This document shows, in pieces, positions 1 through 64,000 of a stretch of 64,000 nt of DNA. The DNA is from Bacteroidia bacterium. Lineage in GTDB: Bacteria > Bacteroidota > Bacteroidia > M30B66. Within the stretch, counting starts at the first letter, position 1. Each line of letters begins with the position of its first letter. The notes under the pieces are model-generated. The model saw nothing but the letters and a program-made list of their open reading frames with translations. It was not told the origin of the DNA and searched no databases. The stretch is from positions 2,057,302-2,121,301 of the forward strand of contig OZ257142.1 of assembly GCA_965279035.1 (NCBI GenBank). The letters are read 5' to 3'. The position numbers were made by a program, and so were the translations under genes.

Positions 1-1378
1 AAACGTTCCATCGGAATTGATGCGCGAAGCGAAAACGAAAGGCTATGCCGATCGTCAAATTGCCCATGTGCTGAGATGTCTAGAAAGTGAAGTGTTTAAG
101 AAACGTCATGAAATGGGAATCAAGCGTGTGTATAAAATGGTTGATACATGTGCTGCCGAATTCGAAGCGAAAACACCCTATTTCTATTCAACTTTTGATG
201 GTGAAAATGAAAGTATTAGTTCCGACCGGAAAAAAATAATTGTGCTTGGTTCCGGACCAAATCGAATAGGGCAGGGGATTGAGTTCGATTATAGTTGTGT
301 TCATGGAGTGCTTGCTGCGAAAGAATGTGGCTTTGAAACCATCATGATCAACTGTAATCCAGAAACTGTTTCAACCGATTTTGATATAGCTGATAAACTC
401 TATTTTGAACCCGTATTTTGGGAACATATTTATGACATCATTTTGCACGAAAATCCCGAAGGTGTTATCGTTCAGCTTGGTGGTCAAACAGCTTTAAAGC
501 TTGCCGAAAAGTTGGATCGTTACGGAATTAAGATTATTGGAACTTCATATAAAAGTCTCGATCTAGCCGAAGATCGAGGCAGTTTTTCATCACTATTGCG
601 AGATAATAATATTCCATATCCTCGTTTTGGAGTCATTGAACATGCCGATCAAGCAGCCGATCTAGCACGTGAACTTGGGTTTCCATTATTGGTAAGACCA
701 AGTTATGTGCTCGGTGGACATAACATGAAAATTGTAATTAATGAGCAAGAATTGGAAGATCACGTAGTGGATTTGCTCAAAGATATTCCTGGAAATAAAG
801 TCTTACTCGATCATTTTCTAGATAAAGCTGTTGAAGCTGAATCCGATGCTATTTGCGATGGTGAAAATGTTTACATCATTGGAATTATGGAACATATTGA
901 ACCTGCTGGAATTCACAGTGGAGATTCCAATGCATTGCTTCCCCCATTTAGTTTGAGTGATAACGTAATCAAACAAATTGAAGAACATACGATAACCATT
1001 GCGAAAGCCCTTCATACTGTTGGATTAGTGAATATGCAATTTGCTATTAAAGATGAAGTTGTTTATGTAATCGAAGCCAATCCAAGAGCTTCGCGTACAG
1101 TTCCATTTATTTGCAAAGCCTACGATGAACCGTATGTTAATTATGCGACCAAAGTGATGCTTGGTGTCAATAAAGTCACTGATTTTAAATTCAACCCACG
1201 CAAACATGGATTCGCAATAAAAATTCCAGTTTTCTCGTTTGATAAATTTCCTAACGTGAATAAAGAACTCGGTCCTGAAATGAAATCAACAGGAGAATCT
1301 ATTTTGTTTATCGAAAATTTACAAGATGAAACCTTCTTGCAATTGTATGGTGAACGTAATTTGTATTTAAGTCGATAA
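1..1378 (+). CDS. carB: Carbamoyl-phosphate synthase large subunit, C-terminal part (gene starts upstream of the window); ends right after the second ATP-grasp domain
   Basis: Translation contains IIVLGSGPNRIGQGIEFDY and a second ATP-grasp region (LLVRPSYVLGG, MEHIEPAGIHSGDS), all CarB hallmarks. The reading frame is open from base 1. No MGS-like C-terminal domain is present. Confidence 0.85.
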   Translation, partial: NVPSELMREAKTKGYADRQIAHVLRCLESEVFKKRHEMGIKRVYKMVDTCAAEFEAKTPYFYSTFDGENESISSDRKKIIVLGSGPNRIGQGIEFDYSCVHGVLAAKECGFETIMINCNPETVSTDFDIADKLYFEPVFWEHIYDIILHENPEGVIVQLGGQTALKLAEKLDRYGIKIIGTSYKSLDLAEDRGSFSSLLRDNNIPYPRFGVIEHADQAADLARELGFPLLVRPSYVLGGHNMKIVINEQELEDHVVDLLKDIPGNKVLLDHFLDKAVEAESDAICDGENVYIIGIMEHIEPAGIHSGDSNALLPPFSLSDNVIKQIEEHTITIAKALHTVGLVNMQFAIKDEVVYVIEANPRASRTVPFICKAYDEPYVNYATKVMLGVNKVTDFKFNPRKHGFAIKIPVFSFDKFPNVNKELGPEMKSTGESILFIENLQDETFLQLYGERNLYLSR

Positions 1379-1452
1379 AATATTCTGCCAAAAGGACAGA
1401 GATTTTCGTAGGCAGGTATTTTGTAAATTGCACCGCTCTTCAAAAAAAGAAA

Positions 1453-1710
1453 ATGCGCATACTCTATATACTTCTCATCATTTACATCTTATACAAGGTG
1501 TTCTTCAATTTCATATTACCACTCGTTGTTCGTCATCTTTTTCAAAAAGCAGCCAATAATATGAATGGTGAATTTGGACAATTTCAACAACAAGCCCCTC
1601 CTCGCCGTCAAGGAGAAGTTCGCATTGAAGATCCCGGAACCACTTCTTCCAAGAAAAAACAATTCTCTTCAAACGATGTGGAAGATGTTGATTTCATTGA
1701 GGTGAAATGA
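1453..1710 (+). CDS. Small membrane protein (N-terminal TM helix, acidic C-terminus ending DVDFIEVK); resembles DUF4834-type small proteins
   Basis: 85-aa ORF with a hydrophobic N-terminus and a Q/P-rich middle. Identity rests on weak recollection only. Confidence 0.35.
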   Translation: MRILYILLIIYILYKVFFNFILPLVVRHLFQKAANNMNGEFGQFQQQAPPRRQGEVRIEDPGTTSSKKKQFSSNDVEDVDFIEVK

Positions 1711-2068
1711 TTTATTTATTATTTTATTTAACCAATTCTTCCCTTTTTCAATTTAGATATTAATAAGAACACCTTTATCATGCGAATAATCACCAATTAA
1801 AATACAGATTGACTTTGTATTATTAAATGGAAATCACTTTTCAATCGAAATCTCGTCGAATTAATACAATTAATTCATTCATTTTATTATCGATTTTATT
1901 TTGATCTATTTGATTAGATATTAAACGGATTATTTCACTTCTATATACCTTTTCAAGTATTTCCGAATAGAAATTTATCTATGAATAGTTTGTTTAAAAC
2001 AGCGTAAACAAATCTTCATTCAATCCATGTTGATTTAAATAGGTAATCTATATTTACCTTTTTAAATT

Positions 2069-4726
2069 TTGAGGATGCCTAAAATTAATTTCAAAGCCTT
2101 GCTTCCCCACCTCGCGGCGGTTGCGATTTTTCTCTTACTTATCTTTTCGTATTTCCCCGAATTACTCGATAATAAGAGTCTCCGTATGGATGACGTGGAA
2201 CATCACAAAGGAATGTCCAACGAACTTGCTGATTATCGCGAAAGAACAGGCGAAGAAGCTATCTGGACCAATGCCATGTTTGGTGGAATGCCCGGTTATT
2301 TAATATCAACGGTGTATCACGGGAATTTGCTTCGTTATGCAGATAAAGTAATCAAAATGAACTTGCCTCGTCCTGCCGATTCAATGTTCGTTTTAATGCT
2401 TGGCATGTATGTTTTACTTCTCACTTTTCGAGTAAAACAACCTTTGGCAATTTTAGGTGCTGCCGTTTATTGTTTCTCTACATACAGTTTATTGAGTATG
2501 GAAGCAGGGCATATGTCGAAAATTGATGCAATGTCCTATATGCCCTGGGTTCTTGCAGGGCTTATTACAACGTTTCAAGGAAGAATTATTGTTGGAGGAT
2601 TATTAACTGCCGTTTTCTTAAGTCTCCAAATCAAGGCATCTCACTTTCAGATTACTTACTATCTGATGTTTATATTACTGTTTTTCTCAATTGTTTACCT
2701 CATTCAAAGTATTCGAGAAAAAACATTGCCCGAGTTTGCCAAAGCAGCAGGAGTTCTAGCTCTAGCGGCTGTTTTTGGTGTATTAACAAATGCTTCATCA
2801 CTCTATACAATCAACGATTATGGAAAAGATTCCATTCGTGGAAAATCAGAATTAACTTTAAAAGGTGTTGAAGAAAGCGATGGTCTCGATGCTGGTTATG
2901 CTTTACAATATAGCTATGGTGTTGGTGAAACATTCTCTTACATGATTCCCAATGTGTATGGTGGCGCATCAAATCTTGGACTAGCAGAACAAAAGACAGC
3001 TTTAAAAGAAGCGGACCCTCAATACAAACAATTTCTTGAAGGCTTTCCTCAATACTGGTCTTCTACTTCTACTACTGGTCCTTTTTACACTGGAGCCCTC
3101 ATCTGCTTTTTAGCTGTTCTCGGGTTTTTCTTTGTTAAATCACCAGTAAAATGGGCAATTCTTGCTTCAATCATTCTCGCTTTTATGCTTGCTTGGGGAA
3201 GTAATTTTGAAGATTTTTCAATTTGGATGTTAGAACATTTTCCTGGTTATAATAAGTTTCGAGCCGTCAAAATGACCTTGATTATTTCCGACTTCTTGAT
3301 ACCTCTGATTGCTATATTAGGTTTATCCGAAATCGTTTCAAATCCAGATAGAATCAAAGAAAAGAAAGTTTGGTTTTATGCAGCGTTTGGACTTACTGGT
3401 GGATTATGCTTGCTCTTTTATCTCATGCCCGATTTCTTTTTTAGTTTCGATTATCTAGACAAAAACTACGAAGGACAAATTCGTGGAATGTTGAGTCAAC
3501 AAGGAATGGATGCTGGAGCTTCTCAAACATGGATGGATGGCTTAATATCAAATTTGGAAACAGTTCGAATGGCCATTTTTAAAGCTGATGCTATCCGCTC
3601 TTTCTTCATCATTCTTCTTGGTGCAGCAACAATATTTTCGTACAGTAGAATGAAATTTAATATGTTCATTCTTGCAGCTCTTTTTCTTGTTATAACACTT
3701 GCCGATCAATGGTCAATTGATAAACGGTATGTCAACAAAAAAGATTTTGTATCCAATGCTAAATCGGCTGTTCCTTTTAGCCCTTCAGCTGCTGATGAAG
3801 CTATATTTTCTCTAGAAATTCAAAAAGACCCAACGCTTTTAGCTAAAGTTGAAAAATACAAAAACGAAGGTCTTTTGAGAGCAAAAAAAGCTGGTGGTTT
3901 AGGAGCCGATGATGCGAAATATCGTTTCCGTGGATTACTTGCTAATACCGATTACCGCGTATTAAACTTAGCAGCCAATACATTCAACGATGCAGGAACA
4001 TCATTTTTTCATAAATCGGTTGGAGGATATAGCGCAGTAAAACTTGAACGATATCAAGAATTTATTGAATACCATATCGCGAATAATATTGAATCATTAA
4101 AAAAGGTATTTCAAACTCGTCCAACAGATTCAAGTATTGCAGCAGTTCTTAGTCATTTGTATGCTTTTAATATGCTTAATACGCGGTATATTATTTACAA
4201 CGAACAAGCGCCACCTATTGTCAATAATTCAGCATTAGGAAATGCTTGGTTTGTCAATAATGTGAAAGAAGTTGCTTCTGCCAATGAAGAAATTCTTGCT
4301 TTAGATAGCACGTTTAATCCAGCCAGTACAGCTATTGTTGATAAACGTTTTCATGATCAAATTGCGAATTGGAAATCTCAACCCGATTCAACTGCTAAAA
4401 TTCATCTCGATAGTTATGAGCCCAACGATTTGAAATATTCTTGTTCAGCGGCTTCAGAACAATTAGTTGTTTTTTCTGAGATCTATTATGCCAAAGGCTG
4501 GAATGCCTATGTTGATGGAACACTTAGTCCTCATTTTAGAACAAACTATATCCTTCGTGGAATGAAAATTCCAGCTGGAAAACATAGCATTGAATTTCGC
4601 TTTGAACCTTCATCTTATGCTAATACTGAAAAAATTAGCATGGCAAGTTCTGGACTATTGATTCTATTCGTATTCCTTATGATTTTCCTTGAGGTTAGGA
4701 AAAAAAATGCAGCAGCTAAAGCATAA
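2069..4726 (+). CDS. Large polytopic membrane protein, YfhO-like / GT-C-like family
   Basis: 885 aa with many predicted TM helices in the N-terminal half and a large soluble C-terminal region. Sits next to asnB. Confidence 0.5.
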   Translation: MRMPKINFKALLPHLAAVAIFLLLIFSYFPELLDNKSLRMDDVEHHKGMSNELADYRERTGEEAIWTNAMFGGMPGYLISTVYHGNLLRYADKVIKMNLPRPADSMFVLMLGMYVLLLTFRVKQPLAILGAAVYCFSTYSLLSMEAGHMSKIDAMSYMPWVLAGLITTFQGRIIVGGLLTAVFLSLQIKASHFQITYYLMFILLFFSIVYLIQSIREKTLPEFAKAAGVLALAAVFGVLTNASSLYTINDYGKDSIRGKSELTLKGVEESDGLDAGYALQYSYGVGETFSYMIPNVYGGASNLGLAEQKTALKEADPQYKQFLEGFPQYWSSTSTTGPFYTGALICFLAVLGFFFVKSPVKWAILASIILAFMLAWGSNFEDFSIWMLEHFPGYNKFRAVKMTLIISDFLIPLIAILGLSEIVSNPDRIKEKKVWFYAAFGLTGGLCLLFYLMPDFFFSFDYLDKNYEGQIRGMLSQQGMDAGASQTWMDGLISNLETVRMAIFKADAIRSFFIILLGAATIFSYSRMKFNMFILAALFLVITLADQWSIDKRYVNKKDFVSNAKSAVPFSPSAADEAIFSLEIQKDPTLLAKVEKYKNEGLLRAKKAGGLGADDAKYRFRGLLANTDYRVLNLAANTFNDAGTSFFHKSVGGYSAVKLERYQEFIEYHIANNIESLKKVFQTRPTDSSIAAVLSHLYAFNMLNTRYIIYNEQAPPIVNNSALGNAWFVNNVKEVASANEEILALDSTFNPASTAIVDKRFHDQIANWKSQPDSTAKIHLDSYEPNDLKYSCSAASEQLVVFSEIYYAKGWNAYVDGTLSPHFRTNYILRGMKIPAGKHSIEFRFEPSSYANTEKISMASSGLLILFVFLMIFLEVRKKNAAAKA

Positions 4727-4729
4727 TTC

Positions 4730-6571
4730 ATGTGTGGAATTGCAGGATATTTTCAAGTAGGATCTAAACTTTCTGTTGGTCATATTAACAGAATGACAGA
4801 TGCTCAAAAACACCGCGGTCCAGATGCTGACGGTCATTTTGAACATCCTCGTTGTGGATTAGGTCATCGTCGTTTAAGTATTCTCGATCTTTCTGAAGCA
4901 GCCAATCAACCTTTTTATTCTCTTGATGGACGTTACGTAATTGCATACAATGGTGAGGTGTATAATTTCCAGGAGATTGCCGAAGAACTGAATTTTCAAC
5001 CTCGAACAAGTTCCGATACTGAAGTTATTTTAGAAGCCTATATTCGTTGGGGAACATCCTTCATTCAACGGATGAATGGAATGTTTGCCATAGCGATTTT
5101 CGATATTCAAGAGGAGCATTTATTCATGTGTCGTGATCGTATGGGAATCAAACCCATTTACTATTACTTTCAGGATGGACTCTTTATTTTTTCATCGGAA
5201 CTTAAAGGCTTACTAGCATTAAGGCCTGATATATATTTTAGTCTAGATAAAAATGCTGTTGAAGAATTCCTGCATGTAGGATACATTCCTGAGCCTTTGA
5301 GTATTTGTAATGAAGTGAAGAAATTTCCTTCAGGACATTGGGCTTCTATCAATTCATCAGGAATGGAACTTCATGAATATTGGAATATGGCTGATAAAAT
5401 TGAACCGGAGATTCTGAAAGATGAAACTATCGCCAAAGAAAAATTAAAGCAACTCATCACAAGTTCTGTTCGATATCGGATGATTAGTGATGTGCCATTT
5501 GGAACTTTTTTGAGTGGAGGAATTGATTCAAGTATTGTTACTGCTGTTGCTCAATACAATTCAGAAAAACCGATCAACACATTTTCAATCGGCTTTCGTG
5601 AGAGTAAACACAATGAATCAGAATTTGCAAGTGCTGTTGCTAAACATTTAGGAACTCGACATTTCGAATTTACAGTCACTGAACAAGATGCTATGGAAAT
5701 GCTCGATCAGATGCTTGATGCGTACGATGAGCCATTTGCTGATTCATCGGGAATTCCTACCATGTTAGTTTCTCGCTTAGCTCGACAGCATGTTAGCATG
5801 ACACTTTCGGGTGATGGAGGTGATGAATTGTTTTTAGGTTATGGTTCTTATACGTGGGCAAAACGTATGGCAAACCCAATTGTTAAAGCATTAAGATCTC
5901 CCATATTTTCATTATTAGCTTCATCTAAAAACAATAAATACCGAAGAGCTGCCGACCATTTTCAAAAGAGTAATTATCCATTGAGCCACATTTTTTCTCA
6001 AGAACTTTATTATTTCTCTGAATCTGAAATCGCACTCTTATTGGGAAAAACGAATTTCAATTCAGTTATTGTTGAATCGATTGAAGGATTAGCTCGCAAA
6101 TTAAAGCCAGAAGAGGAGCAAGCTTTTTTTGATTTACGATATTATTTAAAAGATGATTTATTGACGAAAGTAGATCGTGCTACCATGCAATATTCATTAG
6201 AAACACGAGTGCCTTTAATAGATTATCGTATTGTTGAATTTGCACTAAATCTTGATCCATCATTGAAAATAAAAAATGGAACAAGTAAATATTTACTAAA
6301 ACAAGTACTGTATGATTATGTTCCTGAAAGCTTGTTCAATCGCCCTAAATGGGGATTTAGTATTCCACTCGACAAATGGTTAAGTCGTGATTTAAACTAC
6401 TTAATTGAGCAATATACGAGTAAAGAAATGTGTGAGAAATATGGTTTAATCAACTATGAGATTCTGAATAAATATCGAATTGGATTTAAATCAGGAAGAA
6501 CCTATTATTACAATCGTCTTTGGCAAATTATTGTTCTACATAGACATCTTGAAAAATTACAGATTAATTAA
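4730..6571 (+). CDS. asnB: Asparagine synthase (glutamine-hydrolysing)
   Basis: Starts MCGIAGY with the Ntn catalytic Cys2. SGGIDSS PP-loop motif present. 613 aa. Confidence 0.9.
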   Translation: MCGIAGYFQVGSKLSVGHINRMTDAQKHRGPDADGHFEHPRCGLGHRRLSILDLSEAANQPFYSLDGRYVIAYNGEVYNFQEIAEELNFQPRTSSDTEVILEAYIRWGTSFIQRMNGMFAIAIFDIQEEHLFMCRDRMGIKPIYYYFQDGLFIFSSELKGLLALRPDIYFSLDKNAVEEFLHVGYIPEPLSICNEVKKFPSGHWASINSSGMELHEYWNMADKIEPEILKDETIAKEKLKQLITSSVRYRMISDVPFGTFLSGGIDSSIVTAVAQYNSEKPINTFSIGFRESKHNESEFASAVAKHLGTRHFEFTVTEQDAMEMLDQMLDAYDEPFADSSGIPTMLVSRLARQHVSMTLSGDGGDELFLGYGSYTWAKRMANPIVKALRSPIFSLLASSKNNKYRRAADHFQKSNYPLSHIFSQELYYFSESEIALLLGKTNFNSVIVESIEGLARKLKPEEEQAFFDLRYYLKDDLLTKVDRATMQYSLETRVPLIDYRIVEFALNLDPSLKIKNGTSKYLLKQVLYDYVPESLFNRPKWGFSIPLDKWLSRDLNYLIEQYTSKEMCEKYGLINYEILNKYRIGFKSGRTYYYNRLWQIIVLHRHLEKLQIN

Positions 6572-8108
6572 ATAATGGAATATGATAGCTTTTATAAAAT
6601 CCTCGCATATAATTTAAATAGCCAACTCTCCAAACCTTCGTTGCATCTGCATTTAGATAATCTAAAACAGGACGACGATCAGTTAAAATGATTGCATCTT
6701 TTACATCAATGCTATCTTCTTGAATAAATTTATCTTGAATATAATCCGGAACACGATCTTCAAATGTATCCATCGAATTGGAGAATAAATAAATAAGATT
6801 GCTTTTTTCTTCGAGTGAATCAGTCGAATATAACTCAGTAAATAGCCCTATTGCTCGAATCGTTTTATAAAGAGAACGATTTCCTTTCCCTATTTCATTT
6901 TTATAATATCCATTTGAATTAATTAAAACCAATCCACCAGGTTTTAACAAATCACGCGTTTTACTCATGCTTTCAGCAGTAAACACATGTGCTGGAGTTT
7001 CTTCTCCTCTGAATAAATCAAAAATAATTAAATCGTATTGCTTATGAGTGTCATTAATATAATGACGAGCATCATCTTGAATTACATTGACTTCATTTCC
7101 TAATCCAAAAAATTCATGAGATACTTCTATGATTCGTTCATCCAATTCAATCGCATCTACATGCATTCCATTGCTTACTGCTTGCTGAGCTAAAACTCCT
7201 CCACCTAAACCAAGTAGCAACATTTCTGAGCCTTTGGGGAACATCGATAATATATCGCCCGAAACATTAAAATAGGCATGGTCGTTAAATTTTTTATTTT
7301 TTAAATTATAGGAAGTTTGTATAATTCGATTGACAAATAATGTACGTTCATATTGAATCGAATCATGATGCATTACGGGAATATCAGCAACAAGCACTTG
7401 CCCTAATAATCCTTCTTTTTGATATAAAACCTGAATGATTTCGTTACGAATTCGGATTTGCCAATGATGATATCCAAAAGAAAAGAGTGCCGCAATTAGA
7501 AATACTCCAGGCTTTTTCCATCCATTTTTAAAAATTAAAAAAGCAGGAATAATTCCTAAAATAAATCCTGTAGCAATACTGGGTAAAATAAGTCCAAACC
7601 GAGGTATAATAATAAATCCAAAAAGGAATGTAAAGAAAATCCCTCCTGTAGTTGAAATGGCATATACCAAACCTGCACGCTTTCCACTCGATTCGGCCGA
7701 TATATCTAAGTTAGCAACAACCAATGGAGAAACCATTCCCATTCCAATAACAGGTGGTAAAATGATAATCAATCCTGCAGTAACAACGGCATCGGTAAAT
7801 GATAATAAATGTGCAAAGTTCAATACCCATTGTGCTGTAAAGGGCATCATCATTACCAAAATGCCACAATACAATAAGGTTAGTAAGAGTATTTTATCTC
7901 TTCGGTCGTGTTGTGATATACTTCCTCCTAAAAAATAACCAATGGTTAAGCCTCCTAAAGTAATTGCTAAAACTGTTGCCCATACAAATAAGGATGAACC
8001 AAAATAAGGAGCCAACATCCGAGCACTCATCAGTTCGGTAGCCATTAAACTACCTCCTTCGAGAAAGGATAAGCCTAGTAATAATCGATTATGTAGGGAT
8101 AATTGCAT
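6564..8108 (-). CDS. Fused MFS-like membrane domain / spermidine synthase-like methyltransferase-fold protein
   Basis: About 200 aa of N-terminal TM helices, then a C-terminal LLLGLGGGVLAQQ...DAIELDERIIE...YDLIIFDLF region with a spermidine-synthase-like Rossmann fold. Confidence 0.6.
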   Translation of the reverse strand: MQLSLHNRLLLGLSFLEGGSLMATELMSARMLAPYFGSSLFVWATVLAITLGGLTIGYFLGGSISQHDRRDKILLLTLLYCGILVMMMPFTAQWVLNFAHLLSFTDAVVTAGLIIILPPVIGMGMVSPLVVANLDISAESSGKRAGLVYAISTTGGIFFTFLFGFIIIPRFGLILPSIATGFILGIIPAFLIFKNGWKKPGVFLIAALFSFGYHHWQIRIRNEIIQVLYQKEGLLGQVLVADIPVMHHDSIQYERTLFVNRIIQTSYNLKNKKFNDHAYFNVSGDILSMFPKGSEMLLLGLGGGVLAQQAVSNGMHVDAIELDERIIEVSHEFFGLGNEVNVIQDDARHYINDTHKQYDLIIFDLFRGEETPAHVFTAESMSKTRDLLKPGGLVLINSNGYYKNEIGKGNRSLYKTIRAIGLFTELYSTDSLEEKSNLIYLFSNSMDTFEDRVPDYIQDKFIQEDSIDVKDAIILTDRRPVLDYLNADATKVWRVGYLNYMRGFYKSYHIPLFN

Positions 8109-9507
8109 TTTTCTGTATTAGTCCAAGTTCTAACCTCTCTTGCTCTTCTCTTTCAAGTCTTAATCGTTTATTCTCTTTTAGTTCCAATATTTTACTATGA
8201 TCTAATATCATCAATAGGGAAATAAAAAATGGAATACTTGGTATTTTATATCTTACCAATGCACCAAAATTTGCCGTAGTTAATCCCACCGAAAACGCAA
8301 AGAAAATCACAAAAACAAAAGAGAATATTAACAGAGGTTCTGAAAATATTTTTCGAAATACCTTAAACAGTCCAACCCTAAAAAATACTCTTAAAGTTAA
8401 AAAGATAAGAAATGTGTTTTCAAGTGCCGACATCAACATTACTGGATTGGATGCATCCCATAAAAAAGGTCTGTAAAGTCCTGCTAATAAAGCTACCGGG
8501 AATTTTGAAATAATACTTCCAGTTGAACCATCCATTTCGCCGATATCAAATGAATTAGCTCCATAGGCTTCCCGAGTAAGATCTTTTTTTGTGACAATGG
8601 CTTTGTTAATCGCTTTATCAACCGAACTATACGAACCTAATGAACTACCAAGAGCATTGAAAATTGCTGTTGCTCCTAAAAATCCAATCATAATAATGAG
8701 AGGAGAAATGAGTATTCGAATAAAACTACTTCGCACAGATTTTATTCGATTATATAATATCCAAATGGTGGCTCCAGGAAGTAATGCAACAAAAATGTAA
8801 GGCTTAATGGAAATGATTACATACGATGCAAGAAGTAAATAAATAAAATATTTTGTCCTATTATGCTTCTTAATAAACACATTATAAATACAGTAGGTAA
8901 TCCAACACGTTGCCGAAAATGTCACTGTATCTTTCAAAATTGCTGATCCCCAAAATAAAAGTGAGGGCATAAACAAAATCGATATGGCGAATTTTTTCTC
9001 CATGTTGGGATAAAGCTCATTGAAGAGTAAGAACAATCTCCAAATTCCACCATAGGATAAAAACGCAAATAAAAACGTAGTAACAAAAAAACTAAATCCA
9101 GAAAAAATGATAATCGGTCCTGCTATTCTAACTACAGTAAATGATTGAGGATCGCGATAATAATCAGGACAACACAAATCATTTTCTGCAAAACGTAATA
9201 AATTGAGATTACTCAGATTACCTCCGACAACCGAAAAAAATGTTTCTTGATTAACTAATCCCAAACTGGCAAGTAATCTGCCGCTTTTGTAAAATCCAAT
9301 CGTATCACCTCCTCCGTAGTAAAATATATAAATCATACATACGAGAAAACTCCCTACAAACTTGGCAAGAAGTCCTAATGTATAATATTTATATATCGGG
9401 TTAGAGGCAATGTTATTCTGTTGAATTTGTCGAGCAAAATAAAATAAGGCAACCAAATAAATTGGCATGAGAATAAAATCCTTAGCCGAATAAAGTGCCT
9501 CATTCAT
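8089..9507 (-). CDS. Polytopic integral membrane protein of unknown function (possible glycan polymerase / GT-C-like)
   Basis: 472 aa, more than 10 hydrophobic segments. Overlaps the downstream gene by 20 nt, so probably an operon. Confidence 0.45.
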   Translation of the reverse strand: MNEALYSAKDFILMPIYLVALFYFARQIQQNNIASNPIYKYYTLGLLAKFVGSFLVCMIYIFYYGGGDTIGFYKSGRLLASLGLVNQETFFSVVGGNLSNLNLLRFAENDLCCPDYYRDPQSFTVVRIAGPIIIFSGFSFFVTTFLFAFLSYGGIWRLFLLFNELYPNMEKKFAISILFMPSLLFWGSAILKDTVTFSATCWITYCIYNVFIKKHNRTKYFIYLLLASYVIISIKPYIFVALLPGATIWILYNRIKSVRSSFIRILISPLIIMIGFLGATAIFNALGSSLGSYSSVDKAINKAIVTKKDLTREAYGANSFDIGEMDGSTGSIISKFPVALLAGLYRPFLWDASNPVMLMSALENTFLIFLTLRVFFRVGLFKVFRKIFSEPLLIFSFVFVIFFAFSVGLTTANFGALVRYKIPSIPFFISLLMILDHSKILELKENKRLRLEREEQERLELGLIQKNAIIPT

Positions 9508-9570
9508 AATTTTAAAAACTTCTCTTGTAAATTTGCCCTATACTGCAAAGGAAACCAATTCGTAACGATT

Positions 9571-10788
9571 TTGAAAATTCTCTTTCTATCCTATGATGGC
9601 ATGACTGATCCACTTGGACAATCGCAAGTTATCCCATATTTACAGGGATTATCAGCAGCTGGTCACCAGGTTTGGCTTATGAGCTTCGAAAAACCAGAAC
9701 GCTACCTTCAAGGGAAAGAGTTTGTTTCTTCACTTTTAAAATCATCTACTATTCATTGGCTTCCTCAACTATATCGATCAAAACCTCCTGTAATTTCTAC
9801 ATTATTGGATGTTCGTACGATGAGAAAAAAAGCCTACGAATGCATTCAGCTTAATCAAATTGATGTTCTGCATTGTAGAAGTTATATTTCTGCTTTAGTT
9901 GGTCAATCGGCTAAAAAGAAATTTGGAACCCGTTTCATATTTGATATGCGCGGATTCTGGGCCGATGAACGCGTGGATGGTGGAATTTGGAATCTGAAAA
10001 ATCCGCTCTTTAAAACCATTTACAACTTCTTCAAATCGAAAGAGAAACAATTTCTTCTTCAAGCAGATACTACCGTTTCTCTTACTAAAAATGCTTCTGC
10101 CGAAATTCACTCTTGGAAAGGATTTGAAACTATTCCCATAAAGGTTATTCCCTGTTGTGCCGATTTGACACTTTATAAAAGACCTAGTGATGAAGCAATT
10201 TTAGCAAAGCGAAAAGAATTGGGAATCTCAAACGATCAATTTGTATTAACCTATTTAGGATCATTAGGAACCTGGTACATGTTGCCCGAAATGATTCTCT
10301 TTTTTAAAGTATTGCTTCAAACAAAACCCAATGCTCGTTTTTTATTTATCACGGGAGATCATCCTCAGATGGTCACAGATGAAGCAAAGCGACAACAAAT
10401 TCCAGAATACCATTTTATCATTCAAAAATCTTCAAGAAATGAAGTGCCTCTTTGGGCTTCTATTGGAAATGCTTCGATCTTTTTTATCAAACCACTCTAT
10501 TCTAAAAAAGCCTCTTCTCCAACAAAAATGGGCGAATTAATGGCTTTAGGCATGCCCATAATTTGTAACAATCGGGTAGGTGATGTGGAAAGCATTCTTC
10601 AAGATGGTGGAAATGGTGTCATTGTGAAAAATTTCACTTCACCAGATTTTGAAACTGCAATCCAGCAATTAAATTCAGTTCTAATTCAAAATCCCGAAAA
10701 TTCTATTCAATGTGCCTATCGTCATTATTCACTTTCTGATGGTATTGATCGATATAATGGAATTTATTCTCAATGGATTTACTCATGA
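9571..10788 (+). CDS. Glycosyltransferase, GT-B fold (family 4-like)
   Basis: N-terminal KILFLSYDGMTDPLGQSQV Rossmann start. C-terminal GT-B region. The start codon is TTG, so the true start is uncertain. Confidence 0.55.
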   Translation: MKILFLSYDGMTDPLGQSQVIPYLQGLSAAGHQVWLMSFEKPERYLQGKEFVSSLLKSSTIHWLPQLYRSKPPVISTLLDVRTMRKKAYECIQLNQIDVLHCRSYISALVGQSAKKKFGTRFIFDMRGFWADERVDGGIWNLKNPLFKTIYNFFKSKEKQFLLQADTTVSLTKNASAEIHSWKGFETIPIKVIPCCADLTLYKRPSDEAILAKRKELGISNDQFVLTYLGSLGTWYMLPEMILFFKVLLQTKPNARFLFITGDHPQMVTDEAKRQQIPEYHFIIQKSSRNEVPLWASIGNASIFFIKPLYSKKASSPTKMGELMALGMPIICNNRVGDVESILQDGGNGVIVKNFTSPDFETAIQQLNSVLIQNPENSIQCAYRHYSLSDGIDRYNGIYSQWIYS

Positions 10789-11252
10789 TGATACGGGTGA
10801 TTATTTAAAATCGTCATGGCTCGATACATCTGTTCTAAAAACAATAATCGAATTAATTGATGCGAAAAAGTCATATCTGACAAGGAAAGTTGATGTGCTG
10901 CTTTTCTATACACCGCTTCTGAAAAACCAAATGCTCCTCCAATAACAAACACCAATTGCTTTTGTCCTTGATTCATTTGTCCTTGAATAAAATCAGCAAA
11001 ACCTGTTGATGGATAGGATTTTCCTCTTTCGTCCAATAATATTAAACGATCATCCGGCTTGATTTTACTCAATATCAATTCTCCTTCTTTTAATTTTAAC
11101 TGATCTGCCGATAAAGATGCTGCTTGCTTTAATGAAGGAATTGTTTCAATGGAAAAGGGTAAATAATTTTTTATACGTTGTTCATAAAATTCAATTCCCT
11201 GAACTAGGTAGCCTTGTTGTGTCTTGCCTATTTGCAACAATTTTATTTTCAT
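10779..11252 (-). CDS. rlmH: 23S rRNA (pseudouridine1915-N3)-methyltransferase RlmH
   Basis: 157 aa. MKIKLLQIGKT start, SPOUT fold, typical size and sequence for RlmH/YbeA. Confidence 0.8.
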   Translation of the reverse strand: MKIKLLQIGKTQQGYLVQGIEFYEQRIKNYLPFSIETIPSLKQAASLSADQLKLKEGELILSKIKPDDRLILLDERGKSYPSTGFADFIQGQMNQGQKQLVFVIGGAFGFSEAVYRKAAHQLSLSDMTFSHQLIRLLFLEQMYRAMTILNNHPYHHE

Positions 11253-11284
11253 TCAACAAATGTATAAAATGAAGATACTCTTGC

Positions 11285-11317
11285 TTGATCCGAAGTTCCG
11301 AAATACAACTATATTTG
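11285..11317 (+). promoter_or_regulatory. Putative Bacteroidetes sigA-type promoter (-33 TTG ... -7 TATATTTG) for the DUF4783-nadC-yihY operon
   Basis: TATATTTG at 11310-11317 matches the TAnnTTTG consensus. TTG at 11285-11287. It lies 66 nt upstream of the ATG at 11383. Confidence 0.3.
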
Positions 11318-11382
11318 CATTCGAAGTCTGCTGTGGATAAGGCGTCTGGCTTAATTATTGATTTTTCTGGCAAAACAATCGC

Positions 11383-11772
11383 ATGAGGTCATTCCTAATC
11401 ATTTTCCTAACAATCACAATGGGTTTCGCTCCATTGTCGGTGGATATAGGAAATGACATTGCAGCAGCCATTCGCGCTGGGAATGCTCGTCAACTTTCAG
11501 GATTTTTTAATAATAATGTCGATCTTACTGTTCTTGGTAAGGAAGAAATGTATTCCAAAGCCCAAGCAGAACAAATCCTTCGCGACTTCTTCCAAAAAAA
11601 TGCTCCGCGTAGTTTCAACTTAAAACACCATTCGAGCAATCCAACTTCTGCTCAATATGGAATTGGTACCTACATCAGCATTCAAAATGCGCGATTCCGT
11701 ATTTATTTCCTGATTAAGAAAATTGGAAATCAGTCATTCATACAGCAGTTTAGCATCGAACCCGAAATCTAA
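11383..11772 (+). CDS. Small secreted protein of unknown function (DUF4783-like)
   Basis: 129 aa with an N-terminal signal peptide (MRSFLIIFLTITMGFA). Co-oriented with nadC and separated from it by 4 nt. Confidence 0.5.
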   Translation: MRSFLIIFLTITMGFAPLSVDIGNDIAAAIRAGNARQLSGFFNNNVDLTVLGKEEMYSKAQAEQILRDFFQKNAPRSFNLKHHSSNPTSAQYGIGTYISIQNARFRIYFLIKKIGNQSFIQQFSIEPEI

Positions 11773-11775
11773 ATC

Positions 11776-12633
11776 ATGACCTTTAGCCAACAACAGGAAA
11801 AGCTCATCGAAGCTCTTATTCTACTTTCATTAGCCGAAGATGTTGGTCCTGGTGATTATACAACCTTAGCTACGGTTCCAACTAACATCACTCAAAAAGC
11901 CAAACTCATAGTAAAAGAGGATGGGATTTTATGTGGAGTTGATATCGCTCGACGTGTGATGAAAGCAGTTGATCCCGAAATGACCATGGAACAACTCTTA
12001 AAAGAGGGTGATTCCATGCAAAAAGGCGATATCGCATTTTACATTACAGGAAAACCCGGTTCCATTTTAACTGCCGAACGTTTATTACTCAATTGCATGC
12101 AGCGAATGAGCGGCATTGCTACGTATACGCGAAAATTGGTCAATCTCATTCAGGATACAAAAGCAACATTAATCGATACACGAAAAACTTCACCTGGAAT
12201 GCGTGTTTTGGAAAAATGGGCTGTTCATACCGGTGGTGGAGGAAATCATCGCATGGGTTTATATGATATGATCATGATCAAGGACAATCACATCGATTTT
12301 GCCGGTGGAATTACTCAAGCCATTGATCGTGTGCATGCTTTCTTGAAAGAAAAAAACCTTTCTCTCCAAATCGAAATTGAAGCCCGATCACTAGAAGATG
12401 TGAAAACGATTGTTGCTCATGGTGGAGTAAATCGCATCATGCTCGATAATTTCAATCCCTCGCAAATTCGTGAAGCACTTCCAGTCATTCCTTCATCATT
12501 CGAAATAGAAGCTTCTGGTGGAATCAATGAAACGAACTTGCGCGATTATGCTTTAACAGGTGTTCAATTTATATCCATGGGTGCTTTGACTCACCAAGTG
12601 CGTAGTTTGGACCTAAGTCTAAAAGCCTGCTGA
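11776..12633 (+). CDS. nadC: Nicotinate-nucleotide pyrophosphorylase (quinolinate phosphoribosyltransferase)
   Basis: Motifs TRKTSPGMR and MIKDNHI. 285 aa. Confidence 0.9.
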   Translation: MTFSQQQEKLIEALILLSLAEDVGPGDYTTLATVPTNITQKAKLIVKEDGILCGVDIARRVMKAVDPEMTMEQLLKEGDSMQKGDIAFYITGKPGSILTAERLLLNCMQRMSGIATYTRKLVNLIQDTKATLIDTRKTSPGMRVLEKWAVHTGGGGNHRMGLYDMIMIKDNHIDFAGGITQAIDRVHAFLKEKNLSLQIEIEARSLEDVKTIVAHGGVNRIMLDNFNPSQIREALPVIPSSFEIEASGGINETNLRDYALTGVQFISMGALTHQVRSLDLSLKAC

Positions 12634-13592
12634 TGTTTCGGAAATTCAGACAATGGGTGTATCACTTGCCCATCATTCATGGGTTTTTACGGTTTTTATC
12701 GCATGTAAGTCTACCCGGATTCAAAGAAATCTCTCTGCTCGATGTGGCGATGCAGTTTAAAATTAGTCTTACAAGCTCTCGAATATCCATGCGGGCTTCG
12801 GCAGTTTCATTCAATTTCTTTTTAGCCATATTCCCAACCATCATTTTCTTATTTACCCTTACTGCCTATCTGCCCATTGCCGATTTTCAAGAACAATTGC
12901 TCAATGCACTTGAAAGAGTCCTTCCCCATAATTCTTTCCTCGCAGTAAGAACTACAATCCTCGATATTATCAGCATCAAGCGCGATGGACTACTTTCCTT
13001 TGGGGCAATTTTAGCCTTGTTTTATGCTACCAATGGAATGAACTCCATCATACAATCTTTCAACGCAAGTATTTTTATCAAAGAATCCCGTCCTGCTTGG
13101 AAAATCCACTTAGTCTCTTTAGCGCTCACCATTATTTTATCGCTCCTTCTTGTACTCGCATTTACACTCATGGTAGTGACCAATTTTGGACTTGATTATC
13201 TCATCAAACACCACATCATCACCTACGGAATCAACTACAAACTCATTTGGTTGGGGAAATGGTTGATATTTTATTCCCTGTTATTTTTCTCTGTTGCTTT
13301 TCTCTATTACCTCGGTCCATCTAAAAATGCACGCACAGGATTTTTCTCCATTGGTGCACTTGCAACCAGCTTTCTCATTCTCCTTTTATTAATTGGTTTC
13401 TCCTTCTTTGTTGGGAATTTCGGAACGTATAATACAGTCTATGGTTCAGTAGGTGCACTCATTGCCGTGATGGTGTTGATTAACCTCAATGCCATGCTAT
13501 TGCTTTCGGGTTACGAATTCAATGCGGTTGTTTATCATCTTCATCGAAAAAGAAAAGGAAGGAAATCTTCCGATGAAGCGAATCTTTCCTAA
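12633..13592 (+). CDS. YihY/BrkB-family membrane protein
   Basis: SAVSFNFFLAIFPTIIF motif and 6 TM helices. Start overlaps the nadC stop (ATGA). Confidence 0.75.
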   Translation: MFRKFRQWVYHLPIIHGFLRFLSHVSLPGFKEISLLDVAMQFKISLTSSRISMRASAVSFNFFLAIFPTIIFLFTLTAYLPIADFQEQLLNALERVLPHNSFLAVRTTILDIISIKRDGLLSFGAILALFYATNGMNSIIQSFNASIFIKESRPAWKIHLVSLALTIILSLLLVLAFTLMVVTNFGLDYLIKHHIITYGINYKLIWLGKWLIFYSLLFFSVAFLYYLGPSKNARTGFFSIGALATSFLILLLLIGFSFFVGNFGTYNTVYGSVGALIAVMVLINLNAMLLLSGYEFNAVVYHLHRKRKGRKSSDEANLS

Positions 13593-13625
13593 GCATTCAC
13601 TATTTTTCGCTTAAATTCTTTCTGC

Positions 13626-16600
13626 ATGCGATTACTTCGACTGTGTATTTACTTCTGTGTTTTGACTCCGTCATTACTTCAAAGTCAAAATTCATCCTAC
13701 GATCCAATTCATCCACCCAATACTTATCAAAATTCAGATAACCCGAATTATTGGAAAAATCGCAAACCATTTCCCGGCTACTGGCAGCAAGATGTTCAAT
13801 ACACCATCAAAGCCAAAGTCGATGAAAAAACCGATATCGTAACAGCTACCGAAGAACTCATTTATTGGAACAATTCACCCGATACATTGAATTTTGTTTA
13901 CTTCCATTTGTATCAAAATGCATTTCAACCTGGTTCCTATTGTTCAGCTCTTCACGATGCGAATGATTATCCACTTGTATATGGTCCATACGAGAAAGAG
14001 AAACTAGGTACAGTCGTTTCGAATTTAAAAGTAGCTGGACAAGAAGTAAAAACCGAACTCGATAATACTATTCTAAAGGTATTTCTACCACAGCCATTGT
14101 TGCCCAATTCATCGGTCAGCTTTAGCATGGATTTTAAAACCTATTTCGATTATCAAGGAAGCATTCGCCGAAGAATGAAGGAATTCGGATCCTATGGTTC
14201 AAAGCATTATGATGGTGTGCATTGGTATCCGCGAATGGATGTGTATGATCGAAAATTTGGTTGGTGTACCGATCAACATTTGGGGAAAGAATTTTATGGC
14301 GATTTTGGAACCTACGATGTAGAACTAGAATTCTCCGATAACTATGTCATGGAAGCAACCGGTTTCCTGTTAAATAAGGAGGAAGTTTTACCAGCCGATT
14401 TACGTCAGAAACTTGACATCAAAAATTTCGCTAATAAACCTTGGGAAGAAACACCATCCATCGTCACTCCTTACAATCCCGCCAAGCGGAAAACCTGGAA
14501 GTTTCACGCCGAAAATGTGCACGATTTTGCTTGGACTGCCGATCCTAATTACCGCATAGGTGAAGCACAATGGAATGGAATTCAAATCATCTCTTTGGTT
14601 CAAGAACCTCATGCTGCACGTTGGCAAAATGCGGCTGATTACACAGCCAAAATCATCGAAACATACAGTCGCGATTTTGGAATGTACGTGTATAATAAAA
14701 TGGTCGTTGCCGATGCACGCGATGGAATGGAATATCCCATGCTTACCCTCGATGGTGGAGCCGATCCAAACTACCGTGGATTATTAGCTCATGAAGTTGG
14801 ACATAATTGGTTCTTCGGTATGGTAGGAAATAACGAAACATACCGTGCTTCATTAGACGAAGGTTTTACTCAGTTTCTAACCGTTTGGGCACAAGAACAC
14901 ATCGACGGGCCATATGCATTCAAAGGAAAATTCGCTAATAAATACGTTGAGAAATACACCAAACCTGAGGAAGTTCGCTATGCTCGCGCCATGTATGGCT
15001 ATATACGTGATGCGATTCGCGAAGACGAAACAACACTCAATACGCATTCCGATGATTTCCAAGGTGCAGTTGGTCATGGCGGAGGATATGGAAGTGTGTA
15101 TTATAAAACAGCAAGCATGTTGTTCAATCTTCAATATGTTTTGGGCGATACCTTGTTTTCCAATGCGATGAAGAATTATTTCAACGAATGGAAAATTGCC
15201 CATCCCTATTTTGAAGATTTCCGAAATTCAATCATTCATTACACGCATTCTGATTTAAATTGGTTTTTCGACCAATGGCTTGAAACATCCAAAGTGATTG
15301 ATTACAAAGTGAAGCGGGTGAAAAATAAAGGGGATGGTATCTATTCAATCACTTTCAAACGCAAAGGCTCTATGCAAATGCCTATCGATTTCTCGGTCTT
15401 CGATGTGGATGGAAAACGTTACGATTATTACATTCCTAATAATTGGTTCGAAAAGAAAACATCTGCAACACATCTGCCGCGCTGGATTGGTTGGGGTGTG
15501 TTAAATCCAAGCTACACTGCTCAAGTGAAGATCGATGCAAAATTATCCAATGTTGTTATCGACACATCTGGACGATTGGCCGACATCAACCGCCTCGACA
15601 ACGCTCGAAAATTACCCAATATCGTTCGCTTCGATTCGCGTGTTTCGAATACACCCGATTGGCATCAGTATGAATTTAACATTCGCCCTGATCTATGGTA
15701 TAACTTCTACGATGGATTCAAATTCGGTTTCCATATCAACGGTAATTACATGAATTACAAGCATGTTTTTGATGCTACCTTTTGGTTAAATACAGGTTTA
15801 CAAAAAATAAAACCCGGCTTTGATCAGGATTATAGCAGCTTCAATCCATTTTCATTTAAAGTAAACTATACCAATCCAACTGATAAAATCCTCAAAGGTT
15901 CATCCTTCAATGCATCTGTGCGATATCTCGATGGTTTGGCTGCAGCGCAAGTAGGCATGCGTTTTCAAAATCGTAAGAAAAACACCACGTTTTATAGCTA
16001 TTTCAAAAGCATGGTGCGTCCAGATTCATCGGATATTTATTATTTAGTTAATCGCTCAGAGTGGAATCCACGTCGATGGAATAACACACTTAACCTTGGT
16101 TTAGATCATGAGTATTCCTACAAACGAGGTTCAGGGAAAATGAATCTCCACATGCGCACCAGCGGTCCAGGTTCCGATTACGACTATTCTCAATTAAGTA
16201 TGACGGTTGTTAATTATAACCGACTTGGTAAATTCAATTTCAATACACGCTTTTTCGCACAAATTGGAACGGGACAAAATGTAGCACCCGAATCGGCATT
16301 GTTTCTTGCTGGTGCAAATCCTGAAAGTATGATGGATAATAAATTCACCCGTTCGGTTGGATTCTTTCCGCAAGATTGGAATGGTTTCGGAAATACAACA
16401 AATCATTTTCAATATGGTGGCGGACTCAATCTACGCGGATATGCTGGATACTTAGCACCATTTCAACGTGCCGATGGAAAAATTGTCCCAGTGTATAAAG
16501 GGAATTCAGGTGCTGCTGTCAATGCTGAATTGGAATTCGATCGACTCTTTCCCATTCGTCCTAAATTCACGCGCAACTGGTTAAAAATAAACACCTATCT

Positions 16601-16838
16601 CTTTGGTGATGCTGGCTTCCTACAATCAAATCTACCGGGCGAAAAAATGGCTTTTGCAAAACCACGCGCCGATGCAGGATTAGGAATCGCTTTCACCATT
16701 AAGAAATGGGGACCACTAAGTCTCGAAAAGCCAATTACATTCCGTTTCGATATGCCGTTTTTCCTAAGCAGCACACCCAAAGTTTCTCCCGACTATGTGC
16801 AAATGCGCTGGCTTGTAGGAGTAAATCGAGCTTTTTAA
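13626..16838 (+). CDS. Secreted M1-family zinc metallopeptidase (aminopeptidase N-like) with large C-terminal extension
   Basis: Signal peptide present. HEVGHNWF...E gluzincin motif. 1070 aa. Confidence 0.75.
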   Translation: MRLLRLCIYFCVLTPSLLQSQNSSYDPIHPPNTYQNSDNPNYWKNRKPFPGYWQQDVQYTIKAKVDEKTDIVTATEELIYWNNSPDTLNFVYFHLYQNAFQPGSYCSALHDANDYPLVYGPYEKEKLGTVVSNLKVAGQEVKTELDNTILKVFLPQPLLPNSSVSFSMDFKTYFDYQGSIRRRMKEFGSYGSKHYDGVHWYPRMDVYDRKFGWCTDQHLGKEFYGDFGTYDVELEFSDNYVMEATGFLLNKEEVLPADLRQKLDIKNFANKPWEETPSIVTPYNPAKRKTWKFHAENVHDFAWTADPNYRIGEAQWNGIQIISLVQEPHAARWQNAADYTAKIIETYSRDFGMYVYNKMVVADARDGMEYPMLTLDGGADPNYRGLLAHEVGHNWFFGMVGNNETYRASLDEGFTQFLTVWAQEHIDGPYAFKGKFANKYVEKYTKPEEVRYARAMYGYIRDAIREDETTLNTHSDDFQGAVGHGGGYGSVYYKTASMLFNLQYVLGDTLFSNAMKNYFNEWKIAHPYFEDFRNSIIHYTHSDLNWFFDQWLETSKVIDYKVKRVKNKGDGIYSITFKRKGSMQMPIDFSVFDVDGKRYDYYIPNNWFEKKTSATHLPRWIGWGVLNPSYTAQVKIDAKLSNVVIDTSGRLADINRLDNARKLPNIVRFDSRVSNTPDWHQYEFNIRPDLWYNFYDGFKFGFHINGNYMNYKHVFDATFWLNTGLQKIKPGFDQDYSSFNPFSFKVNYTNPTDKILKGSSFNASVRYLDGLAAAQVGMRFQNRKKNTTFYSYFKSMVRPDSSDIYYLVNRSEWNPRRWNNTLNLGLDHEYSYKRGSGKMNLHMRTSGPGSDYDYSQLSMTVVNYNRLGKFNFNTRFFAQIGTGQNVAPESALFLAGANPESMMDNKFTRSVGFFPQDWNGFGNTTNHFQYGGGLNLRGYAGYLAPFQRADGKIVPVYKGNSGAAVNAELEFDRLFPIRPKFTRNWLKINTYLFGDAGFLQSNLPGEKMAFAKPRADAGLGIAFTIKKWGPLSLEKPITFRFDMPFFLSSTPKVSPDYVQMRWLVGVNRAF

Positions 16839-16899
16839 TATTTTTAAATAGATACTCATATATCGTAGCTGTTTCGTTTAAAATTCACTTATAAGAACT

Positions 16900-17590
16900 T
16901 CGCTCTTCCTTTCTTGTATCACGGCAAGAAAGAAAGACGTCGTAGACATTCATGTGAAGATTCAAATGAAAACTAAATCTCGAATTGTCTAAAGTGTTTA
17001 TTGACACTAAAATGCAAACACGAATCAAGCGCATCGGCTTTGTCTGGGCGGCGAGGCAGCGATTCGTCATTCCATAGAAAAATAAAGCAACCAGCACACT
17101 GGGCGAAAAAAGGCATTGCGCGCTGAAGCATCGTCCAGACTTGAACTTCTTTGCATGCACGCTGAGCTTGTCGAAGCGTGTGTCAAGACAAGAATTACCA
17201 CGTCGTAGACATTCATGTAAAACCTCAAAAGAAAACGAACGTTCAAATTTTCATGAATGTTTATTGACACTAAAATGCAAACACGAATCAAGCGCATCGG
17301 CAATGTCTGGACGGCGAGGCAGCGTTTCGCCATTCCTTAGAAAAATACAACTACCAGCACACTGGGCGAAAAAAGGCCTTTTGCGCGGGGAAGCATCGTC
17401 CAGACTTGAACTTCTTTGCTTCCTTTCTTTGTTTCAAGACATGAAAGGAAGACGTTGTAGACATTCATGTTAAGATCCAAATGAAAACAAGATCTCGAAT
17501 TTCCCAGAATGTTTATTGACACTAAAATGCAAACACGAATCAAGCGCGTCGGCAATGTCTGGGCGGCGAGGCAGCGTTTAACACAAATAA
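16900..17590. repeat. Tandem direct repeat, about 2.6 copies of a ~255-bp unit (units starting about 16939, 17201 and 17452)
   Basis: Direct reading shows repeated blocks cgtcgtagacattcatgt..gtgtttattgacactaaaatgcaaacacgaatcaagcgc.tcggc..tgtctgg.cggcgaggcagcg...cagcacactgggcgaaaaaaggc...gaagcatcgtccagacttgaacttctttgc. The periods are 262 and 251 bp. Confidence 0.9.
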
Positions 17591-17668
17591 GAAAATTAGA
17601 TTGGGGGCATGAACCGGGCTTTACGCGGTGCACGGCACCTTGCTTCAATCCCTTGCCCTAACGTTAAA

Positions 17669-19141
17669 CTAGGAATCTTTCTTAAAAAACGGCAACATCG
17701 TTTTCAAATCATCCGCAGCGCGACTGTACCAAATCAAAATTCCGTAAATGATTCCGGCAACAAGACTATGTGAAGCGACATCAGCAATCACATTTCCAAA
17801 AAGAGGAAGTATACTCGAAACTCCATAGCTAATAACAATGGCCAATGCAATAAACAGAGTTCGTTTATCAAATGGTTGCAACTTAAATCGACTATAAATA
17901 AATAAATACTTAAATAAATTATATGTAAAACTTGCTAAACAGGTTGCCCATGCAGCACCTTCAATTCCAAAACGAGGTATGAAAACATACAGTAAAACAA
18001 GATTTAAAATAGCAACCATAACCAAAGCAATGGCTCCACTACTAAATCGATTGCTATTAAAAATAATGGCTGTATTCGAACCTGTCATTAAATTAAATAA
18101 AGCAGCCAAGCTCAAAATCCCAACAACAGGAACACCTTGATAATAGGTCGATGGCAACCATTTAAATAAATAAGGAGCATTCAATGTAACAAGCAAAAAC
18201 AAAATTCCACCTAATAGAAATAAATACCTCGCCGATTTGTAATAGATATCTTGAATGTTCGCCATATCATTTTTTTCCCAGGCATGCGCTACACGAACAT
18301 TGGCAATTTTATCTAGTGCATTCACAGGTGCTTCAATAAAAGTTGGAATGAAAGAAGCAATACCATAAACACCTACTAATGCCAAAGGAACAAACTGCCC
18401 AAGCACAATAGAATCCAATAGTTTTATAGCCATTGAAGCAATACCAGCAAAGAATACGGTCCAACCATACACCAGCATTTCTTTAATTAGTGGTTTTGTA
18501 ATAAATCCCCAATCGGGTTTTAAGGAAATATGACCAACACGAATGGCTTGAATGATTAAGATGACAAGCTGTAAAATAAATGTCCCAACATAGGCTGAAA
18601 CAAATCCACTCAAGTTTATTAATCCCGAAGAATAAATCAGGATAAGAGCAATAAAAAAAACGCGAATGAGCACTTCTTGGCCAAGTGCAGGTAGTAGTGG
18701 ACGAAATACTGAAAAGAGATAATTATTAAAAACAGCAATTAAACAAAGAACGATCGACAGTGGAAATACCCAAAAAAAGTAACGAACAAACAAGGCTGAT
18801 TCTTGAATGTATAAACCTACAAATGCATCTTTAAATAAATAGAGTAGGGGCAAACAAAGCAAACAACCAACTAGCGGGAACAATAATAGAAATCCAAGAA
18901 ATCCCTTATGGTTCGATGCAGCATCTCGGAATCTTGGGAAAAAGCGTGTCGTAATATTTCCACCACTCATCGGTAAAATGGTCGATACGAGAAACGAAAA
19001 GGAATATAAAACACGTGTCAAACCAATTTCTTCTGGACTTAAAAAAAAAGGCTGCAACACCAACAAACTGAACATCCCTACCACAATACCCGTGTAGGTG
19101 ATAACAGTACTTTGGATACCTTGTCGTTGGATTACGCCCAT
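17669..19141 (-). CDS. Oligosaccharide/polysaccharide flippase (Wzx-like, MOP superfamily)
   Basis: 490 aa, about 12-14 TM helices, typical polysaccharide biosynthesis protein pattern. Lies in a glycosyltransferase neighbourhood. Confidence 0.7.
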   Translation of the reverse strand: MGVIQRQGIQSTVITYTGIVVGMFSLLVLQPFFLSPEEIGLTRVLYSFSFLVSTILPMSGGNITTRFFPRFRDAASNHKGFLGFLLLFPLVGCLLCLPLLYLFKDAFVGLYIQESALFVRYFFWVFPLSIVLCLIAVFNNYLFSVFRPLLPALGQEVLIRVFFIALILIYSSGLINLSGFVSAYVGTFILQLVILIIQAIRVGHISLKPDWGFITKPLIKEMLVYGWTVFFAGIASMAIKLLDSIVLGQFVPLALVGVYGIASFIPTFIEAPVNALDKIANVRVAHAWEKNDMANIQDIYYKSARYLFLLGGILFLLVTLNAPYLFKWLPSTYYQGVPVVGILSLAALFNLMTGSNTAIIFNSNRFSSGAIALVMVAILNLVLLYVFIPRFGIEGAAWATCLASFTYNLFKYLFIYSRFKLQPFDKRTLFIALAIVISYGVSSILPLFGNVIADVASHSLVAGIIYGILIWYSRAADDLKTMLPFFKKDS

Positions 19142-19199
19142 GCTGATGCAAGGTTAGTGAAATTGATGAATTATATATCAAGAACCAACTTTAAGTAAT

Positions 19200-20237
19200 T
19201 CAATTATTAAGAATGTTTTTTCTGATTGCATTCATTCTTTTAGATAAAGGAAATTCATTCATAATTCGATTTCTACATAGATTAGAATTGTCAATTGTTG
19301 GTTCAGGAAGATTCTTAATTAATTCAACTAATTGATTTTTATTTTTATGTTTTAATATATAACCAGTTTCACCAATTATTTTTGGTATTGCTGCAACATT
19401 GCTCCCAATGGGAATACAACCACACAACATCGCTTCACAAATTGCATTTGGAAACCCTTCTGAAATTGATAATTGCATGTAGTATTGGTGTTTCTTAAAT
19501 AACTGATTTAGTAAATCGTGATCAGCAAAATTTACTAGTCGAATATTATTGGGGACTTCAATATCAAATGAAAAACGGTTATTACCAACAATTGTAAATG
19601 AATATAACGGAAATGCTTTTGCTGCTTCAATTACAAGATCAAGTCCTTTCAATATAAATCTTCTATATTCTTCAGACCCCGCAGCAACAGATATAAAGGA
19701 ATTCGGTTCTTTTATTAATTCAATTTTCCAATCATCAGCTGAATAACCATTATGTATTACTTCAAATTTTGCCTTTGTATTCGGACAATATTGAAGAATT
19801 CCTTGAAATTGATTTTGCTCTAAATCATATGTGTTTTGAGTTTGAATGAGTGATTCATCCACAGGCCAAATATCACTGCATAAATTAAAACTCCAACGAG
19901 TGAATGTTCCTAGCAATTTATTTTGGAAATTTCCATAATTGAGTTTTGGGAAACTAACACAGTCAGTTCCTCCCGCAATGATTATACATCTTTTACCAAT
20001 TATTTTTGAAAATAAAGTGGGTAGAAAAGTATGATATCCTCCAAACATGCAGATTAATACATCACTTCTCCAAATATTTATAAGAAGAAAAAGTTTTTGT
20101 TTAATGAAACTGACTGGAGTTTTCCATTTAGCAGAAGGAGCAAAAATAGATACATCAACTTTTGCGAAATCTTTCAATAATTCGATATCCTTCTTAACAA
20201 ATGAAGGAGTAGAAGTGCAGAAATAAAGAATTCGCAT
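19200..20237 (-). CDS. Glycosyltransferase family 4 (GT-B)
   Basis: EGFPNAICEAMLCGCIPIGSNVAAIPKIIGETGY, i.e. the E-x7-E motif region. Confidence 0.75.
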   Translation of the reverse strand: MRILYFCTSTPSFVKKDIELLKDFAKVDVSIFAPSAKWKTPVSFIKQKLFLLINIWRSDVLICMFGGYHTFLPTLFSKIIGKRCIIIAGGTDCVSFPKLNYGNFQNKLLGTFTRWSFNLCSDIWPVDESLIQTQNTYDLEQNQFQGILQYCPNTKAKFEVIHNGYSADDWKIELIKEPNSFISVAAGSEEYRRFILKGLDLVIEAAKAFPLYSFTIVGNNRFSFDIEVPNNIRLVNFADHDLLNQLFKKHQYYMQLSISEGFPNAICEAMLCGCIPIGSNVAAIPKIIGETGYILKHKNKNQLVELIKNLPEPTIDNSNLCRNRIMNEFPLSKRMNAIRKNILNN

Positions 20238-20245
20238 AAAAATTA

Positions 20246-20971
20246 TTAATTAAATGCCCTAAACCATTCAATCAACTTAAGTTTATACTTTGATTGCTTG
20301 GGCATCGACTTATAACTACGTTTTACTGAAAATAATATCCAATTATAATCCGGTTCAACAGTAAATAATGAATAGCGTTCATAAATTTCAATCATCAAAG
20401 GAGTATTTTCAATCGCTTTAGCGAAGTCTTCTATATAAAGAGATTGATCAATGATTTGTAATAATTGGGGAGCAGAAGCACGCACATAATTTAAAGATAT
20501 AGGATCAGGAATATGAATCGCAATCTTAGTTCCTTCATGTATTGCATTCGATAATAGTTTAAAAATGGCATTATGCTGCTCTTTAGGAATATGCTCTAGA
20601 ACATCTGGAAATATAATAAAGTCAAACTTACCATTGGGTTTGAAATCCGACATATCAGAAACGATGTATTGAATGTGTTTCTGATTTTCAGTTCTTTTTT
20701 TTGCAATTTCAATGCTTTCCGGACTAATATCGGCAGCTATCAATTCACCATCTTTTAAGTAAGCTCCTAACAATCCTGTAAGCGTTCCTATTCCACAACC
20801 AACTTCAAGAACTCTATGATTGGATTTTAATCCTGCTTTTTTTAGACGTTGAAGAATCGTATAATGACGAATATGAACACCTGTGTTTTGCTGTTGTGTA
20901 CTAAATTGATCGTAGTATTCTGAAACGTTAGTTCCCACAATATTAATTTTTGACAAATCTAAAGTATTCAT
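20246..20971 (-). CDS. Class I SAM-dependent methyltransferase
   Basis: VLEVGCGIGTLTGLL glycine-rich SAM-binding motif I. 241 aa. Confidence 0.8.
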   Translation of the reverse strand: MNTLDLSKINIVGTNVSEYYDQFSTQQQNTGVHIRHYTILQRLKKAGLKSNHRVLEVGCGIGTLTGLLGAYLKDGELIAADISPESIEIAKKRTENQKHIQYIVSDMSDFKPNGKFDFIIFPDVLEHIPKEQHNAIFKLLSNAIHEGTKIAIHIPDPISLNYVRASAPQLLQIIDQSLYIEDFAKAIENTPLMIEIYERYSLFTVEPDYNWILFSVKRSYKSMPKQSKYKLKLIEWFRAFN

Positions 20972-21106
20972 TGATTTATTTGAGTACGATTTAGGAATCC
21001 AATCTCTTTAATAAGAAAAACGATTTAGTTTAAATAGTTGATTTGTGATTTGCAATAAACTTAAAATAGGCTTGAATGAATTATTTGCTTTTTTTTTAAC
21101 TGATGT

Positions 21107-21138
21107 TTGTAGTTTGTAATACAAAAATTCTATTTTTG
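21107..21138 (+). promoter_or_regulatory. Putative Bacteroidetes-type promoter (-33 TTG / -7 TATTTTTG) for the T9SS cargo gene
   Basis: TATTTTTG at 21131-21138. TTG at 21107-21109, giving a 21-nt spacer. The ATG is at 21164. Confidence 0.35.
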
Positions 21139-21163
21139 ATAATTAAACTAACCTTAACCTAAA

Positions 21164-23836
21164 ATGAAAAAACTCCTAACTTTATTTTTAGGCTGTTCTC
21201 TTGCAATAAATGCAATAGCTCAGCTTGAAAACGATCCTGCCATAATTGCTTTTTATCCTTTCAATGGAAATGGAAATGATATCTCAGGCAATGGATTTAA
21301 TGCAACGCTCAATGGCCCCTCGAATTATTCAAATGATCGAAATGGAAATTCGAATTCAGCCTTTTCTTTCGATGGTTCTAGTAATTATTTTACTATAAAT
21401 AATGTAAATAGCACATTTAAGCCAACTCAATTTCCCGTTTCAATTAGTACTTGGATTCGAATTCCTCAGAATTATCAAGGTGTTTTTACTTTCTTTAAAA
21501 ATGATTTTGCTCAAAATATCTATTCAGGTATAAGAGGGACTGTCATTTCATCTGGTGTAATTACAATTGGTTTAGAAAATGGAGGTCCTATTGGTTCTGG
21601 TTCAAGAAGAACTAAAACAGGAACAACTAATATTAAAGATGGACAATGGCATCTCATAACCTGTGTAATCAGAGGTTTTAGTAACATGGACATTTTTGTT
21701 GATTGCCACAATGATGGTGGTGCCTATTCTGGTGGAGCAAATACTTTGTTTTACGGAGCTCAAAACTCAGGTATTATTGGGGCTTATGATGGAGTATTAG
21801 GAAATACCGGATTGGACTATGCATTAGGTGATATTGACCAACTAATCTTTATTGGAAGAGAATTAACATTAAGTGAAATCCAAACTTTGTATTTTAATCA
21901 AACAGCTTCTATTACAGGTGAAACAGTAATTTGCCCAAATAGTAGTACAACTTTAACTGCTCATGGAGGTACTTCCTATTTATGGGATAATGGTTCAACA
22001 GATGCTCAAAGAATTATATCTAATACTGGAATATATCATGTAACAGTATTAAATAATGGATCATGTTCAAGAGATTTATATGTAGAAGTAACTCAAGCAA
22101 ACGTTTCCCCTCTCCTCATTTCAGCAAACACTCCAACTAGCTTTTGCCTAGGTGGTTCTGTTCAACTCAATGTAAATGCTGATGGTGGTTTTCATTGGAA
22201 TGATGGTTCTACTCAAAATCCAAGAACTGTTTCTAGCACTGGAGATTATTACGTAACAGCCAACGAAGGATGTACAAATGTATCTAACTCCATTCATGTT
22301 CAAGTGTATGATAATCCGGCTCAACCAACTATTACTCCTTCAGGTCCTTTGAGTTTTATTCAAGGTGGATCTGTAGTATTAAGTTCATCCAGTGCTGCTG
22401 CTTATTTATGGAATCCAGGATCTCAATCTTCAGCACAAATTGAAGTTACTACAACCGGTGATTTTTCAGTTCAAATTACCAATGAACATGGTTGTCATGC
22501 TACATCTCAAGCGGTTCATGTTTCTGTTTTACCAGATGTGCCTCCTGTAAATTCTAGCTGTACTGCTGTAGAAGTAATGAGTTATAATCCAAAGAAACGC
22601 AATGATGGTACTTTCTTACTACCTTCTCGTACTATTTCTTCTAAAGCTTTAGGACTAGCTCAAAATTCTGATTCTCCAAGTACTGAAGAACTATTTAATG
22701 CTGTTGCTCTTGGTTTTGGTGGTGATATCACTGTTCGCATGAGCGGTAAAATTGCCAATGGTCTTGGAACCGATTTTAAAGTGTTCGAAACAACATTTAA
22801 TCCCGATGCAGGAAATTGCAGTCGTTACCCTGAACGTATTCAGGCTTATGCATCACAAGATAATTGCCATTGGGTATATTTAGGTGATGGTTGCCAAGAT
22901 GCAGAATTTGACCTTGGGGAATTAAATTGGGCAGAGTACATCCGTTTGGTTGATATTAGTCCGATTGATGCAGCATATAACAATCAAGTGGCCGATGGTT
23001 ATGATGTAGATGGTATTGAGTGTTTACATGGATATACCGATTCTCCAATTGTTCAAGATCTTGGAGCTGATTATGCAACTCAATTAGTTAGCGCAAATCA
23101 GTTGTTACGTAAAAATGGAACCGCTGTGACATTAGCTCGTTCGGATGCTTCTAAAGCTCTTGGAGCCCCTCAATACACAAATTCAATAAATTTCTTCTCT
23201 CTTGGTTTTGGAGGAAGCATTACATTGAAATTGGGTTATGCTGTTTTTAACAAAGACGGGAATGATCTAAAAGTTGTAGAAACATCATTTGGCAATCCAG
23301 TATGTGATAATTATCCTGAAAAAGCCAATGTGGAAGTTTCTCTCAATGGCTCCGATTGGTTCGATTTAGGTCAAATTTGTTTAGATGGTGGAGTTGATTT
23401 CTTAACGCAAGGTGTTAATGTAGCTCAATATGTTCGCATTACCGATCATTCAGCTTCTTCTAATTTTAATGCTGCTGCTGATGGTTATGATGTAGATGGT
23501 ATAGTAGTTCTTCAACCAGGTTGCAGTAATACCAATACTTCTGCTCGTATAACTGATGATATTTGGACAAAAGATGAAACTGCAATGATTTCTGTAAATC
23601 AATCTTTTACAAAAGATTTTGCAACTCTTCAGATTCAAACTAGTGATGTTGCAGAAAAAATGACGATAGAACTTATCTCTATAACTGGACAAAAAATAAA
23701 CACAATCCAGTTGTCTTTAGATGCGAATTCAACATCACAACAATCAATTGATCTTAGCTCTTTGTCTAGTGGTATTTACATGGTATCTGTTAAAAGTTCT
23801 ACTGGAATTGAAACATTTAAGTTGATAAAACAATAA
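21164..23836 (+). CDS. Large secreted multidomain protein with T9SS C-terminal sorting domain (LamG-like lectin domain, Ig/PKD-like repeats, duplicated ~150-aa domain of unknown function, CTD)
   Basis: Signal peptide. LamG-like region (DGQWHLITCV). Repeated beta-sandwich modules. Two homologous SLGFGG...DGYDVDGI domains. C-terminal ...SSGIYMVSVKSSTGIETFKLIKQ is typical of a Por secretion CTD. Confidence 0.7.
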   Translation: MKKLLTLFLGCSLAINAIAQLENDPAIIAFYPFNGNGNDISGNGFNATLNGPSNYSNDRNGNSNSAFSFDGSSNYFTINNVNSTFKPTQFPVSISTWIRIPQNYQGVFTFFKNDFAQNIYSGIRGTVISSGVITIGLENGGPIGSGSRRTKTGTTNIKDGQWHLITCVIRGFSNMDIFVDCHNDGGAYSGGANTLFYGAQNSGIIGAYDGVLGNTGLDYALGDIDQLIFIGRELTLSEIQTLYFNQTASITGETVICPNSSTTLTAHGGTSYLWDNGSTDAQRIISNTGIYHVTVLNNGSCSRDLYVEVTQANVSPLLISANTPTSFCLGGSVQLNVNADGGFHWNDGSTQNPRTVSSTGDYYVTANEGCTNVSNSIHVQVYDNPAQPTITPSGPLSFIQGGSVVLSSSSAAAYLWNPGSQSSAQIEVTTTGDFSVQITNEHGCHATSQAVHVSVLPDVPPVNSSCTAVEVMSYNPKKRNDGTFLLPSRTISSKALGLAQNSDSPSTEELFNAVALGFGGDITVRMSGKIANGLGTDFKVFETTFNPDAGNCSRYPERIQAYASQDNCHWVYLGDGCQDAEFDLGELNWAEYIRLVDISPIDAAYNNQVADGYDVDGIECLHGYTDSPIVQDLGADYATQLVSANQLLRKNGTAVTLARSDASKALGAPQYTNSINFFSLGFGGSITLKLGYAVFNKDGNDLKVVETSFGNPVCDNYPEKANVEVSLNGSDWFDLGQICLDGGVDFLTQGVNVAQYVRITDHSASSNFNAAADGYDVDGIVVLQPGCSNTNTSARITDDIWTKDETAMISVNQSFTKDFATLQIQTSDVAEKMTIELISITGQKINTIQLSLDANSTSQQSIDLSSLSSGIYMVSVKSSTGIETFKLIKQ

Positions 23837-23855
23837 TTCAAACAACAGAAATTGA

Positions 23856-23888
23856 AAAGCCGCTTTCCAAAAGAGAGCGGCTTTTTTA
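23856..23888. terminator. Bidirectional rho-independent terminator between convergent genes
   Basis: aaagccgc-tttccaaaagaga-gcggcttttttaat: 8-bp GC stem followed by a T-run. Confidence 0.6.
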
Positions 23889-23890
23889 AT

Positions 23891-25210
23891 TTATTTCAAT
23901 ATTAACTTATCGAATAAATTGACCATTTTCCCAGTAAGCGTCTTCCTTGAAAATCTTTCATCAGCATGAATTGTTTGAATTTCATTACGCATTTCAAACA
24001 TCGATTTTAACCCAGCATACATGGCTTCCGTTTTTCCAAAGCCAATAATTCGATGAATTGGATTTGCAGCTAAAACTTCAGCTGCTTGTCCATCTTCAGG
24101 TCCAATCATCAATATTGGTTTTTGTGCGGCTAAGTATTCAAACAATTTACCAGTCAACGTTGCTTTGGGAGAAAAGAATCCATTTTCTTCTGCACCATAA
24201 TTATTGATCGATAGAAGCAATACCGATGCACTTTTTTGTTCTGCAATAATTTCGGCATGAGGCATATAATCAACCCATTCGGTACATTCGTCTAAGCCAT
24301 TTAATTCGATACTTTTTCTGACCGAAATATCGTTTTTACCTATCAGTCGAATGCGACAGGCCGATTTAAATTCAGGTAGCTCTTTTCGAAGTTTTGCAAT
24401 GCTTTCCCATAATTCAGGATGATTACGTCGATCATTCAAACTACCCGTATGAACAATACTAAAAAATTGATCTTTTCGAAGAAGATTATCAGGTATTTCA
24501 AAATCATCCGGATCATAACCATTGGTGATCACATCAACTGGTCGATTGGTTTTACTACGAAACTCTTCTGCCATTAATTCACTTACAACAACTATCTGAT
24601 CGGCGCTTTGAAGCACTTTCCCTTCTAATCGAATATTCTTGTTTTTTGCCCAAGTACTCATCGACAAATCTCCTGCAAAATCAATATTCACCCAAGGATC
24701 CCGAAAATCAGCCAGCCAAGGAATTCCTGTCTTTTTTTTCAGCCCTAAACCTATTAGATGCATGCTATGTGGAGGTCCTGTAGAAACAATCAAGTCAACC
24801 TGATTCTCCTTAAGCCACTGATTTAAATAATTAATCGAAGGACGAATCCAAAAACGACGTGCATCGGGTATAAAAACATTTCCTCGAAGCCAAATAGAAA
24901 GCCGATGTCCTAAACTTTTCTTTCCGTTTTCTTGTAAAAATCCTGAAACAACTCGTTGATCTTTTTTCTGTCCAATCACCTTTTTATAAAGCTGATAAGG
25001 CTCCCAAATGGGTTGTTTTAAAATGGTAATTCCTTCTGGTATATCTTTAAAAAAAGATTCATCCAATACAGGATATTCACCATTTAAGGCTGTATATACA
25101 ATGGGTTCCCAACCGAATTCTCGCAAATATTTAACGAACTTAAGCCAACGCTGAACACCTGCTCCTCCTGATGGCGGCCAATAATAAGTGAGAATCAAGA
25201 CTTTTTTCAC
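23891..25210 (-). CDS. Glycosyltransferase (GT-B fold, GT4-like)
   Basis: N-terminal KKVLILTYYWPPSGGAGVQRW. 439 aa. Confidence 0.55.
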   Translation of the reverse strand: MKKVLILTYYWPPSGGAGVQRWLKFVKYLREFGWEPIVYTALNGEYPVLDESFFKDIPEGITILKQPIWEPYQLYKKVIGQKKDQRVVSGFLQENGKKSLGHRLSIWLRGNVFIPDARRFWIRPSINYLNQWLKENQVDLIVSTGPPHSMHLIGLGLKKKTGIPWLADFRDPWVNIDFAGDLSMSTWAKNKNIRLEGKVLQSADQIVVVSELMAEEFRSKTNRPVDVITNGYDPDDFEIPDNLLRKDQFFSIVHTGSLNDRRNHPELWESIAKLRKELPEFKSACRIRLIGKNDISVRKSIELNGLDECTEWVDYMPHAEIIAEQKSASVLLLSINNYGAEENGFFSPKATLTGKLFEYLAAQKPILMIGPEDGQAAEVLAANPIHRIIGFGKTEAMYAGLKSMFEMRNEIQTIHADERFSRKTLTGKMVNLFDKLILK

Positions 25211-25294
25211 AAATGCAAATATGCAGTTTGCATGGGAGATGACAAGCTAAACCAATGGTAAAAATGACTCTTCAATTGGTTTTATAATTGAAAA

Positions 25295-25420
25295 CCTTGA
25301 CACATCCGACTGTTTTCGGGTTGCAATTAAACAGCAATTATTTTTCGACCATTTGCCGACTAATCCAACTATTGATTTGCTTTTCTCTTTCAAAGCAACA
25401 AATTAGTTAGTATATAACTC
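25295..25420 (-). repeat. Degenerate direct-repeat copy of the GIY-YIG 3' end / tRNA-like module (copy B)
   Basis: About 70% identical to 27950-28065 (aaccttgac..ccgact.ttttcggg..cagcaatta..ttttctcttt..aaagc). Minus-strand translation gives FEREKQINSWISRQ, a GIY-YIG C-terminal remnant bounded by stops. Confidence 0.55.
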
Positions 25421-25625
25421 AATAAACTGGATATTCAAATCACCAACATCCCATATAATTAGTAATACACTTATGAATTTTATCTTGGATATTATAGATT
25501 CGCATACACACAAAGTTCAAACTTGATTAAAGAAATGCATTCGATTAGATGAATAAAACTAAGGATACGAATTCCTCAAAATCCCGAAATACAAGGCTTA
25601 GCTGGCGTATATTATTAGTAGTCGT

Positions 25626-26018
25626 TTAATTGAAATCTATTTTACCTTCTTTGCCCATAAAATTAATTTGAATGTGATCAGATACTGTAATCTGTTGATA
25701 GGATATTTTATTAGTTTCAAATCGAATGCTTTTTATCGAATATTTTGAACCATGCTTAAAAGGCTCAAAACTAAGTTTAAATCCTTCGGATGAAGAAAAT
25801 GTTCTATTTCCCAATTTAGTAAAACCACATTTTAATAGTAGTTTACTATAATAATCGAATTCAATTTCATTTGTATAAAAAACAATTTCCGTAAATCTTT
25901 TTAGATATTTATTTTCACTAGTGTCCGATAAAAACTCAATATGAGAATTTTTCACTATGAAAGTGTTGATTATACTGGAATGATTTCTCTGTTTTAAAAA
26001 GTAAGCCCCCCTTTTCAT
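25626..26018 (-). CDS. Hypothetical protein (130 aa), translationally coupled to the upstream transposase ORF
   Basis: ORF start overlaps the transposase stop (ATGA). No recognisable motif. Confidence 0.4.
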   Translation of the reverse strand: MKRGAYFLKQRNHSSIINTFIVKNSHIEFLSDTSENKYLKRFTEIVFYTNEIEFDYYSKLLLKCGFTKLGNRTFSSSEGFKLSFEPFKHGSKYSIKSIRFETNKISYQQITVSDHIQINFMGKEGKIDFN

Positions 26019-27210
26019 GATGTATTAAATTTCAATTGAAGTTGAGTGTCAACTTCTTTTAGCCAGTCTTTTTCTGGGTTCTCAAGGAATTTAATTAGGT
26101 GAATATAATTGAACAGATGCAATCTACAGAAGCTTGCAAGGTTTGAGAATGCCCATTTACGCTTGAGTTTTCTGTGAATAACGCTTAAGAGTAAATTAAC
26201 TATTAAAGTGCACCAGATTTGGATTTTAATAGCATTCTCATTGTCTCCTAGAAAATATTTTAATGGGAAGTTTTGTTTTAATTGTTTGAATAACAACTCG
26301 ATTTGCCATCGTTTTTTATAAATCAATGCAATGTGTCCAGCATTCATTCCGAACAGATTCGTTAAAAACTCAAAACAGCGTTTATTTTCGTCATCCCAAT
26401 AAGCTATACGCCTTAATTCTGTTGTTTTTAAATACTTTCCATTTTCCTTTACATCAACACGAATGATTTCATCTTTTAGAACTCCATTATCAATATAAGG
26501 TGGGATTTCATTTTCAGAAACAGATTCATAAACTGCGTTCGATTTTAAACGGGTTACAAAGAACCTCTCATTTTTGGTGAATTCATCGAAGACCTTGTAA
26601 TCATTATATCCTTTATCAAAAACTGCGATTCGCCCTTTTTCTAATTTAAAGTATTTCAGAAACTGACGATCGTTTGTTGTTGCTGCTGAGAACCAAACCA
26701 ATTTAGGTACTCTTTCTTGAAGACTAATTTGTGTATGAACCTTAATGCCGCCCTTTCTTTTTCCATTGGCAGGTTCTCTTCCTACACAACTCAATATATC
26801 CTTAAAAAGACCAATGGTGGTTGAATCAAATATATCCAATAACCTTTCCCAGCTGTAATTATATCGGCTGTCCGAGATAAATGGTCCAAACCATAATAGA
26901 TATCCTGAAATACCAAATGGCTCCTTCGCTGGTTTGCATCACCTAAAGTGCTTTTATATGGAATATGCTTAAGTTGAAAATGATTGGTTTTGCCCTTTAA
27001 TCCGAGCATTGAACCTGCGACTTCGCGCAAAGAAGTGCAATTAGCAAATGTTGAGAAGAGCATACTTATCAGATGATCAGAAGTATCAAACTTCTTCACG
27101 TAATGATCTGACATATGCTTTTTAACAACTGAAGTGATAATTCTAATATCTATTAAAGAAATCAGCTGTCCGAAAACCGACTGTCCAAAAAAGTAGTTAC
27201 TTTTATTCAT
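26015..27210 (-). mobile_element. IS4-family insertion sequence transposase (DUF4372 N-terminal domain plus DDE domain), split into two overlapping ORFs by a frameshift
   Basis: N-terminal FFGQSVFGQLISLID...VKKFDTSDHLISMLF is DUF4372-like. C-terminal DDE region with the YKKRWQIELLFKQLKQ motif. The ORFs 27210-26791 and 26839-26015 are in different frames. IS ends not defined. Confidence 0.7.
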
Positions 27211-27273
27211 GTAATTTATGTTCGCAAAACCAAATTACAACAAAGCGGGACAACCTAATTGGAAGTCCCGCTT

Positions 27274-27879
27274 TCAAAATGTTTTATCGGACACTAGTGA
27301 TTTATTTTCTCTTTTCTCATCATGTTGTTTTAAGTATTGTATTCGACTGACAGAATCCCCTATTGTTTTCAACTGGTTAAATGAAAAATAATCCTTCTCA
27401 TATTCCATAATCCAAAATCCAATATTGGATTTTGAAAAGAATATAGAATCATTAATATACAATGCCTTAAACCATGGTATCAATGTATCAGATACTTTTC
27501 TGTCTTTTATTTCTATTTTAGTTATGTAATCTTCAGTAAATTTTTTTTGTAGAATTAATAAATCTCCGATATGATCAGCACTCAAAGCTATAGCACTACT
27601 TCCTGTTTTATGTTCTGAAGCTGAGGGGGCAAAGATTTCTAAATAATTAATATCTCCAAATATATATGCTCCTATCCATGACATATAACTTGTAGTAGAT
27701 TTTTTAGTAAAGAAACCAGAAAACTCATTTTTAATAAATTCTGAGTTTATCAGTGCTGAATAGTCAGCTGAATCCAATACTAAAAAGCAATGATTGAATT
27801 GCATCTTTGGAGTTTGACCGAAACAAACTGCAGTTTTTAATAAAATAGTTAAGAGTATTATTTTTTTCATCAAAGTCAT
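27274..27879 (-). CDS. Hypothetical secreted protein (201 aa)
   Basis: Signal peptide MKKIILLTILLKTAVCFGQ. No known motif. Confidence 0.45.
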   Translation of the reverse strand: MTLMKKIILLTILLKTAVCFGQTPKMQFNHCFLVLDSADYSALINSEFIKNEFSGFFTKKSTTSYMSWIGAYIFGDINYLEIFAPSASEHKTGSSAIALSADHIGDLLILQKKFTEDYITKIEIKDRKVSDTLIPWFKALYINDSIFFSKSNIGFWIMEYEKDYFSFNQLKTIGDSVSRIQYLKQHDEKRENKSLVSDKTF

Positions 27880-27943
27880 CTAAGGCCTAAAATACCTAAA
27901 TCAAATAAAAAAAGACCAAAGAGTATGAGGCTTTTTTGGGGGG

Positions 27944-28237
<294 letters not shown>

Positions 28238-28258
28238 ATTGTATTTAAATATATCAAA

Positions 28259-28289
28259 TAAAAAAAGCCCCACGAGTGTGAGGCTTTTT
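28259..28289 (-). terminator. Rho-independent terminator downstream of tRNA-Val
   Basis: Minus-strand RNA agccucac-acuc-guggggcu followed by a U6 run. Confidence 0.6.
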
Positions 28290-28291
28290 AG

Positions 28292-28366
28292 TGGGAGCTA
28301 CTGGGTTCGAACCAGTGACCCTCTGCTTGTAAGGCAGATGCTCTGAACCAGCTGAGCTAAGCTCCC
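28292..28366 (-). tRNA. tRNA-Val (anticodon TAC)
   Basis: Sense strand gggagcttagctcagctggttcagagcatctgccttacaagcagagggtcactggttcgaacccagtagctccca. Cloverleaf with 7-bp acceptor stem and anticodon loop cuUACaa. No encoded CCA. Confidence 0.9.
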
Positions 28367-28439
28367 TTGATGTTTCTAGTGAAACGGGCTGCAAATATAC
28401 CTGCTTAACGATTACATGCAAATTTATTTTGCAGAATTT

Positions 28440-29732
28440 TTAAATTATTTCAGCAACCACAAACGTACTACCCCCAATTATTATCATATCTCCTTGTTTT
28501 GCAGCTCGTTTTGCTGCATTCAATGCACTACGAACACTCGAATATTTTTTTCCAACTAAACCAATTTCTCCTGCTTTACTCGCTAAAATATCGGTTTCTA
28601 ATGCTCTTGGAAGCTTGGCTCGACAGAAATAATACCTAGCATCGGTCGGTAATAACTTTAAAATGGTAGAAACATCTTTATCTCCAACCATTCCCAAAAC
28701 CCAATGCAGCTTACTAAATTTTGAATAGTTTATTTGGTTAAGAATTTCTTTTATTCCAGCTTCATTATGTCCCGTATCAGCTACAATCAAAGGATTTTGT
28801 TGGAGAATATCCCATCTTCCTCGAAGTCCAGTATTTTCCTTTGTGTTTTCAATTCCAGCTAATACTGCTTCATCTTTTAGTTTCCAACCAATCTTTCTAA
28901 GTTGTGAAACAGATGCTAAAATGCCTTGGATATTTTTCACTTGATACAATCCTGGTAAGGCGCTTTTTAGTTTGATGTTCCGATTCTCCCATTGAACTTT
29001 TAACTCTAAAAGCATTCTTCCCTTTTTTTCAAGGAAATCCTTGCTAATAACATGCACTTCATCCTCTGCAAAAACAATTTCTGCCTGTTCGTTTTTTGCC
29101 TTTTGAAGAAATACGTCTCTCGATTCCTGTTGTCGCTCACTTATTACAACGACCGTTTGGGGTTTGATAATTCCAGCTTTCTCAGCAGCAATTTTTTCCA
29201 ATGTATCTCCCAATAAATCCATGTGATCGAAGCTGATATTGGTTATCAAACTTAAATCTGGACGAATTACATTGGTCGAATCTAATCTTCCTCCTAAACC
29301 TGTTTCTATAATAGCAATATCCACCTTTTTCTCTGCAAAATACTGAAAGGCGAGTGCAACATTCATTTCGAAAAATGATGGCTTGATTTCCTCAAACAAT
29401 GCCCGATTATTTTCAACAAATCGAATAACTCGAGCTTTTGAAATGGGCTTTCCATCAATGCGAATTCGTTCTCTAAAATCTTTTAAATGGGGAGAAGTAA
29501 ATAATCCTGTTTTATAACCAGCTTCTTGAAAAATGGAAGCCAGCATATGCGAAGAAGAACCTTTCCCATTGGTTCCAGCAATATGCACCGATTTAAACGA
29601 CAGATGCGGATTACCTAGCGCTTCACATAAATGGGTAATGTTATCTAAATTCGCTTTATATGCTGCTTTACCAACACGAGTAAAAGCAGGCAGTTGGCTG
29701 AATAAATATTCCAGCGTTTGCCTGTACGTCAT
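28440..29732 (-). CDS. folC: Bifunctional folylpolyglutamate synthase / dihydrofolate synthase
   Basis: Mur-ligase P-loop GTNGKGSS. 430 aa. Confidence 0.85.
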   Translation of the reverse strand: MTYRQTLEYLFSQLPAFTRVGKAAYKANLDNITHLCEALGNPHLSFKSVHIAGTNGKGSSSHMLASIFQEAGYKTGLFTSPHLKDFRERIRIDGKPISKARVIRFVENNRALFEEIKPSFFEMNVALAFQYFAEKKVDIAIIETGLGGRLDSTNVIRPDLSLITNISFDHMDLLGDTLEKIAAEKAGIIKPQTVVVISERQQESRDVFLQKAKNEQAEIVFAEDEVHVISKDFLEKKGRMLLELKVQWENRNIKLKSALPGLYQVKNIQGILASVSQLRKIGWKLKDEAVLAGIENTKENTGLRGRWDILQQNPLIVADTGHNEAGIKEILNQINYSKFSKLHWVLGMVGDKDVSTILKLLPTDARYYFCRAKLPRALETDILASKAGEIGLVGKKYSSVRSALNAAKRAAKQGDMIIIGGSTFVVAEII

Positions 29733-30590
29733 TTAATTTCGAATAAACAAATAGCTAATCGTTCCAACTTGCAATTCGGCTGCATCGGGATTTGAATTGA
29801 ATCTAGCTCGTTTTGCAGCAGCTTCAGCTTCGCGAAATAATGACGCATCTTGAACAGTTGTACCGCGGGCTCCCGCTTTTGCTTTAACGACTTTCCCTGT
29901 TTTATCCACACTTATTTCTACCACTACTTTCCCCGATTTTGGAGAATTATACGCTGGTTTAGGCAGTGATGAAGGTGTTCTATTATCTAAACTATACGAT
30001 ATTCCACCTCCAGTTCCAGGACCTTTACCTGGGCCTTTACCGGGACCTTCTCCTTCTCCCTCACCATCTCCTTTTCCATTGCCCCCCTTACCTGTATAGG
30101 CATGTGCATAAGGATCTCCATTTTCTTTCCCTTGATTCCCTTCTTTCCCCGTATTTCCTTCGCTACCGCCAGTTTTTGATTTTCCGGGATATAATGCTCT
30201 ACGTTCTACAACAGGTTCAACTGTTTTAGTAATGACAGGTCCATCCGTTTTACGTTTTAATTCAACGTATTCCTTTTTGGGTTTCACTTTTACCTTTTCA
30301 ATATCAGGAACATAATTCTCATCATCATCCGATTGTAAAATGTTCGCCTGATTTGCTGCTGTTGGTTGTGGAGATCCTGCTGATGATAATTGATCTGGAT
30401 TAGTCATTCCCATTCCATCTTCCGAATTCCCGAAATTCAATTCAACACCCAATCCACCACCGCCATCTTCGGGGAAGGGTGGGAGTGGAGTGATAATTTT
30501 ATACAGGATAAATAGCAACAGTAAAATCGCATGAAACGCAATCGTGATGGCTGTTGCGTAATATTTATCGGATTTCTGACTTAGTTCCAT
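29733..30590 (-). CDS. tonB: Energy transducer TonB (N-terminal TM anchor, Gly/Pro-rich spacer, TonB C-terminal domain)
   Basis: TM helix after residue 10. Low-complexity GKGDGEGEGEGPGKGPGKGPG spacer. C-terminal domain, within an exbB-exbD-tonB arrangement. Confidence 0.7.
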   Translation of the reverse strand: MELSQKSDKYYATAITIAFHAILLLLFILYKIITPLPPFPEDGGGGLGVELNFGNSEDGMGMTNPDQLSSAGSPQPTAANQANILQSDDDENYVPDIEKVKVKPKKEYVELKRKTDGPVITKTVEPVVERRALYPGKSKTGGSEGNTGKEGNQGKENGDPYAHAYTGKGGNGKGDGEGEGEGPGKGPGKGPGTGGGISYSLDNRTPSSLPKPAYNSPKSGKVVVEISVDKTGKVVKAKAGARGTTVQDASLFREAEAAAKRARFNSNPDAAELQVGTISYLFIRN

Positions 30591-30592
30591 AA

Positions 30593-30997
30593 CTATCCGT
30601 TTGGTGCCTTTGTAGCAAGAATCATCTTGATCTTTAGGCGGTTTCCTATTTCTAGAACATCAACCAATTGCTGGATGCTAAGTGATTTATCCAAACTCAA
30701 TACAATGGTTGGTTCACTAATTCCTTCTACGGCTAATTTCATAGCAGGTTCTAATTCCTCAAACGCTACATCCTTACCTTGTAGTACATAACGTTGTTCT
30801 GCAGATATTTCAAGTTTGATTACTTTCTTCGTTACCTGCTGCGCATTTTTCGAACTAGGCAATGTCAATTTTACCACACTCGGACTCACCATCGTAGATA
30901 CGATAAGAAAGAATAACATCAAAAAGAACATGATGTCGTTCATAGAATGCGTGCTTATTTCAGCATGCGGACGTATTCGGGATCCTCGAAGATTCAT
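30593..30997 (-). CDS. exbD: Biopolymer transport protein ExbD/TolR
   Basis: 134 aa with a single N-terminal TM helix (IMFFLMLFFLIVSTMV). Confidence 0.8.
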   Translation of the reverse strand: MNLRGSRIRPHAEISTHSMNDIMFFLMLFFLIVSTMVSPSVVKLTLPSSKNAQQVTKKVIKLEISAEQRYVLQGKDVAFEELEPAMKLAVEGISEPTIVLSLDKSLSIQQLVDVLEIGNRLKIKMILATKAPNG

Positions 30998-31770
30998 TAT
31001 CGGGTTGGTTCGTGCAACATATCAATAAAATCAAGCGAAGTGCTTTCCATCCGTTTGGCAATGCGATCAACTGTAAAGTTGAGATAATGATAGAGGACAA
31101 ACGATAAAATACCGACAATTAATCCAGCAGCAGAAGTCACCATTTTCTCGTACAAACCACCTGAAATCAAACCAATACTGATATTATCAGCAAGTGAAAT
31201 GTTATAGAAAATCTTAATAACTCCGAGGATTGTTCCAACAAATCCAAACATGGGAGCAATACCAGCAATAATGGATAGAATACCGATATTTTTTTCGATG
31301 CGACTTAATTCCTTTTTACCAACGCCTTCCATCGATTTTTCAATTTCATCAACGGTAAGTCCTATACGTGAAATACCTTTTTCAAGCATGCGAGCATCAG
31401 GAGTATTATTGCTTTTACAAAGTACTATCGCACCTTGAATATTTCCTTGATGAATCTGATCTCTCACATTATTCAATAGATTATCAGGATTTTGAGCTGC
31501 TCTGCGAAGAACAAAAAAGCGTTCAAAGAAAATAAATATGGTTATGAGAGAGAGCAAACCAATTGGAATCATTAGCCAGCCGCCTTTTTGAACCATATCA
31601 AATAGACTCAATGTATCTGTTTTTTGTGCTGTTTCGGCAGCCGCTGATGCAAGGGGAGCAGCTAGTGAATCACCACCAACTACTGTCTGCAGGAATATTC
31701 CCATCATAGAATTGAAATGATTTAATAGGTAAACGCAACTATTCTTAGAAGCGTATTCAAAGAACGCCAA
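30997..31770 (-). CDS. exbB: MotA/TolQ/ExbB proton channel protein
   Basis: 3 TM helices and the conserved GFVGTILGVIKIF region. The annotated start is TTG; a more likely ATG start is about 21 codons in (MMGIFLQ...). Confidence 0.75.
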   Translation of the reverse strand: MAFFEYASKNSCVYLLNHFNSMMGIFLQTVVGGDSLAAPLASAAAETAQKTDTLSLFDMVQKGGWLMIPIGLLSLITIFIFFERFFVLRRAAQNPDNLLNNVRDQIHQGNIQGAIVLCKSNNTPDARMLEKGISRIGLTVDEIEKSMEGVGKKELSRIEKNIGILSIIAGIAPMFGFVGTILGVIKIFYNISLADNISIGLISGGLYEKMVTSAAGLIVGILSFVLYHYLNFTVDRIAKRMESTSLDFIDMLHEPTR

Positions 31771-31797
31771 TAAAAAAACGGCCTTTGCGGAGCCGTT
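31771..31797 (-). terminator. Rho-independent terminator of gdh
   Basis: Stem aacggc / gccgtt with a 9-nt loop, followed on the minus strand by a U7 run. Confidence 0.6.
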
Positions 31798-31862
31798 TTC
31801 TGCGTTTTGAACGCCTTTATTAACAAGGTATCGGAGTTCTTGCTATTTATTCAATGTCAATT

Positions 31863-33089
31863 TTAGATCAATTGTTGAAGTGCAATTCGATAAGCTTCTC
31901 TTGAAAAATGGATACGATTTGGGCAATGTGGTGCCACTTTCTCCATGGCTTTGCGAATGATTTCTGAAGCATCTTCAAAAATTGCAGCATCACTTATTTC
32001 AGCATTATTATTCATCAAATAGGCGAAAACACGTGCCATTCCACAGTTTGAAATAAAATCGGGCACAACGGCAATCTGTTCATCAGCATATTCCATCGTT
32101 GGTCCGAAAAATATTTCAGGATCAGCAAAAGGAACATTGGCACCACTTGCAATCACTTCCATTCCGGCTGCTTTCATTCTTACAACTTGCTCGCGACTAA
32201 CTAATCGGGAGGCAGCTGCTGGAATAAATACTTCTGCATTCAAATCCCAGATTCGTGCATTAACTTCTTCAAATGAGAGGATATTTGAATTTTGAAGTGT
32301 ATTTCCTTTTTTCTCTTCAAATAATCGTGTAATTTCTTCAAATGAAAATCCTTCTTGATTTATCAATCCTCCTGATCGATCAATAATGCCCACAATCATT
32401 GCATCATTCTTTGATAAATAATAAGCTGCAGCGGAAGCAACGTTACCCCATCCTTGAATTATAACTCGCTTTCCTTTCAAGCTGTCATTATATATGTTGT
32501 AAAAATGACGCACAGATTCAGAAACTCCAAAACCCGTTATCATATCAGCTACAACTAATTTCAACTTCGGATCAGGCGTGTAATTTAAATTTTCTAATAC
32601 TTTAGAAACTCCTGAACGTAATTGTCCAACGCGGCGAATTTTTTCACCTTCAGTTCCACCAAAATGGCCATTCACAACGCCTTCTTGTGGATGCCACAAT
32701 CCATATTTTTCGGTTATAGGAATTACTTCATGGATTTCATCAATGTTCAAATCTCCTCCAGTGCCATAATAATTTTTCAACAAGGGCATCACAGCTTTAT
32801 ACCATCGTTCGAGGACTTCTTTTTTACGAGAATCTGACGGATCGAAGTTAATTCCCGACTTCGCACCACCGATTGCAGGACCGGAAACGGTGAATTTTAT
32901 CTCCATTGTTTTAGCCAAAGACTCAACTTCTCGTCTATCTAACCCTTTTCTCATTCGAGTTCCACCACCAGCAGCATTTCCCCTTAATGAATTAATTACT
33001 ATCCATCCTTCTGCCTCTGTTTCAGTGTCTTTCCATTCAAAAACTATTTGTGGTCGGCGTTCTTCGTATTGTCTAAGTAGGTCTTTCAT
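31863..33089 (-). CDS. Glu/Leu/Phe/Val-family dehydrogenase (probable NAD(P)-glutamate dehydrogenase)
   Basis: GGGTRMRKG...GGAKSGINFDP and the Rossmann motif GWGNVASAAAYY. Confidence 0.8.
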   Translation of the reverse strand: MKDLLRQYEERRPQIVFEWKDTETEAEGWIVINSLRGNAAGGGTRMRKGLDRREVESLAKTMEIKFTVSGPAIGGAKSGINFDPSDSRKKEVLERWYKAVMPLLKNYYGTGGDLNIDEIHEVIPITEKYGLWHPQEGVVNGHFGGTEGEKIRRVGQLRSGVSKVLENLNYTPDPKLKLVVADMITGFGVSESVRHFYNIYNDSLKGKRVIIQGWGNVASAAAYYLSKNDAMIVGIIDRSGGLINQEGFSFEEITRLFEEKKGNTLQNSNILSFEEVNARIWDLNAEVFIPAAASRLVSREQVVRMKAAGMEVIASGANVPFADPEIFFGPTMEYADEQIAVVPDFISNCGMARVFAYLMNNNAEISDAAIFEDASEIIRKAMEKVAPHCPNRIHFSREAYRIALQQLI

Positions 33090-33216
33090 GTTGATTTTAG
33101 ATCAATTTTGGTCGCTGCAAAAGTAGGATTTGAAAAGGAAAATGAAGGATACATTTGGAATCTAAGTTTTTCTGTATTTTAGGCACGTAAAACCAAACCA
33201 AAACACTGAACACCTA

Positions 33217-33522
33217 ATGGGAACCAAGTCTGATAAACCGTTGAAGAAACGCGACGATCTCAGCAACGAGTTTCAGCGCGCTACTCGTCTGAAACCATTG
33301 AATCCGAAAGAAAACAAAAATTGGCGAGCTAAGTATGATGAAGACTTAGACGACGATGATGATGATCTTGAAGAAGAGGACGACTTTGATGAAGTTGAGC
33401 CTGACGCGGATGAAAAAGAAGTAGAAGATGATGATTTTGATCTGGATGAAGATTTATCTGACCCAGATTTTGATGATGACGATGACGAAGAAGAGGAATT
33501 CTTCGACGACTCTGATTTTTGA
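33217..33522 (+). CDS. Small protein with a basic N-terminus and an extremely acidic (about 60 aa D/E-rich) C-terminal tail
   Basis: 101-aa ORF with a good ATG. Low-complexity DDDDDDLEEEDDFDE...DDDDDEEEEFFDDSDF. The antisense His-rich ORF is an artefact of this tract. Confidence 0.45.
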   Translation: MGTKSDKPLKKRDDLSNEFQRATRLKPLNPKENKNWRAKYDEDLDDDDDDLEEEDDFDEVEPDADEKEVEDDDFDLDEDLSDPDFDDDDDEEEEFFDDSDF

Positions 33523-33524
33523 TT

Positions 33525-34595
33525 TTAACCTTTGTAAACAGCACCTGATGATATTGGACGTAATGCTCCAGTAACAGAAGGAAGTGTGTTGGGTATTTCG
33601 AGTAATCTTAAGTATCCTAACAAAGCAAAAATCAAGGATTCTTTATTGTCAATTAAATCATTTTCAGGAAGCTCCACAGTACTAATACTGTGGAGCTTTA
33701 TTAGATTGATCAACCAGGTATTTCTAGCGCCACCTCCTGTAATGAGCGTCTTTCCTGGCATGTTCAATATCATTGAAATTTGATTTGCAAAGTGAGTTCC
33801 GAAGGTTGCTAATAAATCAGGAACATTATTTTTTTCGGAGTACTTAATCAATAATGGGGAAATTGTTTCATCAACCCATTCTGTCCCTAAACTTTTAGGT
33901 GATTGCATTTTGTAGTAATTCAGATTTTCGAGCTCATCCAATAATTCAGGAATAATATTTCCTGTCGAGGCTACTTTTCCCTGATCATCATATTCTGCTC
34001 CCAGTCTTCGTGCTAGTGCATTTAAAACAACATTCAATGCACAAATATCGAATGCCTTTCGAATGCCATTTTCTTTAAATGAAACATTCGCAAATCCCCC
34101 AAGATTCAGACAGAAATCATATTCACTAAATAATAATTCATCTCCGATTGGAACCAAAGGAGCACCTTGTCCATGAATACTTATATCTGATTGCCGAAAA
34201 TCACAAACAGTAGTCAACGATGTTAGTGCTGCGATTGTAGCGCCAGAGCCAATTTGTAATGTGTAACCTTGTTCAGGGCGATGGAAAACGGTATGCCCAT
34301 GCGAGGCAATAAAATCAGCGTTCCAATTTTTTCCTTCTTTAAAGGAATTAACTTGATTTGCAATCCAAATGGAAAAATCAATTTCAAGCTTTCGTAGTTC
34401 GGTTGATGAAAGTGAAGTTGAATGTAATAATCGATTTCTCCAATCACTTGAATAATGAATCGTGATTGAATCATGAATCTCATACTTTATCGAATTTCCT
34501 GTTTTATTGAAGGTTACAGCAATTAAATCAAGTCCATCAACGGATGTTCCCGACATAATTCCAATTCCAGTTTTAAACATTGATAATACTTCCAT
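33525..34595 (-). CDS. anmK: Anhydro-N-acetylmuramic acid kinase
   Basis: N-terminal GIMSGTSVDGLDL motif. 356 aa. The true start may be 5 codons in. Confidence 0.8.
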   Translation of the reverse strand: MEVLSMFKTGIGIMSGTSVDGLDLIAVTFNKTGNSIKYEIHDSITIHYSSDWRNRLLHSTSLSSTELRKLEIDFSIWIANQVNSFKEGKNWNADFIASHGHTVFHRPEQGYTLQIGSGATIAALTSLTTVCDFRQSDISIHGQGAPLVPIGDELLFSEYDFCLNLGGFANVSFKENGIRKAFDICALNVVLNALARRLGAEYDDQGKVASTGNIIPELLDELENLNYYKMQSPKSLGTEWVDETISPLLIKYSEKNNVPDLLATFGTHFANQISMILNMPGKTLITGGGARNTWLINLIKLHSISTVELPENDLIDNKESLIFALLGYLRLLEIPNTLPSVTGALRPISSGAVYKG

Positions 34596-34651
34596 GTTTA
34601 GGGTGGCTTAATGATGAATTCATACTATTTTTGGCAACCAAACATCAATCG

Positions 34652-35791
34652 ATGAACATACAATTATCCGAAGAACATCTGATGATCCAAAAAGCTGCGA
34701 GGGATTTTGCGCAGAATGAATTAAAACCAGGGGTTATCGAACGAGATGAAAAACAACAATTTCCTGCTGAACAAATAAAAATGCTTGGTGAACTTGGTTT
34801 CATGGGCATGATGGTAGATCCCAAATATGGAGGAAGTGGAATGGATACCATTTCATACGTATTGGTGATGGAAGAACTTTCGAAAATTGATGCATCAGTT
34901 TCTGTAGCAGTTTCAGTGAATAATTCCTTGGTTTGTTGGGGCCTTGAAACCTATGGATCGGAAGAGCAAAAAATGAAATACCTCGTTCCACTTGCAAAAG
35001 GTGAAAAACTAGGTGCATTTTGCTTATCAGAGCCTGAAGCTGGTTCAGATGCAACATCACAAAGAACAACAGCCGAAGATAAAGGAGATTATTATTTACT
35101 GAACGGTACAAAGAATTGGATTACCAACGGAAGTTCTGCTTCTACTTACATTGTTATTGCTCAAACCGATCCTGCTAAAGGTTCACGTGGAATCAATGCA
35201 TTTATTGTTGAGCGCGGAATGGAAGGATTTATCGTTGGAGCTAAAGAAAATAAATTAGGTATTCGTGGATCTGATACACATACCTTGCTTTTCAACGATG
35301 TGAAAGTTCCAAAGGAAAACAGAATTGGCGAAGATGGATTCGGATTTAAGTTCGCAATGAAAACCCTTTCAGGTGGACGCATTGGAATTGCAGCACAAGC
35401 GTTAGGAATTGCATCAGGTGCTTATGAACTAGCATTAGCGTATTCAAAACAACGTTCAGCATTTGGGAAAGTAATTTCTCAACACCAAGCAATTCAATTT
35501 AAATTGGCGGATATGGCTACCGAAATTGAAGCTGCTCGTTTACTTGTTTTTAAAGCAGCTTGGGAAAAAGATCAGCATCTCGATTATACAACTTCGGGTG
35601 CGATGGCTAAATTATATGCATCAAAAGTCGCCATGGAAACAACCGTAGAAGCTGTTCAAATTCACGGTGGATATGGCTTCGTTAAAGAATACCATGTAGA
35701 ACGTTTGATGCGTGATGCGAAAATCACTCAGATTTATGAAGGAACTTCCGAAGTGCAAAAAATCGTTATTGCAAGATCTGTTTTAAGTTAA
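34652..35791 (+). CDS. Acyl-CoA dehydrogenase
   Basis: Short-chain-type ACAD pattern (GGYGF, final YEGTSEVQ). The start is placed at the ATG for MNIQLSEEH, not at the upstream in-frame ORF start. Confidence 0.85.
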   Translation: MNIQLSEEHLMIQKAARDFAQNELKPGVIERDEKQQFPAEQIKMLGELGFMGMMVDPKYGGSGMDTISYVLVMEELSKIDASVSVAVSVNNSLVCWGLETYGSEEQKMKYLVPLAKGEKLGAFCLSEPEAGSDATSQRTTAEDKGDYYLLNGTKNWITNGSSASTYIVIAQTDPAKGSRGINAFIVERGMEGFIVGAKENKLGIRGSDTHTLLFNDVKVPKENRIGEDGFGFKFAMKTLSGGRIGIAAQALGIASGAYELALAYSKQRSAFGKVISQHQAIQFKLADMATEIEAARLLVFKAAWEKDQHLDYTTSGAMAKLYASKVAMETTVEAVQIHGGYGFVKEYHVERLMRDAKITQIYEGTSEVQKIVIARSVLS

Positions 35792-35814
35792 TGTACAATC
35801 AAATTCATTCGTTA

Positions 35815-35839
35815 AGGGCTGGAATTCCAGCCCTTTTTT
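35815..35839 (+). terminator. Rho-independent terminator of the acyl-CoA dehydrogenase gene
   Basis: agggctgg-aatt-ccagccct followed by tttttt. Confidence 0.7.
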
Positions 35840-35840
35840 A

Positions 35841-37148
35841 TTAAAATAATGGCTGAAGAATTTCTAATTTGTTTGCTCTCGAACCTTTAATCAAAATACT
35901 GGCATTTCGAATTGGATTTTTTTCAAACCACGCAAATGCTTCATCTGTTGTTTTAAATATACGTTCTGCTCCTGAAATATTTGCATTTAAATAGGATTCC
36001 CCAATAAGAAATACCTGATCAAAACCACTTTGAACTGCTAGTTTTCCTATTCTCTCATGTTCATAATCAGAACTGCTTCCTAATTCCATCATTTTCCCTA
36101 AAATAACCACTTTGTTTTTTTTATCCATTGATGAAAAATTTCGAATTGCAGCTTCAAGGCTAGTTGGATTCGCATTGTAAGCATCCATAATTAATGTATT
36201 GGATGCTGTTTTAATTATTTGTGAACGATTATTATCGGGCGAATAAGACTGTATTGCTTCATTTATCTGTTCTTCTTCAACCCCCATATATACTCCAATG
36301 GCTACTGAAGCTAAAATATTTTCATAATTGTATTTACCCATCAATTGGGTTTCAATAATACTTCTTTCAGAAAGTTCCGAATTCGCTTTTCCCCATTTGA
36401 ATCGTATCATGGGATTAGAATCGATAAATTCTCCTCTCACATCATCATCATTCGAATCTCCAAAACGGAATTGTTTTATACCACTTGACTTTTCTTTAAA
36501 TACAGAATGCATCGTATTGATAAAAACAAGTCCACCATTCAATCTCAACCAATCATACAATTCAGTTTTGGTTTTGATTACACCTTCTGGTCCTCCCATT
36601 CCTTCTAAATGGGCTAATCCAATATTGGTTATCAAACCCATTTGAGGTTCAGCAATTTCAACCAATTCACGAATGTCGCCAGGTTTACTTGCACCCATTT
36701 CAATAATGGCCACTTCCGTATCCGGTTTTAAACTTAACAATGTTAAAGGAACACCTATATGATTATTGAGATTTCCATGTGTTGCTTGAGTTTTATACTT
36801 CTTTGACAGAACATTTCTCACTAATTCCTTCGTCGTAGTCTTTCCATTACTTCCCGTTATTCCTATTACATGAACATTTAAATGTCTTCGATGATACGTT
36901 GCTAGGTTTTGTAAAGCAGTTAATGTATTCTCAACAAGTAAAAATTGTTCTCCGTTTTGATATGCAGGATCATCTATAACAGCAAAACTACATCCTCCTT
37001 CAATTGCTTGAGATGCAAAGGCGTTACCATTAAAACTTGGCCCACTTAAGGCAAAGAAAATACTTCCAGTTTCCAGTTTTCTAGTATCCGTACAAATGCT
37101 CGGATGCTTAAGGAATAGAGTATATAGTTGTTCAGTTGTGTATGTCAT
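35841..37148 (-). CDS. murF: UDP-N-acetylmuramoyl-tripeptide--D-alanyl-D-alanine ligase
   Basis: GITGSNGKTTTKE P-loop. Start placed at MTYTTEQLYT, an internal Met of the longer ORF. Confidence 0.8.
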   Translation of the reverse strand: MTYTTEQLYTLFLKHPSICTDTRKLETGSIFFALSGPSFNGNAFASQAIEGGCSFAVIDDPAYQNGEQFLLVENTLTALQNLATYHRRHLNVHVIGITGSNGKTTTKELVRNVLSKKYKTQATHGNLNNHIGVPLTLLSLKPDTEVAIIEMGASKPGDIRELVEIAEPQMGLITNIGLAHLEGMGGPEGVIKTKTELYDWLRLNGGLVFINTMHSVFKEKSSGIKQFRFGDSNDDDVRGEFIDSNPMIRFKWGKANSELSERSIIETQLMGKYNYENILASVAIGVYMGVEEEQINEAIQSYSPDNNRSQIIKTASNTLIMDAYNANPTSLEAAIRNFSSMDKKNKVVILGKMMELGSSSDYEHERIGKLAVQSGFDQVFLIGESYLNANISGAERIFKTTDEAFAWFEKNPIRNASILIKGSRANKLEILQPLF

Positions 37149-37186
37149 AAAAAAAGAAACCCCGTAAATGTAAAATTTACGGGGTT
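37149..37186 (-). terminator. Rho-independent terminator of gldJ
   Basis: aaccccgtaaa / tttacggggtt 11-bp stem, followed on the minus strand by a U-run. Confidence 0.65.
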
Positions 37187-37204
37187 GAAATCGATAATGA
37201 AATA

Positions 37205-38719
37205 TTATTTCTTCTTCCCTAATCCAATTGGACTTCCTACACGTGTCATTGCACAACGGAATCCAATATAATCAGTAGAAAGGCGCTCATCTAAGTAACG
37301 ACGTGTTCCAGAAGAAAGATAATAAGCACGATCTTTCCAAGAACCACCTTTGTATACTCGTGATCTATTATTAATCATCGAAGTCGCACCAAATTCATAC
37401 ATGATCTTATCATCTTCAGCATCTTCAGAAGCGTATGATGTACTTGATTCACGATCACCATCCAAATAATTGATGTTATCTGATTTGCGATAGTTTCTAC
37501 GATCTGCACTTTCTTCTTCCGTTACATTACGGAATTTAACACGACCTAAAGAATCTTTATCAGCAATCGTTTTATCCTCATTTCGAACAACCGTTTTGTA
37601 GACGTTACCACGGAATGAATTGAAATCAGAAACATCTTCAGGAGTTAGTGGACGATACACATCCATTACCCATTCTGAAACATTACCAGCCATATTATAA
37701 AGACCATAATCATTCGGCCAATATGAACTCACTTCGTTTGTAATTGATGCATTATCATTCAATTTACCAGCAGTACCCATGTTATCTCCTCGGCCTCTTT
37801 TGAAGTTGGCCATCATCTCACCTTTAAAACTATCATCAGCATTACGAACAATATGCCCATTCCAAGGATATAGACGACGCTCAGTAATTAATTCTTCAGT
37901 TGTATTTCCAATCAGTCCGATAGCTGCATATTCCCATTCTGCTTCTGTTGGGAGACGGTAACGAGGCAATAAAATACCATCTTCCATTTTTACTTTACGT
38001 GTTGCTCCTTCACCTTTGCTTGGATCTAAGTCAACAGGATCGTTTTTAACAAGTCCTTCATATTGTCCAGCTAAATAAGCATCAGTATTAAAGTTGTTAT
38101 CAGCAACTTGACCAACAGCATCCATTTTTAAGACACCTTCACGAATCAAAATCGATTCATTTACTCGGTCGGTTCTCCAAGCACAATAATCGTTTGCTTG
38201 TAGCCAATTTACCCCAACAACTGGATAGTTTTGATAAGATGGGTGACGTAAATAGTATTCAACATAAGGCTCATTGAATGCTAATTTATCACGCCAAACA
38301 AGTGTGTCAGGAGTTGCTTTTAAAGCCACATCTGGATAATCCACATCGTAGACACGCTTTAACCAATACAGGTAATCGCGGTAGAATTGATTCGTGATTT
38401 CTGTTTCATCCATATAAAAGGAAGAAACTGTTACTCGACGAGGCATGTTATCCCAATCATATTGGATTTCTTGCTCTGTTCGTCCCATGGTGAAAGTTCC
38501 ACCTTCAATTAAAACTAGGCCTGGACCTGTTTCTTGTTCACCATAATCAACTTTGAGATAACCTCCATTTTTAGGATTGTTATATTCCCAACCAGTTGCA
38601 CTGGATGTGTCTTTGGAACAAGACTGAAAAGTTAGTCCTACCAAAGCTAGGATTCCCAAAGAAATTGACTTGCTGGTTTTAAACACCATTGTCGTTGTAT
38701 TTGGATGTAAGGATTTCAT
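37205..38719 (-). CDS. gldJ: Gliding motility / T9SS lipoprotein GldJ (formylglycine-generating-enzyme-like fold)
   Basis: Lipoprotein signal (LTFQSC). FGE/SUMF1-type motifs GGTFTMG and YIGFRC. Conserved position next to murF and porU/porV. Confidence 0.7.
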   Translation of the reverse strand: MKSLHPNTTTMVFKTSKSISLGILALVGLTFQSCSKDTSSATGWEYNNPKNGGYLKVDYGEQETGPGLVLIEGGTFTMGRTEQEIQYDWDNMPRRVTVSSFYMDETEITNQFYRDYLYWLKRVYDVDYPDVALKATPDTLVWRDKLAFNEPYVEYYLRHPSYQNYPVVGVNWLQANDYCAWRTDRVNESILIREGVLKMDAVGQVADNNFNTDAYLAGQYEGLVKNDPVDLDPSKGEGATRKVKMEDGILLPRYRLPTEAEWEYAAIGLIGNTTEELITERRLYPWNGHIVRNADDSFKGEMMANFKRGRGDNMGTAGKLNDNASITNEVSSYWPNDYGLYNMAGNVSEWVMDVYRPLTPEDVSDFNSFRGNVYKTVVRNEDKTIADKDSLGRVKFRNVTEEESADRRNYRKSDNINYLDGDRESSTSYASEDAEDDKIMYEFGATSMINNRSRVYKGGSWKDRAYYLSSGTRRYLDERLSTDYIGFRCAMTRVGSPIGLGKKK

Positions 38720-38744
38720 GAAGAATGAAGCGGTACAAAGAAAA

Positions 38745-39713
38745 CTAAAAGGATGGACAATTTATTGTGCGATAACGTTTCTTTTTCGGTTTACAGTCTA
38801 TCTGCATTGAAAATGAAACTTCGTGTGCTCCCGCAGTAGCATTGGTTAATCGAGATACAGTTACGTCGTAACTATATCCAAATTTGAACAATCCTTGTTG
38901 TAAACCAACCAATACGATAAATGCATCTTTATTACGGTACCAAAGTCCAGCAATAAATGGAGATTTCTGGAAATACATTCCCAGATTTATTTGTCTAAAG
39001 TCTTGCTGTTGTTGAAATAATATGTTGGGTGAAATTTTAGCTGGATCGTTAAAACGAGTCTTACGAGCCAATGGAATAACTGCACCAGTATGTGCTGTAA
39101 TTTTCATTGGAAGGCGACTTGAAGGAACTAAAAAAGATTGATCTGGCTGAGTAATGTGATGCGCTGCAAAACCGATAAAGAATTTTTCACTATATCCAAT
39201 TACACCAGCGCTGAAATCAACAAAACTAACGGAATTAGGACCAAAAGTTTCTTGAGTTCCGTATATAAATCCGTAACGTGAATCAATCTGATCTCCAAAT
39301 GTTAATTTATTCCAATCCAATGTTCTTTGAGCATAAGTTGCTTGAAAGCCCGCTTTAATTGAGAAATTTCGAGTAACCTCTAAATGATAGGAATAAATCC
39401 CACTCACATTTAGAGTGTTTAAAGTACCTTCTCCAGCAACATCATTCGTTACTAAAAGCCCTAGACCTCCATTAATTCCATCAAAGTGCTGATCGTAAGA
39501 AGCACTATACGTGACAAAATTTCCTGGGATTGCAGGCCATTGGTTTCGATAATTCAATACAAATCGAGGACATCTTACCGATCCAGCAAAGGCAGGATTC
39601 AAGTATAATGGATTCGCATAGAATTGAGTAAACTGAGGGTCTTGAGCCCTAACCTCCTGCAATACAGCCGTGAGGAGCAATAACAATGGAAAAAACCTCT
39701 TCAACATCTTCAC
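38745..39713 (-). CDS. Type IX secretion system membrane protein, PorP/SprF family
   Basis: Signal peptide, then the hallmark N-terminus QDPQFTQFYANPLYLNPAFAGS. 322 aa beta-barrel-like. Confidence 0.7.
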   Translation of the reverse strand: MKMLKRFFPLLLLLTAVLQEVRAQDPQFTQFYANPLYLNPAFAGSVRCPRFVLNYRNQWPAIPGNFVTYSASYDQHFDGINGGLGLLVTNDVAGEGTLNTLNVSGIYSYHLEVTRNFSIKAGFQATYAQRTLDWNKLTFGDQIDSRYGFIYGTQETFGPNSVSFVDFSAGVIGYSEKFFIGFAAHHITQPDQSFLVPSSRLPMKITAHTGAVIPLARKTRFNDPAKISPNILFQQQQDFRQINLGMYFQKSPFIAGLWYRNKDAFIVLVGLQQGLFKFGYSYDVTVSRLTNATAGAHEVSFSMQIDCKPKKKRYRTINCPSF

Positions 39714-39997
39714 GAATTTAGGTCAATTTAACGCTTTGTCCAAATAGGTGTTACAGCGGTATTATTTAAAAAGTATTACAATAATGTAAGAAACACCTCG
39801 TTTCTTGCCACGTGAGCAAATGTATAAGAAAATTCAAGTTTAAAAAACGTGTATTTGAATCTAAACTATACATTTCAATGTTAATTTCTTAAAATCCACT
39901 CTTGTTTAATGTAATTGATTGTTCATCAACTTTGCAAAAATGCGTTTTGAACATGTCATTAAACTAAACTTTTTCCCTAATAGAAGTTCATTTCTCT

Positions 39998-42900
39998 ATG
40001 CAAAACCATTCAATTTCTTCTTTAAACGTAAAACTGAATTTCAGTATTGCCTTTTTTATTGTTTTAACTTCAGGACTAATAAAAGCTCAAAGTTTTATTC
40101 TTTCAAAAAGTATTAAATGGACAAATCCTACTGAAATTAAGATCTCACAGTATGATACCAAAAAGAATATTCATTTTGAAGGTGCACAATATGGAGGAGA
40201 TCAAAATGATTTACCTTATTTAAGTGAAGTCATTTCCATTGAGAAAAATAAAAGTGTTGATCAAGTTGAAATAGTAAATGCAACCTATATATCTCTGACT
40301 AGTCAAGAATTGGTTTTAATTCCTCAAGGCTTCATACTAAATTCTTCTCCTGAAATTGTCTTTTCTACTGTCTATGATAGAAAGCATCCACATTTAGAAT
40401 ATAGAATTTTGCCTTTTCGAAAATCGTCTAAAGGAATTGAAAAACTTATTTCTTTTGAACTAAATGTAACTCTCAAAGAGGGGAATTCAACATACTCAAG
40501 ACCGAAATCAACTACAACGACTTCAGTACTTTCATCTGGAAATTGGTATAAAATAGGTGTTACAAATTCTGGAGTTTTCAAAATCTCAAAACAACTCCTC
40601 AGTACAATGGGAGTAAATACCTCTTTTGATCCCCGAAACTTTCGATTATATGGGAATGGTGGATCTATTCTTCCTGAACGAAACAATGTATTTTATCCAG
40701 ATGATCTTGCTGAGAATGCAGTTTTTGTTCAAGGTGAACAAGATGGGATTTTTGATGATCAAGATTATGTGCTTTTTTATGCACGAGGCCCTGTAAGTTG
40801 GAATTATGACAATGTTAAAGGTGTGTATAGGCATACGAAGAATTTATATAGTGATACTGCTTGGTATTTTATTAATACAGATCAAGGATTAGGAAAAAGA
40901 ATTTTACCTCAAGCTCAATCATCGGCTTCATCTACTCAAATAATAACCGAATTTGATGATTATGGTTTTGTCGAAAATGATGAAGAGAATTTTTTAAAAT
41001 CTGGAAGACGTTGGTTTGGAAATAAAATGGAAACAAGCACCTCGTTTTCTTTCAATTTGAATTTTCCAAATTCTACTTCTGGACCGCATAAAATCATAAG
41101 CAACCTTGTTGCTCGCAATACATCAGCTACCAATTTTGGTATTACGATTAACGGACAAGGATTTAATCAATCAGTAAATGCTTTAACAGGTGTTGGTTAC
41201 TTAGACACCTTTGCTAAGGAAAACGAAAGTGTCTTTTTGGTTAACGGTTCTATGTCTACATTAAATATGACTGTTACACGGCAAAACTCAAGTAGTATTG
41301 CATGGATTGATTATTTGATTTTTAACATTCGAAAGTCACTTGCATTTAATGGAACTCAAGTTTCATTTAGAGCTCAAGATGCAACCGGACTTGGTAATAT
41401 TGCTGATTATAGGATAAGTGGAGCTTCATCTAATTTAAAGGTTTGGGAGTTGACTAATAAATATGATATTAAAGATCAGTCATATACTTTAAATGGTTCT
41501 ACAATTTCATTTATTCAATCAGCCGATTCTTTAAGAGAATATGTTGTTTTAAATCCTTCTGCTTCGTTTCCATCGCCTATCCCATTTGGAAGCGTGAACA
41601 ATCAAAATCTTCATGGAACAGCTCAAGTTGACATGATCATCATAGCACCAGCTCCATTTCTACCTGCAGCTGAAAATTTAGCCAATCACCATCGTGATCA
41701 TGATGGAATGACAGTCGTTGTTACTACTCCTAAACTTATTTATAATGAATTTTCTTCCGGAGCACAAGACATTGCTGCGATTCGGAATTTTGTAAAAATG
41801 TTTTACAACAGAGCAACATCAACTGCAGAATTACCAAAATACTTGTTGTTGATGGGAGATGGTTCTTATGATCCTCGAAATCGCCTTGCAAATAATCAAA
41901 ATTGGATTCCAACATACGAATCTTCAGAATCGTTGAACCCGATAGGTTCTTATTGTTCGGATGATTTTTTTGGATTTCTTGATCCAACCGAAGGAACGAA
42001 TATACAGTCTGTTGGAGCTGGTTTACTTGATATTGGTATAGGTCGTTTTCCAGTAAACAGTCTTGAAGAAGCAAATCAAATTTCAAATAAAGTAATTCAT
42101 TATGCTACTGATTTGGCTTGTATGAATGACTGGAGAAATATTGTTGCTTTTATTGCCGATGATGAAGATACAAACGATCATATTAATCAAGCAGAAAGTG
42201 TAAGTGCGTTGATTGAACAGAATTATCCTGTCTATAACATTGATAAATTTTATTTAGATGCTTATCAGCAAGAAAGTGGTGCAGGTGGACAACGATATCC
42301 TCAGGTGAATATCGACATTACAAACCGAGTAAACCGTGGTGCTCTGATGATGAATTATGCTGGACATGGAGGTGAGCAAAGTCTTGCATTAGAACGTGTT
42401 ATAACTATTCCAGAAATACAAGCTTGGAATGGGTTTAATAATATGCCATTATTTATGACGGCTACTTGTGAGTTTAGTCGTTTTGATAATCCCGAATTTA
42501 CTTCTGCAGGAGAATATGTAATTCTTAATCCTTCTGGTGGTGGAATTGCATTATTCACAACTGTTCGACTTACCTTCAGTTCGTCTAATGCAAATCTGAA
42601 TCGTAATATAATGGATACAGTTTTTGCAACTCAAAATGGACAACATTTAAGATTGGGGGATATTTTACGAATAGGTAAAAATGCGCCAACTACAGGGTCA
42701 TCTTTTAATAATCGAAGTTTTGCATTATTAGGAGATCCAGCTTTAATGCTTGCTTTTCCAGCATATCGTGTAACTACAAATTCAATTAATGGTAATGTAA
42801 GTTCGTTATCAGATACCCTTTCAGCTTTGGATTTGGTAACAATTACTGGTTCTGTTACAGATATTAATGGAAATGTTCAAACCAATTTCAATGGTGTGGT

Positions 42901-43843
42901 TATACCAACAGTTTTTGATAAAAAAGCAACATATTACACACTTGGAAATGATCCTACTTCACCCATAAAACCATTTCAACTTCAAAAAAACGTTATTTTC
43001 AGAGGACCTGCTACCGTTACTAATGGAAATTTCACCTTCAGTTTTGTTGTTCCTCAAGACATTCAATTTAATTTTGGGACTGGAAAGATTAGTTATTATG
43101 CTAGAAAGAATGGATCACTAGATGATGCTCATGGTTATAATAATGGAATTATAGTCGGCGGTTTTAGTGATAATCCAATAACAGATAACACAGGTCCAGA
43201 AATAAGAATCTATATGAATAATGAACAGTTTGTTTCGGGAGGAATGACTGATCAAAAGCCGGATATGTTAGCGTATGTTGAAGATCAAATTGGAATTAAT
43301 ACTGTTGGAACTGGAATCGGTCATGATATAACAGCTATTCTGGATGGAAATACAAGCAATCCATTTATTTTAAATGACTATTATGAAGCAGATCAGGACA
43401 ATTTTAGAAAAGGAAAAATTAGATATCCTTTTAAAGATTTAACACCTGGAAAACATACATTAAGCCTTAAAGTATGGGATGTTGCAAATAATTCTTCAAC
43501 AGCTTCCATCGACTTTGTTGTTGTTAAATCGGAAGAACTTTCATTGGATCATGTTCTTAATTATCCCAATCCATTTACAACACATACTCAATTTTATTAT
43601 GAATACAATCAACCTGGAATACCAGTGAATGTTGATATTCAAATTTATACTGTTGCAGGAAGGTTGGTAAAATCGTTAAATACAACCCAAGTTAGTAATG
43701 GTTATCGTTCCGAAGCCATTGTTTGGGATGGATTGGATGATTTTGGAGATAAGATAGGACGTGGTGTATATGTGTACCGATTACGCGTGAAAACACCTGA
43801 TGGAAAATCAGCCGAAAAAATTGAGAAACTTGTAATCCTATAA
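39998..43843 (+). CDS. porU: Type IX secretion system sortase PorU (C25 gingipain-like peptidase family)
   Basis: 1281 aa. Signal peptide. C25-like catalytic region (NYAGHGGEQSL...TATCEFSRFDNPEF). Synteny with porV. Confidence 0.75.
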   Translation: MQNHSISSLNVKLNFSIAFFIVLTSGLIKAQSFILSKSIKWTNPTEIKISQYDTKKNIHFEGAQYGGDQNDLPYLSEVISIEKNKSVDQVEIVNATYISLTSQELVLIPQGFILNSSPEIVFSTVYDRKHPHLEYRILPFRKSSKGIEKLISFELNVTLKEGNSTYSRPKSTTTTSVLSSGNWYKIGVTNSGVFKISKQLLSTMGVNTSFDPRNFRLYGNGGSILPERNNVFYPDDLAENAVFVQGEQDGIFDDQDYVLFYARGPVSWNYDNVKGVYRHTKNLYSDTAWYFINTDQGLGKRILPQAQSSASSTQIITEFDDYGFVENDEENFLKSGRRWFGNKMETSTSFSFNLNFPNSTSGPHKIISNLVARNTSATNFGITINGQGFNQSVNALTGVGYLDTFAKENESVFLVNGSMSTLNMTVTRQNSSSIAWIDYLIFNIRKSLAFNGTQVSFRAQDATGLGNIADYRISGASSNLKVWELTNKYDIKDQSYTLNGSTISFIQSADSLREYVVLNPSASFPSPIPFGSVNNQNLHGTAQVDMIIIAPAPFLPAAENLANHHRDHDGMTVVVTTPKLIYNEFSSGAQDIAAIRNFVKMFYNRATSTAELPKYLLLMGDGSYDPRNRLANNQNWIPTYESSESLNPIGSYCSDDFFGFLDPTEGTNIQSVGAGLLDIGIGRFPVNSLEEANQISNKVIHYATDLACMNDWRNIVAFIADDEDTNDHINQAESVSALIEQNYPVYNIDKFYLDAYQQESGAGGQRYPQVNIDITNRVNRGALMMNYAGHGGEQSLALERVITIPEIQAWNGFNNMPLFMTATCEFSRFDNPEFTSAGEYVILNPSGGGIALFTTVRLTFSSSNANLNRNIMDTVFATQNGQHLRLGDILRIGKNAPTTGSSFNNRSFALLGDPALMLAFPAYRVTTNSINGNVSSLSDTLSALDLVTITGSVTDINGNVQTNFNGVVIPTVFDKKATYYTLGNDPTSPIKPFQLQKNVIFRGPATVTNGNFTFSFVVPQDIQFNFGTGKISYYARKNGSLDDAHGYNNGIIVGGFSDNPITDNTGPEIRIYMNNEQFVSGGMTDQKPDMLAYVEDQIGINTVGTGIGHDITAILDGNTSNPFILNDYYEADQDNFRKGKIRYPFKDLTPGKHTLSLKVWDVANNSSTASIDFVVVKSEELSLDHVLNYPNPFTTHTQFYYEYNQPGIPVNVDIQIYTVAGRLVKSLNTTQVSNGYRSEAIVWDGLDDFGDKIGRGVYVYRLRVKTPDGKSAEKIEKLVIL

Positions 43844-43878
43844 ATCGTACAAGACGCCATTGTTTTGAAATACTATAT

Positions 43879-45150
43879 TTGACCCATATTTTGAAATTCA
43901 TAATGACAAAACCGACCTTTTCAACAGTCGTAATCTCAACGGCAGCCATTTTACTAGGGTTTGAAGCTAATGCTCAAATTACTTCTAGTCAGCTAAATGG
44001 TCAAACGATTAATACCATTACTACTGCAGTACCGCTTTTGATGATTTCGCCTGATGCGCGTGCAGGAGCTTTGGGTGATGCAGGTGGTGCAATGGGGCCA
44101 GATGCAAATTCAATCCATTGGGGATCAGCTAAATTAGCTTCCAATGAAGGAACTTCTGGTATTTCACTTTCTTATATTCCTTGGTTACGAAATTTAGTTC
44201 CTGATATTAATTTGGGATATCTTTCTTGGTATAAGAAAATGAAAAAACGCCAAACGATAGGTGGTTCACTTCGTTATTTCTCTCTCGGAAATATTGTATT
44301 TACTGATATTGTTGGAAATACTATTGGACAATTCAACCCAAATGAATTTGCCATTGACTTTGCCTATGCTCGTAAATTTTCTGATCGTTGGAGCGGTGGT
44401 ATTACCATGCGTTACATTTATTCAAACCTAACAAATGGAATAGATGTACAAGGAACACCAAGTTTTGCTGGACAAACTGTAGCTGCTGATATTTCAACCT
44501 ATTATAGTAATCCAGATTTGAAACTAGGAGGTAAAAAAGCCACTTATTCATTTGCTGCAGCAATTACAAATATTGGAGGGAAGATTTCTTACACGAAAAC
44601 TGCTGACCGAAATTTTATTCCTACTAACCTTCGTATTGGAAACTCCTTGAAAGTGAAAGTAGATGATTATAACTCCTTTACTTTTCTTTTCGATTTGAAT
44701 AAACTAATGGTTCCAACTCCTCCTGTTCGTTCAGATGGAACGAACAATTATCCTGGTGTTGCTCTTGGAGAAGTTGCTTTTGGGAAAGACAATAATGTTC
44801 CTATTGTAACCGGTATGCTTCAATCATTTTCTGATGCTCCCGGAGTGTTAAAAGCCGATGGAACTCGCAGTGTTTTGAAAGAAGAATTACGAGAAATAAA
44901 TCCTTGTGGTGGAATTGAATACAGTTACAATAACGTATTTGCGATTCGTACCGGTTATTTTTATGAGCATCCAACCAAAGGAAATCGTCGTTATTTTACC
45001 TTGGGTGCAGGAGTTAAATTCAATGTATTTACTTTGGATTTAGCGTATTTGATTCCAACACAGCAACGTAATCCATTGGAAAATACTTTACGTTTCACCT
45101 TACAATTTGATTTCGGTGCTTTCCAATCACAGAATAAGAGTTCCGAATAA
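43879..45150 (+). CDS. porV: Type IX secretion system outer-membrane shuttle protein PorV (LptO)
   Basis: TTAVPLLMISPDARAGALGDAGGAM N-terminal motif and beta-barrel alternation. Directly downstream of porU. Confidence 0.75.
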   Translation: MTHILKFIMTKPTFSTVVISTAAILLGFEANAQITSSQLNGQTINTITTAVPLLMISPDARAGALGDAGGAMGPDANSIHWGSAKLASNEGTSGISLSYIPWLRNLVPDINLGYLSWYKKMKKRQTIGGSLRYFSLGNIVFTDIVGNTIGQFNPNEFAIDFAYARKFSDRWSGGITMRYIYSNLTNGIDVQGTPSFAGQTVAADISTYYSNPDLKLGGKKATYSFAAAITNIGGKISYTKTADRNFIPTNLRIGNSLKVKVDDYNSFTFLFDLNKLMVPTPPVRSDGTNNYPGVALGEVAFGKDNNVPIVTGMLQSFSDAPGVLKADGTRSVLKEELREINPCGGIEYSYNNVFAIRTGYFYEHPTKGNRRYFTLGAGVKFNVFTLDLAYLIPTQQRNPLENTLRFTLQFDFGAFQSQNKSSE

Positions 45151-45627
45151 ATGAATATACGTGTAGGGCAAGGGGTTGATGTTCATCAACTCAGTGAAGG
45201 TTATGATTTATGGCTGGGAGGATTGAAGATTCCTCATCATAAAGGAGCTGTTGGCCATTCGGATGCAGATGTTTTAATTCATGCCATTTGCGATGCTTTG
45301 CTTGGTGCCGCTAATTTGCGCGACATAGGTTACCATTTTCCAGATACTTCTTCTGAATTCAAAGGAATTGATAGTAAAATCTTGCTTCGTCGAGTTACGG
45401 ATTTACTTTTTGAAAAAGGATGGAAAGTAGGAAATGTGGACACCACGCTCATTTTGGAACAGCCTAAAATCAAACCCTATATAGAGCAAATGCAGGAAAC
45501 ACTTGCTCCATTAATGGGAATTGAAACAGATGCAATCTCTATAAAAGCTACTACAAACGAAACGATGGGATATGTTGGAAGGCAAGAAGGTGTTCTAGCA
45601 TATGCAACGGCTCTCATTTATCGTTGA
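45151..45627 (+). CDS. ispF: 2-C-methyl-D-erythritol 2,4-cyclodiphosphate synthase
   Basis: RVGQGVDVHQL...GHSDADVLIHAICDALLGA. Confidence 0.9.
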   Translation: MNIRVGQGVDVHQLSEGYDLWLGGLKIPHHKGAVGHSDADVLIHAICDALLGAANLRDIGYHFPDTSSEFKGIDSKILLRRVTDLLFEKGWKVGNVDTTLILEQPKIKPYIEQMQETLAPLMGIETDAISIKATTNETMGYVGRQEGVLAYATALIYR

Positions 45628-45663
45628 TTTGCTTGTTAACTGCTCCTTTGTATCTTTACCCAG

Positions 45664-46155
45664 ATGCGAGAACTGCACTTTACTTCATTAGTTAGAGAAT
45701 ACGATCAACTGGAAAACCTTCCTGAGACTGATCAAAAATTAATGAACGCCGCTATTGAAGCGAGTTCCAGAGCTTATGCTCCTTATTCACATTTTTACGT
45801 TGGTGCCGCTGTTTTACTCGAAGACGGCACTATAGTTTTGGGTAATAACCAAGAAAACGTTGCCTATCCTTCGGGTTTATGTGCTGAACGGACTGCTTTA
45901 TTTGCAGCTGGCGCGAACTTTCCAGGAAAAGGTGTGTTAAAAGTGGCTATTGCAGCCCACTCAGATGATTTTACTGTAGAAACTCCTGTATATCCTTGTG
46001 GTGCTTGCAGGCAAGTTATGTCGGAGTACGAACAATTGAGTAAACGCCCTATGGAAATATTGATGATGGGTGCTCAAGGAAAAGTGCATGTTGTTAACGG
46101 ATTGATAAATATCTTGCCCGTTGCCTTTAATGCAGATAATTTAAAACGAAAATAG
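45664..46155 (+). CDS. cdd: Cytidine deaminase
   Basis: CAER zinc-binding motif plus PCGACRQ. Confidence 0.85.
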   Translation: MRELHFTSLVREYDQLENLPETDQKLMNAAIEASSRAYAPYSHFYVGAAVLLEDGTIVLGNNQENVAYPSGLCAERTALFAAGANFPGKGVLKVAIAAHSDDFTVETPVYPCGACRQVMSEYEQLSKRPMEILMMGAQGKVHVVNGLINILPVAFNADNLKRK

Positions 46156-46227
46156 ATTGATTCTTCGCAATTATTATTGCAGAATAGTATATTCTTATAA
46201 ATTTGCCCACCCAACAGGAAAAAAGAA

Positions 46228-47223
46228 ATGGCAAAGCCTAAATTCAAGAAAGAACAATACCTGAAATGGTATGAAGAAATGCTTCTGTGGCGCCGGTTTG
46301 AGGAAAAGTCAAGCCAGTTATATATTCAACAGAAAATTCGTGGATTCTGTCACCTTTATATTGGACAAGAAGCTGTATTAGCTGGTGCTATGAGCGCAAC
46401 ACGATCAAGTGATAATATGATTACTGCTTATCGTGATCACGTTCAGCCGATTGCAAAAGGAGTTTCTCCTAATGCTGTTATGGCTGAATTAATGGCCAAA
46501 GCTACTGGATGCTCTAAAGGTAAAGGCGGATCCATGCACATGTTCTCTGCTGAACATAAGTTTTTTGGTGGTCACGGAATCGTAGGTGGACAAATACCTC
46601 TCGGAGCAGGTATTGCTTTCGCCGATAAGTACAATGGCAACGATAATGTTACCTTAACTTATATGGGTGACGGAGCCGTTCGTCAAGGAGCTTTGCATGA
46701 AGCATTTAATATGGCTATGCTGTGGAAATTGCCTGTTGTTTTCATCATTGAGAATAACAATTACGCAATGGGCACCTCAGTTCAACGTACAACCAATGTA
46801 CATGAACTTTACAAAATTGGTTTATCCTACGATATGCCTTCGAAAGCTGTTGATGGAATGAGCGTTGAAGATGTTCATGATGCAATGGTTTGGGCTGTTG
46901 ATCGTGCCCGTAAGGGTGAAGGTCCAAGTTTATTGGAAATGAAAACCTATCGTTTCCGTGGACATTCGATGTCTGATCCTGGTAAATACCGTACAAAAGA
47001 AGAAGTTGAGTCTTATAAATCTCAAGATCCTATTGAGCAAGTGTTAGAAACACTTCGTAAAAATAAGTGGATTACAGAAGCTGAAGTTGAAGCAACCGAA
47101 GAACGCGTGAAAGCAGTGGTGGAAGAATCAGTTGTTTTTGCTGAAGAATCGCCATATCCTACAGTTGATGAACTATACAAAGATGTATATGTTCAAGATA
47201 ATTACCCTTACATTCTCGATTAA
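46228..47223 (+). CDS. pdhA: Pyruvate/2-oxoacid dehydrogenase E1 component alpha subunit (TPP-dependent)
   Basis: TPP-binding YMGDGAVRQGALHEAFN. 331 aa. Confidence 0.85.
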   Translation: MAKPKFKKEQYLKWYEEMLLWRRFEEKSSQLYIQQKIRGFCHLYIGQEAVLAGAMSATRSSDNMITAYRDHVQPIAKGVSPNAVMAELMAKATGCSKGKGGSMHMFSAEHKFFGGHGIVGGQIPLGAGIAFADKYNGNDNVTLTYMGDGAVRQGALHEAFNMAMLWKLPVVFIIENNNYAMGTSVQRTTNVHELYKIGLSYDMPSKAVDGMSVEDVHDAMVWAVDRARKGEGPSLLEMKTYRFRGHSMSDPGKYRTKEEVESYKSQDPIEQVLETLRKNKWITEAEVEATEERVKAVVEESVVFAEESPYPTVDELYKDVYVQDNYPYILD

Positions 47224-47242
47224 TACAGGAAAATAGAACGAT

Positions 47243-48487
47243 ATGGCAGAAATTGTCAAAATGCCCAAACTGAGCGATACCATGGAAGAAGGTGTTGTTT
47301 CGAAATGGCATAAGAAAGTGGGCGACAAAGTAAAATCAGGAGATTTGCTTGCCGAAATCGAAACCGATAAAGCCACCATGGATTTTGAATCTTTTCAAGA
47401 TGGAGTGGTTCTATATATTGGAGTAGAAGAAGGAAAAGGTGCTCCTGTAGATTCTATTCTAGCAATTCTAGGGAAAGAAGGAGAAGATTATAAATCATTG
47501 ATTAGTGGTGCTTCTGGAGGATCGGTTACGAAAGCCGAAAGTGCTCCTGTTGAAACAGCTGCTCCAGTTGCTGCATCTGCTCCTGTTGCTGCATCTACGC
47601 CAGTAGTAAGTACTATTGCAGATGATTCTTCTCGTATGAAAGCATCTCCATTAGCTAAAAAAATTGCTTCGGATAAAGGAATTGATATTAATCAAGTACA
47701 AGGTTCGGGTGATGGTGGACGTATCGTAAAACGCGATGTAGAAAACTTCAGTCCTTCGACTACTTCTGCAAAACCTGCTGCAGCGCCTTATATTTCGGTT
47801 GGAACAGAAAGTTATTCAGAAGAGAATGTATCTCAAATGCGCAAAGTCATTGCGCGTAGATTGGCTGAGAGTAAGTTTAGTGCTCCGCATTTTTACTTAA
47901 CTATAGAAATCGATATGGACAATGCCATAGCTGCTCGTTCGTCGATTAACGCTTCTGGAGATGTTAAAATCTCATTCAACGATTTTGTGGTGAAAGCCTC
48001 TTCGATGGCGCTTCGTAAACACCAAGCAATTAATTCATCTTGGTTGGGCGATAAAATTCGTCGTAATCACCATGTGCATATTGGAGTGGCAATGGCGGTA
48101 GAAGATGGATTACTTGTTCCAGTTGTTCGTTTTGCTGATAATAAAAGCTTGTCTCAAATTTCGGCAGAAGTTAAAGAATATTCGGCTAAAGCAAAATCGA
48201 AGAAATTACAACCTCAGGATTGGGAAGGAAACACGTTCACGATTAGCAATCTGGGTATGTTTGATATTGAAGAATTTACGGCGATTATCAATCCTCCTGA
48301 TGCCTGTATTTTAGCAGTTGGTTCTATCAAACAGAAACCTGTTGTGAAAAATGGGGCTGTAGTTCCTGGAAATGTGATGAAACTAACACTTAGTTGTGAT
48401 CACCGTGTGGTTGATGGAGCAAGCGGTGCTGCATTCTTGAAAACACTCAAAGAATATCTTGAGCAACCAGTCATGATGCTTGTTTAA
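47243..48487 (+). CDS. Dihydrolipoamide acyltransferase E2 component (lipoyl domain, subunit-binding domain, catalytic domain)
   Basis: Lipoyl attachment EIETDKATMDF, Ala/Pro linker, catalytic DHRVVDGA. Confidence 0.85.
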   Translation: MAEIVKMPKLSDTMEEGVVSKWHKKVGDKVKSGDLLAEIETDKATMDFESFQDGVVLYIGVEEGKGAPVDSILAILGKEGEDYKSLISGASGGSVTKAESAPVETAAPVAASAPVAASTPVVSTIADDSSRMKASPLAKKIASDKGIDINQVQGSGDGGRIVKRDVENFSPSTTSAKPAAAPYISVGTESYSEENVSQMRKVIARRLAESKFSAPHFYLTIEIDMDNAIAARSSINASGDVKISFNDFVVKASSMALRKHQAINSSWLGDKIRRNHHVHIGVAMAVEDGLLVPVVRFADNKSLSQISAEVKEYSAKAKSKKLQPQDWEGNTFTISNLGMFDIEEFTAIINPPDACILAVGSIKQKPVVKNGAVVPGNVMKLTLSCDHRVVDGASGAAFLKTLKEYLEQPVMMLV

Positions 48488-48509
48488 GGTTTCAATAAAA
48501 CAAAAGAAA

Positions 48510-48543
48510 AGCCCTGTGACGATGATGTTACAGGGCTTTTTTT
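48510..48543 (+). terminator. Rho-independent terminator of the E2 gene
   Basis: agccctgt-gacgatgatgtt-acagggct followed by ttttttt. Confidence 0.7.
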
Positions 48544-48678
48544 ATGTCAGTAAGCCCTCTAGACTTTGTATGAGCGGTTGAGGCGGTAGCCCGCATTGTG
48601 CGCCGCAGCGAAAGCGAAGGTGAACAGGAGGACTAATAGCCGAAGACGCGACCCGAAGGGGCATACCCAAATAAACAA

Positions 48679-49293
48679 TCAGAAAAGGCCGTTAATTTCT
48701 GCGTCGATACGGTTGATGATTTCTCCTAAATGCTCTGGATTTTCGCTGAATTTATTTTCATCCACATCCACAATCATGAGTTTGCCCACGGTGTAGTTCG
48801 ATATCCACGCTTCGTAACGCTCATTCAAACGTTTCAAATAATCGAGGCGAATAGAATTTTCGTAATCACGTCCGCGCTTTTGGATTTGATTCACCAATGT
48901 TGGAACACTCGCACGTAAATAAATCAATACATCGGGCGGAGCAATAAAGCTCGACATGAGATTGAATAATGTGAAGTAGTTTTCAAAATCGCGTGTGGTC
49001 ATCAAGCCCATCGCGTGCAGGTTGGGAGCGAAGATATACGCATCTTCATAAATCGTCCGATCCTGAATCACGTGTTTGCCGCTTTTGCGAATATCGTTCA
49101 CTTGATTGAAACGAGAATTCAAGAAGTAAATCTGCAAGTTGAATGACCAACGTTGCATGTCTTCGTAAAAGTCGTTCAGATAGGGATTGTCGTCTGCGTC
49201 CTCGAAATGCGGAACCCAGTTGTAGTGTTTCGACAACAAAGAAGTAAGTGTGGTCTTTCCGGAACCAATATTTCCAGCAACAGCTACATGCAT
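48679..49293 (-). CDS. Deoxynucleoside kinase
   Basis: P-loop VAGNIGSGKTT and an ERxY-type dNK pattern. 204 aa. Confidence 0.8.
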   Translation of the reverse strand: MHVAVAGNIGSGKTTLTSLLSKHYNWVPHFEDADDNPYLNDFYEDMQRWSFNLQIYFLNSRFNQVNDIRKSGKHVIQDRTIYEDAYIFAPNLHAMGLMTTRDFENYFTLFNLMSSFIAPPDVLIYLRASVPTLVNQIQKRGRDYENSIRLDYLKRLNERYEAWISNYTVGKLMIVDVDENKFSENPEHLGEIINRIDAEINGLF

Positions 49294-49408
49294 AGTATTT
49301 ATTTAAGGCGCCTAAAATACGCAGGTTCCATCGTTTTCAAAACCCGAAAGTTAAAAAACCTACTCTTTGAGTTTGATTTATTGAATTTTGTATTTAAATA
49401 ATTGATAT

Positions 49409-50638
49409 TCAGCGCCCTTGATAAAGGAGTGATGAAAGTTGCGATTCTTCAAAAATCTCATTCGCAATATTTCGTAAGTCTTTGGAACTGAGCGATTCTA
49501 TCTTTTGTGAAACTTCTTCAAATGTATCTATCTTATTGAAAATCAAGAAAGTCTTTGCGAATCCCAACATGAGTGAAGAATTGCTTTCTTGAGCGATTGC
49601 CATCTGTCCAATCAATTGGTTTTTTGCTTTTTGAAGTTGTAAAACGCCTAATTCTTTTTCTCTGAGCTTCCTCATTTCGGCTAAAACCAAATCACGACAA
49701 CGTTCAACCCAAGCAGCTTCTGTTCCCAAATAAACACTCCACAATCCAGTATCGCTGAATATGGCATAACCTGAATCGATATTATATGTCCATCCATATT
49801 TTTCGCGGATAGCCAAATTCAATCTAGAACTCATGCCTGGTCCACCCAAAAGATTATTCAATAATATCAAGCCTGTACGTTTGGGATCTCTTACAGAATA
49901 AGCCAAGTTTCCCATCACCAAATGCGCTTGATGGTTCTTTCTTTTTTCAATGATATGTGTTGGCCTATAAAGTGGAACTGTTTCACGAACAAACGTCCTC
50001 GGATTGTTGGGTTGAAGTCCAATGGTTCGATCAAGAAAAGATTTAATTTTTGAAACTGGGATGTTTCCTACAAAAGAAAATACAATTTGATCTGTATTCC
50101 AGGTGCGTTTAATAAAGGATTTAATATCTGCTGGACTGAATTTTTTGAGGTGTGCTGGAGTTCCCAAAATATCATGACCAAGCGAATGGTTCGGATAGAT
50201 TTGTTCTTCAAAACGATCATAGATTTCTTCAGAAGGACTGTCCTTATATGAATTTATCTCATCGATGATGACCGTTTTTTCTTTGTTGATTTCCTTTTCG
50301 GGAAAGCTGGAGAAAAAGGCAATGTCGTTTAAGAGTTCAATCGCACGTTGATAATGGGCGGATAGAAAAGTTCCATAAAGAACTGTTTCTTCTTTACTCG
50401 TATAAGCGTTCAGTTCACCACCAACATCTTCCATTCGGCTAAGAATGTGAAACGCTTTTCGTTTGGGTGTGCCTTTAAAAACTGAATGTTCGATAAAATG
50501 TGCTAAACCGTGTTCATGCTCTAATTCATCACGACTTCCGGCATTGATAAACAATCCACAATGAGCAACAGGACTGTTTACCTGCGTATAAATTACACGA
50601 ATTCCGTTTGCTAAAGTCCAGGTTTGGGGTTTATTCAT
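49409..50638 (-). CDS. M16-family zinc peptidase (insulinase-like)
   Basis: Inverted zinc motif HFIEH...E. Confidence 0.8.
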   Translation of the reverse strand: MNKPQTWTLANGIRVIYTQVNSPVAHCGLFINAGSRDELEHEHGLAHFIEHSVFKGTPKRKAFHILSRMEDVGGELNAYTSKEETVLYGTFLSAHYQRAIELLNDIAFFSSFPEKEINKEKTVIIDEINSYKDSPSEEIYDRFEEQIYPNHSLGHDILGTPAHLKKFSPADIKSFIKRTWNTDQIVFSFVGNIPVSKIKSFLDRTIGLQPNNPRTFVRETVPLYRPTHIIEKRKNHQAHLVMGNLAYSVRDPKRTGLILLNNLLGGPGMSSRLNLAIREKYGWTYNIDSGYAIFSDTGLWSVYLGTEAAWVERCRDLVLAEMRKLREKELGVLQLQKAKNQLIGQMAIAQESNSSLMLGFAKTFLIFNKIDTFEEVSQKIESLSSKDLRNIANEIFEESQLSSLLYQGR

Positions 50639-50882
50639 CGGGCGAATGTAGTTCAGGATCGGTCACAATGCGCTGAACTCGACCAACTGTTCGATCAATT
50701 AGCATCACTTTAATTCCTCGTGAATGATAGGGTTTACTGGTTAATATCCAACGGATTCTTCCTCTAGTGAGTTGTCCCGTTTTTTGATCACGTTTCGTAA
50801 CGATATCAACTTCTTGATTGAGTTGCAAATTGTGCCGATAGCAACCACTATTTGCTATTACACTCGCAGCTTGCACTGGCAT
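50631..50882 (-). CDS. YwbE-family small protein (DUF2196-like)
   Basis: EVDIVTKRDQKTGQLTRGRI...HSRGIKVMLIDRTVGRVQRIV resembles YwbE. The start is uncertain because the ORF overlaps its upstream neighbour by 35 nt. Confidence 0.5.
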   Translation of the reverse strand: MPVQAASVIANSGCYRHNLQLNQEVDIVTKRDQKTGQLTRGRIRWILTSKPYHSRGIKVMLIDRTVGRVQRIVTDPELHSPDE

Positions 50883-51258
50883 CGGGAGTTGGAATTATGG
50901 TAATTAGATAAGTACTTAAATACTCAGAGCGAAACTTCATTTTATACGTTTTGCCATTTCGACCTTTGCCTTGAATTACGTATTCAGGAACTTCTTTACC
51001 ATGAATATCGCTTTGACTGAAAAGTACTTCACCTTCAGAAATTAAAGCCAATACATCTTGATCTGATATTTTATTACAATCGAGTAGGCAACGAGCTTGG
51101 GAAGAAATTTTAATTGGATGTTCTTGCAATGCTTCCATGACACGACCTTCGGGAGTCCAAGCAGGAAAAGTTCGACCACGAAAAAGAAATCCCCAAACAA
51201 CCAAACTTCCTAAAAGAATTCCGAAAATGAATAAACGTAAACGACGACCAAAACTCAT
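50848..51258 (-). CDS. Membrane-anchored hypothetical protein (DUF4258-like C-terminal domain)
   Basis: N-terminal TM helix (LFIFGILLGSLVVWGFLF). Unknown domain. Confidence 0.4.
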   Translation of the reverse strand: MSFGRRLRLFIFGILLGSLVVWGFLFRGRTFPAWTPEGRVMEALQEHPIKISSQARCLLDCNKISDQDVLALISEGEVLFSQSDIHGKEVPEYVIQGKGRNGKTYKMKFRSEYLSTYLITIIPTPDASASCECNSK

Positions 51259-51297
51259 GAGGTAAATTAATTGAAATCAGTTTGAGTTAATTCTCAA

Positions 51298-52524
51298 TTA
51301 GAATTGAGTTGCAGCTATTAACAAATCAAGGTCTTTATATGGAATGTTATACGTTTCTCCAATGTATTTATGGGTGATGATTCCATTATATATGTAAACA
51401 CCATTCCGAACACCGGCATTGATTCGCAAATAATTATCAATTCCTCCTTTATCGCCCATATCTAAGAGAATAGGAGTGAAGATATTACTTAAAGCGAGGG
51501 AAGCCGTTTGGGAAACACGTGATGCCACATTCGGAACACAATAATGCGTTACTCCATATTTTTTAAAAACCGGATTTGCATGATTGGTTACCTGAGACGT
51601 TTCGAAACAACCGCCTTGGTCGATCGAAATATCTACGATCACCGAACCGAATTTCATATTACTCACCATTTCGTCAGTAACAACGATGGGCGTTCTTCCT
51701 TCTTTTGCTCGTAAAGCACCAATAACTACATCGGCTGTTGCAAGAGCAGCTTCTAATTGCCGAGGTTCAATAATCGAAGTGAATAGACGTTGACCTAAAT
51801 CGTTTTGAATACGACGAAGACGGTACAAAGAATTATCAAACACTTTCACATGAGCACCTAAACCAATAGCAGCACGTGCAGCAAATTCGCTCACTGTTCC
51901 TGAACCGATTATGACTACTTCGGTTGGAGGAACACCCGAAATGCCACCGAGCATCATTCCTATTCCATGGTTGGTAGTGCTTAAATATTCGGCGGCAATA
52001 AGTATGGAGGTATTTCCTGCAATTTCGCTCATCGATCGAACAACAGGATAAATCCCCGAACGATCTTTAATGTAATCGAAAGCTAATCCAGTAATTTTTT
52101 TGGAAATGAGATGATTGAAGAAATTTTTCTGCTGAACCGTTAATTGCAGTGCTGAAATTAGCTTCTGCTTTTGGTTCATCATTTCAATTTCATCGAACGT
52201 TGGTGGAGCAACTTTTAAAACGATATCGCATTTATAAACCTGTTCAGGTCCATAGGCTATCGTTGCACCAGCATCACTATAATCTTTGTCCTGATAATTG
52301 GCATTTGCTCCAGCACCACTTTCAACTGTAACCATATGTCCATTGTTTACCAATACTGCAACCGCAGCTGGAACAAGGGAAACGCGTCGTTCTTGGAAAG
52401 AAGTTTCTTTAGGAATTCCAATTTGAAGTTGGCTAGTGCGGCGGCCTACTTCCAACATTTCTTCTTGGGGAAGGAGCACATTGCTTTGAGAAAAACGAAG
52501 CAATGGATTACGATCATCGGTCAT
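51298..52524 (-). CDS. ald: Alanine dehydrogenase (AlaDH/PNT family)
   Basis: Rossmann motif VIIGSGTVS. DISIDQGGCFETS...HYCVPN matches the AlaDH active-site region. Confidence 0.75.
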   Translation of the reverse strand: MTDDRNPLLRFSQSNVLLPQEEMLEVGRRTSQLQIGIPKETSFQERRVSLVPAAVAVLVNNGHMVTVESGAGANANYQDKDYSDAGATIAYGPEQVYKCDIVLKVAPPTFDEIEMMNQKQKLISALQLTVQQKNFFNHLISKKITGLAFDYIKDRSGIYPVVRSMSEIAGNTSILIAAEYLSTTNHGIGMMLGGISGVPPTEVVIIGSGTVSEFAARAAIGLGAHVKVFDNSLYRLRRIQNDLGQRLFTSIIEPRQLEAALATADVVIGALRAKEGRTPIVVTDEMVSNMKFGSVIVDISIDQGGCFETSQVTNHANPVFKKYGVTHYCVPNVASRVSQTASLALSNIFTPILLDMGDKGGIDNYLRINAGVRNGVYIYNGIITHKYIGETYNIPYKDLDLLIAATQF

Positions 52525-52538
52525 ACAGGAGAAATCAA

Positions 52539-52985
52539 TTAATCGCCTAAAGATACATTTCCCGAATGGTTCTGCATATGAATCGTTCGAACTTCTTGCT
52601 CTTCAATAATCTTAATGTCCACATAATTAGTTGGCAAGAGTGATTCAATTTTTTCGGGCCACTCAATAAAACACCATGCACCACTTGAAATATATTCATC
52701 AAAACCAATTGCTATGGCTTCTTCTACATGTTTAATTCGGTAAAAATCGAAATGATAAATTCGTTCATCATTCGATAAAGCATATTCATTCACAATTCCG
52801 TATGTTGGACTGCTAACCGAATCTAGCGTTCCCAACTCTTTACATATAGTTCGGATAAACGTTGTTTTCCCGCTACCCATTTCACCTCTAAAAGCAAAAA
52901 CACGTTGACTTGAAAAATGACGGAATAAAATAGTTCTTGCTTCTTTTAATTCTTCAAGAGTTTTGCAGATAATAGTAAAGTCCAT
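52539..52985 (-). CDS. tsaE: tRNA threonylcarbamoyladenosine biosynthesis ATPase TsaE
   Basis: GEMGSGKTTF P-loop. 148 aa. Confidence 0.85.
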   Translation of the reverse strand: MDFTIICKTLEELKEARTILFRHFSSQRVFAFRGEMGSGKTTFIRTICKELGTLDSVSSPTYGIVNEYALSNDERIYHFDFYRIKHVEEAIAIGFDEYISSGAWCFIEWPEKIESLLPTNYVDIKIIEEQEVRTIHMQNHSGNVSLGD

Positions 52986-53080
52986 CGTTTACTTTTCGGA
53001 ATGCAAAGATACTCGTTGAATGATGGAAATGGAATTGACATTTAAAAGCTACTAGATTTTCGTTGATTTGAATTAAATAA

Positions 53081-53758
53081 TTGGGAATGGAAAGACCAGC
53101 ATTTGGGATTTTGTTTGATTGTGATGGAACGCTTACAGATTCATTGGATCAGGCGATGTCGTCCTTTGTTTATGCATTAAGTAAATTAGGAATGGGATAT
53201 ATTTCGGAAGCAGAAATTCATCAATTATTTGGGATTTCGGCCGATAAAATATTGCTTCATTTCTGTAAGAATGATCAAGAACAAGGTGCTCGAGCATTTG
53301 AATTGTTTTTATAAAACCAGCAAGAACTTGCGAAGAAAACAAACTTGCATGATGGAATTTCTGAATTAGTAATGAAATTGTTTGACATGAATATTCCTAT
53401 GGGAATTGTTACTGGGAGACATTCGGCAGATTTAGATATTTTACTAGCACCGCATCAACTAAATCAAGCTTTTCAGGTTAAGATTTGCGATAATCAAGTG
53501 TCGAAACCCAAGCCGAATCCGGAGGGTATATTAAAGGCAAGTTCATTTCTCTCTATTCCTCCTTTTAATTTGCTTTATATTGGAGATTCTCCAGTTGATA
53601 TTCAAGCGGCAACAGCTGCAGGGATGTATTCTGTAGCTGCTATTTGGGATTCGCATACGAACGAATAAGCTTTGCTAGAAAACAATCCAACGTATGTTAT
53701 TTATCATCCAAAAGAAATGATGGATGTATTAGTTGATTTTAAACAAAAAACCGGGTAA
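53081..53758 (+). pseudogene. HAD-superfamily hydrolase (phosphoglycolate-phosphatase-like) interrupted by two in-frame TAA codons (53312-53314, 53666-53668) but no frameshift
   Basis: Motif I FDCDGTLTDS. Motif II VTGR. Motif III/IV K...GDSPVD. All three segments are in the same frame, and the last reads ALLENNPTYVIYHPKEMMDVLVDF. Confidence 0.6.
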
Positions 53759-53799
53759 TACTTCGAAAGTAAAACCGGGTTTTAATTTTTTTTTACATC

Positions 53800-55353
53800 C
53801 TATTTTGTACTCAATGTTATAAAAGGTATGAGCATTTCTTCAAGTGAAATTCCTCCATGTTGGAAGGTATTTCGATAGTAATTCACGAAGTAATTATAGT
53901 TGTTCGGATAGGCAAAGAACATATCCTCTTTGGCAAATACAAATGCGGTACTCACATGTTGACGTGGTAAAAATATGTCAAGTGGATTCTTTACTTCATA
54001 CACATCCTTCTTTTCGTAATTCAAGTTTTTACCTTGTTTGTAACGAAGGTTTGTGTTCGTATTGCGATCACCAATGATTTTACTTGGATTGGTTACTCGT
54101 ATTGTACCATGATCGGTTGTAAGAATGAGTCGCGCTTTTTTATCAGCAATTTGGCGAAGAATATCGAGTAGGGGAGAATGTTCTAACCAAGAAACGGTAA
54201 TGGAGCGATAGGCTTTTTCATCATCTGCCAATTCTCGAATAACTTCCATTTCGGTTCGAGCATGAGAGAGCATGTCCACGAAATTGTAAACAATCGCATT
54301 GAATTTATTCCCCATCAAATTCGGAATATTTTCTGCTAATTTTTTACCTGCTTGGTTGTTGGTGACTTTGGTATAAGAAGTTTTGATGTCTTTTCCCAAA
54401 CGCTTGAGTTGCTCATTCATGAAGAATTCCTCATGCAAATTTTTTCCTCCTTCATCTTCATCATTCAACCAATGATTCGGATAACGTTTTTCAATTTCAG
54501 ACGGCATCAATCCAGCAAACATGGCATTTCGAGCATATTGAGTTGCCGTTGGCAAAATGGCACAGAACATTTCTTCAGTATCCACTTTAAAGTATTCTTG
54601 AAGAATCGGTTGCATCACTTTCCACTGGTCATATCGCATATTATCGATCAACACGAAAAAGGTACTCTCGTTTTTATCAATTTCAGGGACAACGCGTTGT
54701 TTGAAAATATTATGCGACAACAATGGTGGATTGGGATCTTTACCATTCACCCAGCCTTGATAATTATTGATTACATATTTAGAAAACTGTGTATTGGCTT
54801 CGGTTTTCTGCATACGAAGAATTTCTTCCATGCCTTCTTCCTTGCTTTTATTCAATTCCAACTCCCAGAAAACTAATTTCTGATATACTTCTTTCCATTC
54901 ATCTATAGAAAGTCGATCGCTCAAGGTCATTCCTATACTTCGGAATTCTTGCTGATACGCACTCGAAGTTTTTTCACGTATCAATCGTTTATTCTCTAAA
55001 TTCTTTTTTAGAGAAAGTAAAATCTGGTTTGGGTTGACAGGTTTAATTAAGTAATCAGAGATTTGAGAACCAATGGCGTCTTCCATGATATGCTCTTCCT
55101 CACTTTTAGTTATCATAACAACTGGAACATCGTTCTTTAGCTGTTTGATTTTTACGAGTGTTTCCAATCCCGATAAACCCGGCATATTTTCATCTAAGAA
55201 AACAATATCAAAATCTTGTTCCTTGAATAAATCGAGAGCATCATCTCCACAATTAGCCGTTTGAACATCATATCCTTTATCTCTTAAAAAGAGGATGTGT
55301 GGTTTTAATAATTCAATTTCGTCGTCCGCCCAAAGTATGTTAATCTTGTCCAT
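53800..55353 (-). CDS. porX: PorX-like two-component response regulator: CheY-like receiver domain fused to a PglZ (alkaline-phosphatase superfamily) domain
   Basis: REC domain (ILWADDE...DIVFLDENMPGLSG). About 350-aa C-terminal PglZ-type domain. 517 aa matches PorX architecture. Confidence 0.6.
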   Translation of the reverse strand: MDKINILWADDEIELLKPHILFLRDKGYDVQTANCGDDALDLFKEQDFDIVFLDENMPGLSGLETLVKIKQLKNDVPVVMITKSEEEHIMEDAIGSQISDYLIKPVNPNQILLSLKKNLENKRLIREKTSSAYQQEFRSIGMTLSDRLSIDEWKEVYQKLVFWELELNKSKEEGMEEILRMQKTEANTQFSKYVINNYQGWVNGKDPNPPLLSHNIFKQRVVPEIDKNESTFFVLIDNMRYDQWKVMQPILQEYFKVDTEEMFCAILPTATQYARNAMFAGLMPSEIEKRYPNHWLNDEDEGGKNLHEEFFMNEQLKRLGKDIKTSYTKVTNNQAGKKLAENIPNLMGNKFNAIVYNFVDMLSHARTEMEVIRELADDEKAYRSITVSWLEHSPLLDILRQIADKKARLILTTDHGTIRVTNPSKIIGDRNTNTNLRYKQGKNLNYEKKDVYEVKNPLDIFLPRQHVSTAFVFAKEDMFFAYPNNYNYFVNYYRNTFQHGGISLEEMLIPFITLSTK

Positions 55354-55414
55354 GTATCTTTGCTGTAATTAGGTGTCCAAAAGTACCTGATGAAACTGCA
55401 CAAATCCGTTAATA

Positions 55415-56665
55415 TTGCCGGTGAACCTTACGCGAAACAAAAAAAAAATAGTGAATGATCCAGTATATGGTTTCATTTCTATTCCCGACGAATTACTTTT
55501 TGATCTGATTGAACATCCTTGGTTTCAACGTTTACGGCGAATTCGTCAACTTGGACTAACTGATTATGTGTATCCTGGAGCACAACATACGCGATTTCAT
55601 CATGCTTTGGGGGCGATGCATTTGATGGGTTTAGCTATTGAGAATCTTCGTTCTAAGGGACATGAGATAACTGATGAAGAATTTTTGGCTGCGCGTGCAG
55701 CAATTTTACTTCACGATATAGGTCATGGACCATTCTCTCATGCCTTGGAAAGTTCTATTGTGAATGGATTACATCACGAACAGTTGTCATTGTTATTTAT
55801 GCAAGAACTGAATCGTCAGTTTGATGGAAAGCTCTCAATGACAATTGATATTTTCACTGGAAATTATCCCAAACATTTTTTACATCAATTGGTTTCAAGT
55901 CAACTCGATGTAGATCGGCTTGATTATCTCAATCGAGATAGTTTCTATTCGGGCGTTGCTGAAGGAGCTGTTGGAGCTGAGCGAATAATAAAGATGATGG
56001 AAGTTGTTGATGACGAATTAGTTTTGGAAGAAAAAGGAATATACAGTATTGAAAAGTTTTTGCTTGCTCGTCGTTTAATGTATTGGCAAGTGTATTTACA
56101 CAAGACTGTTTTATCTGCCGAAAATCTCTTATCAAATATGTTGAGAAGAGCTAAATTCCTCACTCAAAATGGGGAAGTAGTTTTTGCAACTAATAGTTTG
56201 AAGTACTTTCTAGAACATTCTATGTCATCTTCATCAGATGTTGGAAATTTAGAGCTTATACAACGATTCGCTCACTTGGATGATTATGATATATTTGCAT
56301 CCGCAAAAGAATGGATGACTCATTCCGACAAAATTCTTTCTGAGCTGAGTACCAGATTGATAGAGCGAAAGTTGTTTAAAATCAAATTAAACAATCAACC
56401 ATTTGACTTAATGGAAGTCGATGAGCTCGAATCAAAATGGCAGTTAAAAGGATTTACGGAAGAAGAGACAAAATATTTTGTCTTTACAGGAGGAATCACA
56501 AACAGTGCTTACAAACAAGGTGAAGAAAAAATTAATATTTTACTCAAAAGCGGAAAAGTGCTCGACATTAGAGAAGCATCTGATCAACTTAGAATGTCAA
56601 TTTTTTCTGAATCAACACGGAAATACTTTTTGTGTTATCCCAAAGATTTAGACACGGTTCAATAG
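55415..56665 (+). CDS. HD-domain phosphohydrolase
   Basis: HTRFHHALG...LLHDIGHGPFSH HD motif. ORF start is TTG; a GTG start near KKIVNDP is also possible. Confidence 0.7.
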   Translation: MPVNLTRNKKKIVNDPVYGFISIPDELLFDLIEHPWFQRLRRIRQLGLTDYVYPGAQHTRFHHALGAMHLMGLAIENLRSKGHEITDEEFLAARAAILLHDIGHGPFSHALESSIVNGLHHEQLSLLFMQELNRQFDGKLSMTIDIFTGNYPKHFLHQLVSSQLDVDRLDYLNRDSFYSGVAEGAVGAERIIKMMEVVDDELVLEEKGIYSIEKFLLARRLMYWQVYLHKTVLSAENLLSNMLRRAKFLTQNGEVVFATNSLKYFLEHSMSSSSDVGNLELIQRFAHLDDYDIFASAKEWMTHSDKILSELSTRLIERKLFKIKLNNQPFDLMEVDELESKWQLKGFTEEETKYFVFTGGITNSAYKQGEEKINILLKSGKVLDIREASDQLRMSIFSESTRKYFLCYPKDLDTVQ

Positions 56666-56671
56666 ATACGA

Positions 56672-57718
56672 ATGGAATTTACAGCGCAACAGTTAGCCGA
56701 GCTGCTTCAGGGCAGAGTAGAAGGAGACCCGGGAGTTCGGGTGAATCGTTTAGCGAAAATTGAAGAAGGAGAACCTGGTTCTTTAACATTTCTAGCAAAT
56801 CCTAAGTACGAGGATTTTATATATTCAACCAAGGCTTCCCTAGTAATAGTAAACGATTCATTTATTCCTGATCGTCCTATTTCAACCAACTTGATAAAAG
56901 TAAAGGACGCTTATAAAAGTTTTGCTGTATTACTCGATACGTACAACAAAATCAGCCAAAACAGATCAGGAAGAGAGGAGCCCCACACTATTGCAGCTTC
57001 TGCCCGAATCGGAGAAAATCCTTACATCGGTGCTTTTGTCTACATCGGCGAAAATTCGATAATTGGAAACAATGTTAAATTATATCCCGGAGTATATATT
57101 GGGGACAATGTTTCTATTGGTGATGACACCATGTTATTTCCAGGAGTAAAGGTGTATTCGGATTGTAAAATTGGAAAAGATTGTCGTATCCATTCAGGAG
57201 TAGTTATTGGCGGCGATGGATTTGGATTTGCGCCTCAAGACGACTCGAATTATTTGAAGGTTGCCCAGATTGGGAATGTGATAATAGAAGATCATGTTGA
57301 AATTGGTTCGAACACAACCATTGATAGAGCAACATTAGGTTCCACAATTATTCGAAAAGGTGTTAAGCTGGATAATCTAATTCAAATAGCACATAATGTT
57401 GAAATTGGTGAACACACTGTGATTGCAGCTCAAACTGGAATAGCTGGTTCTACTAAAATTGGACGTTTTTGTATGATTGGCGGTCAAGTAGGAATTGTTG
57501 GACACCTAGTTATTGCAGATAAGGTGAAAATTGCGGCCCAATCAGGTATCGGTTCTAGTATTGTCAAAGAAGGTGAAATTATTCAAGGTTCTCCTGCGTT
57601 CTTTATTGGAGACTATAAAAAATCGTATGTCGGTTTTAGGAAATTACCTGAGCTGATGATAAAAATCGAAGAACTCGAGCGAAAGCTGGAAGAATTGCAA
57701 AAGCAGAACAATGGCTGA
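56672..57718 (+). CDS. lpxD: UDP-3-O-(3-hydroxyacyl)glucosamine N-acyltransferase
   Basis: Left-handed beta-helix hexapeptide repeats. Gene order lpxD-lpxC/fabZ-lpxA. Confidence 0.85.
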   Translation: MEFTAQQLAELLQGRVEGDPGVRVNRLAKIEEGEPGSLTFLANPKYEDFIYSTKASLVIVNDSFIPDRPISTNLIKVKDAYKSFAVLLDTYNKISQNRSGREEPHTIAASARIGENPYIGAFVYIGENSIIGNNVKLYPGVYIGDNVSIGDDTMLFPGVKVYSDCKIGKDCRIHSGVVIGGDGFGFAPQDDSNYLKVAQIGNVIIEDHVEIGSNTTIDRATLGSTIIRKGVKLDNLIQIAHNVEIGEHTVIAAQTGIAGSTKIGRFCMIGGQVGIVGHLVIADKVKIAAQSGIGSSIVKEGEIIQGSPAFFIGDYKKSYVGFRKLPELMIKIEELERKLEELQKQNNG

Positions 57719-59120
57719 AAAACAACAAACAATTGCTAAGCGTCAATCTATACGCGGAGTTGGCTTACACACTGGGGTTCAAGTGGAATTAACATTTGTT
57801 CCCGCTCCTGAAAATTATGGAATCCGATTCATTCGAGTTGATTTAGAAGGACAACCTGAAATAGCTGCAGATGTAGATAATGTAGTTGAAACTTCGCGTG
57901 GAACTACCATCGCAGTGAATGAAGCTAAGGTTTCAACAGTTGAACATGCATTAGCTGCTGCTGCAGGACTCCAAATTGACAATTTGATTATTGAAATCAA
58001 TGGTCCCGAGGTTCCAATTTTAGATGGAAGCGCTCGATTTTTCATCGAATCATTGGAAGAAGCAGGCATTGTTGAACAAGATGCAGAACGCGATTATTAT
58101 GAGTTGAAAACCAATGTGTTTTTTACTGATCCCGCTCGAAATGTTGAGATAATGGCTGTGCCTTCTGATACATATAAGGTGAAAGTTATGATCGACTTTA
58201 ATAGTCGTGTACTTGGATTTCAGCATGCTCAATTAAATAACATTGTTGAATTTAAAGATGAAGTTGCATCCTGTAGAACCTTTGTATTTCTGCATGAGTT
58301 GAAAATGCTTTTTGAGAATAATTTGATAAAGGGTGGAGATCTAAGTAATGCCATCGTTTACGTTGATCGTCAGCTTTCTGTTGAAGATCAAAATGTCCTT
58401 TCAAAATTGTTCAATCGTAACGACCTAACAGTTACCAACGAAGGCACATTGAATAATGTTGAAATTAAATATCAAAATGAAGCCGCTCGTCATAAATTAT
58501 TGGATGTAGTTGGAGATCTTTCACTTATTGGAAGACCACTAAAAGCTACAATCATAGCAACTCGCCCTGGTCATGCTGCCAATATAGAGTTTGCTAAAAA
58601 AATAAAGCAATTGATCAAAGCTGAACGAAATCGTAAAACCGAACTTCAACCCTACGATCTATCTCAAACACCGCTTTATAACATTAATGATATTAGTAGA
58701 ATTCTTCCACATCGACATCCTTTTCTATTGATTGATAAAATCATGGAAATGAGCGAAAGCCATGTAGTTGGTGTAAAGAATGTAACGATGAATGAGGATT
58801 TTTTCAGAGGACATTTTCCTGGAAATCCTGTGATGCCAGGCGTTCTTATAATTGAAGCAATGGCTCAATGTGGTGGAATTCTAGTTTTAAATACTGTTCC
58901 AGATCCTGAAAATTATCTTACCTATTTCATGAAAATAGATAATGTAAAATTCAAACAAAAAGTAATTCCAGGTGATACACTTGTTTTCAAATTGGAATTG
59001 ATTTCACCAATTCGTAGAGGTATTTGTCACATGCGTGGAGTTGCATATGTAAACAATAAACCGGTTACAGAAGCCGAAATGATGGCTCAAATTGTTAAAG
59101 AGAAAGGTTTAAGCAATTAA
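57711..59120 (+). CDS. lpxC/fabZ: Bifunctional UDP-3-O-acyl-GlcNAc deacetylase LpxC / 3-hydroxyacyl-ACP dehydratase FabZ fusion
   Basis: N-terminal LpxC (GVGLHTG...HALAAAAG) and C-terminal FabZ hot-dog (HFPGNPVMPGVL). 469 aa. Confidence 0.85.
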   Translation: MAEKQQTIAKRQSIRGVGLHTGVQVELTFVPAPENYGIRFIRVDLEGQPEIAADVDNVVETSRGTTIAVNEAKVSTVEHALAAAAGLQIDNLIIEINGPEVPILDGSARFFIESLEEAGIVEQDAERDYYELKTNVFFTDPARNVEIMAVPSDTYKVKVMIDFNSRVLGFQHAQLNNIVEFKDEVASCRTFVFLHELKMLFENNLIKGGDLSNAIVYVDRQLSVEDQNVLSKLFNRNDLTVTNEGTLNNVEIKYQNEAARHKLLDVVGDLSLIGRPLKATIIATRPGHAANIEFAKKIKQLIKAERNRKTELQPYDLSQTPLYNINDISRILPHRHPFLLIDKIMEMSESHVVGVKNVTMNEDFFRGHFPGNPVMPGVLIIEAMAQCGGILVLNTVPDPENYLTYFMKIDNVKFKQKVIPGDTLVFKLELISPIRRGICHMRGVAYVNNKPVTEAEMMAQIVKEKGLSN

Positions 59121-59155
59121 TTACAAAAGCCTACATTTGGCTCCTAAATATAGGA

Positions 59156-59941
59156 ATGAATCAACCACTCGCTTCTATTCATCCCGATGCTAAAATCGGT
59201 GAAGGTGTTACCATCAGCCCTTTTGTAACTATTTATGGTGATGTTGTCATCGGCGATGGTACTTGGATTGGTCCCAATGTTACCATTATGGATGGTGCTC
59301 GCATTGGGAAAAACTGTCGAATTTTTCCCGGTGCTGTAATTTCAGCAATCCCGCAGGATCTTAAATTCAATGGAGAAATAACTACTGTTGAAATCGGTGA
59401 TTATACAACCATTCGAGAATGTGCAACAATCAATCGAGGCACTGTCGACAGAATGAAAACCGTTGTTGGCCACCATACAAACATAATGGCATATGCTCAT
59501 GTGGCTCATGATTGCATTGTAGGAAATTATTGCATCTTAGGAAATGCTGTAAATATGGCTGGACACGTTGTTGTTGATGACTATACCGTTTTGAGTGGCA
59601 TGTCGGCGATACATCAATTTGTTCACATTGGTGCTCATGTTATGGTTTCTGGTGGTTCATTAGTGAGAAAAGATATTCCGCCTTTTGTAAAAGCAGCACG
59701 CGAACCAATGTCTTACGTAGGTATTAACTCGATTGGACTTCGTCGCAGAGGATTTAGTAACGAACGAATTAGCGAAATTCAGGATATATATCGTGTTCTT
59801 TTTCAAAGTGGGTTGAATACAACCAAAGCAATTCAAAAAATTGAAACAGACATGCCTGCAAGTCCAGAACGAGACGAAATCGTTTTATTTGTTCAAGCTG
59901 CTCGAAGAGGTATTATTCGGGGTTATGGATCTGAAGAATAG
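59156..59941 (+). CDS. lpxA: Acyl-ACP--UDP-N-acetylglucosamine O-acyltransferase
   Basis: Hexapeptide repeats, 261 aa, position after lpxC/fabZ. Confidence 0.85.
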   Translation: MNQPLASIHPDAKIGEGVTISPFVTIYGDVVIGDGTWIGPNVTIMDGARIGKNCRIFPGAVISAIPQDLKFNGEITTVEIGDYTTIRECATINRGTVDRMKTVVGHHTNIMAYAHVAHDCIVGNYCILGNAVNMAGHVVVDDYTVLSGMSAIHQFVHIGAHVMVSGGSLVRKDIPPFVKAAREPMSYVGINSIGLRRRGFSNERISEIQDIYRVLFQSGLNTTKAIQKIETDMPASPERDEIVLFVQAARRGIIRGYGSEE

Positions 59942-59955
59942 AAACCATCAATGAG

Positions 59956-60579
59956 ATGGAAATAATTCTGAATGAAGTAGGTAAGAGATATAACTTCAAC
60001 TGGATATTCAACAATCTAAGTTTGAATATTTCAGAAAATCAACGCATCGTTTTTTTAGGTGCTAATGGAAGTGGAAAATCTACTTTACTTCAGATTATTT
60101 CAGGTGCTGTTCTAAATTCAACAGGCACAATTCAATGGATGCACAATGGGATGGAGATTCAACCTGAATTCGTCTATCAACAGGTCAGTATCGCAGCTCC
60201 TTATCTTGAATTAATTGAGGAATTCACATTGAAAGAGCTTATACGATTTCATTTTTCAATTAAGAAATCGCGAAATGGATTATCTGTAGATCAAATCATA
60301 AAAATGACTGGTTTGCACAAAGCTGCTGATCGAAGAATTAGCTATTTCTCAAGTGGAATGCGCCAACGTGTTCGGCTATCTCTAGCTTTATTAAGTGATA
60401 CTCCTTTGGTATTGTTAGATGAGCCTTTGTCAAATCTCGACTCAAATGCTGCTTTGTGGTATCGTGATTTGATTGAAGAATTTGGGAACGATAGAACTAT
60501 TATTGTTAGCTCAAACCATCAAGAAAATGAATTTTCATTCTGTACTCAGAGTTTGACTATTGAAGATTATCATTTGTAA
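59956..60579 (+). CDS. ABC transporter ATP-binding protein
   Basis: Walker A GANGSGKST, signature-like FSSGMRQRV, Walker B LVLLDEP. Confidence 0.75.
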   Translation: MEIILNEVGKRYNFNWIFNNLSLNISENQRIVFLGANGSGKSTLLQIISGAVLNSTGTIQWMHNGMEIQPEFVYQQVSIAAPYLELIEEFTLKELIRFHFSIKKSRNGLSVDQIIKMTGLHKAADRRISYFSSGMRQRVRLSLALLSDTPLVLLDEPLSNLDSNAALWYRDLIEEFGNDRTIIVSSNHQENEFSFCTQSLTIEDYHL

Positions 60580-61082
60580 TGCGCATTGGTCTATTATCCG
60601 ATACACATAGTTATCTCGATAAAGGAATTCTTCGAAATTTAGAATCGTGTGATGAAATATGGCATGCGGGTGATATTGGTTCGATCGAAGTTACCAATCA
60701 ATTGGCAGAATTAAAGCCTATCAGAGCAGTTTATGGGAATATTGATGATGCAGAATTACGAAGATCTTTTCCTGAAGATTTAAGATTTAATTGCGAAGGA
60801 ATGGATGTCCTCATTACGCATATCGGAGGTTATCCTGGTCGTTATTCATTGCATGCAGCAGATTTAATTAAAAGTAATCCTCCGCAGCTTTTTATTTGTG
60901 GACATTCCCATATTTTGAAAGTTATACCTGATAATAAATACAAACTATTACACATAAATCCTGGCGCCGCAGGACAACATGGTTTTCATCTTATTCGAAC
61001 TCTAATTCGGTTTTCAATTGATGAAGGTAAAATTCATAGTCTTGAAGCAGTTGAATTAGGCAAAAGAGGCTTTTTGGGTTAA
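60579..61082 (+). CDS. Metallophosphoesterase (YfcE-like)
   Basis: LLSDTHS...GDIG...GHSH motifs. 167 aa. Confidence 0.75.
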   Translation: MRIGLLSDTHSYLDKGILRNLESCDEIWHAGDIGSIEVTNQLAELKPIRAVYGNIDDAELRRSFPEDLRFNCEGMDVLITHIGGYPGRYSLHAADLIKSNPPQLFICGHSHILKVIPDNKYKLLHINPGAAGQHGFHLIRTLIRFSIDEGKIHSLEAVELGKRGFLG

Positions 61083-62167
61083 ACTTCAATTTCTTTTGGG
61101 AAAACAATATTTAAGTTAGCTGCTAGTATCTGAAGATCTTGAATCACTTTCTCATTGAATGGAATTCCATTGTTTCTTCTAAATATTTCCATTTCTCTTT
61201 CTGGATCTCCCGGTATAATTACCTTTTCTTGACTTGAAACTGTTTTAGCATTTCTAAACGTTCGAATCCAATTATCCATATTGGAAAGAAAATCATTCGC
61301 AGGCCGAAAGGCATCAATCCTCATTGCTCCAAAGAAATGACCAATTCCTTCACCAACTGGATCTGAAGGTGGATCTAGAAATGCAACAAAAGGAGGAACC
61401 CAAGGTCCATAGTTAGCTCCTGACAATACAGCTGAAAATATATCTACTACAGCTCCTAAACAGTAGCCTTTATGACTACCGTGTTCTTTATCTCCACCTA
61501 AAGGTAATAAAGCACCACCTGAAGCAAGTGCAAAAGGATCATTAGTATTATTACCTTCTTTCGTTTGAATCCAGCCATCAGGAGCTTCTTTTCCTGTACG
61601 TTGAAGAATTTCTAGTTTACCATTAGCAGCTGTTGTTGTTGCAAAATCAGCAACAAAGGGAGGTTCTTTATCTGCGGGAATAGCAAAAGCCATTGGGTTT
61701 GTCCCCAGTAATCTTTCAATTGACCACGTAGGAGCTACCAAAGGGCTGGCATTGGTCATCGCTATTCCTATCATATTTTCTTTTATTGCCATCATCGCAT
61801 GCTCTCCTGCAATACCAAAATGGTTTGATCCTTTTACTGCAACCCAGCCGGTTCCAGCTTTTCGGGCTTTTTCTATAGCAATCTTCATGGCATAGGGTGC
61901 AGCAACCAAACCAAGAGCACCATCAGCATTTACTGTTGCAGTTGAAGGTGTTTCATATATAATATGAATGTTGGGTTGTGTATTTATTCTGCCTTTTTCC
62001 CATAATCTTAGATAACCACTTAATCGAGCTAATCCATGAGAATCAATACCTCTCAAATCGGCCGATAATAAAACAGTTGAAGCTGTGTTTGCATCGTTTT
62101 CAGAACAACCCATTTTTAAGAAAACTAGGTTTGCAAACAATAGCAATGAATTATAGGAGTATGTCAT
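61079..62167 (-). CDS. Ldh_2-family (malate/L-lactate dehydrogenase type 2-like) oxidoreductase
   Basis: About 360 aa with the pattern LRGIDSHGLARL...GSNHFG. Family assignment from memory. Confidence 0.5.
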   Translation of the reverse strand: MTYSYNSLLLFANLVFLKMGCSENDANTASTVLLSADLRGIDSHGLARLSGYLRLWEKGRINTQPNIHIIYETPSTATVNADGALGLVAAPYAMKIAIEKARKAGTGWVAVKGSNHFGIAGEHAMMAIKENMIGIAMTNASPLVAPTWSIERLLGTNPMAFAIPADKEPPFVADFATTTAANGKLEILQRTGKEAPDGWIQTKEGNNTNDPFALASGGALLPLGGDKEHGSHKGYCLGAVVDIFSAVLSGANYGPWVPPFVAFLDPPSDPVGEGIGHFFGAMRIDAFRPANDFLSNMDNWIRTFRNAKTVSSQEKVIIPGDPEREMEIFRRNNGIPFNEKVIQDLQILAANLNIVFPKEIEV

Positions 62168-62305
62168 TGAATAGTTTAAAGGATATTAACATTGATTTTG
62201 GTAAACTTTCGTGAATCCCAATCGCACAAATATATAATTTAGCGATTCTTGTCATCGGGATTTTCTTATTGATTCTCGAATTGTCAAATCATAAACTTCT
62301 TTACT

Positions 62306-62605
62306 ATGAAAGTGAATATCCAATCCGTGCATTTCAATGCCGACCAAAAATTGCTTGATTTTATTGAATCAAAACTTCAAAAACTCTCAACTCATTATGA
62401 TAAGATAATTGAAAGTGAAGTAACTCTCCGCTTAGATAATGCAAGTAATAATGAAAATAAAATTGTAGAAATCAGGCTTCATGTTCCTGGAAATGATCTT
62501 TTTGCCAAAAGACAATGTTCAACATTTGAAGAAGCCGTAGACGAATCAATAGATGCATTAAGAAACCAAATGATTAAGCATAAAGAAAAAATTCGGCAGG
62601 TCTAA
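62306..62605 (+). CDS. hpf: Ribosome hibernation promoting factor (short HPF/RaiA)
   Basis: 99 aa. MKVNIQSVHF...IEIRLHVPG matches the HPF fold pattern. Confidence 0.8.
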   Translation: MKVNIQSVHFNADQKLLDFIESKLQKLSTHYDKIIESEVTLRLDNASNNENKIVEIRLHVPGNDLFAKRQCSTFEEAVDESIDALRNQMIKHKEKIRQV

Positions 62606-62669
62606 AATTCTGATTTTAAAGATATTGATTTCTGCGATTTGATTTAAGTAGCAGAAATTTTAAAAAATG

Positions 62670-62700
62670 TTTGGTGGGAATGATTTCTTACCTACATTTG
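62670..62700 (+). promoter_or_regulatory. Putative Bacteroidetes-type promoter (-33 TTTG, -7 TACATTTG) of the tRNA-tuf operon
   Basis: TTTG at 62670-62673. 19-nt spacer. TACATTTG at 62693-62700. About 60 nt upstream of tRNA-Thr. Confidence 0.4.
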
Positions 62701-62761
62701 CACACCTTTTTTGAAGGGTGATACATGCAAGTACATGTGCCAATCTTTAAAAAAGGTAAAA

Positions 62762-62834
62762 GCCGAAGTAGCTCAGCTGGTAGAGCAGCTGATTTGTAAT
62801 CAGCTGGTCGGGGGTTCGAGTCCCTTCTTCGGCT
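62762..62834 (+). tRNA. tRNA-Thr (anticodon TGT)
   Basis: gccgaagtagctcagctggtagagcagctgatttgtaatcagctggtcgggggttcgagtcccttcttcggct. Anticodon loop uuUGUaa. Confidence 0.9.
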
Positions 62835-62876
62835 CTGTTCTTTGTAGTTATTATTTTTTATTTCTTCAAAGAGGTT

Positions 62877-62961
62877 GGGGAGATAGTCAAGCGGTCAACG
62901 ACAACAGACTGTAAATCTGTCCTCTCCGAGTTCGAAGGTTCGAATCCTTCTCTCCCCACCA
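62877..62961 (+). tRNA. tRNA-Tyr (anticodon GTA), class II with long variable arm, CCA encoded
   Basis: ggggagatagtcaagcggtc...agactgtaaatct...ggttcgaatccttctctccccacca. Confidence 0.9.
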
Positions 62962-63018
62962 AGGAAAAGAGATCAGGATGTATTGGATATCTGAATTTCA
63001 GAAAGAAAATACAAACAA

Positions 63019-63094
63019 GCGGAAGTAGCTCATTTGGTAGAGCGTCAGCCTTCCAAGCTGAGGGTAGCGAGTTCGAGCCTCGTCTTCCGCTCCA
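63019..63094 (+). tRNA. tRNA-Gly (anticodon TCC), CCA encoded
   Basis: gcggaagtagctcatttggtagagcgtcagccttccaagctgagggtagcgagttcgagcctcgtcttccgctcca. Confidence 0.9.
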
Positions 63095-63155
63095 AATCTT
63101 CTTCCCTATTTATCTGGAGTCACTAGATAAATAGGGAAGGCCTTTTCTCCTTAAA

Positions 63156-63230
63156 GCCGATGTAGCTCAGGGGTAGAGTACTTCCTTGGTAAGGAAGGGG
63201 TCACGGGTTCAAATCCCGTCATTGGCTCCA
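63156..63230 (+). tRNA. tRNA-Thr (anticodon GGT), CCA encoded
   Basis: gccgatgtagctcaggggtagagtacttccttggtaaggaaggggtcacgggttcaaatcccgtcattggctcca. Confidence 0.9.
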
Positions 63231-63310
63231 CAATACAATGAATATAACCGTTTGAAATTCAAACAACACCAAACAAACACACTCAAATCAACAAAACAAA
63301 TAAATAGCCA

Positions 63311-64000
63311 TGGCTAAAGAAAAATTCGACCGTTCCAAACCACACGTAAACATCGGAACCATTGGTCACGTTGACCACGGTAAAACAACGTTGACAGCTG
63401 CGATTACAACAGTGCTTGCGGCAGCTGGTCTGTCTGAAGCGCGTTCATTCGATTCAATTGATAATGCTCCGGAAGAAAAAGAACGTGGTATTACAATCAA
63501 TACATCACACGTTGAATATACTACAGCAAACCGTCACTACGCTCACGTTGACTGTCCAGGTCACGCGGATTATGTAAAGAACATGGTTACTGGTGCTGCC
63601 CAAATGGATGGTGCTATCCTTGTTGTTGCTGCTACTGATGGTCCAATGCCTCAAACACGTGAACACATCCTTCTTGCTCGTCAGGTTGGTGTACCTAAAC
63701 TTGTTGTATTCATGAACAAGGTGGATATGGTTGATGACGAAGAGCTTCTTGAGCTAGTTGAAATGGAAATTCGTGAGTTATTGACATTCTATCAATTTGA
63801 TGGTGATAATACTCCAATCATCCGCGGTTCAGCTCTTGGTGGATTGAATAATGATGCTAAATGGGTTCCTAAAATTCTTGAATTGATGGAAGCTGTTGAT
63901 AATTTCATTCCAATTCCTCCACGTCAGGTTGACCTTCCTTTCTTAATGCCAGTTGAAGATGTATTCTCGATCACAGGTCGTGGTACTGTTGCTACTGGTC
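63311..64000 (+). CDS. tuf: Elongation factor Tu (N-terminal 230 codons; continues past the window end)
   Basis: [33 protein letters not shown]... It follows the Thr-Tyr-Gly-Thr tRNA cluster. Confidence 0.95.

Follow-up and report, generated by a model that had tools for sequence, protein, structure and literature searches.

Multicopy small RNAs (sRNAs) of the LhrC1-5, PrrF1/2 and AbcR1/2 type are around 100 nt long, are expressed, and have their own promoter and Rho-independent terminator. The LhrC1-5 genes are laid out as a tandem group with a dispersed copy. Another kind of intergenic repeat is represented by REP/BIME, BOX and MITEs. They are non-coding, modular, hairpin-forming and lineage-specific, they lie after gene ends, often between converging genes, and they are sometimes tandem. 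REP/BIME/BOX families have tens to hundreds of copies with modules of 35-150 nt, and MITEs are marked by terminal inverted repeats and target duplications. In Escherichia coli, LDR consists of tandem triple repeats of a few hundred bp with another copy, and it encodes a 35-aa hydrophobic toxin and an antisense RNA. Bacteroidota, to our knowledge, lack Hfq and ProQ, and we know of few sRNA families in them. LhrC of Listeria was described as a multicopy sRNA (PMC4132741).

The repeat array reported here lies in the window, the 64-kb stretch of DNA that was analyzed. An M1-family peptidase gene and a polysaccharide flippase gene converge, and 830 bp separate their stops at 16838 and 17669 (Table 1). 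Like LhrC, the array is composed of similar, apparently non-coding units placed head to tail, with a further copy elsewhere, and a conserved single-stranded stretch lies beside hairpins. Unlike LhrC, PrrF and AbcR, the units are ~260 nt in length, and neither a promoter nor a terminator was found for each unit. The array shares with REP/BIME, BOX and MITEs that it is non-coding, modular, hairpin-forming, lineage-specific and situated between converging genes. It differs from REP/BIME and MITEs in the larger unit, in the two loci known, in the absence of another copy in the 64 kb, and in the absence of inverted repeats and target duplications. The tandem repeats in an intergenic region and the copy elsewhere resemble LDR, but the array has no conserved hydrophobic small ORF; its small ORFs are basic or unconserved. 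The array is of a known kind, that is, intergenic mosaic repeats or multicopy non-coding units, yet none of the described families includes it. A general literature search found nothing relevant.

Organization of the array and its locus

The array extends from 16893 to 17600 and comprises ~2.7 head-to-tail units of ~260 bp. In the repeat search, the units start at 16937, 17200 and 17452, with periods of 263 and 252. The copies are 81-87% identical to each other by blastn; for example, 16895-17064 and 17408-17579 show 86.6% identity. A 36-nt core pattern occurs exactly three times, versus 0 in 100 shuffles. Together with two invariant preceding bases, it constitutes a 38-nt block that is identical in all three units. 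A 30-nt B block occurs twice. Tandem Repeats Finder did not detect the array because of the indels between the units. The array is the sole large direct repeat within the window, where blastn, the repeat search and nhmmer found no further copy of the unit.

Table 1. Coordinates of the array, the tail, the flanking genes and one distant tRNA gene in the window
Feature	Position	Strand	Parts or basis
M1-family peptidase gene, 1070 aa	13626-16838	+	Left neighbor; ORF, Pfam Peptidase_M1, orthologues of 79-88% identity
Unique AT-rich spacer, M1 stop to array start	16839-16892	.	Unlike the units and the spacers of relatives
Partial unit 0	16893-16936	+	Last ~12 nt of B segment and junction hairpin J01 (stem ~16901-16939)
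Unit 1, 263 nt	16937-17199	+	P1 16939-17005; core 16995-17032; A block to 17064; B 17065-17154; J12 17155-17199; repeat search, alignment, core/B patterns, folds
Unit 2, 252 nt	17200-17451	+	P1 17202-17268; core 17258-17295; B to 17419; junction hairpin J23 17419-17451; variable parts of the subtype also found at the second genomic locus
Unit 3, truncated	17452-17600	+	P1 17454-17520; core 17510-17547
Conserved single-copy tail element, extended imperfect hairpin	17603-17658	+	Synteny, identity, consensus fold, covariance model
Tail outer stem GGGCA/UGCCC	17605-17609 and 17654-17658	+	
Tail apical hairpin GGUGC-ACG-GCACC	17627-17639	+	
Polysaccharide flippase gene, Polysacc_synt/Wzx type, 490 aa	17669-19141	-	Right neighbor; ORF, Pfam, synteny in relatives
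tRNA-Val(tac)	28291-28366	-	

The first-pass annotation, made from the DNA sequence before this analysis, had reported a tandem repeat at this place, with a core conserved nearly base for base and with small inverted repeats, including a change from tcgcc to tcgtc that is compatible with a G-U pair. All of these were recovered. Its three units with a truncated third are also retained, while the array begins earlier, at ~16893, and holds ~2.7 units rather than ~2.6. The unit starts of 16939, 17201 and 17452, with periods of 262 and 251, are replaced by those given above.

Both ends of the array are truncated units. The similarity of unit 3 stops at 17579, or at ~17600 if a 10-nt deletion is allowed. 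The possibility that the conserved tail downstream is the diverged B half of unit 3 was rejected, as no significant similarity was seen in Smith-Waterman comparison against shuffles. Unit 3 is thus truly truncated, as the first-pass annotation had it, and simply abuts the tail. A MAFFT alignment that paired the tail with the B half of unit 3 was forced.

Conservation along the unit is a mosaic. By eye from the alignments, the identical 38-nt block stands beside segments of 55-72% identity. Divergence is uneven along the unit: p is 8e-11 when the junctions are included, and 0.016-0.025 for the alignable part without them.

The loci of relatives were obtained via the M1 peptidase and by two pattern scans for the tail; the nearest relative compared has ~88% identity in M1. 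In eight relatives with converging M1 and flippase genes, the spacers are 100-157 bp, and each contains the tail. A ninth locus, P0125, agrees in the size of its spacer, 100 bp. Neither the array nor any unit-like sequence is present in the relatives sharing the locus. The tail begins 13-30 nt past the M1 stop in the relatives versus 764 nt here, and therefore ~740 bp were inserted or expanded in a short spacer. The databases contain no close relative of the source genome, and at 90% identity the majority of its proteins are singletons. The flippase gene is the final gene of a glycosyltransferase/methyltransferase operon. Pfam annotation of the neighbors found no mobile-element gene near the array, and neither a recombinase nor a partition gene was found near it.

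The B segment at 17361-17384 (and 17098-17119) matches 21 of 24 bases of 16634-16657 inside the M1 gene, ~200 nt before its stop. This match has the best local score in the whole window, yet it is only marginally above shuffles. The unit core gave borderline antisense nhmmer matches (E = 0.1-1.4) to the M1 3' end of four relatives, L006, L009, L012 and L017. These are the only matches that would fit a derivation of the unit from the M1 3' end. The resemblance is either chance or a trace of the origin of the unit.

Second genomic locus and coding potential

A profile search was performed with the three minus-strand translations of the array against a library of ~15 billion proteins, via 1.84 billion cluster representatives. 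It gave one true relative, P0181 (145 aa, E = 1.8e-33). P0181 is a singleton on the same 4,200,666-bp contig as the proteins of the window, and it is encoded outside the window. It translates the unit 1.6 times, with a period of 88 aa (264 nt). Its variable parts match unit 2 and J12 (92% over 39 aa) far better than units 1 and 3, and they resemble unit 2 more than unit 2 resembles its own neighbors. Its core differs from the core in the window at 4 or more of 13 codons. To judge from this translated ORF, through which it is known, a second array of the unit family is present elsewhere in the same genome.

The array in the window is a mixture of two subtypes. Units 1 and 3 with J01 and J23 represent one, and unit 2 with J12 represents the other. 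Given such mixing, the array probably arose from exchange among family members (recombination, gene conversion or insertion), and not from one local duplication. Since the core differs at the second locus, the local identity of the core may reflect gene conversion or homogenization as much as selection.

These observations bear on a neutral origin, in which a recent local tandem duplication left a satellite-like array without function, with hairpins kept by chance or by templated repair of quasi-palindromes. The lineage-specific occurrence of the array, its truncated end units, the weak statistics of its folds and its lack of expression signals all agree with such an origin. However, a second array with the unit-2 subtype is hard to obtain from one duplication in situ, and the unevenness of the divergence is significant. 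The second locus and the mosaic of subtypes make a neutral duplication confined to this locus improbable. They speak against the satellite that the first-pass annotation had allowed for, if it is taken as purely local, and a dispersed family suits a repeat element and a multicopy sRNA family alike.

The second profile match, P0182, was rejected, since it comes from a tandem repeat of 174 nt that is unrelated to the unit and lies on a contig of eukaryotic appearance. In L019, a eukaryotic-looking contig with thrombospondin-repeat genes, 5001-6014 contains at least five perfect tandem copies of a 174-nt unit. This repeat was called as a 337-aa ORF and gave a weak false match to the array profile.

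In agreement with the earlier view that this convergent intergenic region has no convincing gene, the ORFs in the 830-bp gap have no Pfam or NCBIfam match. On the minus strand, each unit contains an ORF of 88-103 aa. The interruptions of these frames differ from unit to unit, with a stop in unit 2 and a frameshift between units 1 and 2. In the variable part, amino-acid identity (57%) is lower than nucleotide identity (72%). Besides P0181, from the same genome, no protein similar to the translations was found among the ~15 billion, and a word-indexed search of 5.8 billion sequences with a chimeric translation gave no match. By its sequence, the unit is non-coding.

A coding origin would take one of two forms. 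The array could be a decayed repeat gene on the minus strand, or a series of tandem small-protein genes, for instance a basic plus-strand ORF of 21-27 aa (MQTRIKRIG...) or an LDR-like type I toxin-antitoxin arrangement. Consistent with coding are the open minus strand in each unit, the 145 aa open in P0181 over 1.6 units with a period divisible by 3, and a plus-strand AUG in an A-rich context whose upstream start is buried in P1. On the other side are the differently broken frames, the low amino-acid identity, and the lack of any family match or any homologue outside the source genome. In addition, the minus-strand frame MRLIRV... has no start codon in unit 3, the peptides lack the hydrophobic character of type I toxins, and the changes in the small plus-strand ORF (four non-synonymous to two synonymous) look neutral. 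A coding origin is therefore considered highly improbable.

Signals for independent expression are scarce. As noted in the first-pass annotation, no exact TAnnTTTG box is present on either strand of the array. Sigma-70-like promoter matches are at the chance level (4 found versus 3.2 +/- 2.1 expected). No intrinsic terminator was found per unit, the one weak site being on the minus strand only, and no U-tract follows the junction hairpins.

Database searches did not assign the unit to any known family. In Rfam 15, searched to E = 10, the best matches have 14.6-18 bits versus gathering scores of 50-90 (E = 3-10), and in the scan of the whole window only tRNAs pass the gathering score. The tRNA/tmRNA scan of the array found nothing. 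An exact 22-mer of the core is absent from GTDB representative genomes and JGI metagenomes, and three exact core patterns are absent from IMG/VR. The former two do not include the source genome, as a tail pattern present in the window matched only other organisms there. Plasmid and phage records gave no blastn match. The inverted repeats in the array are internal hairpins; terminal inverted repeats and target-site duplications, the hallmarks of MITEs, were not found. No known protein family or MITE, a match to which would have spoken against the first-pass proposal of an ncRNA, was recognized in the unit. By the criterion of the first-pass annotation, the absence of the array from all relatives sharing the locus, the nearest at ~88% identity in M1, leans away from a conserved ncRNA. 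The earlier interpretation of the array as ncRNA or satellite is partly supported.

Predicted structure and nature of the unit family

The P1 hairpin opens every unit. Its conserved 13-bp base, GUCGUAGACAUUC/GAAUGUUUAUUGAC, includes two G-U pairs, whose minus-strand counterparts would be C-A. The 5-bp tip of P1, which surrounds a conserved A-rich loop CAAAUGAAAAC, changes in a compensatory manner: AGAUU/AAUCU, AGAUC/GAUCU and AACCU/ACGUU. In all, two variable hairpins show changes of this kind. Pairs changed on both sides number 6, versus 2.1 +/- 1.3 in shuffled and 0-2 in slid controls, as counted on three sequences with the structure derived from those sequences. The G-U pairing of P1, GUCUGGRCG/CGUCCAGAC and GGCGA/UCGYC is possible on the plus strand only. 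The RNAalifold consensus is -42.9 kcal/mol on the plus strand versus -33.9 on the minus strand, and the folding energies of single sequences show no consistent strand preference.

Among the junction hairpins, J01 (-14.8 kcal/mol, z = -4.1) and J23 (z = -3.9) stand out, and J12 does not. The folds of whole units have z-scores from -3.4 to +1.0, mostly insignificant against shuffles. Long-range helices between A and B, suggested by RNAalifold, were rejected as no better than those with shuffled partners. According to these folding predictions, the structural support for the units is local only. The structured repeat of the first-pass annotation holds for the junction hairpins, and it does not hold for whole units or for an A/B duplex.

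The main rival to the reading preferred below is a multicopy sRNA family. Each unit, or the whole array, would then produce a structured plus-strand RNA with P1, a single-stranded A/C-rich core serving as seed, and a closing hairpin. The presence of the unit at two or more loci, the compensatory changes in the P1 tip around a conserved loop, and the G-U pairs specific to the plus strand speak for it. So do the mosaic conservation, with the identical 38-nt block beside segments of 55-72% identity, and an N-to-S change in P0181, which, to judge from the codon, probably turns a G-U pair of P1 into G-C. Such a family is nevertheless rather unlikely. The units have neither a TAnnTTTG box nor an intrinsic terminator, the z-scores are mostly insignificant, and the A/B pairing equals shuffles. 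No Rfam match was obtained, the array is absent from all relatives, and at the second locus the core differs at 4 of 13 codons or more.

The three exactly identical cores, with their regular spacing of ~255-265 bp, could also be read at the DNA level, as an array of binding sites in which the 38-nt cores are recognized by a protein for partition, regulation or recombination. The hairpins are symmetric on both strands, as such sites would permit. Yet the core contains no palindromic operator-like motif and differs at the second locus. Sequences like a DnaA box or dif are absent, and recombinase and partition genes are missing nearby. The probability of such an array is considered very small. 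By eye, the defining motifs of a dif site, DnaA boxes, integron attC, a group II intron and an Mpi-type invertible promoter are absent, and these candidates were rejected.

The best reading of the array, drawn from sequence comparison and held with somewhat less than even confidence, is a dispersed non-coding repeat that is passively transcribed as a 3'UTR. It would belong to a family of ~260-bp modules, arranged head to tail in short arrays at no fewer than two sites in the genome. Each module would be composed of P1, with its 13-bp base and variable tip, a ~70-nt core, a B segment and a junction hairpin. The family may be a non-autonomous repeat behaving like BIME or MITE elements, in which selection or templated repair would preserve the hairpins. 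The array would have been inserted or expanded in an ancestral spacer of ~100 bp, directly upstream of the older 56-nt hairpin. As there are no terminal inverted repeats or target duplication, and the ends are truncated, transposition is without direct support. The size of the family in the best reading rests on two documented loci, the second known as a translated ORF. In this reading, the array is a mosaic member of a family that is genome-specific and dispersed.

Since the array is without its own promoter, its transcription would be passive, probably on the plus strand as a long 3'UTR of the M1 mRNA ending at the tail. The plus strand is preferred because the tail is constantly near the M1 stop in the relatives and because the G-U pairs work on the plus strand. 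The tail is similarly near the flippase stop, so the transcribed strand is not settled. The position of the tail suggests that it may serve the two converging transcripts in 3'-end formation, termination or stability.

A broader proposal combines the units and the tail. The units would be structured RNAs of a family not described before, or non-autonomous elements derived from such RNAs, spreading as head-to-tail arrays beside a conserved 3' hairpin of a Flavobacteriales clade, and this hairpin of 56-69 nt would perhaps be a new cis-acting RNA motif common to the M1 and flippase transcripts. We regard this proposal as doubtful, with an appreciable chance nonetheless. Expression of the units would make them a multicopy RNA family, in a Flavobacteriales lineage that has been little studied. 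If they are a repeat element, the locus shows such repeats colonizing convergent spacers beside hairpins. Neither the array nor the tail bears on a long-standing open question.

Conserved tail hairpin and minor features of the window

The 56-nt tail was found in eight distinct relatives (M1 identity 79-88%), always between the M1 and flippase stops. It is 93-96% identical to its counterparts in the relatives, versus 74-79% for the last 300 nt of M1, and its flanks are ~40-60% identical, which is roughly random. The covariance model found one copy per locus, and the exact pattern matched once per contig of the relatives. The first-pass annotation had described a GC-rich tail with a ggtgc-acg-gcacc hairpin as the end of the array. 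The hairpin is present, and the GC content is 0.51-0.53 versus 0.36-0.43 nearby. As the end of the array, the tail was misplaced: it occurs in eight relatives without the array, and the comparison indicates that it is a separate element, older than the array.

The triloop of the tail varies among ACG, GCG, ACT, AAG and AGG. The pair 17623/17645 covaries, being C-G in four sequences, A-U in two, U-G in one and U-U in one. Short and long forms of the tail are seen, set apart by an indel of 13 nt, and the tail is therefore not coding. Its fold is no more stable than shuffles (z ~0). No U-tract is present beside the stem on either strand, the downstream sequence in the relatives being at most AUUU, and the terminator search called no intrinsic terminator at the tail. 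With z ~0 and no U-tract, the tail is not a canonical terminator.

As a GC-rich hairpin that fills a convergent spacer, the tail resembles bidirectional terminators and the hairpins that stabilize 3'UTRs. It differs from terminators in the missing U-tract and the z-score, and in an identity of 93-96%, far beyond the need of a plain terminator. So high a degree of conservation suggests that the tail is recognized by its sequence. It may represent a new narrow-clade RNA or DNA motif that is absent from Rfam. It is the more solid by-product of this analysis: narrow in its clade, very strongly conserved and non-coding, it could be added to Rfam as a candidate motif.

The long form is seen in L001 (9219-9287), L008 (6277-6345), L011, L013 and L015, with the 13-nt insert CCTCCTRCGTCGTC. 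The insert and the preceding GGGGGCAUG can form a small hairpin, GGGGG-CAUG-CCUCC, with a G-U pair on the plus strand. The long form always accompanies G at the covarying position and GCTGCAAT.

In one relative, L007, the spacer is 63 bp, and a textbook bidirectional terminator replaces the tail. It is a canonical bidirectional intrinsic terminator, AAAAAAGCCGACGGG...CTCGTCGGCTTTTTTT, and lies at 4310-4372, the usual position of the tail.

Further along the window, a 46-nt direct repeat with 85% identity is present at 27897-27942 and 28250-28295. It duplicates the terminator and the 3' flank of tRNA-Val(tac), and its left copy continues into a fragment resembling the 3' half of a tRNA. Between the two copies, a small GIY-YIG-like reading frame was recognized by eye on the minus strand. 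The segment 27897-28366 looks like a small insertion at the tRNA gene.

A reading frame for a HAD-type hydrolase (MERPAFGILFDCDGTLTDS...) at 53088-53670 on the plus strand contains an in-frame TAA at ~53313. Either a pseudogene or an error in sequencing is probable. The interruption of this frame explains a gap of 814 bp among the ORFs of at least 120 aa. Four tRNA genes, Thr-tgt, Tyr-gta, Gly-tcc and Thr-ggt, are located at 62762-63230 on the plus strand.
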